Shown here: positions 1 through 64,000 of the stretch, piece by piece
Layout: each line of letters opens with the position of its first letter
How positions within the stretch are numbered: the first letter of the stretch is position 1
Source: Mobula birostris
Lineage: Eukaryota
Assembly (NCBI RefSeq): GCF_030028105.1
Contig: NC_092383.1
Location: forward strand, 37,470,961 to 37,534,960
Direction of reading: 5' to 3'
Length of the DNA stretch: 64,000 nt
The notes under the pieces: generated by a model
Databases searched by the model: none
What the model was told of the DNA's origin: nothing
What the model saw: the letters and a program-made list of their open reading frames with translations, nothing else
Program-made: the position numbers and the translations under genes

Positions 1-372
1 CTGAGAAGGAGGTCGAATCGTTCGGATAAAGATAGCGCTCAGTACTCGGTGTCGGAGAGCTGAGCAGAGCTCGAAGTTTTCGGGTGACTCAGAGTTGGAC
101 CGTGGTCGGGTATGGCAGGGAGAGTTTTTCTTCTTTCTCCCGTCTGCGTGAGATGTGGGACCTTTGAGAGACTTTGAACTTTTACTGTGCTCATGGGCTT
201 CTTCATCAAGTTATGGTATTGTTGCACTGTTATAACTATATGTTATAATTATGTGCTTTTGTTAGTTTTTTTCAGTTTTGTGATATCACACCGGAGGAAA
301 TATTGTATCATTTCTTAATGCATGCATTACTAAATGACAATAAAAGAGGACTGCGTGTCTTCATAATCTAAA
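1..372 (+). mobile_element. 3' portion of an unclassified non-coding LINE-type/non-autonomous retroelement (same family as 63388-64000)
   Basis: Ends ATGCATGCATT...ATGACAATAAAAGAGGACTGCGTGTCTTCATAATCTAA; its reverse complement aligns by eye with about 63390-63790. Confidence 0.65.
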
Positions 373-397
373 TGAACCAGCGAATGATTTTCATTTC

Positions 398-640
398 TGT
401 TATGCCTTGTAGCTCCAGAAATGTATCAAAAGGAAAGCACAGGAGCAGGGGAGAACATGCCTGCTTAGTTTCCTCTCTTTAGTGAGACATGCACTGATAA
501 CGTGGCATCGTAATGATGTAGCCATTTAGCTGCTTCTTACATATCACCCGAAATGAATTATGTAAGAAACAAAGAATGTTTAATCAAATAATGCATTTAC
601 AATTTTACTCAAATATTACTGAAATATCAAGTAAAATACA
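398..640 (-). repeat. 3' LTR of the Gypsy element
   Basis: TG...CA termini, adjacent PPT, homology to 4448-5247 and 27574-27814. Confidence 0.8.
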
Positions 641-849
641 CTCCTCCCTACTTAGCTATAAATTCCAACTCAATATAGAATGCATATCAACTCAAATATG
701 TAATGTATTGTTGTCTATCAATCTATAGATATATACAGTATATGAGACATATATTGTATAATACAACTACTATATAGACATATACAGCAAAGTAGATTTT
801 AAATTGTCCCATTCAGCCCTAAAGATTTAATCACTGGAGCATGTATTAC

Positions 850-3800
850 TCATGTGGGATAACATCTTTCCTGACAAGGGTGTCACTCTGCTTGGCAGAT
901 GAGACACGTGGCTGTGAAACAATCTCAGATTCTGGAGCCTCCTCCGTGGTGATTGCAGCTGTTGACTCTGAGGCCGCAGGTCGTGGTTCTGACAGTTCTG
1001 GATATCTCTCTTCTCTAACAATTCACTCTGCTCTCAGTCGAGGTGTCATCTCCAGATGACATCAGACGCAATTTCCACTGTGTAGGAGAGTGGTCCTGTT
1101 CTGTCCTTAACCTTTCCAGGTGCTCACTTTTGATTATCTCCATAGTGCCTCACTAGGACCATTTGTCCAGGAGTGAAAAATCAAAACTCTTGTTCGAGGA
1201 TCCCTCAATTTGTCTCCATGAATGGTCTGGAAAAACCACATGAATCCTCATCCAGGACAATGCAAGCCATTCCCAGAGATGGAGACACACTTTTCTTGGC
1301 ATCTCCTGGACGTGTTGGTATCCCAAACTGCATGGCAAACTGGTTCATCTGCTGATCTATCCCAGCCACCTGGCAACACTTTGAGCCAACGCTTTCACTT
1401 TGTCCATGCTTAGCTGACCGGCATGTAGCTCCTCAGACACTTCAGCTCTCAGCTGGGAACTTTTACTCTCAATCCCCACACAAGGCAATGCCTGTCAAGG
1501 GCAAGGTCATCCTGGCACAGATAAGAATGAGGGGACTGGAATTTCTACTGCCGATTCCTGTCGTTTTGAGTTGCCATGTAGACCTGAGAGTTGGTGGGCT
1601 GTTTTCTGGTTTCCCTTTGGATCATCCCTACCATAACTGGAGACTTCCAATTTGTATTAGGGAGAATACATCAAAAGGAGTGTCTTCTTTTGTAAATTTT
1701 TCAGGAACCTCCTTTTCCAAGCATAAATGTGACAATCCATCAGCAGTTCCATGATTAGTTGTCCTCTTGAATTCGATCTTGTATACAGCCCATCTCTGCT
1801 GCTGCTGCTAGTGGAGCACCCTCCTGCGGATTGAAAATGGACACTAGTGGTTAATGATCAGTAATGAAGGTAAACTCTCTCCCATACAGGTACTGGTTGA
1901 AACGTTTTACACCCCAAATCAGACTCAAGGCTGCTCTGTCAATCTGTGCTTAATTTTTCTCTGTAATGGGCAAGGGAACATGATGCAATGGCTGTGGTCC
2001 ATTCACTTCCGTCACTCATAACATGACATGACTGTACCTACACCATAAGGTGAGGCAATACCGCCAAGCTTTGCTGGAGGATGTGGACCATTATGTGTGA
2101 GTACAGTGTCTGAGGTCACCACTTCCTTTACCTTTTTGAAAGCCATCTCACTACTTTGTCCTTTGCCCTTTCTTCCCAGTCATAGCAATGACTTCAAGGG
2201 CCGGAGCACAGAGGCCAGGTTTGGCAGAACCCTGTTATAGTAAGTTACAAACCCTAAAATGACCACAACTGTGACACGTCCTTTGGCCTTGGGGCATCCA
2301 CCACTGCATGAATTTTCTCAGCACCCTTGTGTAATCCTTGTGCATCATTAGTGCGACCACAGAAAGTAATGCCTCATTTCACACCTGTTACATCATGCTC
2401 TGAGCCCAAAATCTTGTAATCCTTTTAACATCTCTTGAGATTGGGGATGTTCCTTGTCATGCTCACCAGTAACAATGATGTCATCCAGGTAACACTGGGT
2501 GCCTGGACAGTCTCATAGCACCTGATCCAGAGCTTTCTGCCAGAGTGCAGGTGCAGAAGCTGCTCAAAAAACAAGCCTAGTATTGTAATAAAGCCTTTTG
2601 TGAGTGTTTGTGGTGACAAACATCTTGGACTCTTTTTCCATTTCCATCTGTAGGAAAGCCTCAGCTCAGCTCACCTTGCTGAAGTGTTTCCCTCCAGAAA
2701 GGTTTGCATAAATATCATCACTGTGGGAAGAGGGTATTGATCTATTTTCTACACAGGGTTGATCATGATTTTAAAATCACCACAGATCCTGACAGACTCA
2801 TCCTTTTTAGCCTCTGGGACCCCTGGCCTTACCCAAGGGTTCCACTCAACCTTGGAAAGAATTTCTTCAGCCTGTATGTGAACTAGCTCACTGGCCACTT
2901 TATCATGGATGGTATAAGGAGCCGGACAGGCTTTGTAAAACTTGGACGTGGCATTTTCATTTAGTAGTATTTTACCCTGGAGATGTTTGAGTTTTTCAGT
3001 ACCATCCTTGAGCACTGCTGTGGCACCATACAGTAAGTACTTGCAGTTGATCATTTTTTGCAGGCAAATGGTGGTGGGATCTCCAATCAAGTTGTAGATA
3101 TCTCAACCAACCATGACCTTACAATGCTGTCCCTCCTGTGTAAACCACATACAAGCCAAATGTGGCTTGTTGGTTGTTGTATTTTACTGTTATGAATGTC
3201 ACTCCCATAGGAGATACCTCTCTTCTTAGTTCTTAGTATAAGTTAGTATAATTTCTCAGTTGGTTAGCTGCAGGCTTCATTTCAGTATCTTTGAAATGCC
3301 TTTCAAACTCATTTTGTGGAATAACTGAATCAGCTGAGCCAGTGTCCAATTCCATTTTCATTAATTTGCCATTCTCTTTTGGTATAAGCCATGTTGTTTG
3401 TCTATTGTTAGTTTTCATATTGTAAATCTGAAGGCTATGCAGTCCTATATCACTCTTGTTGTTATCAGATTGTTCATTAACAACACAGAGATTAGTGCTC
3501 TTTTTGAAACTGCATCCTGATTTTTTTATCTTTTTCTCTTCCCTGTGCAGTCCATTTATTTTTGTCTGCCCAGCATGCCCTTTGTATGTGTTCTTTTCTA
3601 TTGCATTTTCTGCAAGTTTTGCCTTTAAACCTACGTTGATCTGGTGTATGTGATCCCCTACCACAAGGGTAAAACTATTTGTTCAGCCAGGCAGCTTTCT
3701 GTTTAGATGTTGCAATTTTGTTTACGCTCACATTCATTCCTGACTGCAATTCTATTGCTTCTCTGGCTACTGTTTACATTGATACAGTAGTTTCCACTGC

Positions 3801-4240
3801 TCTTTTAAATGTGAGTCGTGCTTCAGTTAGGAGCCATTTTTGGTAAACTAAATGATCTCCCAATGCATCATTAAACCTATTATTAAACTAACAATGCTCA
3901 GAAATTTTTTTCAATTCAGCCACATGCACTGAAATATACATCCCTTCCTTCTGATTCCACTTATGAAGTCTAAAGCATTCTACAATCAACAATGGTTTCA
4001 TTTTTAAATGTTTCTGCATTACATTTATGATATTAGTAAAACTCACTTTGCTGGTTAGGTTGGAACAGTTGAACTTCTAAGTAACTGTATGCTTTTCCAC
4101 ACTGCACTCACTAACACTGATACTTTCTTTTCATTGGCTATTCCATTTGCTTGAAAATACTGCTCAATTCATTCAGTATACATCATCCAGTTATCTGTTA
4201 TGTAATCAAACATGTCTATCTTTCTGATGTAGCCAGCCAT
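850..4240 (-). pseudogene. Gypsy gag-pol pseudogene (gag, protease, RT, RNase H, partial integrase) with stops and frameshifts
   Basis: DTGS protease motif, RICGDFK and YLDD RT motifs in fragmented minus-strand ORFs. Confidence 0.85.
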
Positions 4241-4601
4241 TTTTGCTTTTTGTGTTTATTATTATTATTATTATTATTATCACCTGGTACTCACTTATTG
4301 TAAATCTGTGAGCTTTGTCCCTTTTCTGCCTCTTTTTAAACTCAACTGTTTCTCTCCCAATCAGATGAAACCTGTTCGCGTGCTTTTTTTAAAACTCAAT
4401 AAGTAGGCAGTCTTCTCAGGTTCATTTTAAAACTTCCTCATCACCACTGTTATGTTTAGTAACTCCAGAACTGAATTGAAAGCGAAACACAGGAGGCGGG
4501 GATATTGAGGTAGGGATACTTAGCTTCTTCTCTTTAGTGAGACACACACTTATGATGTAGTGGTGTAATGACGCATACCACCTACTTCTTACTGATAACC
4601 C

Positions 4602-4794
4602 GGGGTGTATGGGGTGCCAGGGAGGGGTAGCACCACTGGAGGGCAACATGTCGCGTCCTTTTCAAGGCGGTTTGTCCAACTTTGGTCCCCACCTGGCACT
4701 CAGCTCTCACCTGTGGCTCCCCATAGCTGTTTGCATGTGACAGCGGCCACACCCCGGGCAACGGCTTCAACAAGCCGGCTAAACCAGGTGAGGG
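4602..4794 (+). ncRNA. HDV-like self-cleaving ribozyme with a large J1/2 domain and an L3 hairpin insertion
   Basis: P1 GGGGTGT(4602-08)/ACACCCC(4749-55); P2 CTCTCACCTGT(4704-14)/ACCAGGTGAGGG(4783-94, one bulge); P3 GGC(4715-17)/GCC(4746-48); L3 starts TCCCC; P1.1 GG 4756-57; J1.1/4 GCAA; P4 CGGCTT/AAGCCG; J4/2 GCTAA with catalytic-position C4779. Confidence 0.8.
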
Positions 4795-5171
4795 TAGCCG
4801 ACAGGTCTCAAACCCTTGGCGAGATAGGGAGTTGTCTATCCCAGCATGTGAAGACAGACTCCAACTGATTGAGCAGACGAGACCAATGAAAGGTCCAACG
4901 TCAAGAAGGCGATCTCTGCAAGCGTCATGGAACACGTAGAGCAGGACTAGACACAGGAGACGTCCTGGTCATCCACTGCGCCTAGTCCCATCACCAACCG
5001 TGTCAACTCTTATCTTGCCACTGGATCCAGATGGGAATTGGGAAGAGAGAGTGAGGATGATGCTGCGTAACTCTCCCTCACTTAAATCCAAATCACGTGC
5101 TAGTCTCGACACCATCATCATTTGACTAATGGTGTTGAGGTCTTCATCAATGGTGATGGATGAACACACAC
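4602..5171 (+). mobile_element. Non-autonomous RTE-derived short retroelement (copy 1)
   Basis: 11-bp TSD ACTGATAACCC at 4591-4601 and 5172-5182; (CA)n tail; no recognisable protein; second copy at 58976-59538. Confidence 0.85.
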
Positions 5172-5437
5172 ACTGATAACCCATAACGAATTACATAAAC
5201 AAAGAATGCTTAATCAAACTATATATTTAAATAATACTGAAATATTCTCCACCTTCAGATCTGACAGCCACTGAAGCGTGGCATTATGTCCAGGAACTCT
5301 GGGTTTAAATAGTGGCAACTTCTGCCTAACTTGTGAGAATTGGACACACATTTTTACTGAACCTGGAATACACATTACCAAATTGCTTTATTTTTCTCAT
5401 CTAATATTATGCTCTACTGAACTCAGTAAAGTTAATG

Positions 5438-5740
5438 GACGGCAGCTCAGTGGTGGGACGAGCAGAGCTGCTGCCTCACAGTTTCACTGGTTTCAAGTCC
5501 AACCTCCAGTGCAGTGTGCGTGATGTTTGCGCATTCTCCCAGTGACTGTGTGGGTGTTCTCACTTCCTCCAATATCCCAAGGACATTCTGGTTTCATAGG
5601 TTAATTGGTGCTGTAAATTACCCTCAGTGTAGGTGAGTTGCTGAAGCCTGCAAGTGAGAGTAGAAAAAAAATCAGTGGGAAAATGAGATTTGTCTCAGAA
5701 CCAGTGTGAAATCAATGGACCAAATTGCAACCTTTTACGT
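5438..5740 (+). mobile_element. tRNA-derived V-SINE/HE1-like SINE, decayed
   Basis: GCTGCCTCACAG head; V-domain-like GTTTGC..TTCTCCC..TGTGTGGGT..TTCCTCC; TAGGTTAATTGG..TGTAAATT. Confidence 0.7.
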
Positions 5741-6843
5741 TGTAGGGAGAAAAATGGAGCTATAATGGATAACTAATAACATCTCACCTGTTTTGAATCA
5801 TATTGAGTTCCGTTCCCTTCCCCTCTGCCTCTTGCTTACACCCCAGAGAACGCAGCACTGGAAACTGCCGAGGTGCAGAAGGAAATTAGCCTGTACAAAG
5901 GAAATAGATTTCCGCTAATGATTTGTTAACAATGTGAAATAAAACTAGGAAATATCAAGCAATGGAAGCTGGAACCATATTATAGAGGAAAGGCTGAATT
6001 ATTCACTAGAAAAATTCCATGATAAAAGAAATAACATTGAAGTATTTGAAGTTCATTCAATTCCCTTCTGTTCAAACACCTGCTTGTAGTTCACTGCTTT
6101 TTCAAATCAGTCACCGTTTTTATATTCAGTTTTTTTTTTCATTTATTTCAGCACCTTAACCACTGGTTAATTTCCTTCATCCTCACTTCCTCCTTGTCCA
6201 CAATGAGGTCTCGGCCGTCTGCGATAGTCATCCAATGGGGAGAGCCTTCTGTGAGCTTACTTTCAGATGTCTCCCACCTGATAATGTCCGCACTATATCT
6301 GTGTCACTGGCTGAAGTATGTCAACCCACTGGGCTGATGTCCTCAGATATTAGTTGGTCTCAAAACAGAAAGGGCTAAGAATTGGATGATAATCTTGGGA
6401 ACTCCACAGTCATTTTCAGAAATAAATCTTCAACATACAGTATAAATACTGCATCCATTTTAAAAGAAATCACAAAACATTGGCAATGAAAACTGGGTGC
6501 GTATTCGTCTTTGGACTATATTTTAAGAAAAGGATTGGATTTTTAGGTTCAAATGAACCAAAAGAGCTTTACAGCCAATAGCATTTATATTCAACACCCT
6601 GACTGATGAAGACGAGTATGCCATCCAGATTTGTTATCGTTCTCTCTACTTGTGTTGCCACTTTCAAAGAGTTACGAACTCGAACCCAGGGTTTCTCTGT
6701 ATGTCAATGCTCCCAAGAACCCTGAGACATAATTTATAGTTTCCTCTTACATTTGGCCTCCCAAAAGTGCAACATATTAAATTTGGCTGGATTTATCTTC
6801 ATCTGCCACCTCTCCTCCTCTATTTCCAAATGGTCTGCATCCT

Positions 6844-9192
6844 TTCTTTTTAAATCTTTTTATTGAATAAGTATACAAAAAAGTAAGCCATATAGGCACT
6901 AATACACTGTTAGAATATAATAAAATTACAGGAGATATTAATACAAAAAAAAATACAAACAATGTAATTTAAACATAACATACCAAGGTAACATAACAGT
7001 ATACTAATTTTTATATATATATCAATAGAGAAAAGGAAAAAAAAAACCCCAAAAAAAACCCACCGTGCAACTAACTAAAAGCAAAGCAAAGCAATGGGCT
7101 AACTTGAAACCAAACAGAGTTAAAAAACTTAAAATCACGTCCTCAATCCCGACCTCCATTAAAAACAGTAAAAAAAACAAGAAGGGTATATATTACATTA
7201 AATGAAAATATTGAATAAAAGATCTTCAGGTCTGTTCAAATTTAAATGAAGAGTCATAAAGATTGCTTCTAATTTTCTCCAAATTCAAGCATAATATCAT
7301 CTGAGAAAACCAAAAAAAGGTAGTTGGAGGATTAAGCTCTTTCCAATGTTGTAAAATACATCTTTTCGCCATTAAAGTAAGAAATGCAATCATTCTACGG
7401 GCTGAAGGAGAAAGATTACTGGAAATTTTAGGTAATCCAAAGATAGCAGTAATGGGATGAGGAGAGATATCTATATTCAATACCTTGGAAATAATATTAA
7501 AACTGTCTCTCCAAAAAGTTTCCAGAGTAGGACAAGACCAAAACATATGAGTTAAAGAAGCTATCTGCCCCAGACATCTATCACAAAAAGGATTAATATG
7601 AGAATAAAAGCGAGCTAATTTATCTTTGGACATATGTGCTCTATGAACAACTTTAAATTGAATTAGGGAATGTTTAGCACAGATAGAGGAAGTATTGACT
7701 AATTGTAAAATCTGCCCCCAGTCATCCACGGAAATAATAGATCCCAATTCTTGTTCCCAATCTGACCTAATCTTATCAAATGGAGCTTTCCTAAGTTTCA
7801 TAATAATATTATAAATAATAGCCGATGCACCTTTCTGACATGGATTAAGGGTATCTAAAATGTATGTAGGAGGAAGCATTGGAAAGGAAGGAAGTATGGT
7901 ACTTAGGAAATTTCTAACTTGTAGATATCTAAAAAAATGTATTCTTGATAAATTATATTTATTAGATAATTGTTCAAAAGACATAAGGGAACCATCTAAA
8001 AATAAATCCAAAAACCGTGAAATACCCTTAGTCTTCCAAATTTGAAAAGCGCGATCCGTAAAAGAGGGAGGAAAAAATATGTTACCTAAAATAGGAATCG
8101 CTAACCCAAATTGGTTAAGATCAAAAAATTTTCTGAATTGAAACCAAATACGTAAGGTATATTTAACTATTGGGTTAGACACCTGTTTAAGGCGTTTCAA
8201 ATCAAAAGGAAGAGAGGAACCTAAAATAGAGCCAAGTTTATAGCCCTGAACAGATTGTAATTCCAATGCTACCCATTTAGGAATGGATAGTATATCCTGG
8301 TCAAGTAACCAAAATTTCATATGTCGAATATTAATTGCCCAATAATAAAATCTAAAGTTAGGTAATGCTAAGCCTCCATCTCTCTTAGCTTTCTGTAAAT
8401 GTATTTTACCCAGTCTCGGGTTTTTATTTTGCCAAATAAATGAAGAAATTTTGGAGTCAACTTTATCAAAAAAAGATTTTGGAAGAAAAATTGGTAATGC
8501 CTGAAATATATATAAAAATTTTGGCAAAAAAAACATCTTAACTGCATTAATACGACCAATCAAAGTTAAATATAAAGGAAACCATTTAGATGAAAGTTGA
8601 ATAATATGATCAATTAAGGGTAAACAGTTAATCTTAAATAAATCTTTGTATTTACTAGTCATTTTAATCCCAAGATATGAAAAATAATTATTAATCAATT
8701 TAAAAGGAAAGTTATGATATAAGGGAAGTTGTTTATTGATCGGGAAAAGTTCACTCTTACTAAGATTTAATTTATAACCTGAAAAAAGACCAAATTGTGC
8801 TAATAACTCTAAAACAGCAGGGATGGATTTTTGGGAATTAGAAATATATAAAAGTAAGTCATCAGCATAGAGTGATATTTTATGGGACTTTAAGCCCCGA
8901 GTTATCCCAGTAATATTTGGAGATTCTCGAATGACAATTGCAAGAGGTTCTAAGGCAATATCAAATAATAAAGGACTAAGAGGACACCCTTATTGAGTAC
9001 CTCGAAAAAGAGGGAAAAAAGGTGAGCTTAAAGAGTTAGTACGGACCGAGGCCACAGGAGAATAATATAACAATTTAATCCAGGATATAAATTTCGAGCT
9101 AAAATTAAACATTTCAAGCACCTTAAATAAATAAGGCCATTCTACTCTATCAAAAGCTTTCTCAGCATCTAAAGAGGTAACACACTCAGGAA
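6844..9192 (-). mobile_element. 5'-truncated L1/Tx1-clade LINE
   Basis: 17-bp TSD CAAATGGTCTGYATCCT (6827-6843, 9193-9209); AATAAA plus A-rich tail on the minus strand; RT motifs [32 protein letters not shown]. Confidence 0.93.
7226..9190 (-). pseudogene. L1/Tx1 ORF2 remnant (RT plus C-terminal CCHC region); 490-aa open segment at 7226-8698
   Basis: YLG, GGLALP and CDRC...HMFWSC motifs; in-frame stop in the RGTRQG motif; no endonuclease (5' truncated). Confidence 0.9.
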
Positions 9193-9489
9193 CAAATGGT
9201 CTGTATCCTAACGTTTCCTTTGATAACCTTCCTCACTATCCATAAATCCACTAATTTTCATATCGGGAACATTCCTACAAAGGTTACAAGAACAGCAGAA
9301 GTTGTTGTGACTTGGTGAAAGTTGCTTCCAAGTCCTTATTAGTGAACTGTCAGAAATTTCTTCTTTTTCAAACTCAGTAACGTTAGAACGATCATGTGTC
9401 ACATTTTGTAATAACCTGGCAGCAAACCTGAACACAGACCCAAGAAGAGCACAGGAACCCTGTCCTTCCAAGGATGGCTAGTGCCTGTG

Positions 9490-10040
9490 ACAAAGAGGCT
9501 TGATAATGCATTGGCCAGACCACACTAGGAGTATTGTGATCAGTTTTGGGCTTCTTATTTATGAAAAGATGTGCTGACATTGCAGAGGGTCTGGAGCAGG
9601 TTTACGAGAATGATTCAAGGAATGAAAGGGTTAATGTATGAGATGCGTTTGATGACTCTGGGCCTGTAATTTCTGCAGCCTAGAAGAATGAGGGGGGAAA
9701 TCTCATTGAAATTTATCGGATATTAAAAGGTCTAGTCCCAGAATGCAGAGTCTTGGAATAGAAGGAGATCCATTTAGAATAGAAATGTGGAGGAATTTAC
9801 TTAACCAGAAGTCGGTGAATCTGTGGAATTCATTGCCATAGGCAGCTGTGGAGGCAAAGTTATTGGGTATATTTAAAGCTGATGTTAACAGGTTCTTGAT
9901 TGGTAGGGCCATCAACGGTTACAAGGAGAAGAAGGAGAGTGGTGTTGAGAGGGATAATTAATCAGCCATGATGGAATGGCAGAGCAGATACAGTGGGCCA
10001 AATGGCCCATTTCCACTCTTATGTCTTATGGACTTATGGT
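9490..10040 (+). mobile_element. CR1 LINE 3' fragment
   Basis: RPHLEYCxQFW-like GAGTATTGTGATCAGTTTTGG; CTGTGGAATTCATTGCC; (CTTATG)n tail. Confidence 0.85.
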
Positions 10041-10149
10041 CCAACGAGACAGCAGGTACTGCAAGCCTGAATCTGAAGGACTTCAGACCTCAGGCTGTAT
10101 GGGGATTTCGGGGGCTTGTGGAGCCTTACGATCAGCAGCAGGGTGGAAG

Positions 10150-10837
10150 TTGGGGATTGGAGAGTGTGACACACACAAGAAGTGTGCAGAGCTAGGGAGT
10201 GGGGAGTGTGACACAGTGGTGAGAAGTGTGCAGGACTAGGGAGAGGGGAGTGTGACACAGTGGTGAGAAGTGTGCAGAGCTAGGGAGTGGGGAGTGTGAC
10301 ACAGTGGTGAGAAGTGTGCAGAGCTAGGGAGTGGGGATTGTGACACAGTGGTGAGAAATGTGCAGGGCTGAGAAGTGGGGAGTGTGACACAGAGGTCGGA
10401 AGTGAGCAGGGCTGGGAAGTTGGGAGTGTGACTCACACAAGAAGTGCGCAGGGCTGGGGAGTGGGGAGTGTGATACACATGTCAGGAGTGAGCAGGGCTG
10501 GGAAGTGGTGAGTGTGATACACACGTCAAGAGTGAGCAGGGCTGGGAAGTGAGGACTGTGACACACCTGTGAGAAGTGTGCAGGGCTGGGAAGTGGGGAG
10601 TGTGACACAGTAGTGAGAAATGTGCAGGGCTGGAGAGTGGACAGCGTGACACACGCGTCAGGAGAGAGCAGGGCTGAGAAGTGGGGAGTGTGACACGCAT
10701 GTGAGAAGTGTGCAGGGCTGAGAAGTGGGGAGTGTGACACAGTAGTGAGAAATGTGCAGTGCTGGGAAATGGGGAATGCGACACACATGTGAGAAGATTG
10801 CAGGGCTGGGAAGTGGGTGTGACACAGTGGTGAGAAG
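10150..10837. repeat. G-rich minisatellite, about 44-bp unit, about 15-16 copies
   Basis: Unit GTGTGACACAGTGGTGAGAAGTGTGCAGGGCTGGGAAGTGGGGA; unit starts at 10206, 10250, 10294. Confidence 0.95.
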
Positions 10838-11289
10838 GGCATCTGGGGAACGGATGGGTCTGGGTACTCTGTTGCTGGTTGGTTTGCACACTCAAACCAA
10901 ATTAAACACAAGAATCAGTCTCCAATAATTTGAATTAAGCTTAGTTTCAATATAAACTTGGATTGATTAAACCTGGGAGCAAGCAAAGACTATAAGGAAT
11001 GTTATTGAGATGTTTAATTATAAACAGAGAACAAGAGGCGATCGGTAATTGGAAAAGCAATAAAGCATGATGAGCAGAATAAAACTGTGTCAGCTATCAC
11101 AGGTTACAGCAGAACAAGAGGCGTTTATTTTAAGGCTGTCAGCTGTATCGAGATGGATTATGTGTGGCACTTCACTCTAAAGGGCTGATACATTATTGCA
11201 GCATGGAGCAAGACTGGAGGTTAAAGAAGATGAAAATCAATTATTACCGTGATGGCTTCAGGGTTGGTACCAAGAGTTAATGATCTTTC

Positions 11290-11680
11290 TTATCGAGCTG
11301 AATTCCAAAGGTGACGTGAGATGATAAGAGCCAATAATCAGGGCAGGCCTGTAAGTCACTTGGACAAGTGTGGATTGATTAGGAATGAAAATCCCTAACT
11401 AACTTTGCAGAGGGTTTCGATGGAGTAACAGAAAGGGTCAGTGAGGGATGCGATTGGGATGCTGTCTATGAACTTCCAGAAGACATTTCATAAGGTCCCA
11501 TATCATATTGGAAGGCCTTGAAAAAAGAGGGGTAGTAGAGGAATAGATGGAAAGCTGCCTATCAGAAAGCAGGGGGTAATAGTGAGAGGCTGTATTAAGG
11601 ACGGGACAGAACTGCATAGTGGAGTTTCACGCTGGTCACTGGATTCCCTTCATGTATATTAATGACTCGATGTTGCAAAT
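11290..11680 (+). mobile_element. Highly decayed CR1 RT fragment
   Basis: DFQKAFDKVPH-like AACTTCCAGAAGACATTTCATAAGGTCCCA; IYINDL-like ATATTAATGACTC. Confidence 0.55.
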
Positions 11681-11751
11681 ATCCTGCTCATTACCATCAC
11701 TGCCTTTAGGGTGACTGATTAGCCTCCTAACTTGCAAACTAAGTTATCAGA

Positions 11752-11915
11752 GCAAAGATTCAAAGTACATTTAAAATCAAAGAACGCATAAAATAAACAA
11801 CCTTGAGATTTGTCTGCTTACAGGGAGCCGCAATGCAAGAAACCCTAATGAACCCAATTAAAAAAAGACCAAAAAACAGTGCGCAGAGAAAGAAAAAAAA
11901 GCACAAATCATGCAA
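11752..11915 (-). mobile_element. 3' tail fragment of the non-autonomous LINE-tail family (cf. 21488-22300)
   Basis: CAACCTTGAGATT..TCTGCTTACAGG is shared with 21536-21561. Confidence 0.65.
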
Positions 11916-11934
11916 AGTTCATTAAAATAATAGG

Positions 11935-12180
11935 CGCCTGCCTGTCCCCTACTTTACGCCACATTGTGTTCAGCTATGAACCTGCATTCATTGTCTTACG
12001 CTAGCTCACAATTAAGCAACCAACACATATATCTTTAGTATGTAGAGGAAACCGCCCCCCCCCAAGTGGAAACTCCGAGGGTTTACAGGGACACGTACAA
12101 TCTCCACACAGGTAGGCTGAGTTCAGGATTGAACACAGGTTACCAGCACTTAAAAGCGGCTTTGCAAGTTGCACAACTGT
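11935..12180 (-). mobile_element. V-SINE-like element
   Basis: Minus-strand V-domain GGAGTTTCCAC..GGTTTCCTCTACATACTAAAGA; decayed B box GTTCAATCC. Confidence 0.55.
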
Positions 12181-13454
12181 GTCAAGAGCTAGGCTGTTGT
12201 TTTTATGGCAGGAGGCTCCAACATGGGGCATAACTGAGTAATTCATAACCGAAGGATTCCCTTAACTATCAATAACTTTCACCATGCAACGATAACAGAA
12301 AAACTAAATTCCATCATGAAGAGCAGTTGAGATTGCAGTTGCCCATTACAAAAGTTCCATCTGTGAAGAGTTTTGGAAAACCAGATGTACTTTGAATGAA
12401 TAAGTTACCAGCAGAGTTACATTTTTCTATAATAAAATATATCATCTGGAAAATAAGGGCATGTAATCACTCATTGATAATGGGCTGCCACAGTAATGAA
12501 TGTGATCTGAAAACAATCGATATTCTGTGTAATACATATTTACTTTAATAAATTTTGTCTTGAAATGCTGTCTTTTATTAAGCATTGCTTTTTGCTTTGA
12601 CAGACTATGACAATTTTGTCATATAAATGACTGAAATCTTGCAGTACAGAGACAGAGCAGGTGTCCAACAGCAAATATATTTTATGCAATTCAAAGCCTT
12701 TGTGTGAAACAAAAATCATTTAACTCAGCTCTGCCTTTAATAGTCAAATGAATTTGTTACCATTTCTTAAAATGCCGCATATGCATTATCTAATTCCACC
12801 AGGAAGAATTACTGAACATTAGCATGAGGGAAACAACAGTGGGTTCTTTAGAAATATATGACTGTAGGTGTTAAGCAGGTTCACAATCATGCATGGCAAC
12901 TCGAGTTACAGTGTGGACGGTGGCCATTCATCCATAGGGTGGGATGGTAGCACAGCAGTTAACTCAATGCTTTACGGTGCCAGCGATCCAAGTTCAAACA
13001 TTCTCTCTGTGACCGTGGCACGCCCTAGATCCCATGGGCTTTTATTTCTTCAATTAATCTGCAATGTGAACCTTTTTAACTGTCGTCATGAAGTCAAAAT
13101 ACTGGGGCAAGGGCAAGTGCAAGTCAGTAGCAGATGCCCTCCCCTCTCGAAATTAAATTAATTTTGATAGGCAGAACCTTCCTTTGTTAAACTTATGCCT
13201 TGTTCTGTGATGAATTTGCTGCCCCTTTTCCCTTTTCAAATAACCTACCATTACTAAAGTTAGGTTAACTGCCACGTTGTAACATGATTTATCCACTTCT
13301 CGTTACAAACAATGGTACCTGATCACCAGAATTCCAGTCCTCCTACATTATCACTGCAGCTAAAACCATGCTCCCATTCCTCTCTTCTGTCTTTGTACAC
13401 TCTGGAATACATTTTATCCTGGCCTGTCAAGATAACACATTTTATTATCCATCA

Positions 13455-14320
13455 CTCTCTCACAGAACATAGTACAGGCTCTTCAGCCCAAAATCTTTTA
13501 ACCTACTCCAAAAATCTAACCTTTCCCTTCCACACAGCTCTCCATTTTTCTTTCATTCAGGTGCTTTTCTAAGTTTCTTGAATGGCCCTAATATATTTGC
13601 TTCTACCACCACCCTTGGCAGAGCGTTCCATGTACCCACTAATAGGCATTCGTTAGACTCATGCGCAGGCCTGGGCAAGGTTGTATGGAAGACCGTCAGT
13701 TGCCCATGCTGCAAGTCTCCCCTCTCCACGCCACCAATGTTGTCCAAGGGAAGGGCACTAAGGCCAATACAGCTTGGCACTGGTGTCATCGCAGAGCAAT
13801 GTGTGGTTAAGTGCATTGCTCAAGGACACAACACGTTGCTTCAGCTGAGGCTCGAACTAGCGACCTTTAGATCACTAGACGAACGCCTTAACCACTTGGC
13901 CACGTGCCAACGCATGTACCCACTACTCTGTGTAAAAAAACCTACCTCCGACATTACCCCCTATACTTTCCTTCGATGATCTCAACATTATGCCCTCTTG
14001 TATTAGCCACTCCTGCCCCGGACAAATGTCTCTAGCTATCCACTCTATTGATGCCTCTAATCATCTTGCACACCTCTATCAAGACACCCTTTATCCTCTT
14101 CTGCTCCAAAGAGAAAAGCCCTAAGTCACTCAACTTATCTTCATAAGACATGCTCTCTAATCCAGGCAGAATCCTGGTAAATCTCCTCTGCACCCTCTCT
14201 AAAGCTTCCACATCTGTTCTATAATGAGGCAGCCAAAACTAAACACAGTATTCCAAGTGTGGTCTAATCAGGGTTTTGTAGAGATATAACATTATCTCAC
14301 ATCTCCTGAACTCGATCCAT
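13455..14320 (-). mobile_element. CR1 3' fragment interrupted by a SINE
   Basis: Minus strand CACACTTGGAATACTGTGTTTAGTTTTGG (HLEYCVxFW) and GTGGGTACATGGAACGCTCTGCC. Confidence 0.8.
13642..13912 (-). mobile_element. tRNA-derived SINE with a CORE-like domain, relatively young
   Basis: 13-bp TSD CATGTACCCACTA (13629-13641, 13913-13925); A box TGGCCAAGTGG, B box GTTCGAGCC; CORE-like GTGTCCTTGAGCAATGCACTTAACC. Confidence 0.85.
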
Positions 14321-14324
14321 CAGT

Positions 14325-14665
14325 ATCATAAGGGGGCACAGGGAGCGGACACGAATGCAAGACAGAGACACTGCAGTTCTAGGAACAGGACTCAGTGTGT
14401 CAAGAAAGCAAGTGTCCTTTCTTCTCCAAAGGACACTGAACATTGACACAGGCCCTGGACAAGACTAGGATGCAGGGCCTGGGCTGGGACATGGACAGAA
14501 ACACGGAACCCGGACAAGGAACTAGGAACAAGGAGCCTGGACTAGGGATATGGGACTCCAAAACTAGAACCTGGACAAGGATCCGGAACCTGGGTCTTTG
14601 TTGGGACCTGGGTCTTGACTTGGAACCAGAATCCGGGTTTAGGCTAGGACAAGACGTGGCTATAA
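14325..14665. repeat. LTR-like fragment with short internal repeats (GGAACC/CTGGAC motifs)
   Basis: Recurrent ACTAGG, GGAACC and CTGGACAAG units; no coding signature. Confidence 0.35.
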
Positions 14666-14915
14666 AAAGGTAGGGGGAGGGGAAGGAGGCTAGCTAGAAG
14701 TTGCTAGGTGAGGCCAAGTGAGTGGGAAAGGTGAAGGACTGGAGAAGAAGGAATGTGACAGAAGAGGAGAGTAGACCATAGGAGAAAGGGAAGGAGGAGG
14801 GGATCCAGTAGAGGGTGAGAAGAGGTGAGAGGCCAGAGTGGGGGTAAGACACAAAATGCTGGAAGGACTCAGCTGGTCAAGCAACATCTATGGAAATGAA
14901 TAAACAGTCAACAGC
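14665..14915 (-). mobile_element. Penelope-derived short repeat fragments
   Basis: Purine-rich tract plus AATGCTGGAAGGACTCAGC..CATCTATGGAAA, homologous to 31620-31925 and 53815-54150. Confidence 0.7.
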
Positions 14916-16039
14916 TTTTCCAATAGCAGGTTGATAAAAACCCATTCTTTGGTCTCACCTCCTACAGCCTAAATACAGCTTCACAAGTGCTTCGTCTGTG
15001 GACATTATGGGGCAGCATTGCCCTCTGCTCTTCAGCTTCCTTGTTGCAGGACCCCTCAGCTTGATGACCTCTGCCATTCCCACTGCATTAAGGATGTCAC
15101 CGGAGAATCATAGTCATGGAAAGGAGATTTACTGACTTAGCCTTCAGCTCATAAGAGCAGTCAGATCAAGCACAGGAGATGTGCGCGAATCTGGACTCTG
15201 TATCTGCCCGAAGAGCATGCTTTCTGCACCTACAGACCTTCGCCAGCCTTCTACGCCTTTCCGATCTCTTTGTGAAAACCTATCCCTTATGTGGGAGCAA
15301 GTCTTCCTTGGGTGGAAGAGTGCTCCTTGTGTACTGGTTTGTGTGAAGTGTGTGTGTTAGGGGTTGGCAGCTGTGAGATCATGCAATAGATCAACAAAAT
15401 GTTTCAGGCTCGAAGTGACTCATTGCAGAGTAACAAAAGGGGCATCAATGCTGCCTCAGTAACCTTGCAATCAAACTTCACAATCTTTATGGAACTGTAA
15501 AGCAGTTTTAAGGGGAAACAAAGAACTGCTTCCATACGATGAAAATACAGTAAATCAATTTCTAGGTCTGTATGCCTGCGTAACTGTTGTTCATTATTTT
15601 AGAGTCATTCTGATTATACTGGTGTCAATGTGACTAATGTCCTTAATACCGTTCGATGTGTGACTAATATGCAATATGCTGGTAGCTATGATGAATGTCT
15701 ACACTACAGCCTCCTTGACTACAGTCTATTATATTGGTTCATCTGTCAACAAGGATTATTATACTGATAACTGTGGCTAATGTCCATCGATAAGTCACCT
15801 AATGCTCGCTGTTTTTGTTAATGCCTTCTAACTATTGCTCGTTATAATGTTATGAAAATAACAAAATTGAATAATTTTGTGAGCAAGAACTGAAGTTTCA
15901 TGGCAATGAGCTTCCATCATAAGTAGGACGTTTTTAAGATAACAAGAACTTTTGAGTTTCAGAGAAATAGGTGGATAAAACACAAAGGAACAGATGGTAG
16001 AAGTGATTAAGTGACAAAAGTACAAGATAAAGGAACTAA

Positions 16040-16604
16040 TGAAGAATGAACACACACCAGTCCTCAGAGAGAGATCAGAAGTGGAAAGGGTAAGGGATTT
16101 CAAGCTCTTGAGTGTCAACATCTCTGAACATCTTGAAGCCCAACATATCGATGCGGTTACAAAGCAGGCTATATTTCATTGGGAATTTGAGGAGATTTGG
16201 TATATCACCAAAAGACACTCTCAAATTTCTACTGGTGTACCGCGGAGAGCGTTCCGACAGGCTGCATCATTGTCTGGTGTGGGAGCAGAGGGGCTACTGC
16301 ACAGGATCGAAACAAGCTGCAGAGAGTTGTAAATTCAGTCAGCTCCATCATGGGCACCAGCCTCCCTAGTATCCAGGACATCTTTAAGGAGCGATGCCTC
16401 AAAAAGGTGGTACCATTACTAAGGAACCCCATCACCCAGGGCATGTCCTGTTCTTATTGCTACCATCAGAAAGGAGGTACAGAAGCCTGAAGGCACACAC
16501 TCAGTGATTCAGGTACAATGTCTTCATCTCTGCCATCCAGTTTCTGAATGGACATTAAACCCATGAACACTACCTCACTATATTTTCACTACTTAAGTAT
16601 TGTG

Positions 16605-16646
<42 letters not shown>

Positions 16647-16735
16647 TATGTACATTTACTGTAGTTCACAGTTTTAATTATTATGATAACAAGTTACATG
16701 ACACATGCCGGTGAGATTAAACCTGATTCTGATTT
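16040..16735 (+). mobile_element. Rex1/Babar-like LINE 3' fragment
   Basis: FKLLSVNIS, NFYWCTAESVPTGCIIVW..LQRVV; tail TAAACCTGATTCTGATT; internal (TG/TA)n at 16602-16650. Confidence 0.8.
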
Positions 16736-16829
16736 AATGATCAGCTTTGCCATAACAAACAGACAACAGAATAATTCAAACAGAAGAGACCACAGATGCT
16801 GGAATCTAAAACAAAAACAGAACTTTGGT

Positions 16830-17100
16830 AGAGCCATGCTGTTTCAGCTCAGGGGCTTTGGAGTTTGGAATTGAATCCCAGTGCCGGCTGTAAGGAGTTC
16901 GTAAGTCCTCCCCATGAACATGTGGGTTTCCTTTGGGTGCTCCAGTTTCCTCCCACATTCCACAGATGTATTGGTTAGTAGGTTAAGTGGTCATAGTAAC
17001 TTGCCCTGTGATATGGCTAGGGTTGAGTAGATGGGTTGCTGGGTAGTGTGGCTTGTTGAGCCAAAAGGGCCTGTTCCATATTGTATCTCTAAATAAATAA
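16830..17100 (+). mobile_element. V-SINE/HE1-like SINE nested in a Penelope-derived repeat (16778-16825 plus 17115-17195)
   Basis: TGTGGGTTTCCTTTGGGTGCTCCAGTTTCCTCCCACA V-domain; TAAATAAATAA tail. Confidence 0.8.
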
Positions 17101-18254
17101 ATATATTTTTTAAATCTCAGTGGGTCAGGCAGTATCCATGGAAGCAGAAGTTGCAAGTTGACCTGTTGGGTTGAGACCCTTTGTTAGGACTGCTTCTTCT
17201 GGAAAGTGTTTGGGTTCCTGAATGGCAGAAGGGAGGCAGGTTATAGGATAGCTGTGGCAACCCCTGTTGTTGTTCCGGAAGGTATTAACTATTGTCAATT
17301 TCAGCAAGGGACTGTCCTCTGATTACTCTCAGATATCGGTAATTTTCGACCCCCCCCCCAGTTTCTTTTAGGAGTCCAAGAATAAGTCAAAACTTGTTTC
17401 TTCAATGATCATCTATTTAAAGTTTAAACAAAGGAGCAGATGCAGAACATATGAACTAAAGGAACACACAGAACAAAGAAACACAAAAAAAGGTGGCACT
17501 TTTGAAAAATCTAGCTCCTTTGTCATTCTGATAAGATAAATTCCTAGATAAGAGAATCGAAGTACAGCACATGTATAATGTGCTAACACTTAGCCAATTA
17601 AAAATAAAAATGTGACAAACCATTATGACACTTCCATGCTACATTTCTGCCAGTAAGTGGAGGTAAAACACCACATATTGTAAAAAAAATTATGAGTTTG
17701 TTAAAAATACAAATTGTGTCAGTAAAGAACGAAGCTACAATTTTAGTCTTGCATTTATTCAACTAATATCTTATGAAAAGCATAAAAAATGACTGATTCC
17801 AACATTACCAATACTCTCCTCAGTTGATGAATTAGTGGTGCTCCACGTTGACCAACTTTTGGAAGAAGCATTGAAGTAGCAAAGGTATAGAATATAGGGA
17901 CTTCAGTGTCCCTCACGAGAGATGGGCTGGTGGTGGCACCACACATCATCCTGGTCAGGCACTGCAGTATACAACTGCCAGACATGCTCTGTGGCAGACA
18001 GTGACCAAAGGGGATAATCTTATAAATGTGTCTTCACAGGTCTATCTAAGGTGGGTGTGTCTATCCTCAACAGTATCAATTGAAGGGAGCACTGAACTGT
18101 ACTATGGAGACAAAGTCCTGTTTTCCCATTCAGTTGTGTGGTACTACAAGCACGTTAAATTAAACTGACTCAGATAGATCTAAGCAGGGCATCCATGAAG
18201 CAATGTGGACCACGGCAGCTGAATGGAAGAAGGCAAAGAGTGGGAAGTGACCTT

Positions 18255-19270
18255 TTCTAGTTGGGTGATGGTAACTAATGGTTTTCCACGTCGGTCTCTG
18301 TTGGGCTTGCTAACTTTTCACATGATATGTTAATGATCTGGATGATGGAATTGATGGCTTTGTGGCCCAGTTTGCGGATGACACAGATATAAGTGGAGGT
18401 GCAGTTAGCGCTGAGAAAGCAGTGTGTCTGCGGAAGGACATGGACAGATTAGGAGAATGGGCAAAGAAAAGGCAGATGGAATACAGTGTATGAAAGTGCC
18501 CGGCCATACGTTTTGGTAGAAGGAATAAAGGCATAGACTGTTTTTTAAAAAGTGGAGAAAGTTCATAAATCCGAGGTGTGAAGTGACATGAAAATCCTCT
18601 CTAAAGGTTAACTTGCAGATTGAGTCGGTGGTAAGGAGGGAAAATACAATGTTAGCATTCATTTCAAGTGGTCAAAAACATCAAAACAAGGATGTAATGC
18701 TGAGACTTTATAAGCTGTTGGTCAGAGTATATTTGGAATATGGTCAGCAGTTTTGGGTCCTGTATCTAAGAAAAGATGTGTTGGCTTTGCAAAGGGTCCG
18801 GAGGAGGTTTATGAGAATGATCCCGGGAATGAAAGGATTAACACGTGAGTAGTGGCTTGTTGGCTCTAGCCCTGAACTCACTGGAGTTTAGAAGAATGAG
18901 AAAGGAGCCTCATTCAAACCTACTGAATACTGAAAGCCTAGATAGAGTGGGCATGGAGAGGATGTTTCCATTAGTGGGAGAGTCTATGAGACAAGATAGT
19001 CTCAGAATACAAGGACAAAGATGAGGTGGAATATCTTTAGCCGGAGGTTGGTGGATCTGATGAATGTATTGCCAAAGACATCTGTGGAGGCCATGTCACT
19101 GGGTATATTTAAAGCGAAGGTTGACAGGTCCTTAATTATTAAGGGTGTCTAAGGTTACGGGGAGAAGGCAGGTGAACAGGGTTGAGAGAGAAAATAAATT
19201 CATGAGCGAACAGCAGAGCAGTCTTAATGGGCTGAATGGTCTAATTTTCTCCTATGTCTTATGGTCTTAT
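18255..19270 (+). mobile_element. CR1 RT and 3' end
   Basis: YVNDLD, QFADDT, LVRVYLEYGQQFW; CTATGTCTTATGGTCTTAT tail. Confidence 0.9.
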
Positions 19271-19368
19271 CACAGCACCAAAAATGGATACCACCACAAT
19301 CTGTCACCTTGCTGCCTGATATATCTCTCATTGCCACTATCAGGGTTCAGTCTGCGACTACACGCGTG

Positions 19369-19407
19369 CTAAACCTAATCCTAATCCTAACCCCAACCCT
19401 AACCCTA
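19369..19407. repeat. Degenerate telomere-like (CCCTAA)n tract
   Basis: CTAAACCTAATCCTAATCCTAACCCCAACCCTAACCCTA. Confidence 0.6.
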
Positions 19408-20059
19408 TTGCATGCTAAGCAGAAAAGCAGCATGCAGCACGAATGGATCAAATCAAATCTCTACAATCTGTCCACACACAGTTAGGACTGACGATGAACA
19501 ATAAATAAATTACTGGAGAAAGGTGCTCCTGGATCCTGCTTGCTGGTGGCCCCCACAAAAAAATTGCTAAAGCATTCGCGATGACATCTAGCCCGAAGTG
19601 CCAAACACTGTGGATGATATATGCATTTAAAAATTATATTCAAACGTATAACAGTAAAGAAGCTGAAGCAGTGACTCAAAGGAATGCATCACAGTTCTCA
19701 ATAGAGTGATATTCCAATGAGGAGCAAACGCTCTGTGAGAGAGCTGATGCATTTATGACTAAGTCATGAAATTAAGAATGGTACAAATCTAATAAACTTA
19801 TTCAATATAATTGACTTTTCCTTGAACCATGATGACTATGCCTAATCACGTTACAATTGCCTTTACTGTGCAGAAATCCAAGCTCTAAAAGACCTTCGAG
19901 AACGTGGACAGGCTTTGACAGACAGAGATATCTAAAAATTACCATGAGGGTCATATGGCATGACAATATGTTTTAACATATATGGTGCTATCCAGATGTC
20001 GAAATGAAAAATAAACTGGGGGGGGGGGCCAAGAATTTCTGTCGATGCAGGAAATCTTG

Positions 20060-20170
20060 ATCCCCTTCATTTCCAGTCCTGATGAAGGTTCCCAGTTCAA
20101 AGCATCAACGGTCCATCTTCCTCCGTGCTGCCTTACCTGCTGGGTCCCTCTGGCATTTTGTGTGTGTTGT
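20060..20170 (+). mobile_element. Penelope-derived short repeat with a decayed hammerhead
   Basis: CAGTC-CTGATGA-AGG at 20074-20088 followed by the family 3' sequence. Confidence 0.7.
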
Positions 20171-20187
20171 TCACATAACAACCGGAC

Positions 20188-20527
20188 TGGCCATCGTTAA
20201 GCAGGAAGAGGTTTCAGAGCAATCCCCTTCACCAGCCCAGATATAATTACTAGCATTTGGCATCCTAACTGTGTCATGAATGGCCACAAGCCGGGCCCTG
20301 AAGGGAGGAGGGCTGGGTGTTGGACTAGCAATCCAACCCATAAAAAAACCAGTGCTACTCAAATGCCAACAAAAGCCTCAAAGACTTCATCCCTAAGAGA
20401 GGGGGGATCTTCAAAGCTGGGCTACACCAGGGGACAATTTGAAAGATTGGACCAGGATGGAGGAGCCTGGCAATCTACTGTTGGTGTCTTGTGCCCCAGT
20501 AGGGGAGATGGGTTTAGGCAAGTAAGA
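20188..20527 (+). mobile_element. Non-autonomous RTE-type short element with a twister-like 5' motif
   Basis: GCCACAAGCC..GGAGGAGGGCTGGG followed by CCCATAAAAAAACC; 3' end TGTGCCCCAGTAGGGG..GCAAGTAAG like (TAAG)n RTE tails. Confidence 0.55.
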
Positions 20528-20654
20528 ATTTGACATTGTGGTATAAAACTATAATTGTGACTCTATAACTACATCAAGTACTATAAAAAAGAGATGGATT
20601 CCTATTGTGTTTTCTTGGTTTTCTCTTAAGACTTCCTTTATCTCTAAGTATTTC

Positions 20655-20765
20655 TGGTTCTGATGAAAGGTTATTGACCTGAAATGTGAATTCTTCTGCA
20701 GTTGCTGCCTGATCTGCTCAGTGTTAGCAGCATTTTTATTTTGATTTCAGATTTTCAGAATCAGA
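20655..20765 (+). mobile_element. Penelope-derived short repeat with a hammerhead core
   Basis: CTGATGA(20660-66), AAGGTT-ATT-GACCT, GAAA(20681-84). Confidence 0.65.
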
Positions 20766-20944
20766 ATATGGAGTCACACACAGGTCAGACTGGGTAAAGA
20801 CAGCCAATTTCTTCCCCTGAGGAATGATGATAAAGTTTGACACATCAGTTCTATGCCACAAAGCATTTGAATGCTGCAGTAACAAATGGTGTCTACCTCA
20901 GAGTCTGGGGAAAAGCAGTCTGGAATGGGGAAGGAGGAGGGGGT

Positions 20945-21430
20945 GGGATCCTTATCAATGAAGCTGATGTAGAGATGGTTAACAGTTTTGCTACTTGTCA
21001 ATCAGCTCACCAGTAACCTCACCTGGGTCCATCCATCAAGGAAGCACACCAGTATATGTACTTTCTTAGGCTCCTGAGAAGATTCAGATCGTCTTTGAGG
21101 ATTCTCCTGAAGCTCTGCAAATGCACTGTAGAAAGCATCCTGATGGATTGCGAGCCAGTATGCTGTGACAACAGCTCTGCTCTGGGCTGATAGAACCTAT
21201 ACAGATCGATAAACATTGTTTAGCCCATCACAGGCTGGTCACTTTGCCTTTCACCCAGTCCATCTTCTCTGTCCATTGCTTCAGGAAGGTTGATTGCATC
21301 GTCAGGAATGCATGCCACCTAGTTATTCCTTTTTCTCTCTTCTACCCTTCAGGAGGATATCTAGAATTAAGATCAGCTTCCCCCCTCCTGCTATCAGAGA
21401 GTGGAATTCTGAATCAATTACCTCCTTCAC
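20945..21430 (+). mobile_element. Rex/Babar-like LINE fragment, decayed
   Basis: TGCACTGTAGAAAGCATCCTG (CTVESIL), TACTTTCTTAGG (YFLR). Confidence 0.65.
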
Positions 21431-21487
21431 AGTGGTGCCACCATGTTCTCAGGCTCTCAGTTCAATCTCTCGGTTATTTCATCATTT

Positions 21488-22300
21488 TCAAAGGATTTAA
21501 AGTACATTTATTATCAAAGTACGTACAAGTTATACAACCTTGAGATTCATCTGCTTACAGGCACCTACAAAGCAAGAAACCTGAAAGAACTCAATTAAAA
21601 AAAGACCAACACCCAATGCGTGGAGAGAGAAAAATACACAAATCATGCAAGCAACAGCATTTCGAAGCAAATTAAGTCCATAGACATGGATCCTAGAGTA
21701 GGCCCGTAGCCTCAGTCTCAGTTCATCACTGCAAAGCTCAAAGACGTGAAGTACATAGCAACTGGAACAGTCTCACAGCCTCAGAGCCGTGGAGAGAGGA
21801 GAAAATATCGTAGAAGAGTGAGTGAATTGACCTGACACTCGCCTCTGGTCCTGACACCCTGCCTTTTCAGACTATCTGGGTTGATATGTAAATCATCCAA
21901 ACATCGGAACGTACCGCGCACCAGGACCCAGGCCCTGCCGCAGTGATACGGCCTAGGCCTTGACCTCACCACCCAGGCCAAGGCTGTTCTTGGCCTTTCC
22001 AAATTGGCTTGGCACTTAGATCAATCCTGGTTTAGGTGGACAGGCACTGAAGCTACTCCGCCTCGACTCCTCTCTGATTTGCTCTCCAACTCCGACACCA
22101 TCAAAACACGTTATACCTTGACCTTGCTCCGCACCAGCACCACTCAGGCCTAGAGTCAGCATTCGCTAGCCTCTTTGTCTGTGATGATAGTTTACCACGA
22201 CTCACCTCAGAAAATGCTTTATTGATAATTTTTAGCCGTACGTTTTGCCTTCTGAACTACTAGTAAGCTGTCGTCCAACTTTAGTAGCACCACCTTAAAC
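21488..22300 (-). mobile_element. Non-autonomous LINE-tail element
   Basis: Minus-strand tail TTTGATAATAAATGTACTTT is shared with 39103-39122; non-coding GC-rich body. Confidence 0.6.
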
Positions 22301-22974
22301 GAGAAGTTAGCACGTCTTCTTGCACCACTTCAGTCTGCACTACAACCTTGGCATCATTTTGTGCTGGTCGCTGTGTTTTTATTGCCCTGTGAACCGCTTA
22401 CTATGTGAGCATCGTACTAGCAAGGCGCTTCATCACACCCTGGTGTATATGACATTAAACTAATCCGAGTGCGTGGATCTGGGCATCACAAATGAAGCAG
22501 AAGAACAAACAATAGAATTGGGTCCAGTTGTGGATGGCCAGGCAGTACAGAACACAGGAGAGACTCTGAACAGCAGCGTACAGAGAACAGTGCCAGAGGC
22601 AGTCTGAGATTGGCAGACTCTGTACCTCCAGGGTGACTTCAGTTCTCTTGTACTTTACGGCTTAAGAAAGAAAAGGGTTGTAACTGAACGAGCATCCTCC
22701 TCTGGTAATCCTTGATGGACAGATCCTGTCACTGCTGCTGAGATGTGCCTTCTCGCGGTGGAAGTACCCTCCAGACATTGACAGCAGTGTACGGAAAGTC
22801 AGTGCTGACACAGTCCGAGGGACAGCAGTAATGGAGTCAAGGAGCCAAGTATAAGGAATGTTGTAAGTCACTCTCACGACGCCTGACAGGGCAGAATGAC
22901 AATCTACGGAAACAGAGACTACTCATTTCCAGAAAATACATGTAAATATATTCATGATCAGCGTACCTTGTGGA

Positions 22975-23707
22975 AGAAGGAGCTGGCGGTAGACCTGAGG
23001 AGAGCTAAGGTACTGGCGACCCCTGTTTCCATCCAGGGGGTCAGTGTGGACATGGTGGAGGATTACAAATACCTGGGGATACGAATTGACAATAAACTGG
23101 ACTGGTCAAAGAACACTGAGGCTGTCTACAAGAAGGGTCAGAGCCATCTCTATTTCCTGAGGAGACTGAGGTTCTTTAACATCTGTTGGACGATGCTGAG
23201 GATGTTCTACGAGTCTGTGGTGGCCAGTGCGATCATGTTTGCTGTTGTGTGCTGGGGCAGCAGGCTGAGGGTAGCAGACACCAACGGAATCAACAAACTC
23301 ATTCGTAAGGCCAGTGATGTTGTGGGGATGGAACTGGACTCTCTGACGGTGGTGTCTGAAAAGAGGATGCTGTCTAAGTTGCATGCCATCTTGGACAATG
23401 TCTCCCATCCACTACATAATGTACTGGGTGGGCACGGGAGTACATTCAGCCAGAGACTCATTCCACCAAGATGCAACACAGAGTGTGATAGGAGGTCATT
23501 CCTGCCTGTGGCCATCAAACTTTACAATTCCTCCCTTGGAGGGTCAGACACCCTGAGCCAATAGGCTGGTCCTGGACTTATTTCCTGGCATAATTTACAT
23601 ATTACTATTTAATTATTTATGATTTTATTACTATTTAATTATTTATGGTGCAACTGTAACGAAAACCAATTTCCCCCGTGATCAATAAAGTATGACTATG
23701 ACTATGA
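22975..23707 (+). mobile_element. Rex1/Babar LINE 3' end with an open RT C-terminal frame (ORF 22896-23564)
   Basis: KELAVDLRR, YKYLGIRID, LYFLRRLR, FYESVVASA; AATAAAG plus (TATGAC)n tail. Confidence 0.9.
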
Positions 23708-24934
23708 AATAGTTCAGATTGTTAAATAAAAATCTGATCAAATGTAACATGGCCATTTCAGATTGCTTGGTGGCTGGAGTGCAGGTGGAGGCAGGAACAG
23801 ATTGGAACCATTGTCACATTAACCACATCTTCTCCTAGCCCAACCCCTCTGTGACAGAAGGGCCTCTCACTGTGTTTATCTCAGGCTCATCCACCCTAAT
23901 GTCCAGTGAGAATACTTCTTTAAACTCAGTTTATCCATCCCTCACTGCCCAAATAATCACACACACACACACACACAAACTCACAAACCAAGCCTTCTAC
24001 ACCCATCCTCTTAGGCTCTGTGACCTACAATGGCTCCCAGCCGGCTTTTAAAATTATTGTCCTTATTAACTTTGGATCAAATGCTTGAAAAGGAAATATG
24101 GACTTGTTTAGTTTTCAAAACTGATCAGTAACTTGGCATGGCAAAAAAAATGGTTCTTTAAAATTTAAAGAATTTTCAGAATATTGTGAACAGTGACAGG
24201 CCCGGTCAAGGTCATTCTAACTTTCCATGCTTTGGCAAGAAATGGATTGACATCGAGAATGTTGGTGATTGAATACTTAAGTCCAATGTCTCTAAGATGG
24301 GTATAAAAGATCCTAATGAAGATTGGGAAAGTGATCAATGTTTTCCTGGAGAAGAAATATCACAGAAATAGCATCAGTAAAGCAAATCACTTGGTGTTTT
24401 TATCTCATTTTTCTTTGTGGCTTCTTGCTGAGTGGCAATTGGCCTCTACACTTCTTACTTTACAACAGTGATTGCACTTCCAAAGTTTTTAACAGGTTTT
24501 AAGGTGATTTGGAACACACTGAGCTCATGAAAGGCTCGGTATAATTGAATGCAGTTCTTTCTTCATAAGGAGCTCACTGTGGAAATCTGGCTCTGTTCTC
24601 CCATTAATTGATTATCCTGAAATCTTTTGTGATTCTTACCTGTTTTTCTAACACAAACCACCAATGGACAAGAGGAAGAGCGTGCTTCCCAAACTGTATC
24701 CTTCTACATTCACTGATTCTTTCTTTCTTAGTAAACGTAGTTCTTCATGAAGCAAGTATGTGAAATACTGAACAGAATAGAAGAGGATAATGTATAAACA
24801 ATTCTCTGGTTAGACGACATCAATACAATTAAGCTGAAAGGAAATGTAAGATAGCATCGGTGGCTATTCTATCAGAAAAGAATATCTATGTACATCAGTA
24901 AAGCTGTTTTTGGAGACACTTTTATTCACAAACA

Positions 24935-25185
24935 TAATAATAATAATAATAATAACAACAAGTACTTTATTGATTCCAAGTGGGAAATTATTTTGTTACA
25001 GCAGCAACATTTAAAAACGTACTTAGCAATAATAAATAAAAATAATAAATAATATTAACAAATAAGTACACAATAATAATTCACCAATGTGCAATGATGT
25101 ACAAAATAATAAAACAGACTGTTGTACTTGATTTGTGTCCTCCTGTCGCACGGAGATGAACTGTTGTATACTCACTGTTGTCACA
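24935..25185 (-). mobile_element. LINE 3' tail with (TAA)n microsatellite
   Basis: Minus-strand GGAATCAATAAAGTA then (TTA)n. Confidence 0.55.
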
Positions 25186-26719
25186 TACTTGGGCATAATT
25201 TTCCAACTATATCTTCCAGACTTAATGTCAACATTACCCATTCAATTTTCTTGTGCCAGCCTCTGTGATAGAAACAGCTCTGCCACCGGATGATTTCACT
25301 GAATACATTGCTGAACTCACTCCCCATCTGGCAAATTATAAAATTCCTGTACTGGTGTGGGGCACAGCCATGCATTTTAAATAGCGTGGTTCTGCTGCAA
25401 AGCTGATCAGTACTGGCTTACTGTGTTTGTTGCTGCTGCTGTCCAGGGATGTGGGCTTTGTGCCAAATGGACTGAGAACAGTTACAGCTTCAGTGATTGC
25501 TGCATTGTGCCATCCCACCATGGGTCTCTGCATGCTAATGAATGCAGAGGTCAAATAAAACTGAGCACTCACAGGTCCAAACTAATCTTCACTGTGTGAA
25601 CATCCTCGATGCGAACATATACTCCTGATCAGAATTTTATTTTATTCACTGAAAACAATGAATAACTTTCCAATTTAGCAATTGACTCATTCTCATCCTC
25701 CCTGCTGTCTTTAGTCTTCTGTCAGCCCCCGTACTCACTGCAAGTCATCCAGAGGAAATACTGACAAAAATGAGGCCAGCAAAAGATATAAATGTTTAGA
25801 AGAGATTGTTTACGATGAAATTGTGGGGATTGCAATATATTTGATTCATTGATTCAAAAGATCAAAGGCAAAAAGATTCTGAGATTTCATTTGGGAAAAT
25901 GTTCAGAACCTGCTTGATTCAAGCTTACATTTGTCTTTTATGTTCAGTCGAAGAAAGCTGGTTCAGTGATTCATTCATCACTGAAGCTGATCTCTTTTCA
26001 ACAGTCCTATCTATTTCTGAGAAACTATTTGCCACCACGTCTTGGAATAAATGTTTGAACACACAGTCTGGTTGGTTTTCTTGTGAATGGCGCACAGATC
26101 ACAGTCAGGGTGCAATTTTTGAGTCACATTGAATCCAGTCCCAATAAATCCATTCCCAGAATAGAAAACGATATTTAGCTTGGAACAAACCTTCAGCACA
26201 AAAATATCTGTTGCCGTATCAAATTCTTTCACTTCCCTTAGCATTCTGTCACTATGCCAACACTGAAAGCTTCAGTGCATGGGCACTGCCTGAAATCTAA
26301 TATTATGCCCTAACTGTCTGCGGTCTGAGGAATATCGTCAAGGTATAGAATGCAGGCTGAAGATAGGTGTGGGATTAATGGAGGTAGTACAAGTGATGAT
26401 GCTTCAAAAAGAAAGCAGTATTGTTAAAACAACACCCAAATGCTTGAGAATAATCGTACAGCAGAGAGCAAGTTATCTGTTCAGTCCTATTCGCCTTGCT
26501 GTGCCTATGGTTCAGCAGCAGTGCCATAGAACAGCAGAACCCAATCTAGTGGTTGTACAAATATCTGTTTGGGCACAGGGCTCAGCATGAAGGATGAAGC
26601 TTACAAACATAGCGTGCTCTTTTGCTTGAAGAGTAACAATTAATTCATGGCAAGCAGCACTGACATCGTTGGGAAAATTGTGTGAACGAACAGCTACTTT
26701 TCCAATAACACAATACAGA

Positions 26720-27005
26720 TTGTTAGAACAGCTAGCTGAGCCGTTGTCTCAGAGTCCTGATCTTGGGTCCTGTCTGGGTAGAGTTTGCATGTTCTCCCTG
26801 CTATTGTGTGAGTTTGCAAAAATGTGCAACTTGGTAGGTTAATTGGTATCTGTAAATTGCCTCTTGAGTGTAGGCTTATGGTTGGTGGGAAAATAGGAGG
26901 ATAGAATGAGATTAGTGTATAGTTAGTGTAAGTGGGTGATTAATAGTTTATAGGGATTCAATATAGTCCGAAAGGCCTACCTCCATGTTGAATGACTCAA
27001 TGACT
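26720..27005 (+). mobile_element. V-SINE/HE1-like SINE
   Basis: GAGTTTGCATGTTCTCCC; TAGGTTAATTGG..TGTAAATTGCC; CR1-like tail. Confidence 0.7.
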
Positions 27006-27056
27006 TCCTGGTTAATGCAGGCAATACAAGTGATGATGCTTCAAAAAGAAAGGAGT

Positions 27057-27814
27057 CGATGGAGATATGAAAACAGAATTCATCAAATGATGTTGTGCAT
27101 GAGAGAACCAGGAGGAGAGCTCAGATTGCCATGGGAGCGATAGAAGGATCAATAAGAGAATGTTCCAGTGAACCAAAAGAACACTTTCTGCAGATCAAGG
27201 TGCACAAACTAGAAGAAGATAAAGGAAGCAGAAGAAAAGTGTCCAGAGCTGTCAGAACCACTTCCTGCAATCTCAGAGGTGACTCCTACAACCCCCTCAG
27301 AGGAAGCCCCAGAACCTGAGATTGTTTTTACAGCGGATTGTTTTTACAGCCACGAGCCTCACCTGTCAAACAGAGTAATACCCTTGTCAGGAAAGACATT
27401 ATCCCACAAGAGTAAGAAACCCTCCACGATGATTAAATCTTTAGACCTGAATGCTAAGGGGAAATTCACTGTGTCGTGGGTGTCTATATCGTAAGTGTAT
27501 TATATAGTGTAGTGTGTGTGTGTAGTTGATGCGTTCTCTATTGAGTTGGAGTTTATAGCTAAGCAGCAAGAAGTGTTGTGTATTTAATATTTCAATAATA
27601 TTTGAGTAATCTTGTATGTATGTTGTTAAGCATTTTTGTTCGTTTAAGTAATTAATTATGGGTTATATGTATAAATACATGGCTTGCATACACCATCACA
27701 CTTCCATGTGATATGTGCACGTCTCACTTAGAGCAAAACACAAAGTTAACTCACATTTTAAACTCCCGTGTCTTCCTTTGAATTAGTGTAATGTTTTGGA
27801 GGTACGAAACATAA
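27057..27814 (+). mobile_element. Gypsy 3' fragment plus 3' LTR (27574-27814), same family as 398-5247
   Basis: CCCTTGTCAGGAAAGA..TTATCCCAC..GATTAAATCTTTAG matches the reverse complement of about 815-885; LTR matches 398-640. Confidence 0.8.
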
Positions 27815-27816
27815 TA

Positions 27817-28325
27817 TGAGGGGTGATTAATAAGTTTGTGGCCTAAGGTAGAAGGGGTTAATTTTAGAAAACCTAGCACATTTATTTTCATACATTTACA
27901 CACTTAGTCCAGCGGTCATGGAGCATACGGATCTCTTCTTTGTAGAAGTCGGCGTCTTGGACCTCCAGAAAATGGTCCACAGCAGGGGTGATTGATACAT
28001 TCGTGACCTAAGGTAGAAGAAGATGAGTTATACAGCTCTCAATACATGCATGTGCAGTTCAACTCTTTGAGTGATTATGCAGAAAGTTTGAAGCTAATAA
28101 CTCATCTTCATCTACATTAGGCCACAAACATATCAATCACCCCTGCTGTGGACACTTTCTGGAGGTCCAAGACGCCAACTTCTACAAAGAAGGGGTCCGC
28201 ATGCTCCATGATCACTGGACTAAGTGTGTAAATGTAGGAGGGGACTATGTTGAAAAATAAATGTGCTAGGTTTTCTAAAATTGACTCCTTCTACCTTAGG
28301 CCACAAACTTATCAATCACCCCTCA
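27817..28325. mobile_element. Tc1/mariner fold-back MITE with nested internal TIRs
   Basis: TA TSDs (27815-16, 28326-27); TIR TGAGGGGTGATTRATAAGTTTGTGGCCTAAGGTAGAAGG; arms carry the mariner C-terminus FLEVQDANFYKEGVRMLHDHWTKCVNVGGDYVEK*. Confidence 0.9.
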
Positions 28326-28339
28326 TATTTCCCCTCTTT

Positions 28340-28640
28340 GGTTCCACTCACTATACCATCCTCCTTTCTGATTAGATTCCATAATTTGCAGTCCTTTGCT
28401 CTCTCCACATGGTCCCAGTCTCTGTCACTATCTATATCTCCATTTCTATCCCCCTCACCAAGTAGTTCATCTACCCCTCCTCACCTGTATCCACCCATCA
28501 ATCACCAGCTCCTACCTCACCCCTCCTCCTCTTTCCACTCTCAGTCCTGATGTAGGATCTCAATCTGAACTATCAACCATCTCTCTGCCTCCACTGATGC
28601 TCCCCAGCTCTCTGAGTTCCTCCAGCAGCTTGTCTTATTA
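28340..28640 (+). mobile_element. Penelope-derived short repeat with a decayed hammerhead
   Basis: Pyrimidine-rich tract then CAGTC-CTGATGT at 28542-28553 and CTGAGTTCCTCCAGC. Confidence 0.65.
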
Positions 28641-28839
28641 GCTCCAGATCCTGGCACCTGCATGTCCTTGTGATGCCAGAATTCATCAGCCTTGGTCAAC
28701 ATGAGCCAAAGAGCCGATCTAGAGCAAAGGTGAGAAGGACTGTTCTTGATTTCAAGGCAGAATCTGGCAAAGTGACCTGAAGGAGACCAAGTAAAACTGA
28801 AGCCAATTAGCACCAAAAGTTAAGTACTCCAATGCATGG

Positions 28840-29530
28840 ACTTGTACCTTGCACAAAGGTAAATGGTTGTGGTTATTGGCAGTCAATCATCACAGCTACA
28901 GGACGTCACTGCAAGAGTCCTTAACCTTCATCAGCTGCTTCATCAATGCCTGTCTTTCAATTTGAAGGACAGATGTTCATTGATGTCCATACTCTGTTCA
29001 TTTCCATTTTCAATCCTTTAGAAAATGACTGCAAGACCTTGGCAGCATTCTGGCCCGGGATGATAAATGACAAGTTACATGTGCACCACATTGAACCCAG
29101 TTAATAACCATGTAACAAGAGAAATCTGACCATTTACCCTTAAGATTCAAAGGTAATACCATCGCTAAGTCCCTCATCTTCAACACCCTGGGCTCAGTAC
29201 TGAAGACCTGAAAGTCAACTGGGGCAGAAATATGAATGAGAGCTAATCCATGACTGGGAACCTTGCAGCAGGTAACTCACCTCCTAGTTTGTGCAAAGCC
29301 TTTTTACCAGCTAGAAAGAACAAGTCAGGTTTGTGATGGTGTATTCTCCACTTTCCCGTGTGAGTGGTGCTCCAACAACTCTCCAGCAAACTCAACATTA
29401 TCCAGGAACAAAGGAGCCCACTTGATTGATATCCCATTCCCAGTACAAACATCCATTCTCCTTGCCACCAGTTTACCTTCTACAAAATGCAAGCCAGTTA
29501 CCCATCGAGGTTATTCCAAAGGCATCCTCA
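28840..29530 (+). mobile_element. Old CR1/L2-type LINE RT fragment
   Basis: CAGCTGCTTCATCAATG (SCFIN), TACCAGCTAGAAAGAACAAGTCAGG (YKAQVR-like). Confidence 0.55.
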
Positions 29531-30077
29531 TATGCTGATCTTATCTTTCATATTCTTATGTGAGATAGACAGAAAGAAAAATATACTATCCCATGCCTAA
29601 AGGAGCAACAGGGAACCTCAACAGTACTGTGCTGAATTTTCTGCAATATTTGTCAGACTAAATTTGAGTAAAGGTGATAGTGGTCTCCAGGATCTTAGCT
29701 GGTGTCCTTGGCTTACTGAATGATTTCTGCCCTGCCAGGAATGAGAATGACAGAACTCATTCAGTAATCCAAGGACACCCATTCATCTCAAGGGTATTGA
29801 AATCAGCATTAGGTGAGCCTGTTGCCACAGCATTGACACCGTGAGCATGGTGCAAGTTCATGGACGTTTTGTTTAATTCAAGGGCTGTGCCCTCAAAGAA
29901 AGATGCTCACAGAGAAGGAGTTGAATTTCAAGCGGCTCAGTGAGTTGAAGGACCAGTTTCCTTGTCTCTGTGATCACAATATATGAGCTTCCCTTGTAAA
30001 TACGTATATGTGCTGTCTATGTCTAATCTGCCACATCACTTTCTGGTTTTCTGTAGATCAAAGTTATAGTGTCTGAA

Positions 30078-30830
30078 GGAATAAAGGCATAAACTATTTT
30101 CTAAATGGGAAGAAAATTGAGAAATCAGAGGTGCAAAGGGGCTTGGAAGTTCTTGTGCAGGATTTGCTAAAGATTAACTTACACGTCGAATCAGTGGTAA
30201 GGAAGGCAAATACAATGTTAGCATTCATGTTGAGAAGACTAGAATATAAAAGAAAGGATGTAATGTTGAGGCTTTATAAGGCTTTGGTCAGACTGCACAG
30301 AGTATTGTGAGCAGTTTTGGGCCCCTTACCTAAGAAAACATGTGTTGGCATTGGAGAGGGACCAGAGGAGAATGATCCCAGAAATGGAAAGGTTACTGTA
30401 TGAGGAATGATTGATGGCTCTGGGCCTGTACTCACTGGAGTTTAGTATGGGGGAAGGGGAATCTCATTGAAACCTATCAGATATTAAAAGGCCTAAACAG
30501 AGTCGATGTGAAGAGGATATTTTCCATAGTTTCTTTTAGTGGGCACAGCCTCAGAATAGAGGGACATCCACTTAGAGTAGAGATGAGGAGGAATTTCTTT
30601 AGCCAGAGGGTAGTGAATCATTGCTACAGATGGCTGTGGAGGCCAAGTCATTGGATATATTAAAAGCGGAGGTTAATAGATTCTTGATTGGTCTGGGCAT
30701 CCAAGGTTACGGAGAGAAGGCAGAAGAAGAAGGGTTGAGAGGGAGAATAAATCAGATATGAAGGGTGGTGGGCAGACTTGAGGGGCCCAACGCCCAAATC
30801 CTGCTCCCATGTCGTATGGTGTTATTGTCT
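30078..30830 (+). mobile_element. CR1 3' fragment
   Basis: GAGTATTGTGAGCAGTTTTGGGCCCC; homologous to 18520-19270. Confidence 0.88.
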
Positions 30831-30849
30831 AATTATAGTATTATATTGG

Positions 30850-31335
30850 AAACAGGGCATTCATTTCAACTTCATCTCGCAGACAAAAGTATCTACATGA
30901 GTTAGTCCAATTTGTCTGTGTTTGGCTAAGGTCCCTCTAAATCCATCCAATTCATGTACCTGCCTGAAATTCTTTTAAACATTGTAGTTATACCTGCCTC
31001 TACCATTTTCTCTGGCAGCACATTCCATATATTCACCACCCTCTGTGTGAAAATGTTACCCACAAGGTCCCTTTTAGGTTTTTCCTCTCCAACCTTAAAC
31101 CCATGCTCTCTAGTTTCAGAATCCCCTACTTGGGGAAAAGTCTGTGGCCTTTCACCTTAGCTATGCCTCTCATGATTTTATTTACCTCATCAACCTACTT
31201 CACTCTAGAGAAAAGAACCCCAGCCTATCCAGTCTCCCTCTTATAACTCAAGCCATCTGGTTCTGGCAACATCCTTGTGAATTTTCAACTGAATGACATC
31301 TTTCCTATAACTAGGCAACCAGAAATGCAAATAAT
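30850..31335 (-). mobile_element. CR1 3' fragment
   Basis: Minus-strand CACACAGAGGGTGGTGAATATATGGAATGTGCTGCCAG. Confidence 0.75.
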
Positions 31336-31384
31336 CCGAGGGTTTCAATTGGTCTGATTTATTGCTGGATTTGAGAGATCTACG

Positions 31385-32250
31385 TGCCAGTACTGCACCA
31401 GCTGTTCCAGTGGTGAAGCCAGATGGCACCATTAGGATATGTAGAGACTACAGGGTACAAATTAACAGATGAGCAAAGATGGATAGGTACAACTTACCTC
31501 TGATTGATGATCCATTTGCTGAGTTGGGAAGACAGATCTTCACAATAATCATGCCACATGCTTACTAGCAGGTCAAGATACATAAAAGTTCAAAGAAGTA
31601 TTAATTTATAAGCAACTTGCACAACATGCTACAGGATCTCAACAGGTCAGGCAGCATCTATGGAAAAGAATAAGCAGTCAATGTTACAGGCCAAGCCCCT
31701 TCTTCAGGACTGAGAAGGAAGGGGGAAGATGCCTGAATAAAAAGGTGGGGCAGGGGAAGGAGGCTCACTGGAAGGTGATAGGTGAAACCAGGTGGGTGGG
31801 AAAGGTCAAGGGCTGAAGAAGAAAGTATCTGATCTGAGAGAAGAATGGACTTTAGGAGAAAGGGAAGGAGGAGTGACCCAGGGGGAAGTAATAGGCAGGT
31901 GAGAAAAAGTAAAAGGTCAGAGTGAAGAACACTTTGGATTGTTTCCATATAATAGGCTTCCCAAGGAATAGCATCAGCCCCAGGCATTCTCCAAAGGAAC
32001 AAAGGATACTTCATCCAAGGTCTTTCAGTTGTTGCAACTGAGCTGGATGGGAGTTTGGAAAGTTCAGGAAAAAAGAACTTGAATCCAGCAAGTTTACTTT
32101 GACGATTCCATGATGGAGTGTGGTCGAGGAAAGAGAAATGAGCCTTTCTGGTCTTTCTTACCTGTAGAACTCCGAAGGATTTCATCTAGTTGAAGACAAG
32201 GTATGAAGAGTATTAGATTCAACTGGCCCAACCAGACTGATAGGCTCACC
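31385..32250 (+). mobile_element. Gypsy RT fragment split by a Penelope-derived insertion (about 31615-31925)
   Basis: APAVPVVKPDGTIRICRDYRV..LPLIDD upstream; GLFPYNRLP..GIASAPGILQR downstream. Confidence 0.75.
31615..31925 (-). mobile_element. Penelope-derived short repeat with a hammerhead remnant
   Basis: Minus strand CAGTC-CTGAAGA-AGGGGCTTGGCCT-GTAA-CATT-GACTG (31675-31712). Confidence 0.75.
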
Positions 32251-32429
32251 AAGAATCACTGAGTCATAAAGCACAGAAAGAGGCCCATTGGCCCATCGAT
32301 TCCATGCTGACCACCAAGTAGGACTTATTTTGCATCTGGGTTCACACTGGATTTAGAGAATCCAAATAGAGAATAGCAAGGTTGCAGATGTACAAAACAT
32401 TGGGCATACCACACATTTTTTATTACTTA

Positions 32430-33305
32430 AAGAGATGCAGCTTCCCAGGCTGAGCCAGCATTTAATTACCCCTCCCTAGATGCCTTTCAGAAGGTGGTGG
32501 TGAACTGCCTTCCTGAACCTTGAGTTGTGCATATAGCCACGGTGCTATTAGGGAAGGAGTTCCCGGATTTTCTCCCAGCAACAGTGAAGAAATGATCAGT
32601 AGGGTGCATGGCCTGGAGGGAAACTTCCAGGTTGTGTCGTTCCCATGCTTTTGCAGTCTAGCTAGCAGAGGGCGATCGAGCTGCTGAGTTACTGCTCTAC
32701 ATCACGTGGACGGTACAAATTGCTGCTACTCTGGTGGAGGAAAGAGTGAATGGTTGTGGGTTGGATGCCCATCAACTGGGCTGCTATATACAACATGACA
32801 TCAACCTTCTTGAAAGTTGTTGAAGCTGAACTTATCCAGTCAAGTCAAGAGTGTTCCATCAGATGCTCAGGTTTTCTGGAGTTAGGAGGTAAATTTCTTG
32901 CCATGAGATTCCTAGCACCTGATCTGCTGGTAGCCATATTGTTTATACGGCTACATTAGTTCATTTCCTAGTCAATGGTAACCAAGACGATGTTGACAGT
33001 GGGGGGATTCTGTGGTGGTAATATCAGGAAGTAATGGCTGGATATTTTGTAGAGGCCATCATCATTACCTGACACTTGTTTGGCTTGATTATTACTTGCA
33101 CCTATTAGTCTAGGCCTGGATGTTGCTCAGGTGTTGCTGCACTTGGGTGTGGACTACTTCATTATCTGAGCAGTCACCAGTGTTGTTGAACATTGTGCAC
33201 TCATCAGCTTCCGACAGAAGGAAACTCACAAATGAAGCTCTTGGAAGAGGCTGGGCCTAAGACACTACCCTGAGGAGCTCCAGCAGAGATGATCTCCAGC
33301 CACCA
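32430..33305 (-). mobile_element. Old CR1/L2-type LINE 3' fragment
   Basis: GCATTTAATTACCC..GAAGGTGGTGGTGAACTGCCTTC tail; similar to 28840-29530 in reverse. Confidence 0.55.
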
Positions 33306-33309
33306 CTCA

Positions 33310-33845
33310 CAGATACTGCATGCAGTTCTGGTAGCCAAAATACAGGGAGGATGTGGTAGCGAGAGAGATTGTACAGAAGAGATTCACCAGGATGCTGTCT
33401 GGAATGGAGGACAGTGTGTGTAAGAAGAGATTGCGTAGGCTGGGATGTTCTTACTGGGGCTCAAAGGCTGAGTAGTGACCTTGTAGAAGTTAATATAATA
33501 ATGAGAGACATGGGTAGGATAGATAGTAAGAATCTTTTTCCCATGGCAGGTGCATCTCGAACTAGAGGAAATAAGCTTAAGGTGAGAGCGGATAAATGTG
33601 GATGGGTTAACTTTGCACACAAAGTGTGGTGAATATCTGGAACAAGCTGCTGGAGAAAGTTGGGGAGGCAAATACAATTCAATATTTAAAAGGCTTTTGG
33701 ATGCATACTTGGATAGGAAAGGTATGGAGGGATGCAGGCTTACTCCAAGCAAATGGCATTAGTGTAAGTAGGCATCATGATGAGAATGGATGGTGGTTAT
33801 AAGGGCCCATTTCAGTGCAGTATGCTTCTGTGATTCCATAATCCT
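33310..33845 (+). mobile_element. CR1 3' fragment
   Basis: TACTGCATGCAGTTCTGG, GTACAGAAGAGATTCACCAGGATG (VQKRFTRM). Confidence 0.8.
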
Positions 33846-35764
33846 ATACTTGAATGACTAGAGTGAGTACCTGTGTTATTACAGGGGGCCCGTATATAGA
33901 CAGTCAGTGATGTGGACTCAACAAGTCACTGGTTACTGCAGTTTATAGTCCTTGTCACCTTTTTACGTCGATGCTTAATAGTGTGGAGAGGCAAGATAGA
34001 GTGACAGAGTTCAGCTCCTGAAATAAATTTCAAGTAGTTCTTTTGTGTGTGGGATGAGAGAACCCTTTCTATTGACAGTACTCCCAGTCAGTTTGCTTGA
34101 TTTTAACGCTGCCACTTCGGAGTTTGTTTCGCTGCTGGTGAGACAGGAGGTGCGACAGGAGAACGTCCAGCTTGGGGAATCTCAGACGTTGTTTGCAAGC
34201 ACTGCGTGCAGCAGAGGAGCAGGTTGGACTTTTCCAGTTCAGGCTTGAATGTGTTTAAGGATGTTGGTTGCTTTACAATGTGAAATACAGTATATGGCAG
34301 AGAAGGGCCTGAGGTCTAGTGATGATCAAGTACTAGCTCCCAAAGGCAGAACATGACCTCTTGGTGGTTTGCTGCACAGCAGACAATGGTCTTTTGTATG
34401 GGAAATGGGAACAAACTGTGACGCGGTCTGCTTGTTCAACAACAGGGTTGCAGTTAGTTTAGGAAAAAAGAATTCAATAGGTTCAGTAGGTACATTTAAT
34501 GTCAGAGAAATGTATACGATACATATCCTGAAATTCTTTTTCTTCACAACATTTCAGGGACTAAATTACCTGAATATGGTACATTTACAGATATTAGTTT
34601 GACCTTCAAAGTTTAAGCCAGGAAAGGCACAGTTAAGAATTGGTGGCTGATTTCCTTCTCTTGGAGAAGTTGATGAAAGCAAAATATAGCTTGTATTGCA
34701 TGGTGTCCGTGGTAGGACACCTGGGTATTGCAGTAGCTCTGCACACAACTGGTCATAAGAGAAACAAGCTGTGGAAATGCATGAAGACTAGGTCTCAAAC
34801 AGGCACAGTTAATAACAACAGCAGGTCATGAAATTTATAATGTTATGATGCAGTGAGAGAGACAGAGGGGTAATGATTTAAATTGTCAATGCAATGACAC
34901 CTAGTCCATTGAGAAATAACATTTGAAACAGTCAGGTAGAGCCAAAACCTACTGGCATAAATGGCAAATCAATTTTGGAAATAAAGATGAATATGAATTT
35001 TAGATGTGCAATTCAGGAATGACAGATTAACTGATGATCACCAACGGACTGATGTTTAAAGGAGCTCCGGAAACCCTTTCATGTCTATTTTCTCAATATG
35101 TTATTGAGAGGATTTAATTGGAAAAACTGAAGAACTGAGCCAATGACCTGGAGATAAGCATCCATTCCATCTTCATTCCTCGAACTAGGAAATGATCAGA
35201 GCACAGCTCTGCTGGAGAAGCTCACTAAATCTCCCTCACCAGCACTTTTTTTGCAGACTTCCCTTCCAAATCCCCTTGAATGCCACAATGCGACCTGCCT
35301 CCACTAATCTGCAGGCAGTGTATTCCAGATTTCAAAACAGACAGTGTAACAAGCTTTTTTCTTGTTAATTTTGTTTCCCCTTTATTTTGTGACTGTGACC
35401 TCAAGTCGTCAACACCTCTACCAATGGGAACAAATTTCCACCACCCCACTGTCCAGACCCTTTGTACCAAATCTCCTCTCTGCCTTGTCTTCTGCACAGA
35501 CTTGGACTCCCCAATCTGTCCTTGCAACTATAGTTCCTCATCCAAGGAACCAATCTCATAAATCTCCTCTGGACCCTCCCTAATGCCTTTACATCATTTC
35601 CATGAGTGGAACAGAATTGAATAGTTCTCCAGTTGAAGTTTTTATACTCTGCTCCATTGATTAAGCCAGAACTGTAGATGCTTCATTAACCCTACTGTGC
35701 CCCTTCCAATGACTTGTGTACACATTCCCAAGTACCTCTGCTCTAGCACCTCTTTAAGAATAGG

Positions 35765-36250
35765 GCTCCATATGTCACCAAAGACGCTAGCAAATTTCAA
35801 CAGATGTACCATGGAGAGCATTGTAAATGGTTGTGTCACCTTCTGGTATGGAGGGGCCACTGCACAGGATTGGCAAAAGCTGCGGACAATTGCAGACTTA
35901 ACCAGTTCCATCTGGGCACTATCCTCCCCAGCATCAGGAATGTCTTCAAAAGGCAGTGCCTCAGAAAGGCAGTATCCATTCTTAAGCAGACTTATCACAC
36001 AGGACATACCCTCTTCTCATTGCTGTCATTAGGAGGAGGTGGTACAGGAGCCTGAAGACACACACACAATGTTTTAGGAACAGGTTCTTCCCCTCTGCAT
36101 CAGATATCTGAATGAACACTACCTCACGTTTTTGCTATCTTTTTGCATTACTTATTAATTTAATTTTTAAATATATTTATATCTCATTGTAACATAGTTT
36201 TTTTAATGTGTTGCACTGTAATACTGCAGCAAAACAATTAATTTCATAAT
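35765..36250 (+). mobile_element. Rex/Babar-like LINE 3' fragment; its tail resumes at 40025-40065 after the CR1 insertion
   Basis: NFNRCTMESIVNGCVTFWYG; tail TAAGCCTGATTCTGATTC at 40046-40063. Confidence 0.8.
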
Positions 36251-39200
36251 GAGAGGCATGTGTGAGAGAAGGTGAAAAAGCTGGAAGTAGATTTTCTTCA
36301 CCCAGTTTGCATTTGCTCAGTTTGAACAGTAGGGATACCAGGCAGGATAGTGGAATGCTCCTCTTGTGGGATGTGGGAAGGCAGGGAAACCTCCAGTGTC
36401 ACTAACAACCACAACTGCAAAAAGTGCATCCGGCTACAGCTTCTAACAAACCATGTTAAGGAGCTGGAGCTGGAACTGGATGGACTCTGGATCATTCAGC
36501 AGGCTGAGGATAGATAGGACATATGGAGAGGTAGTTACACCCAAGGTACAGGACACAGGAAACTGGGTGACAATCAGGAAGGGGAAAGAGGTTAAGGAGC
36601 CAGTACAGAGTACCCCTGTTGCCATCCCCATCAACAAAAGCTTTAGGTACTATTAGGGGGATGACCTAGGAGAGGAAAGTCATAGCAATCAGGTCTCTGG
36701 CACTGTGTCTAACTCTGTGACTCAGAGGGTAAGGGGGTAGAAGAGGTTAGCTGTGGTGATAGGGCTTTCGTTAGTTAGGGGAACGGAAAGGAGGTTCTGT
36801 GGACGAGGATGGTTTGTTGCCTCTTGGGAGTCTGGGTCCGGGACATCTCAGATGAAGTCTTCAGCAGTCTTAACTGTGAGGGAGAACAGTTAAAGGACAT
36901 GGTCAATGTAGGTACCAATGACATAGGAAGAGTGACGAGGTTCTGCACTGGGAGTTAAGCGCTAAGTTAAAGGCAGGACCTCCAGGGTTGTGATTTTAGA
37001 ATTGCTACCTGTACCACATGCTAGTAAGGCCAGAAATAGAAATATCACACAGTTTAACACATAGCTAAGGAACCAAGGAAGGTGGGATCTGTGCAGGGGA
37101 GGTGGTTTGCACCTGAACTGGAGAGGGACTAATATCCTGGCAGAAAGATTTGCCAGTGCTGCACAGTGAGGTTAAACTAGAGTTGCAAGGGGGTGGAAAC
37201 TAGAGAACCAGTACAGAACAGCGGTTGTGGAGACCTCAGACAAAGTCGGGAGCCAAAAGGTTGAGCATGGTGCGACTAATGTTCTGAGCTGCATATATTT
37301 CAATGCGAGAAGGATCATAGGAAAACAGGGCATGGATCAATGCCTGGAATTATGATATTTTCGCATTAATGAGACTTGATTGCAGGAGGGGTGGGACGGC
37401 AACTTAATACTCTGGGGTTCTGTTGTTTTGGATGTGACAGAGTAGAAGAGATTAAAGGGTGTAGGGAGGCGTTATTAGTTAGGGAAAATGTCAAAGCAGT
37501 ACTCAGTCAGGACAGACTGCTGAACTCAACAAGTGAGGCTTTATGGGTGGAACTGAGGAACAAGGAAAGTATGACCACGTTAATGGGGCTATATTATAGA
37601 CCATGCAACAGACCACGGGATTTAGAGGATCACACTTGTAGAGAGATCACAGTCTGTTGTAAGAAACATAAGGTCGTGATGGTAGGTGATTTTAACTTCC
37701 CACATATTGACTGGGGCTCCCATACTGTAAAAGGACTAGATGGGATAGAGTTTGTCAAATGTGTTTAGGAAAGTTTCCTTAATCAGTATGTAAAAGTCCC
37801 AATGCGTGAAAGTGTGATACATATTCTACTATTAGTGAATGCGACAGGGCAAGCGACAGAAGTTTGTGGAGGGGAACACTTTGCACCTAATGATCATAAT
37901 GCCATTAGTTCCAAAGTAGATATAGAAAAAGTAGGCCTGGTATGCAGGTTGAGATTCTAAATTGTAGAAAGGCTAATTTTGATGGTATCAGAAAGGATCT
38001 GGCAAGTGTGGATTGGGACAGGCTGTTTTCTGGCAAAGGTGTACTTGGTAAGTGGGAGGGGGGGGGGTCTTCAAAAGATCTAAGACTATATATGTCAGAC
38101 TAAAAGTACCAAAAAGTACCAAGCCTGTATATGCCTGTCAGAATAAAAGGTTAAGATGACAGGTTTAGGCAACCTTTCAAGGGATATTGAGGCCTTGGTT
38201 AAGTTAAAAAAAAAGGAGGTGCATAGCAGGTTTAGGCAGGTAGGATCAAATGAGGTACTTATGGAGTATAAGAAATGCAAGAAAACAGTTAACAAAGAAA
38301 TCAGGAGGGCTAAAAGAAGGCATGAGGTCACCCTAACAGACAGGGTGAAGAAGGATCCTAAGGGATTCTACAGCTGGCGCCAGCAAGCAACATTACCAAA
38401 AGCGATACGAAGCAAGTGCTTTCACTTCTCTTACATCTTTTACAGATGCGTTTCTGTTGCTGTTAGAGCCTGCTATCTACATGCTGGTGGTGTGTTTGAG
38501 CAATCTGGCACTTCGCTGTCTCCGAGAGGGTTCCGTGAGGCTGCAAGCAAGGAGGTCAGGAAGCCTGGGGATGGGACACGAGCCCACGATCGACTTCATT
38601 TCTTGCCGATCTTACCTATTGAAGTGCTGAGGAAGATTGAAATTGTCGAGATGGGTGTGGAGGGCAAGCAAGTGTTCCAGTCTCTCACTCACTGCTGCCT
38701 GAAAGGAGAACCTTGCATTGAGTGATCTCTCTATCCCTCGATGCTGTCGGAGGACGGTGCTGGAACAAGGTTTAATTGACAAGGTTTGTGGATTGTGGAC
38801 GCTAATTCATGTTTGTGTTCTAGTTTCTGGTTGGTCATTTTTTCATTGCTGCTCTTGGACGATTTTTGAATCAGGGCAGCCTATAAATAACAAACACTGA
38901 GCTGAACTGCAATCTGCCTTTTGATTTTGTGTTTTATATTCTGAGCTTGTTTTTTTTTGCTGCTGCTTACGTGATTTGTGTTTTTTTTGGCACATGGAGA
39001 GGTATTTGATGTCTTCTCTTTGACCAAGCTCCATGGTTCTTGTTTGTTTTGTGGCTGTCTGTGGTGAAGATGCATCTTGGGATTATTTACAGTATGCATA
39101 CTTTGATAATAAATGTACTTTGAAATCCTTGAATCATTTGATATGTTAAGAGCAAAAGGATTGCAAGGGACAAAATTGGTCCTCTGGAAGATCAGACTGG

Positions 39201-40024
39201 TAATCTATGTGTGGAGACAAAAGAGATGGAGGAGAGCTTAAATGGATTTCTTGCATCTGTATTTACTTAGGAGACAGACACAAAATCTATAGAAGTGAGC
39301 CAAAACAGCAGAGAGGGCATGGACCCTATACAGATTACAGGGGAGGAGGTACTTGCTGTCTTGTGGAAAATTTGGGTGAATAAATCCCCAGGGTGTTTCC
39401 TTGGATTCTGGGGGAGGCAAGCGCAGAAAATGCAGGGGCCCTAGCAGAGGTAATTAAATCATCCTTAGCAACAGGTGAGGTACCAGAGCATTAGCAAATA
39501 GCTAGGGTAATGTTGTTCTGCTGTTTAAGAAAGTCTCTAAAAATAAATCAGAAAATTATAGGTGGTGAGAATGACATGAGTAGTGAAAAGTTGTTGGAAG
39601 GGAATCTAAGGGGCTGGATATAGAAGTATTTGGATAGACGTGGACTCATTAGGGATAGTCAGCATGGATTTCTGCATAGTAGGTCATGACTAACCAATCT
39701 TATAGAGTTTCTTTGAGGAAGTTACCAGGGAAGCTGATGAAGGCAAGGCAGTGGATTATACCTACGTGGACTTCAGCAAGATGTTTGACAAGATCCCGCG
39801 TGGGAGGTTGGTCAGGAAGCTTCAGTTGCTTGACATTCAAGGTGTGGTTGTAATTGGATTAGGCATTGGCATGTGAGAGAAGCCAGAGACTAGTATCTGA
39901 CTGGAGGCCTGTGGCTAGTGGAGTGCCACAGGGTTCTGTGATGGATCCATTGTTGTTTTGTCATCTATATCAATGATCTGGATGATAATATGGTTAACTT
40001 TTCCATGACTCTATGACTCCATGA
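36250..40024 (+). mobile_element. Long CR1 element: ORF1 (zinc knuckle plus SGNH esterase) and ORF2 (APE endonuclease plus RT), with a 3' internal deletion
   Basis: VECSSCGMW..CKKC; VGTND and LHLN esterase motifs; CIYFNAR, VMVGDFNFPHIDW; DFSKMFDKIP; YINDLD; (ACTCTATG)n tail at 40005-40024. Confidence 0.9.
38374..39140 (+). mobile_element. Non-autonomous LINE-tail element inserted in CR1 ORF2
   Basis: Interrupts GGATTCTACAG|ATATGTTAAGAGC; starts CTGGCGCC; tail TGATAATAAATGTACTTTGAA..TTGAATCATTTG. Confidence 0.75.
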
Positions 40025-40307
40025 CATACTGTATGTCAGTGATACTAAGCCTGATTCTGATTCAGATACTGATTCTACTAGTCCCATTTCATTCTTCTCA
40101 TAAAAGTATCACCTCCCATTTCTCTGCATTAAACTTTTTCTGCCATTTATCTAGCCAATCCACATGCTATTAGCATCCTTCTGTGATCTGCAGTGTCTCT
40201 ATCCTCCTCTCAATTCACATTACAGTCCAGTTCTGTGTTGTCTGTAAATCTGGAATTTGTGGCTTGTTTTCCTCGGTCTATATGGCTAGCTTCTAATTCT
40301 CAGAACT

Positions 40308-43062
40308 AAGATGGCACCATTAACAGCTCTGATGGGAATTATCAAACATTCCGGTTTAGGATTACTAGGGCTTAAGTCTACACTCATAGCCATGGGTGCT
40401 TCAGTAAGCAACATTGTTTTAAGATGTTTAAAAATATCTATCAATACTCAAAATCAACAAGCCTTGGACGGTAGATGTGTATTGAGTACAGTTCTCCTTT
40501 AAGAAAATGGAAGCGGGGAGGTTGTGTCAGGTGCATTTGAAATGCGAAGGCGTTAGACTTTCACTCCCGACTATTCTGCTGCTGAATGTACAATCTCTGG
40601 AAAATAAAATTGAAGACGTCAGAGCTAGTCTGTAGTACTAGAGGGATATTACAAACTGCTGTGTACTTTGCTTCATGGAAACATGGCTATCCCCCGCCAT
40701 TTTGGATGCAGTGCTGCAGCTTGATGGCTTCACCATTCTGCATAAATAATGGATCTCAGTCTTTTAAAAGTGGAGGGAGTGGATTAGGCTTTATAATTAA
40801 CTCATTGTGGTACACAAAGGCAGCGGTTCTCTCTCTGTCCTGCTCACTGAACCTGGAACATCTAGTGGTCAAATGTTATCTATTTTATCTGCCAAAGTAA
40901 TTTTCTGCCATCAGCATGGTAGCAGTGCATGTTCCACCACAGGCCAACGTTAGACAGGGACTGTATGAGCTGAGCAGGCAGAAAACGGCACACCCTAATG
41001 CTTTTCCTATCATTGCAGAAGATTTCAACCAGGGCAGCTTGAAGACATCTCTGAATATCTATCATCAATGTAAAGAAGCCAACACACTTGTTACACACTT
41101 AACCATTGTTACACCACCATGAAGAATGCTGACCATGCCATCCCAGTCCCACATTTTGGAATGTCCAATCACCTCGCTGTACTTCTACTCCTGGTAGATA
41201 GGTAGAGACTAAAAGGATTTTGTCAATAAACCATGTATAGGTTATTTTATGTGCTTAACAAAAGCCACAGCCCTTTACTTCCATACGTAGAAACCTATAA
41301 CAATCGCAAAACACTAGCACATCACATCAGGCACTGTCTCTTAAAATGAACACTACAACTCGATGACTGTGTTAGTGAATTATGTAGAACAGTTTCTATT
41401 ATGAACAGTATGTGTCACCTGTCTGTCATTACATTACCCTACAGACTAAAGGATGCAGCACCAGTGGTGAGGACCAAGAAGCTATGGGCAAGGGAGGCAG
41501 AGGAGCACTTACAGGACTGCTTTCAATCAATGGATTGGACAATGTTCAGGAATTCATCTTTGAGTCTGAATGAGTATGCTATAGTTGTCATCGATTTCAT
41601 GTGCGGTTGAGTGTGTGCCTTCCAGAACATACCGGACACACCCAAACCAAAAGTCATGGATGAACCAGGAGATTCATCGTCTGCTTAGGGCTAGACCTGT
41701 GGCATTCATGCTCAGTGATCCCGAACTGTAGAAGAAGTCCAGCTACAATCTATGGAGGGCTACTTTAAGGGCAATTAAATCATTCCGATTGAGGTTAGAG
41801 ATGGAATCGGATGCAAGTCAACTCTGGCAGAATTGGCAGGCCACTACTTCCTACAAAGCAAAACCGAACATCATGAATATCTGTGATGCTTCACTTCCTG
41901 ACATGCTCAACACCTTTTATGCACGATTTGAAAGGGAGAATAAAAGTACACCGATGCAAATCCCTGCAGTATCTGGTGACCCAGTGGTCTGTCTTGAAGG
42001 CCAACATCAGTACATCTTTCAGGAGGGTGAACGCTCACAAGCCATCGGGTCCTGATGGCGTACCTGGTAGGGCTCTGAAAACCTGTGGCAACCAACTAGC
42101 AGGAGTGTTCAAGGACATCTTCAGTTTCTCACTGTTGCATTAGGAGGTTCCTACCTCCTTAGCCTACTGCTCTACTCTCCCCACACACATTATTGTGTGG
42201 AGACTCACAGCTCAAGCACTATCTATAAATTTGCTGAGGACACAACTATTGCTGGCAGAATTTCAGAAGGTGATGAGGAGCGAGATATGTCAGCTGGTTG
42301 AGTGCTATTGCAGCAACAACCTTGCACTCAGTGTCAGAAAGAATAAGGAATTGATTGTGGACATCAGGAAGGGGAAGTTGAGGGAACACACACCAGTCCT
42401 CATTGAGGGGTCAGAATTGGAAAGAGCAAGCAGTTTCAAGTGTCTGAGAGTCAACATCTCTGAGGATCTATCCTGGACTCAATATATTGATGTAATGACA
42501 GAGAAGGTATGACAGTGGCTATATTCTATTAGGAATTTGAGGAGAATTGCTATGTTACCAAAGACACTCACAATTTTTTATAAACGTAGCATGGAGAATA
42601 CTCTGACTGATTGCATCACTGTCTGGCATGGAGAGGCCACTGCAGAGGATCAGGAAAAGCTGCAGAGAGTGTTAGTTCAGTCAGATCCATCATGGGCACT
42701 GCCATCCTCAGTATCCAGGACACAGTTCAAAAGGTGATGCCTTAAAAAAGAGGCATCCTTCATTCAGGACCCCTATCACACAGGGTATGCCCTCTTCCTA
42801 TTGCTACCATCAAGGAAGAGGTAGAGGACCCTGAAGACATAGTGAACATTTCGGGAATAGCTGCTTCCCCTCTACCACTGGATTCCTGAATGGGCAAGGA
42901 ACCCATGAACACTACCTCAGAATTGTTCCCTTCCCTTTTTGCACCACCTATTTAATTCAATTTTTATTTATATATATACTTATTATAGTTTTTATAATGT
43001 ATTGCAATGAACTGCTGCCACAGAACATCAAATTTCACAGCATTAAACCTGATTCTGATTCT
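40308..43062 (+). mobile_element. Long Rex1/Babar-like LINE (APE endonuclease plus partial RT), decayed
   Basis: 5' AAGATGGCACC; AANVQSLENK-like, VHVPP, IIAEDFN, KPSGPDGVPGR, KELIVD; CCTGATTCTGATTCTGA tail. Confidence 0.85.
41221..41443 (-). repeat. Short solo-LTR-like insertion inside the Rex/Babar element
   Basis: TGT...ACA termini; flanked by duplicated AGACTAAA(A)GGAT. Confidence 0.5.
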
Positions 43063-44029
43063 GACATTACTCACATGGAACAAGAAAGCAATGGAGAAAT
43101 GGCTCTACTTTGATCCCTGGGGAACACTATTCATCTCTCTGCTGTCAGAAAAACAAACGTTCGTCATTACCTTTTCTTTCTGCTACTTTAATGGATTTCA
43201 TATCCATACTATCAACACCTCGTTGATGTCATGTGCTTCACTGTTGATGATCAGTTTATAACGTTGCACACTTCTGTGATCAGCCTGTTTCTCAGAATAC
43301 TTGTCATACGTAGTCTTCTTTTGCCTTACAACACTTCCGCTTTTACATGTGTATATTCACTTTAATATCGACTTTTCTATTGACATACAGGCACCACACG
43401 CCTTCTGGAAATAAATGCATACCATATCAACGACATTACCTGCATCAACCCATGACCTCATTAAAGAATTCAATCAGCTGGATTAAATATGATTTTTCCT
43501 TAACAAATCTATGCTGCCTTGCTTACCTACTGGTGACCATCAATCCTATCCTGAATAGGTTTTTTCACCACAAAGGCTCCCTGGGCCACTTTTGGTATCA
43601 GCCTGGTTCTCACTGGTATTTATAACCCCAGAACTTGGCATCAGCAGCTTTTCTTTGCCTTACATCTTTTTTCTTTTATACCTGCATAATCTCTTCAATA
43701 TTTACTTTTCTTTGTCATGCCGAGAGCTCTATTCATTCTTCCTCATGAGCAAGGAAGTTCCTCAACAGTACCTGAACCATGTCCTTCTGAAAGGCAGCCC
43801 ACTATTCTGGTACAGTTCTGACTGTCAACTTGGGTACAATTTATCCACTCTCCTCCTATTGACTCTGGCCTTCTGCCAAATAATTACTTTTACTTTGGAT
43901 TGTCTCTTCAGTTCTACAGCTAATTTAGCTTACAATGTTATGATCACTGTCTCAAAAAGGTTCCGCATCTGTTATGATGGAACTGTGTAGGAAACACTAA
44001 GAGACAATCAAAATTTTCATTTAATATGG

Positions 44030-45885
44030 CACAGATTAATCAGAGACAATCATGATGGATTTGCTAAATGAAGGTTATGTCAATTGATTGAATTGCTTGA
44101 GGAGGTAGAAAGGATGGACGAGGATCATATGCTTGACATCATCTGTCCTTGATACATTTTAGCAATGTTTTTTATAAGTTTCTGCTTGATTGCCTGGCCA
44201 AACAAATGGAAGTCCATAGAATGGAAGGAGGGAGGAGGGTAAAAAATAAGATTCAGAAGTGACTAAGTTGCAGGAAGCAAAGGGCATAGCTTATGGACTG
44301 AATAGCTGACAGTTTTGTGACTGGAGGACTATTACTAACGGTTTTCCACAGGGAAAACTACTCTATCCCTTGCTTTTTGTAAAATATTTTTAATGACTTA
44401 GACCTAAATGTGCAGGACATGCTAAAGAAGTTTGCAGCTGATTGAAAAATTTGCCATGTGGTTCTTAATGAAGAAAGAGTTAGACTGCAGGAGGGTGCAA
44501 ATGGCCTGATCAATTGCACAGAAAAATAATGCAGAATTTAATCTCGACACGTAGGAGATAATGTATCGGGGAAGTGCAACATGGCAAGAGAAATAATAGG
44601 CACAAAAAATTCTGCAGATGCTGGAAATATTGAACAATACACACGAAATTCTGGTGGAACTCAGCCCGTCAGACAGCATCTATGGAGGGAAATAGACAGT
44701 CAAATGTTTTGGGCCAAGACCCTTCTTCAGGACTGGGAATAATAAATGGGAGGATATTGTTGAGCTGGTAAAATGGGATGAGAAATGACAGGTTGAGTCT
44801 GAACCTGATAATTGACAGATGATGCATTTTCAGAGGATGAATAAGAATAGGACATAGACGAATGAATGGTAGAATCCAAGGGAGTATTGAGGTTTTGAGG
44901 AAAGGAGGGACATCAGTGTATAAATCCAGGGATCCCTGAAGATGGCAGCACAAGTAGATACATACAATGGCAAAGAATGACTATGGGATTCTTGACTTAC
45001 TCAGTGCATTGTATATAAGTACAGAGAGGTTAGAATCATCGATTTGTACAGCACATTTGAAGCCTTTTGCACCATCATCTCCATGCTGACCTGTTTGTCC
45101 ATTCACATTCATCTATAACCCTTCTGTGCCTTGCACACAAAACTCCATGTATAATCTAACCAGTGATTTGTAAAGTTGCAAAATAATGTCCCAACTTTTG
45201 TATCCAATGTCTCAACCAAGGAAGATAAACACGCCATGTACCCTTTTCATCTTGCTGTCTATCATTGGTGCTGCTCTCACAATGGACTTTACCCCCAAAG
45301 ACCCTCAGTTTTATAACATTCTGTAGTGTCCGAACATTAAGCAGATCAAGTTATTGTGCAAGCTTATGAAATATTTGCTAAGCCCCAGCAGGAAAACTCT
45401 GTACAGTTCTTGTTGCCACGCTATAGGAAAGAAGTAATTGCATTGCAAAGGGTGCATAAGATATTTGCTAAAATGTTGCCCGAGATGGAGCATTTTATTT
45501 AAGTCAAGAGACTGGGAACATTAGGTTTGTTTTCCTTAAGGTAGAGAAGCCTGCAGGGGGACATGACAGAGGTTTACAAAATTATGTGCGGCCTGGAAAG
45601 AATAGAGATTATGGAACTTTTTCCAAAACAGACATATGTAAAACTAGAATTCATAGATTTTGAGTCAGTTGTAAAAGGTTTAGAGTGATGTGAAGAAGTA
45701 CTTTTTCATCCAGAACATGGTTGGAATCTGGAAGGTACTACCTGGGTGGATGATGGTGGAAGGTAAGGATTATCTAAATGAGCATATTAGTTGCTAAGCC
45801 ATATGAAGGCTACAGACAAATGCTGGTAAATGGGATTACTATAACTAGGTACACGATGGTCTCCATGGATCTGAAGGGCCCGTTT
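44030..45885 (+). mobile_element. Old CR1 RT and 3' fragments interrupted by a Penelope repeat (44602-44737) and an antisense CR1 tail (about 45030-45300)
   Basis: CATGATGGATTTGCTAAA (QHGF-like), TTTAATGACTTAGAC, AAGTTTGCAGCTGA. Confidence 0.6.
44602..44737 (-). mobile_element. Penelope-derived short repeat with a hammerhead remnant
   Basis: Minus strand CAGTC-CTGAAGA-AGGGTC-TTG-GCCC-AAAA-CATTT-GACTG (44697-44735). Confidence 0.8.
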
Positions 45886-45887
45886 CT

Positions 45888-46268
45888 GGTCTTCAAGGAC
45901 ATCTTCAATGAGCAGTGCCTTAGGAAGGTGGCATCCATCATTAAGGATCCCCACCACCCTGGACATGCTCTCTTCTCATTGTTACCATCAGGAAGGAGGT
46001 ACAAAGGTCTGAAGGCATAGCTTCTTCCCCTCTGCCCCCAGATTTCTGAATGGACATTGAACCCATGAACACTACCACACTACTTTGTTATTTCTGGTTT
46101 CTCTTGCACTGCTTATTTTAACTTAACGATTTAATAGACACATATACACTTAAATTAAATCAGTTTTTTCCTCTGTACTTATTTATCATGTATTGCCTTC
46201 TACTGCTGCTGTAAACTTAACAAAGTTCATGAAATATGCTGGTGATAGTAAAGTTGATTCTGATTCTG
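45888..46268 (+). mobile_element. Rex/Babar-like LINE 3' end
   Basis: KVASIIKDPHHPGHALFSLLPSGRRY; GATTCTGATTCTG tail. Confidence 0.85.
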
Positions 46269-47904
46269 GTGGGATGGATGAATCTGTGAGATTCAATTGA
46301 GTCTTAGTCCACCCATGTCTGAATTATACATTTTTCATCACTGTGTCCGGAGACGTCCTGGGCCTTACCACTCTTTTTCATTGCCTGTAACCACAAAGCC
46401 CGTGGATAATGCCACTTTCCTCCACTTCTAACAACCCCTGCAAGCCAGAGTTGACTTATCATTGGTGCATCATTGCTCAAAGATCTGAAATTTCATACAG
46501 CCAAACTTCTTTCCTCCACTCTTCTGCTGCTTCCTATATGATATTGTGAAAACTCCTGTCACTTTTGGTCACTTTCCCTAATGTCACCTTTGTAATGTCA
46601 TCACCGTCAATCTTTCTCTGATTATGATGATGCAAAATGTCATGGGAGTTAAAATGATGCTAAAGTGAGACATAAATGCAAGATGCTTCACATTCCTTTT
46701 ATTACATTTCTTTGAATGATGAAGCTGAGTTTACCCTAAGAGTTCAGGTAACTGTGCAGGAACAGGATATTGAAGCAAGACTGAGAGGAAATACTTGTGC
46801 AAGGGAATCCATTATACTCATTTATAAATGTAATTCATCCACATTGTTCTTGTATTTCATTGGTTAACCCTACTTAGAGGCTCCAGAGCAAAGCTAGAAC
46901 GGATTGATTTATTTCTGTATTATGCCTTTACTAAAATGGAAACAGTGTGCTTTCAATTGATTAGTCCTTAAATCTTCTGCTGCCCCTGGGAAATTTTGTA
47001 GCCCTGCACTGACGGATATGGGAAAAAAACATTGCTCTACTGCTTTGGTGAAGTTGGGTTAAAGCTTGCTGTAATAAACCAGTTAATTCCACTCCCACAA
47101 TATCTATTAAAAAAACGATGAGCAATTAACAGCCACAGAATAAGCTCCAAATATACTTTGAGCACCATCACAGTGATGACATTGCTGAATTAAGTGACTG
47201 AATTCATTAGATCATTGCTCATATTTGTAAATCTTACAATGAAGAATCTTCACCGACATTATACTGCGCATTTTAAAATCATATTAAACCAAATAGTTAT
47301 AATTAAATGATAAATCAAATGTTATTCACATTGTTGAACTTCTGCAACTATTACAGCAATCTTAATATTGGTTCCTATTTTATCCAGAACAGAAATTAAA
47401 TCAGTAAGTTGTTTTACATTGCACCAAGGTAGAGTGGAAAAAAGCTCATTTTGCATACTAGCAATACAGACCATTTATCATATCTGTTTATTGAGTTAGC
47501 ATAACAGAAAAGCAATAACAGAATGCAGAATACGGAGTTACAGTTACAGAGAAAGTGCTTCACAGGCAGACGATAAGGTGCAAGGCCACGAAGAGGTAGA
47601 CGCTGTCACTCACGTTATGATGTGGTTCTGCTTTCTGGTCATTCCTCCTTTTTTTGCTATTATGTGTGTTTTTGAATCGGGGCGGCTGTAGATAATGAAC
47701 ACTGAGCTGAACTGAAGTTGCCTGGACTCTTTTGATTTTATGTTTTGCATTCTGTGTTTTTCACTCATTATTTTTTTGTTGTCATTTGCACAATTTTTTT
47801 TTGTATGTGGGGTGGGTTGATGTTTCTCTTTGAACGGGTTCCATTGTCTTCATTGTTTCGTGGTTGGCTGTGGGGAAGATGAATCTCAGGGTTGTTTACT
47901 GCAT

Positions 47905-48331
47905 TGTCACCAGGTTTGGATATGGCCCAAGTGCGGAGCGAGGGACACTGAAGCAGGTCGATTGTTCACAGACTTCAATGTGAATTGAGTTAGAGGGAAC
48001 TGAAAACAATAAATGCTAGGCCAAACAGGGCTGTTAACCAAAACTCTCAAATGGAAAACGAAGCCTACACTGCGGCTGAAAGGAATAACTAAATATAAAA
48101 CGAATACTGCTAGTCTTTAGAGTCAGTTGACTCGACAGTCCAATTGCTCAAGCAAGGCCGGATGCAAACAGACAACGAAGCGTTGCTGTGCTGTGTTCAA
48201 GTCTCGACAAACACTACAATGGAATGAATGGAGTTAAATACTATCACAATGAAATAATAATTACCTGAAATGTGCACATTCACAAGTGCAATTGCCATAT
48301 CTGCTATGCTGCCAGATCCGTGGTTGTGACA
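47905..48331 (-). repeat. Solo LTR nested in a LINE-tail element (about 47605-48372), itself inside an antisense LINE tail (about 47420-48490)
   Basis: TGTCAC...GTGACA termini; the host tail GGGTTGTTTACTGCAT...ATTTTGATAATAAAC rejoins across it. Confidence 0.7.
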
Positions 48332-48944
48332 CCTCATATTTATTTTGATAATAAACGTCCTTTGAAGTTTTAGAGTGTGAAGTCATGAGACCACTTTGTT
48401 GTGCAACAGGTCCTTTCAATAGTCTTATAATAGTGGGATAGAAGCTGTGCTTGAACTGGTAGTAATGTCTCTAGGCTTCTGTATGTTAATGGAAAAGATA
48501 TTATTTAATGCCACTGCTAATTACCTTGGAGGATTAGTGGTGAGCTGTCAGAACTGGTACCACCTGAGTCCTTCTCCACAATTATCTGCAATGTGAGTCA
48601 GCAGCCTTCCGCTTGTTATGTTGCCTCTGGGATGTTAGGTCAAGCCAAGTCACACAATGACAGATAGATGTGTGATTAGTTCATGCTTCTATGTTTAATG
48701 TCTTCATCAGGGCTGTAAGTATTTCTTAGAATGACAATTTAATTTAGAATATGATTTATTAAGTGTGGTTAAATTGATGCTAGAATTATGATCACTTGAG
48801 GAAGGAAAGGAGAGCTGTGGTAGTGAGAATTTGCTTCCACCTTGGATGTGTGGTTTACTGGTAATTCAACATCTAATGAATCATCTCCTTTAACCACAAT
48901 TCTTTAACCGTGCTACGAAGAATCCCCCAATGCTCACTACTGCT

Positions 48945-49265
48945 CAGAAGCAGGCATTTTGGCCCGACTGGTCTGGGTCGAACTGGTATTCCGCCTAGTC
49001 CCATTGACCTGCACCTGGTTCTCCACACCCCTCCCATCATATACTTAGCCAAATTTCTTTTAAATGCAGAAATGGAACCTGTATCCATCACTTCCTCTGG
49101 CAGCTTGTTCCACACTCTCTCCATCCTCTGAGTGAAAATGTTCCCTCTTAAATACTTCCCTTTTCACTCTCAACCTATGACCTCTAGTTCTAGTTTTACC
49201 CAACTTCAGTGGAAAAAGGCTACTCATATTTATCCTATCTATATTTTATAATTTGGTGTACCTCT
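48945..49265 (-). mobile_element. CR1 3' fragment
   Basis: VWNKLPEEVMDTGSISAFKRNLAKYM (ORF 48873-49124). Confidence 0.8.
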
Positions 49266-49849
49266 TGTCATAGCTGCTCCTTCCGCCGCACAAATAATGT
49301 ACTTGCTCCTGGTAAGTTTCTGGTCACTGGTAACCCAGGATACTAATGGAGTAGTATTTGGTGACAGCAATTCCACGCCACAAATTGAACCATATCGGTT
49401 ACCAATAAAGCAGCAGGTCCTACGGGTCTGATTAAACAGTGCAGCGGGTGTGGGTCGTTGGGGAAGAGGTGAGGTAGTAGCAGAACTTATCTTTCTGCAG
49501 TCAAAACTAAGCTAACCACAAGCAGGAGATGACCACTGGGCTCATATAATGTCATCATTACACAACTGCCTCCACTAGGTGCCACAAGCCATTCAACCGA
49601 CCCATTTGTGACTTGCAAATCAAATTGGAAGCAAAGAATAAGAAGCAAATCTGCCTGAATCCATGGCCTTTGCTTCTTAGAGGTGAAAGAGATGGAGCTG
49701 ACTTGAAAGGTAAGGTTTAGTAAATGAGTCTGAAAGTTGGATGCATGAGTTTGAACAATTATGCGAACATAAACTTTAGATATAGTTTGGTAGGATATAA
49801 AAGTGTCTATCCTACTACAGAGTTTAGGAATTATAAGCAATGATCTGGG

Positions 49850-50062
49850 GCAATACATAAAATGTTCTGCAGGGACTCAGCAGGTTTGGCAGCATCTCTG
49901 GATGGCAATCAACAGTTGACATTTCGGGCTGAGACCCTTTTGATGAAAGGGCTTGGCCCAAAATGTTGATTGTCTATTCCCATCCACAGAGGCTGCCTGA
50001 TCTGCTGAGCTCCTCCAGCATGTTATGTGCATCAGTCTAGATTCCCAGCATCTGCAATACCT
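49850..50062. mobile_element. Head-to-head inverted pair of Penelope-derived hammerhead repeats
   Basis: Left arm CTCAGCAGGTTTGGCAGCATCTCTGGATGG..CAGTTGACATTTCGGGCTGAGACCCTT mirrors right arm TGATGAAAGGGCTTGGCCCAAAATGTTGATTG..CCATCCACAGAGGCTGCCTGATCTGCTGAG. Confidence 0.8.
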
Positions 50063-51049
50063 CTTGTCAATGAACTGGGCTATACAGGTCAACATCTGGC
50101 CATTAGTCAAAGATGGTTTGAGGATGGTGAGGAATGGCAGATCAGTGTTCGTGGTGGCAGTGATTTCAGACAGAATGAGGGACAGGAGGATGCAATACCA
50201 GGTGCTACGTTCTCAGAATAAGAAGTAAACTGTTTAGGACAGAGATAGGAGGAGATTTCTTCATCCAGAGAGCAGTGAGCTTCAGGAGATTTCGGCCCGG
50301 GTGGGCTGTGTACACATCCAAGTCAGGGATCGATAGAGTTTTAGAAATTAAGAAAACCAAGAGAGACCAGTTGCTACTGGAAAATGGCACGGAAGTGTGA
50401 AATGAGTCAGGACCTTATTTGTAGGAGGAGCAGACATGAGGGGCTGAATAGCCTGCTCACGATCCCATTCCAATTGCCATTCACAGGACTGGTTTCCCCA
50501 GATGCCCACTAACCTGTTTGCCCACACTAGGGCTCATGCTTTCTCTCACCTCACCCCTGGTCCATGTGGTGAGGTGTGCAGTTGAGTGGTCCAGGTGAAA
50601 CCGCATCTTGGCAGGAGAATGGAATGTTGATAAATAAGTAGTGTTAGATCACAGTCTCTGTGGCACTTTCTGCTATTGTCTGAGCATTTAGAGTAGAACG
50701 GCAAGATTAGATTGGTTCTGCTTTTGTAAACAAGACAAACTTGTGCAATTTTCCAAATAGTTCAGTGTTGTAACTGTGCTGGAATAGCTTAGCTAGAATA
50801 TCACTACCACAGCTGGGATGTCGTCTGACCCCATAGGCTCTACCATTTCCAGTGCTCACAGTTGTTTCTTCATAAGACACCAAATGTGCTGAATTGGCTT
50901 GAGACCGGCTCCTGCGATGGCTGCTGGTGGGGAGGGGGCGGTGAGTGTGGAATCACGGAAAATTCAAGTTGTATCATCAACTCTGCAATTCTGCCTGAAT
51001 ATGGTCATCTGTTCAGAATGGTGGTGAATATTGGTGAATATTAAGGCAC

Positions 51050-51660
51050 TGTTCAATGAGCTCGACAATTAGCTTGCAGACATTTGATCACCTGTCGGGG
51101 TGATATTCTCAGAGTGCAGTTGTTGGTGTTTCTCTCTGAGAATGCTTGCATTTATATAGGCCTCCATCCACTTGCCTCAGTCCTGATTGGTTACTCCTTC
51201 ATTTGATCTTTGAATTCTATTGGCTCGCATTCCTTTGGCTCTTGGGAATTGGTAAATGGCATCTATTTCAATATGTTTGTTTATGGAGTTATCAGAAGAG
51301 AACCAAGCTTCTAAAAATTCTTGCGTCTACCCTGTGTTTGCCTGCACCAGAACCTCCGCGGTGTCACAGTTAAAGTGATGTCTTTTTTGGTCCTCGTGTA
51401 CTGAGATCAACGAATGTGGATCGTGTCTCCATACTGCCATTTTGTGCTCCTGTAAATGAGTTGAGAGTTTATGTCCTGTCTGGCTAACGTAGAACTTGTT
51501 GCAGTCTCCGTGGGTGATCTTGTACATCACATTGCTTTTGTCAGTTGTCTTTACTGGTACCTTGGTTCTTGAGACAAACTTCCTTAAAGTCACCATTGGT
51601 TTGTGAGGTTCGAGCGGTCGAGCTGTCATTTCTGATATATTCTTATTGTGTTCGCAGAAC
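51050..51660 (-). mobile_element. Penelope/Poseidon-like element 3' end: GIY-YIG remnant plus degenerate hammerhead (51075-51118)
   Basis: ORF 51327-51629 KSNVMYKITHGDCNKFYVSQTGHKLSTHLQEH..HHFN; minus strand TGCACT-CTGAGAA-TATCACC..GGTGAT-CAAA-TGTC-TGCA. Confidence 0.8.
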
Positions 51661-51779
51661 CTTCAGCCTTGCCTCTCGCTCTCATATTCTGCACTTCACT
51701 ATCATTAAAGACAAGGATGTTCTTGAAGCCCATTCCATTAGCTGTTCAATCTATCATTCAAGACGAGGTGTGGTAGGAG

Positions 51780-51863
51780 CAACACACACAAAATTCTGGA
51801 GGAACCCAGCAGGTCAGGCAGCATCTGTGGAAATAAATGAGCAGTCAATATTTTGGGCTGAGA
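51780..51863 (-). mobile_element. Truncated Penelope-derived repeat with TSD
   Basis: TGTGGTAGGAG duplicated at 51769-51779 and 51864-51874. Confidence 0.75.
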
Positions 51864-51949
51864 TGTGGTAGGAGTGATCTGATCTATTGGTTCTGAGTTT
51901 GATTAGCAGCCTATAGTTTGCAGTATTTGCTACTTGGGCTGCCTGTAGT

Positions 51950-52400
51950 CCTGTGTTACAGCTTCTCCATATTATTGCAATTGAAGGCTTCTTGGAGCCT
52001 TGGATTTCAATGCCAGGAGTGTTACTTGAGAGAGGATATTGGCACTGGTTTGCTTATCCTTGCAGTGATTTTGAACTTTGTGCACTGGTGATGTCTTCCC
52101 AGTAGCTTGAGGTACTTGATTTTGGGGGATGTCCAGATCAGGGACTACAGTTAGTCAGTTTTGTACCATGTCCATGGTCTTGATCTTCTAATACCCTTTT
52201 GTTCAATTGACTTAAGACTGTGCTGGCACATTGAAGGTTTTGGTTAATATCATCATTAAAGTCTGCTTTCACTGAGAGATACCTCCCAAGGGATAGGAAT
52301 TTGTCCACGTTTTCATTGGGGTAGAAGTTGCTGGAGTTGGTCTCAGGTATATTGAGTGTAAGTCCCACCCTTTCAAATGCTTTGTTGAAGTAGCAGGCAA
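51950..52400 (-). mobile_element. RTE (BovB-like) RT fragment
   Basis: ENVDKFLSLGRYLSVKADFNDDINQNLQCAS..KRVLEDQD..TKL. Confidence 0.75.
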
Positions 52401-53811
52401 TAGTTGGAGGTTATGTCCAGTTCATTGTCATGTGTACAAGTACGGTGAGAAATTGCTGCAATGGAAAATTGTTTGCATCATTATCACAGGCATGTAGTTC
52501 AGACACACACAAAACATAATTTATCTGCAGCTTATACAAGAGAGCGAGGAAACAGACTGTTCAAAGATCGACCTTTGAGTGTCTATAAACCAAGCGTCAT
52601 CTGCAGGCTGCAGCTCCACAGTTGAAGTTTGGGTGACCTTTGTTCTGGAGTGCAGTCACCGTAAGTTTAACAGTTTCCCATGGGTACCTACAGAAATGGG
52701 ATGGAAGCAATTCATCCTCGATTTGAAAGAGTGTTGATCAGAAGAGGGAAAATGTGGACTGGGTGAAGATGAGGAAACAATGGGAACATAAAGAAATTAA
52801 AATGAGTTTCTGTGGCTTGCCACAGGATGCTGTTTTGTTAGGTAGCACACCATGCAGGGAATTAATGGCTACACACGATGAAATCTCCAGACTCCCACTG
52901 GACTGGTTAGACTTTCATTATCATTAAGAAATGTACAGCTTTACCTGCAAATAATTTCTCTCTTTCATTACTGGCTTTAGGCGGAAAGCTTATAAATGTA
53001 TCCCTTTATGATGAGGACATCTTAATCTCTGTCTGCCTAAGTTGTTGAATGGCTGTGAGTGAATATTTCTGTTTGGGCTCCCTGCTCTGATTTTCACAGC
53101 CACACCCACACAAACCTGGAGAAACTTAGAAGATCAGGCAGCATCCATGGTGGAAGATGAACAGTCAACATTTAAGGCCAAGATGGTTCATCCACTTGTG
53201 CTTTCTGGAAGGGAGTGTGGGTATCCCTCTGTAAAACTGACATCATCAGGGTCAGTCATGTGCACGAGTGAGACCAGCGCACTGTGTGATTGGCTGGTGA
53301 GAGAAGCCATCACCTTTGCCGGGAGCTCTGCAGGGGCAGTGAGGCTGGCCAATCACCACAGCCGTTACTCCTGAGTCAATCTGGCGCCGAATTAGACATT
53401 CCAGCTCGATGTTGTAGTTTACTCATACAAAGCGATGCTGGATGGACACACATTTTGTTAGTCGTTCAGGTGACTGTCTGAGACTTTCAAGGCCATTACT
53501 GTGTAGTTAGAGCCAGGCCGTCAACATTGGTAAATTGCCATGAATTAGCAGCAGTCATATCAATAAAATAAACATTGGAGAGTCAGGGAGAAAACAGGCC
53601 TCTACTGGAAGACATTATTTGGAAAACTTCATCTGCTCCTCAGCTCGGAGGCCGGAAGGGATCCATCAACTGTCTAGAGATGTCCACTTTAGGTAGAGTG
53701 TCTTGAGAACTGACAGAAACAAGCACAGCTTTACTTTCAGGCTAGCAGTCCACCAGCACAGTACATTGTGAGACAGGCAATGAGGTTTGGCTGCATAGGG
53801 GTATTGGTCTT

Positions 53812-54668
53812 AACAGGAGAAAATCTGCAGATGCTGGAAACCCAAGCAACACATACAAAGTGCCAGAGGGACTCAGCAGGTCAGGCAGCATCTATGGAGA
53901 AGAGTAACCAGGACTGGAAAAAAGATGAGGTCAGAGTAAGAAGGTGGAGGGGAGGAAGAAGTACAAGGTGGTAGGTGATAGGTGAAACTGGGAGAGGGGA
54001 AGGGGTGAGTAAAGACTTGGGAAGTTATTTGGTTAAAGAGACGAAGGGCTGGAGAACGGGGAATCTGATAGTAGAGGGTAGAAGACCATGGAAGAAGGGG
54101 AATTGGGGAGGAACACTAGAGGGAGGTGATGGACAAGTAAGGAGATTAGGTAACAAAGGGAAACAGGAATGGGGGAATGGTCAAGGGGGGACAATTACAG
54201 GAAATGTTCAAGAAATCAATATTCATGTCTTCAGGTTGGAGGCTACCCAGACAGAATATAAGGCATTGCTCCTCCAACCTGAGTGTGGCCTCTTTGCAAC
54301 AGTAGAGGAGGCCATAGACTATCATGTCAGAATAGGAATGGGAAGTAGAATTGAAATGGGTGGTCACTGGAAGATCCTGCTTTTTTTGGCGGATGGAGCG
54401 TAGGTGCTCGGCAAAGCAGTCTTACTGTCTGCGTTGGGTCTCACCAATATACAGGAGGCCACACCGGGAGCACTGGATACAGTAGGTGACCCCCAGCAGA
54501 CTCACAGGTGAAGTGTTACCTCACCTGGAAGGACTGTTTGGGGCCCTGAATGGTAGTGAGGGAGGAGGTGTAGGGGCAGGTGTTCCACTTGTTCCACTTG
54601 CAAGAATGAGTGCCAGGAGGGGAGATCAGTGGGGAGGGAGAAATGGACAAGGGAGTCGCGTAGGGACA
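53812..54668 (-). mobile_element. Penelope-like element 3' end (GIY-YIG C-terminus plus 3' repeat); probable parent type of the short hammerhead repeats
   Basis: HFTCES..VTYCIQCSRCGLLYIGETQ..EHLRS; HFNSTSHS..EEQCLIFCLGSLQP (ORF 54146-54367). Confidence 0.9.
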
Positions 54669-55514
54669 GTATTTTGGGATCTTCTTGTCTGGAATTTCTA
54701 CACAGCACAGTGTGTCATGGTTAGGCTCATTTTCACCTCATCCCTCAGCCAGAATCAAATAACAGATTATGTGATTGCTTTCCCATGTCAATTTATTGGA
54801 CTGCTGGTACATATAAATTGGCTGCTTTATTTTACACATTACAACAATATGCTAAATTGGCTCCAGAGTTGTTTGGGATATCCTGAGGACATGAAAGCAT
54901 CATAGAAGTAGAAGTCTTTCTTTCATCAACGGGATTAAAGAAATTCCCTACCATACTTAAAGTGCATATTTCACTGATAAATTGTAAGCTCAATATTCAC
55001 TATTGGAAATGACCTGAAGTTTAGAATCCACAGTCAAGGGTAATGTTCAGCAGTTTAATAGGTGCTTGTAAATGGCACAGAGCTACAGATTAATGCTGCC
55101 ATTCTAGCAGACCACATGCTGATTCATGAGCTACAGCACCTTCACTGACTGGGCTGACAGTCCATCCGTAATTACTACTTGTAAGCAATCTTTGTGAAAC
55201 ATTGTCTCATCATTCAAAGGAGAGATTAGCTCAAAACTTCAGGGTTTAACTGGGTTTGCTGCAGTTTAATTAACAGCAAGATGGATGCAAAAACACAGGA
55301 AATCTTTTAATTGTCAGATATCCATAAAGGCAAAGTATAGGCCCTGATTATCCAGACCAAGATTCACAGAGAAGGCAGGGGGGTAGATGGGGCAACAGCG
55401 GACGGTGGTAAAATCACCTTTTGATTGCTTGCTCTATCAAGGATATGGGAACTAAAATTGGAAATATTTTTTCATCTGCAAATCACAGAATCCCTGAATG
55501 ACTATGGAACAGAT

Positions 55515-55810
55515 TAAAGATTATTTTATTTGTCACATGTACAATGAAACATCAAAACATACAGTGACATGCATTGTTTGCGTCAAATCAAATCAATGAG
55601 AATTGCGCTGGGCAGTCCACAAGTGCTGCCACGCTTCCAGTGGCAACATAGTGTGCTCACCACCCACTAACCCTAACTGTATGCCTTTGGATTGTGGGAA
55701 TAAGCTGAAGGACCCGGAGGAGATGCACGTAATCATGGGGAGAACATACGACAACTCCGGATTGCTGGTGGTGTAAAGCAATGCTCTAACCACTACGTTA
55801 CCATGCCACC
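55515..55810 (-). mobile_element. V-SINE-like element with a LINE tail
   Basis: Minus-strand GGTGGCATGGTAACGTAGTGGTTAG head; GTTCTCCCCATG; AATAAAATAATC tail. Confidence 0.7.
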
Positions 55811-56110
55811 TTTCAGCCCATTGAGTCTGTGCAGGTGCAACATGAGTTACACTCTCCTCCCTCTCTCCTTGGCCTTGCCTTCATTCCATGTAACCTGCCT
55901 TTTGACAACAGAAAGTTTCTTTCTATCTTTGTGATTTTGATACCTCCATTAGATCTCATCACAACCTCCTCTGTAACAAAGGCAATATAGAGTTGGACGG
56001 CAGGGGGAAAAGAACCATCAACTCATTGATTCCAAAAGAACAATCAAAGATCTTTCACACCAGGTTGGTGCTATTTTGTGGGGAAGATTCTCTGCTCTGA
56101 AATGGGTATA

Positions 56111-56857
56111 CAGTCGATTCCAGTTAATTGGATCATCGGTTAATCGGGGCAACTGCTTATTTGGGACAATTCTTAAATAACAAAAATTAATTGAAAAAAT
56201 ATCTGGGATTCCCTTCATTTATTTGGGGCACTGTGTCACTTTATTGGACCAGGAGCCTGAAACAAGTTCACAACTTCAGCAAGTTAGGAACTACAAATAA
56301 TTTGAAGACTTTGGCAATCACCTTGAATGTTACAATGAAAATGAAGATTTTGAGGATAAAAATTGTCAAACACATTGTATGAAGGCAGTTCATTTTCTGT
56401 GCTAGGTGCCTGTGCTGATATGTTCACAGTCAATCAAACAAACACTTCAGCAAATACTGTGCATGAATTCCTCCATGAATAACTATTAGGAACTACCGTT
56501 TTATAGCCAGTGTCAGTCCTGAAGTAGGTCTCGGCCCAAAACATCAACTGTTTATTCATTTCGGTTGATGCTACCTGACCTACTGAGTTCCTCCAGCATC
56601 TTGTATGTGTTGCTTTGGATTTCCAGCATCTGCAGACTTCCTCGTGTTTACAGTTTTATCATACTGTAGTAGTTTGTTAGAGTTCTAATTTATTGTGTAT
56701 TTCATTTAAATACATAATTTATTACTCAGTTAAAAGGTAGTTCCTTTTTTTTATACATTTTTAACTATTTCCATGAAACTTTGGCTAATTGGGGCAGCCA
56801 CTTAATTGGATGAAAATGTACTAATCCCAATGTGTCCCAACTAACTGGAATCCACTG
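56111..56857. mobile_element. Tigger/pogo-like non-autonomous DNA transposon carrying a nested Penelope hammerhead repeat (56505-56648)
   Basis: TIR CAGTCGATTCCAGTTAATTGG / CCAACTAACTGGAATCCACTG; left TA; nested repeat flanked by TACMGTTTTAT (56494-56504, 56649-56659). Confidence 0.75.
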
Positions 56858-57307
56858 TCTTGTCTCTTCTGGACTTGATCCAGCAAAATATTGAAAGCAG
56901 CAAGAGAAAGTTCAACACCTCTCCAAAGTTTCTCCCCTTGAAAGTCATTCAAGTGTAGATCTTCGACTGGCCATGCAACAAGCAATTTCACATTAACGTG
57001 CAGCAGCATCTGGGCAGCAACAAACCAGAGACCCAGCTTCAGTTCAGCCCAGCAAATTGATCTCTAGAGACAGGGCAGATTGACCTTTCTCAGACTGGTA
57101 AGAAAACACATCTGTGCTTACTATCCGTGCAAACTATAACCTGTAATGATGCTTGGAGATCAAAAATACCGAAGGTGTTGGAAAATTAAACAAAAAAAAA
57201 ACAAAAAAATGTTGCAAAATCCTAGCATGTCAGGCAGTATCAATGGAAAGAGAAGCAGAGTTGGCATTTCAGGTCAAAGTCTCTCCATCAAAGGTGAGTG
57301 ACTTAGA

Positions 57308-58500
57308 TCAGAATCAGGTTTATTATCGCTGGCATGTGTCATGAAAGTTGTTAATTTAGCAACAGCAGTTCAAAGCAATACATGATAAATATAGAAAAAA
57401 GCAAATCAATAACAGTAAGTATATATATGTCTTATTAAATAGTTAGATTAAAAATAGTGCAAAATAGAAATAATGTATAAAAGAAAGTGAGGTAGTGTTC
57501 ACAAGTTCAATGTCCGTTCAGGAATCAGATGGCAGAGGGGAAGAAGCTGTTCCTGAATCACTGAGTGTGTGCCTTCAGGCTTGTATACCTCCTTCCCAAT
57601 GGTAACAATGAGAAGAGGGCATGACCTCAGTGATGGGAATTCTTAATAATGGAAGCTACCTTTCTGAGGCACCGCTCCTTGAAGATGTTGTGGATACTAC
57701 AGGAGCTACTACCCAAGATGGAGCTGACAAATTTTACAACTGTTGCGTGTACATAACATAATTGGGGGCTCGTCCAGGATCTTTCAGTCACGTACGGTAG
57801 CCCCCCCACCCCCCGCCACCACCACCATACCAGACAGTGGGGCAGCCTGTCAGAATGCTCTCCATGGTACATCTAGTTAAGTTTTCGAGTGTTTTATATG
57901 ACAAACCAAACCTCTTCAAACTCCAAATGAAATATAGCTGCTGTCTTGTCTTCTTTATAGCTGCATCAATATGTTGGGACCAGGTTAGATCCTTAGAGAT
58001 CCTGACACCAAGGAATTTGAAATTGCTCACTGTCTCCACTTCTGATCCCTCTATGATGATTGGTTCATGTTCCATTGTCTTACCCTCCCTGAAGTCCACA
58101 ATCAGCTCTTTTCTCTTACTGACACTGAAAATTGTTGCTGCGACACCACTCAACTAGCTGACATATCTTGCTCTTGTACGTTACCTCTCTTTTCCATGGT
58201 TGTATCATCAGCAAATCTATAAATGGAATTTGAGCTCTACCTAGCCACACAGTCATGGATATAGAGGAAGTGGACCAGTGGGCTAAGCTCACATCCCTGT
58301 GGTGCACCAGTACTGAACATCAGCAAGAAGGAGGTAATATCACCTATTCATGTAGATTGTGGTCTTCCAGTTACAAAGTTGAGGATTCAGTTGCAGAGGG
58401 AGGTACAGAGGCCCAGGTTCTGTGGCTTATCAATCAGGACCATGGGAACATTGGTGTTAAATGCTGAGCTATAGTCAATGAACAGCATCCTGGCAAAGGT
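57308..58500 (-). mobile_element. Rex/Babar-like LINE RT and 3' fragment
   Basis: KELIVDFR, FKFLGVRIS, RCTMESILTGC (ORF 57788-58153). Confidence 0.88.
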
Positions 58501-58904
58501 GAGTGGTAATAGAGACCAAGTTAACATTCTGGTCAATGACCTTTTTTCTTACTGACCAGGATGCTGCCTGGATTAAGGAGAGGCTGGACAAACCTGGCTT
58601 GTTTTCTCTGGAGCAAGCAGAGGCTAAGAGGAGACCTGATAGAGGCTAATAATATTACGAGAGGCAGAGATAGATTAGGCAGCCAGTATCCTTTTCCCAG
58701 GATGGAAATGTGAGAGAGGGCTTGGCGAGAGAGGGGGGAGATGTTCAAGGCAGGTTTATTTTAACACAGAGAGTTGTGGGTGCCTGGAATGCATCTGTAC
58801 AGGCACATGCATATGCAGAGAATACGCCGGCATGGGCATTACATAGGCAGAAGGGATTGGTTTAGTTAGGTATTTAATCAATATTTTAATTAATTCAGCA
58901 CAAC

Positions 58905-59703
58905 CACAGGAGCCTGAAGACCAGCGCTCAATGTTTTAGTAACAGCTTTTTCTTCTCTGCCAACAATTACCTGTATTGTTGCTCGTCCATTGTCGTCATC
59001 AGTGAAGACTTCAGCACCATTATGATGATGTTGAGACTAGCGTGTGATTTGGATTTAAGTGAGGGAGAGTTGCGTAGCATTGCCTCACTCTCTCTTCCCA
59101 ATTCCCATCTGGATCCAGTGGCAAGACAGAGTCGAGACGGCTGGAGATGGGACTAGGTGCAGTGGATGACCAAACATCTTCTGTGTCTTGTCCTGCTCTA
59201 CACGTTCCACGACGCTTGCAGACACAGCCTTCTTGACTGTTGGACCTTCCATTGGTTTCAATCCGCTCAATCCGCCAGAGTCTTTCTTGATATGCTGGGA
59301 TAGACAACACCCTATCTCACTGAGGTTTTGAGACCTGTCGGCTACCCTCACCTGGTTTAGCCGGCTTGTCGAGGCTTTTGCCCAGGGTGTGGTCGCTGTC
59401 ACATGCAAACAGCTATGAGGAGTCACAGGTGACAGCTGAGTGCCAGCTGGGAACCAAAGGTGGACTAACCGCCTTGAAAAGGACGTGACATGTTCCCCCA
59501 CCAGAGGTGCTACCCCTCCCTGACACCCCATACTCCCCAGATACCTGTACAGCCCATGGGCACTACTGCACCACTCCACCTTTGTGTTATTTATTTATTT
59601 ATTTTATTGCAACTTCTGATAATTTTTAATATCTTACACAGTACTTCTGCCACAAAACAACCAATTTCCCAGCATTTGTCAGTGATAATAAAGTTGACTC
59701 TGA
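58905..59703 (+). mobile_element. Rex/Babar tail split by RTE-SINE copy 2
   Basis: CAGGAGCCTGAAGACC..CTCTGCC upstream; CCCATG..GATAATAAAGTTGACTCTGA downstream. Confidence 0.65.
58976..59538 (-). mobile_element. Non-autonomous RTE-derived short element (copy 2) with a decayed HDV-like ribozyme at 59345-59538
   Basis: Full-length reverse-complement homology to 4602-5171; TSD core TACCTGTA (58968-75, 59542-49); short CAACAA tail. Confidence 0.85.
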
Positions 59704-60249
59704 CAGCACTGAGGTCTGAAGGACCTGTCACTGTGAGTTATTGTTCTATGTTTCTCTCCTCCTCTCCTTGGTTGAAGGAACCATTGCCTTTTGGATGATG
59801 CTCCTCTGCAGGAAGCCCATGGAGACCGTGAGGTCAATTTCTGTAACCTGTCGGTCACATCCCTTGGCTCCTGAGGGGCCCCACACTTCAGTAATCACGA
59901 ACCACTCAATGTGCAGAAAGGAGCCACAAAATGACAAAGGCTACAGGTGCTCCAGGGGTCAGTGGCTGACATTGCATTGATTACTACAGGAACAGCCCTC
60001 ACTCCACCTCAGGACGTCCTTCAGCTGCGCTGTGGACAGCTCACTGGTTGAGGGACACTCTTTCTTGGAAAAGCAGAGTAGCCAAAGATGCAAAGCTCAT
60101 CATCTAGTGAGGAAGATGGTCACAGATTGTTTCAGGTACACATTTGTCTTTCATAGACTGAGGATCAAATCCCCTCTTGTGAGTTTCACGAAATGAATAG
60201 TGAATGCCAGTCATTAGGGTGCTGAAGAACTGCTGATGAATCAAGTTGA

Positions 60250-61290
60250 AGTCATAGTCATAGAATCACAGAGCACTACAGCACAGAAATAACTGATCCA
60301 GTCAGTATCAAACTATTATTCTGCATAGTCCTGTAGACCCACACCTGGATATAGCCCTCCCATCCATGTACATCCAAATTTCTCCTAAATGTTGAAATTG
60401 GACCCGCATCTGGCGCTTCCCCTGGAAGCTCGTTCTACATGCTCACCACCCTCTGAGTGAAGTTCCCCGTAAACATTTCACCCTTCACTCTTCCTTCACT
60501 GACTCAGTTCTAGTCTCAGCCAAGCTCAGTGGGAAAAGCCTGCTGGCATTTACCCTCTCTATACCCCTCACAATCTTGTCTACCACTATCAAACCTCCCT
60601 TTATTTTCCTCGCTCTAGGGAAAAAGTCTTAACTTATCCAGCCTTGCCTCAAACCCTCAAGTCGTGACAACATTCTTGAAAATTTTCTCTGTCCTTTTTC
60701 AACCTTATTGATCTCTTTCCTGGAGCTAGGTGACCAGAACTACACACAATACTGTACTCCAAATTAGTCCTCACCAACGTCTTAACCAACTTCAACATAA
60801 CAGACTAACTCCTGGACTCAATACTTTGTTTATGGAGGCCCTCTGCAATCTCATCTGCCTGTGGGACACTACTTTCAAGCTATTATGGACCTGTATTCCC
60901 GGTTCTACTGCACTCCTCAGTGCCCTACCACTCACTGTGCAAATCCTACCCTCCCAAAGTGCAACATCTTACACTGGTCTGAATTAAGTTCCTTCTGCCT
61001 CTTTTCAGCCCATTTTTCCAGCTTGTCCAGATCCTGCTGCAAGTTTTGTTAACCTTCACCGCTGTCCTCTATGCCCCAGTCTTGGTGTCATCACAAGTTT
61101 ACTGATCCAAATTGCTACATTATCATCCAGCTTGTTGATACAGATGACAAGCATCAACAGATCCAGCACCAATCTCCTGGAGCACAGCACTAGTCACAGG
61201 CCTTCAGTTAGAGAGCTAACCATCTACTACCATTCTCTGTCGTCTCCTGCAAAGCCAATAACAAATCTAACTTAATGCCTCCCGCTGAAT
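60250..61290 (-). mobile_element. CR1 3' fragment
   Basis: Minus-strand CTCAGAGGGTGGTGAGCATGTAGAAC; (CTATGA)n tail near 60250-60265. Confidence 0.75.
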
Positions 61291-61364
61291 ACCATGACAA
61301 TGATTGCTAAACATCGCAAGACCGTAGATTCAAAAAACTAGGTAATGATAGAGACCTAGAAGAT

Positions 61365-62335
61365 GTGGAGTGCCTCAGGGATCTGTTCTGGGATCCCCTA
61401 CTCTCCATGATTTTTATAAATGATCTGGATGAGGAAGTGGAGGGATGGGTTAGTAAATTTGCTGATGACAAAGGTTGGGGGTGTTGTGGATAGTGTGGAA
61501 GGTTGTCAGAGGTTACAGCAGGACATTGATAGGATACAAAACTGGGCTGAGAAGTTGCAGATGGAGGTCAATCCAGATAAGTGTGAGGTGGTTCATTTTA
61601 GTAGGTCAAACATAATGGCAGAATATAATATTAATGGTAAAACTCTTGGCAGTGTGGAGGATCAGAGGGATCTTAGGGTCCGAGTCCATAGGACATTCAA
61701 AGCTGCTGCGCAGATTGACTCTGTGGTTAAGAAGGCATACAGTGCATTGGCCTTCATCAATCGTGGGATTGAGTTTAGGAGCCGAGAGGTAATGTTGCAG
61801 CTATATAGGTCCCTGGTCAGACCCCACTTGGAGTACTGTGCTCAGTTCTGGTCGCCTCACTGCAGGAAGGATGTGGAAACCATAGAAAGGGTGCAGAGGA
61901 GACTTACAAGGATGTTGCCTGGATTGGGGAGCATGCCTTATGAGAATAGGTTGAGTGAACTTGGCCTTTTCTCCTTGGAGAGATGGAGGATGAGAAGTGG
62001 TCGGATAGAGGTGTATAAGATGATGAGAGGCATTGATCGTGTGGATAGTCAGAGGCTTTTTCCCAGGGCTGAAACGGCTAGCATAAGAGGGCACAGGTTT
62101 AAGGTCTTGGAAGTAGGTACAGAGGAGATGTCAGGGTAAGTTTTTTATGCAGAGACTGGTGAGTGCGTGGAATGGGCTGCCCGTGACGATGGTGGAGGCG
62201 GATACAATAGGGTATTTTAAGGTACATGGAGCTTAGGAAAATAGATTGCTATGGGTAACTCTAGGTAATCTCTAAGGGAAGGATATGTTCGGCACAGCTT
62301 TGTTGGCCAAAGGGTCTGTAGGTTTTCTATGTCTC
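61365..62335 (+). mobile_element. CR1 RT C-terminus and 3' UTR (ORF 61420-62139)
   Basis: GVPQGSVLG, FINDLD, LVRPHLEYCAQFWSPH, ERVQRRLTRM. Confidence 0.92.
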
Positions 62336-62634
62336 TTTGTTTCTAAATAAAAACACAGTGAATCCAAACTCTGCAGTCATCTGTGCAGCAGATAATCTGA
62401 CCTATATCATGATCTGTAGAGAGTTAAATATGATACTGTATCAGGCACATTTCCAGTCAATTTTTTATTGCCATTCATTCTGTAGTAGAAATGAACGAAG
62501 GGCTATGGAAAAAGTCTATTTTAATGGATTTACTTCTGCACCTTCTAATGTTAATATTTGATGATATGGGGAGACGGTCCTGGTCTGTAATGACAAGTCA
62601 CCTCCGGTTTCTCATTTCAAGCAGGCAGCCTTTC

Positions 62635-63332
62635 GGTAGTATATTGACTGGTTGCATCGCAGCCTGGCATAGAAATACCAATGCCTTTGAATGGAAAATA
62701 CTATAAAAGGTGCTGGATTTGGCCCAGTACATCACGGGTAAAGCCCTCCCAACCACTGAGCACATCTACATGAAATGTTGTCATAGGAAAGAAAATCCAC
62801 CATCAGAGATCGCCACCGCCTAGGTCATGCTCTCTTAGGTACAACAGCCTCAGGACTTGCACCACGAGGTTCAAGAACAGTTTCTACCCCTCAACCCTTA
62901 GGCTCTTGTACAAAAGGGGATAACTACACTCACTTGCCCCATCATTGACATTTTCCTACAACCAATGATCTCACTTTAAAGCAACGCTCACAATACACTG
63001 GAGGAACTCAGCAGGTCGGGCAGCAACCATGGAAAAGATCGGTCGACGTTTCGGGCCAGGGCCAGCATCTACAGATTATTTTGTGCTTACGATCTCACTT
63101 TAAAGACTCTTTATCTTATTTTCTCACGTTCTCATTATTTATTGCTATTTATTTATACAAACGTATTTGCATTTGCACGGTCTGTTGTCTTTGGCACTCT
63201 GGCTGATCTTTCACTGACCCTGTTAAAGGCACTTTGATTTGATAAGTATGCCCACAAGGCAATGAATCTCAGGGTTGTGTATGGTGACATACATGTACTT
63301 TGATAATAAAATTTGTTTTGAACTTTGAACAA
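62635..63332 (+). mobile_element. Rex/Babar-like LINE 3' end with a nested Penelope fragment (62982-63090)
   Basis: SILTGCIAAW; tail GATAATAAAATTTGTTTTGAACTTTGAAC; 15-bp TSD GATCTCACTTTAAAG (62967-81, 63091-105). Confidence 0.8.
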
Positions 63333-63387
63333 AATAAAGTTACTAAAGCACAAGGGACCCCCTTGGCAAACACAAGATATGATTTGT

Positions 63388-64000
63388 TTTTTAGATTATG
63401 AGGACACTCAGACCTCGCTTATTGTCATTTAGAAATGCATGCATTAAAAAATGACACAATGTTCCTCCAGAATGATATTACAAGAAGCACAGGACAAATC
63501 AAGACTAAAACTGACAAAACCACATAATTATAACGTATAGTTACAACAGTGCAAAGCAATACCATAATTTGATAAAGAGCAGACCATGAGAACGGTAAAA
63601 AAAAAGTCTCAAAGTCCTGATAGGCTCATCATCTCATGCAGGTGGCAGAAGGGAGGAACTCTCCCCGCCATGAACCTCCAAGCGCCGCCAACTCGCTGAT
63701 GCAGCACCATTGGAAGCATCCAACCACAGCAGACTCTGAGTCCGTCTGAGAACTTCGAGCCTCCGACCAGCCCCTCCGACACACCCTCTCCGAGCACCAT
63801 CCTCTGCCGAGCACTTCGACCCCACCCCGGTCACCAAGCAACAGGCAAAGCGGAGAACTCAGGGCCTTCTCCTCCCGAGATTCTGGACCACACAGTAGCA
63901 GCAGCAGCAAAGCAGGCATTTCAGAAGTTTCACCAGATGTTCCTCCAAGTTCTCACGTCCGTCTCCATCAAATCAGGATTGTGCACGGCACCCTACTTGA
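63388..64000 (-). mobile_element. Unclassified LINE-type 3' region, same family as 1-372
   Basis: AGATTATGAGGACAC..ATTGTCATTTAG..ATGCATGCATTAA is the reverse complement of 313-370. Confidence 0.65.

Follow-up and report, generated by a model that had tools for sequence, protein, structure and literature searches.

Ribozyme-headed, internally deleted retroelements are a known kind, represented by the R2 SIDEs, NARTc, and the bipartite RTEs. The R2 SIDEs join a 5′ HDV-like ribozyme to a LINE 3′ end, contain neither an ORF nor a pol III promoter, and are moved in trans, and ribozymes of the R2 and R2/R1 SIDEs cleaved in vitro (Eickbush and Eickbush 2012, PMC3414825). Within the L1Tc/ingi clade, NARTc, RIME, and SIDER are short derivatives with HDV-like ribozyme heads, several of which were shown to be active (PMC4035085). 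Bipartite RTEs such as Bov-A, RTE-N2_Lch, RTESINE2, and WALLSI3 combine an RTE 5′ part with the 3′ end, and retention of the true 5′ end was tied to a ribozyme (Kojima 2018, PMC5786205). In the accessible text of that paper, no ribozyme fold is given for these elements, no pairing between their two parts is mentioned, and the cause of the bipartite bias of RTEs is stated as unknown. In R2 and RTE elements, HDV-like ribozymes share a nested double pseudoknot, a long J1/2, a catalytic C, an L3 U and G, and predicted cleavage at the element's 5′ terminus (PMC3774820, PMC6765202).

The window, the 64,000-nt stretch of DNA analysed here, contains an element of 570 bases (4602-5171) that resembles each of these systems. 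It has the architecture of the R2/RTE ribozymes at its head (with A4723 in place of the L3 G in this copy), an RTE 3′ end, and no coding capacity, and the 5′UTR and tail of WALLSI/RTE-3_AMi (PMC5786205) are visibly homologous to its family. Unlike the R2 SIDEs, which are described as invertebrate, rDNA-specific, and low in copy number (PMC3414825), the window family descends from an RTE, is scattered through a 4-Gb genome in thousands of copies, and has its junction inside a helix between the two UTRs. It also differs from NARTc, RIME, and SIDER, which are trypanosomatid, of the Ingi clade, and built on a compact hallmark of ~77 nt (PMC4035085), and from the R2/RTE ribozymes in its L3, which is 28 nt with a hairpin rather than ~7 nt (PMC3774820, PMC6765202). 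We consider it highly probable that the element arose from an RTE by internal deletion, that its HDV-like head likely cut its RNA out of host read-through transcripts at the first base (G1), and that the enzyme of the parent likely copied it in trans by recognizing a two-part structure, an arm from the 5′UTR paired with one from the 3′UTR. The parts of the element, and a second copy in the window, are as follows.

4591-4601 (+): 5′ target-site duplication (TSD), 11 bp, same letters as 5172-5182
4602-4794 (+): HDV-like ribozyme head that came from the parent RTE, with cleavage predicted 5′ of G4602
4602-4608 (+): 5′ strand of P1, partner 4749-4755
4609-4703 (+): J1/2 domain, closing helix 4612-4621/4692-4701, pair probabilities 0.77-1.0
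4704-4713 (+): 5′ strand of P2, partner 4785-4794; pair 8 takes four forms across families
4715-4748 (+): P3 (4715-4717/4746-4748) enclosing the 28-nt L3
4718-4745 (+): L3, with U4718, C4719, C4720, and A4723, then a 21-nt insert
4726-4730/4740-4744 (+): 5-bp hairpin within the 21-nt L3 insert
4756-4784 (+): GG of P1.1, J1.1/4, P4 (4762-4767/4772-4777), predicted catalytic C4779, and J4/2
4795-5121 (+): remainder of the parent RTE 5′UTR; the deletion starts at its closing (CAT)n run
5105-5115 (+): 5′UTR arm of the long-range helix, located in the 5′UTR of the parent
5123-5171 (+): 3′ end of the parent RTE, with the stop codon at 5127-5129, then tail structures
5129-5139 (+): 3′UTR arm of the long-range helix; the terminal stem-loop follows from 5140, then an (AC)n tail
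5172-5182 (+): 3′ target-site duplication, matching 4591-4601
58976-59538 (-): second, more decayed family copy in the window, 87% identical, with P3 and P1 broken

A sequence-only reading of this stretch had proposed an apparently intact HDV-like ribozyme at the exact 5′ end of a SINE-like element, and most of its structural statements hold. All strands of P1, P1.1 (C4719 and C4720 with G4757 and G4756), P2, P3, and P4 lie where it drew them, in nested double-pseudoknot order, as do C4779 and the helix closing J1/2. The 11-bp TSD ends at 4601, and G4602 is therefore the first base that follows it, as had been claimed. A double-pseudoknot descriptor matched the element once, with G1 at 4602 and the C at 4779, and matched none of 1000 dinucleotide shuffles of the element and nothing else on either strand of the window. 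Rfam returned no ribozyme family for the element at E values up to 5. The element also proved as devoid of protein and pol III signals as had been stated, with no ATG-started ORF above 50 aa and no match to an A/B-box regular expression. Its head is a LINE 5′UTR and not the tRNA, 5S, or 7SL head with A and B boxes that defines a pol III SINE. Elsewhere in the window, ORFs at 7226-8989 (-), 22887-23564 (+), and 61420-62139 (+) resemble fragments of other LINE reverse transcriptases.

Covariation within the window family (family A) is uninformative because few copies retain an intact core (5/23, 9/30, and 4/18 in three samples), as would be the case for decayed insertions. Across related families, P1, P2, and P4 covary. 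Direct homologues of the head were found in family B, in a young sister RTE, in RTE family C, and in the metagenome RTE L268, and the same architecture was found in L307. Family B (L111-L140, L231-L260) is an older, non-coding, ribozyme-headed family that is 76% identical to the window family, with copies ~80% identical to one another. Family C (L398-L406) is a third RTE with a homologous ribozyme and its own deleted derivatives of ~470 nt. The first pair of P1 is G-C or A-U (A-U in the sister RTE), the sixth is G-C or A-U (A-U in family C and L268), and pair 8 of P2 occurs as C-G, U-A, G-C, and A-U, that is, as all four Watson-Crick pairs in four families. P4 changes on both sides between families, P3 and P1.1 barely vary among the direct homologues, and an indel preserves the J1/2 closing helix in family B. 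In a 10-row alignment 93.6% of the cells pair, a value reached by none of 500 shuffles (a count that is not a probability) and set against 38-50% in slid controls, with P2 of L268 one column out of register. The catalytic C in J4/2 is present in 22/23 and 18/18 copies and in all seven representatives, and L3 opens with U-C-C-x-x-G, x varying, in every family. Judged by the placement of its helices and by the shuffle control of the descriptor, the HDV-like fold is real in the window element. A strict descriptor run over the 5′ regions of 80 metagenome RTEs gave four matches in sense and none in antisense. Canonical HDV-like ribozymes were seen upstream of the metagenome RTE ORFs of L282, L290, L292, L293, and L307.

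The unusual part of the fold is L3. In four homologous groups (the sister RTE, family C, L268, and L307) L3 measures 7 nt, whereas families A and B and the parent carry a 21-nt addition with a 5-bp hairpin, giving 28 nt, a length passed over in the sequence-only reading. This departs from the usual 7-8 nt of HDV-like ribozymes, as a variant and not as grounds for exclusion. The bases of the catalytic core are conserved between the long-L3 families A and B in spite of ~24% divergence. Our literature search turned up no description of an active HDV-like ribozyme whose L3 is 28 nt long, nor any of such an insert. The predicted long-L3 ribozyme with an inserted hairpin appears to be new.

The word "intact" suits the family but not the copy in the window. 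Position 4723 is the conserved L3 G, which partners the L3 U in a reverse wobble, and it is G in 21/23, 29/30, and 15/18 of the other copies but A here. The same G-to-A change abolished cleavage in a Nasonia R2 ribozyme, though not fully in HDV (Eickbush 2013). In addition, a CCC in the TSD is able to extend P1 over the P1.1 guanines. The window copy is a decayed member whose ribozyme is probably impaired, poor or dead. An alternative helix, 4608-4619/4714-4725, was set aside, having a predicted probability of at most 0.07.

A core pattern taken from the element gave 2,262 matches in the 4.0-Gb genome and none when reversed, and 99 of the 100 matches listed belong to its family. Family copies are ~560 nt long and bear the marks of retrotransposition, namely TSDs, an (AAC)n-type tail, and 5′ truncations; in selected samples they deviate by ~5% from the column majority over the first 200 nt. 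Their 5′ ends pile up at G1, a point that the sequence-only reading had put up for testing: 21/29 copies found with a 3′-body query and 23/30 taken in positional order start within 4 nt of it, as do 28/29 found with a 5′ query, a biased set. Copies that start elsewhere are mostly 5′-truncated, and among the full-length copies of these samples (21, 23, and 28) no pair has an upstream flank in common. In 50 of 72 full-length copies G1 is preceded by T, frequently outside the TSD, which may reflect a preference for certain targets or else the addition of a base without template. L097, L196, and L233 have their 5′ part in the opposite orientation to the body, an arrangement like that of twin priming.

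The source of the family was found through its tail. A pattern built on the tail as it stands in the window copy gave 110 matches, and 27 of the 30 loci inspected were the 3′ ends of RTE ORFs that encode a zinc finger at the C terminus. Extension of 20 tail loci recovered two full-length RTEs of ~4.05 kb (L216 and L219), each with its own 11-bp TSDs; the search for an RTE sharing both ends with the element thus succeeded. The window element matches them over nt 13-520 (89%) or 2-520 (86%), and the last ~50 nt of both are its tail. When parent-family loci were collected through the endonuclease instead, 27/30 carried this 5′UTR and 18/30 began within 2 nt of G1. None of these 30 loci has a whole ORF, the longest open frame being 557 aa. 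The parent protein has endonuclease (EN) and reverse transcriptase (RT) regions, with an EN domain detected in L219 and EN plus RT in the sister RTE, to whose ORF it aligns over residues 9-955 at ~60-70%, which fits the single EN+RT ORF of RTE type. We place the parent in the RTE clade by the likeness of its UTR and tail to published RTEs. Both ends of the element are colinear with the same RTE and the ORF is deleted, as in SIDEs and bipartite elements; by this alignment, therefore, the window element is a bipartite, internally deleted derivative of a 4-kb RTE, made of the first ~520 and the last ~50 nt of its parent, and its ribozyme head is inherited from that parent.

Several other candidates for the parent were rejected. 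RTEs bearing DUF6451 did not share the tail at their own 3′ ends (0/20 loci); one such locus contained a piece of a different RTE, through which we came to the sister family. The young sister RTE is only 75-77% identical and has a different tail. The idea that the 5′ part of the element reaches the start of the ORF failed, with no pattern matches and ~200 nt of further UTR in the parent. No parent of family B was seen among 30 tail loci. As a separate observation, many near-identical fragments of DUF6451-bearing RTEs are clustered at 14.8-17.3 Mb of C38 in G000, which suggests segmental duplication.

These results correct the earlier proposal of a ribozyme-headed SINE family mobilised by an RTE. 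The family is multi-copy, non-coding, and RTE-linked with its 5′ end at the predicted cleavage site, and to this extent the core inference is supported by the genomic evidence; the ribozyme was, by the same alignments, inherited from the parent of a SIDE/bipartite-type element and not gained by a SINE. An independent SINE that acquired both its ribozyme head and the tail of an RTE is scarcely credible: heads are exchanged among these families (L401 has a family-C head on a family-B body), but along all 520 nt of its 5′ part the element is colinear with the very RTE from which the tail comes, and the full-length parent, colinear at both ends, refutes such a capture.

The junction forms bear on whether the short copies multiplied as a family or were each made afresh from parent RNA. 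One form accounts for 27 of 58 classified copies, a concentration that speaks against repeated origin, yet several other forms are present, L196 retains a longer piece of the tail, and L217 represents a further internal deletion. There are far more short copies than parent copies, and none of the latter occurs among 30 position-ordered core matches. Seven of 88 family copies (L020, L023, L040, L041, L055, L084, and L096) share the same ~135-nt piece inside the junction loop, tRNA-like by eye and with related free copies in L015 and L039; by sequence these are a composite subfamily, and its shared insert at seven loci also argues for amplification. We consider it quite unlikely that the copies arose one by one from the parent and never amplified, and favor an amplified family of deleted RTEs.

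The sister RTE (L161-L180, L371-L384, L391-L397) is young, with 95-97% identity among its copies and open frames up to 1189 aa. In most of its copies GC-rich heads, which fall into two or more types, stand in place of the ribozyme; by eye, some resemble pieces of host mRNA, one of them zinc-finger-like. Among the seven sister copies with a ribozyme head that we found, P1 is missing its first 3 nt in five, which lie at five loci on four contigs and have 220-360 nt of upstream flank in common; in the two that retain a whole P1 the flanks are unrelated. Read-through transcription followed by self-cleavage predicts this, an intact head giving a clean end and a broken head retaining the flank. Because one event may underlie all five copies, they count as a single natural experiment, and we take them as indirect evidence of the cleavage predicted at G1. 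A promoter inside the element that starts transcription at G1 and a vestigial long-L3 ribozyme would be the alternative. LINE 5′ ends can drive transcription (Kojima 2018, PMC5786205), and the 28-nt L3 is without a precedent that we could find, but the retention of the core bases in families A and B and the flank carried by the broken-P1 copies, which points to upstream transcription, make such a promoter unlikely. Release by the ribozyme from a longer transcript remains our preferred reading.

The deletion junction lies inside a hairpin (5105-5115/5129-5139) of 11 bp, with one arm from the parent 5′UTR and the other from just past the stop codon; in the parent the two arms are 3.5 kb apart. 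The sister RTE pairs at the same positions, where five changes are compensatory and one of the 11 pairs is mismatched. Most young sister copies carry an A-C mismatch in the helix. We evaluated this pairing in 14 RTEs: the parent, the sister, and 12 of 80 metagenome RTE loci, 27 of which had a locatable 3′ end (2 truncated, 2 duplicate, and 11 belonging to another subgroup were left out). The 5′ window covered the 60 nt that precede a conserved UTR motif and the 3′ window the 18 nt that precede the terminal hairpin; both were chosen after we had noticed the pairing. Cognate duplexes averaged -14.0 kcal/mol and non-cognate ones -9.2 kcal/mol, and none of 200,000 permutations was as good (one in 200,000 when two close relatives were dropped). 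Moving the 5′ window up or down abolished the difference, a wide fixed 3′ window left a weak signal (3353/200,000 permutations), and a naive search for duplexes over the whole UTRs had its top site at the homologous position in 3/9 elements only. The helix is weak in L268, L287, L265, L281, and L309, for which 7-26 of ~50 ORF windows equal it.

Inspection by eye of published sequences in the PMC5786205 supplement showed a 9-bp pairing at the same place in RTE-3_AMi and RTE-1_PSi with a compensatory change between them, a 10-bp pairing in BovB with a compensatory change in BOVA2, an 8-bp pairing in RTE1_LA, and junction hairpins of 9-11 bp in WALLSI1/2 and MonoRep87B; SINE2-2_ACar and the coelacanth SINEs have 4-5 bp only. 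In the same supplement, Vingi-2_Gav and SINE2-1_AMi have 5′ ends that by eye seem to resemble the mammalian CPEB3 ribozyme closely, and the loop bases match. Our literature search returned no paper linking that ribozyme with Vingi elements.

A short helix likely joins the distant ends of RTE RNAs, as judged from the pattern of base changes. Our search of the literature other than subscription papers, Repbase reports, and patents found no published description of such UTR-UTR pairing, and this end-to-end helix appears to be new. The helix may serve translation, stability, or folding and not recognition by the RT, deletions ending there only since it brings the ends together; covariation indicates pairing and not purpose, and most young sister-RTE copies spread with the A-C mismatch. 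The helix is, however, retained in the non-coding family A and, by eye, in WALLSI1/2, BOVA2, and MonoRep87 (supplement of PMC5786205), and it adjoins the terminal stem-loop. We regard a role other than recognition as doubtful.

The mechanism that we propose for the window family would begin with host read-through transcription yielding an RNA that contains the element, from which the predicted HDV-like ribozyme would cleave itself at G1. Next to the terminal stem-loop, the 5′ arm would then fold back to pair with the 3′ arm, the EN/RT protein of the parent would bind the folded RNA in trans, and target-primed reverse transcription would insert the copy. In the parent RNA the helix would loop out the ORF and favor a template jump across its base, at the (CAT)n run, by which the ORF would be deleted. 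RTE parasites would be bipartite because the UTR-UTR helix likely joins both ends, which would force them to retain both UTR pieces. Extended to the clade, the proposal is that RTE RNAs, including that of BovB, loop via a conserved 9-12-bp helix between a 5′UTR site and the bases before the 3′ terminal stem-loop, that the RTE protein recognizes the composite, with the result that parasites are bipartite and joined inside the helix, and that this family has an active L3-hairpin variant of the HDV-like ribozyme missed by standard models; taken together, we judge this wider claim to be evenly poised between right and wrong.

The window family places a ribozyme-headed deleted element, at high copy number, in a large vertebrate-type genome. 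If active, its long-L3 ribozyme would widen the HDV fold, and searches limited to a short L3 would under-count these ribozymes. The broken-P1 copies provide a natural test of the use of a ribozyme to a retrotransposon. The helix matters more than the deleted element itself, which is of an expected kind. It also bears on RTE-based gene insertion, in which, according to PMC13708176, templates carry both cognate UTRs and UTR optimization raised efficiency.
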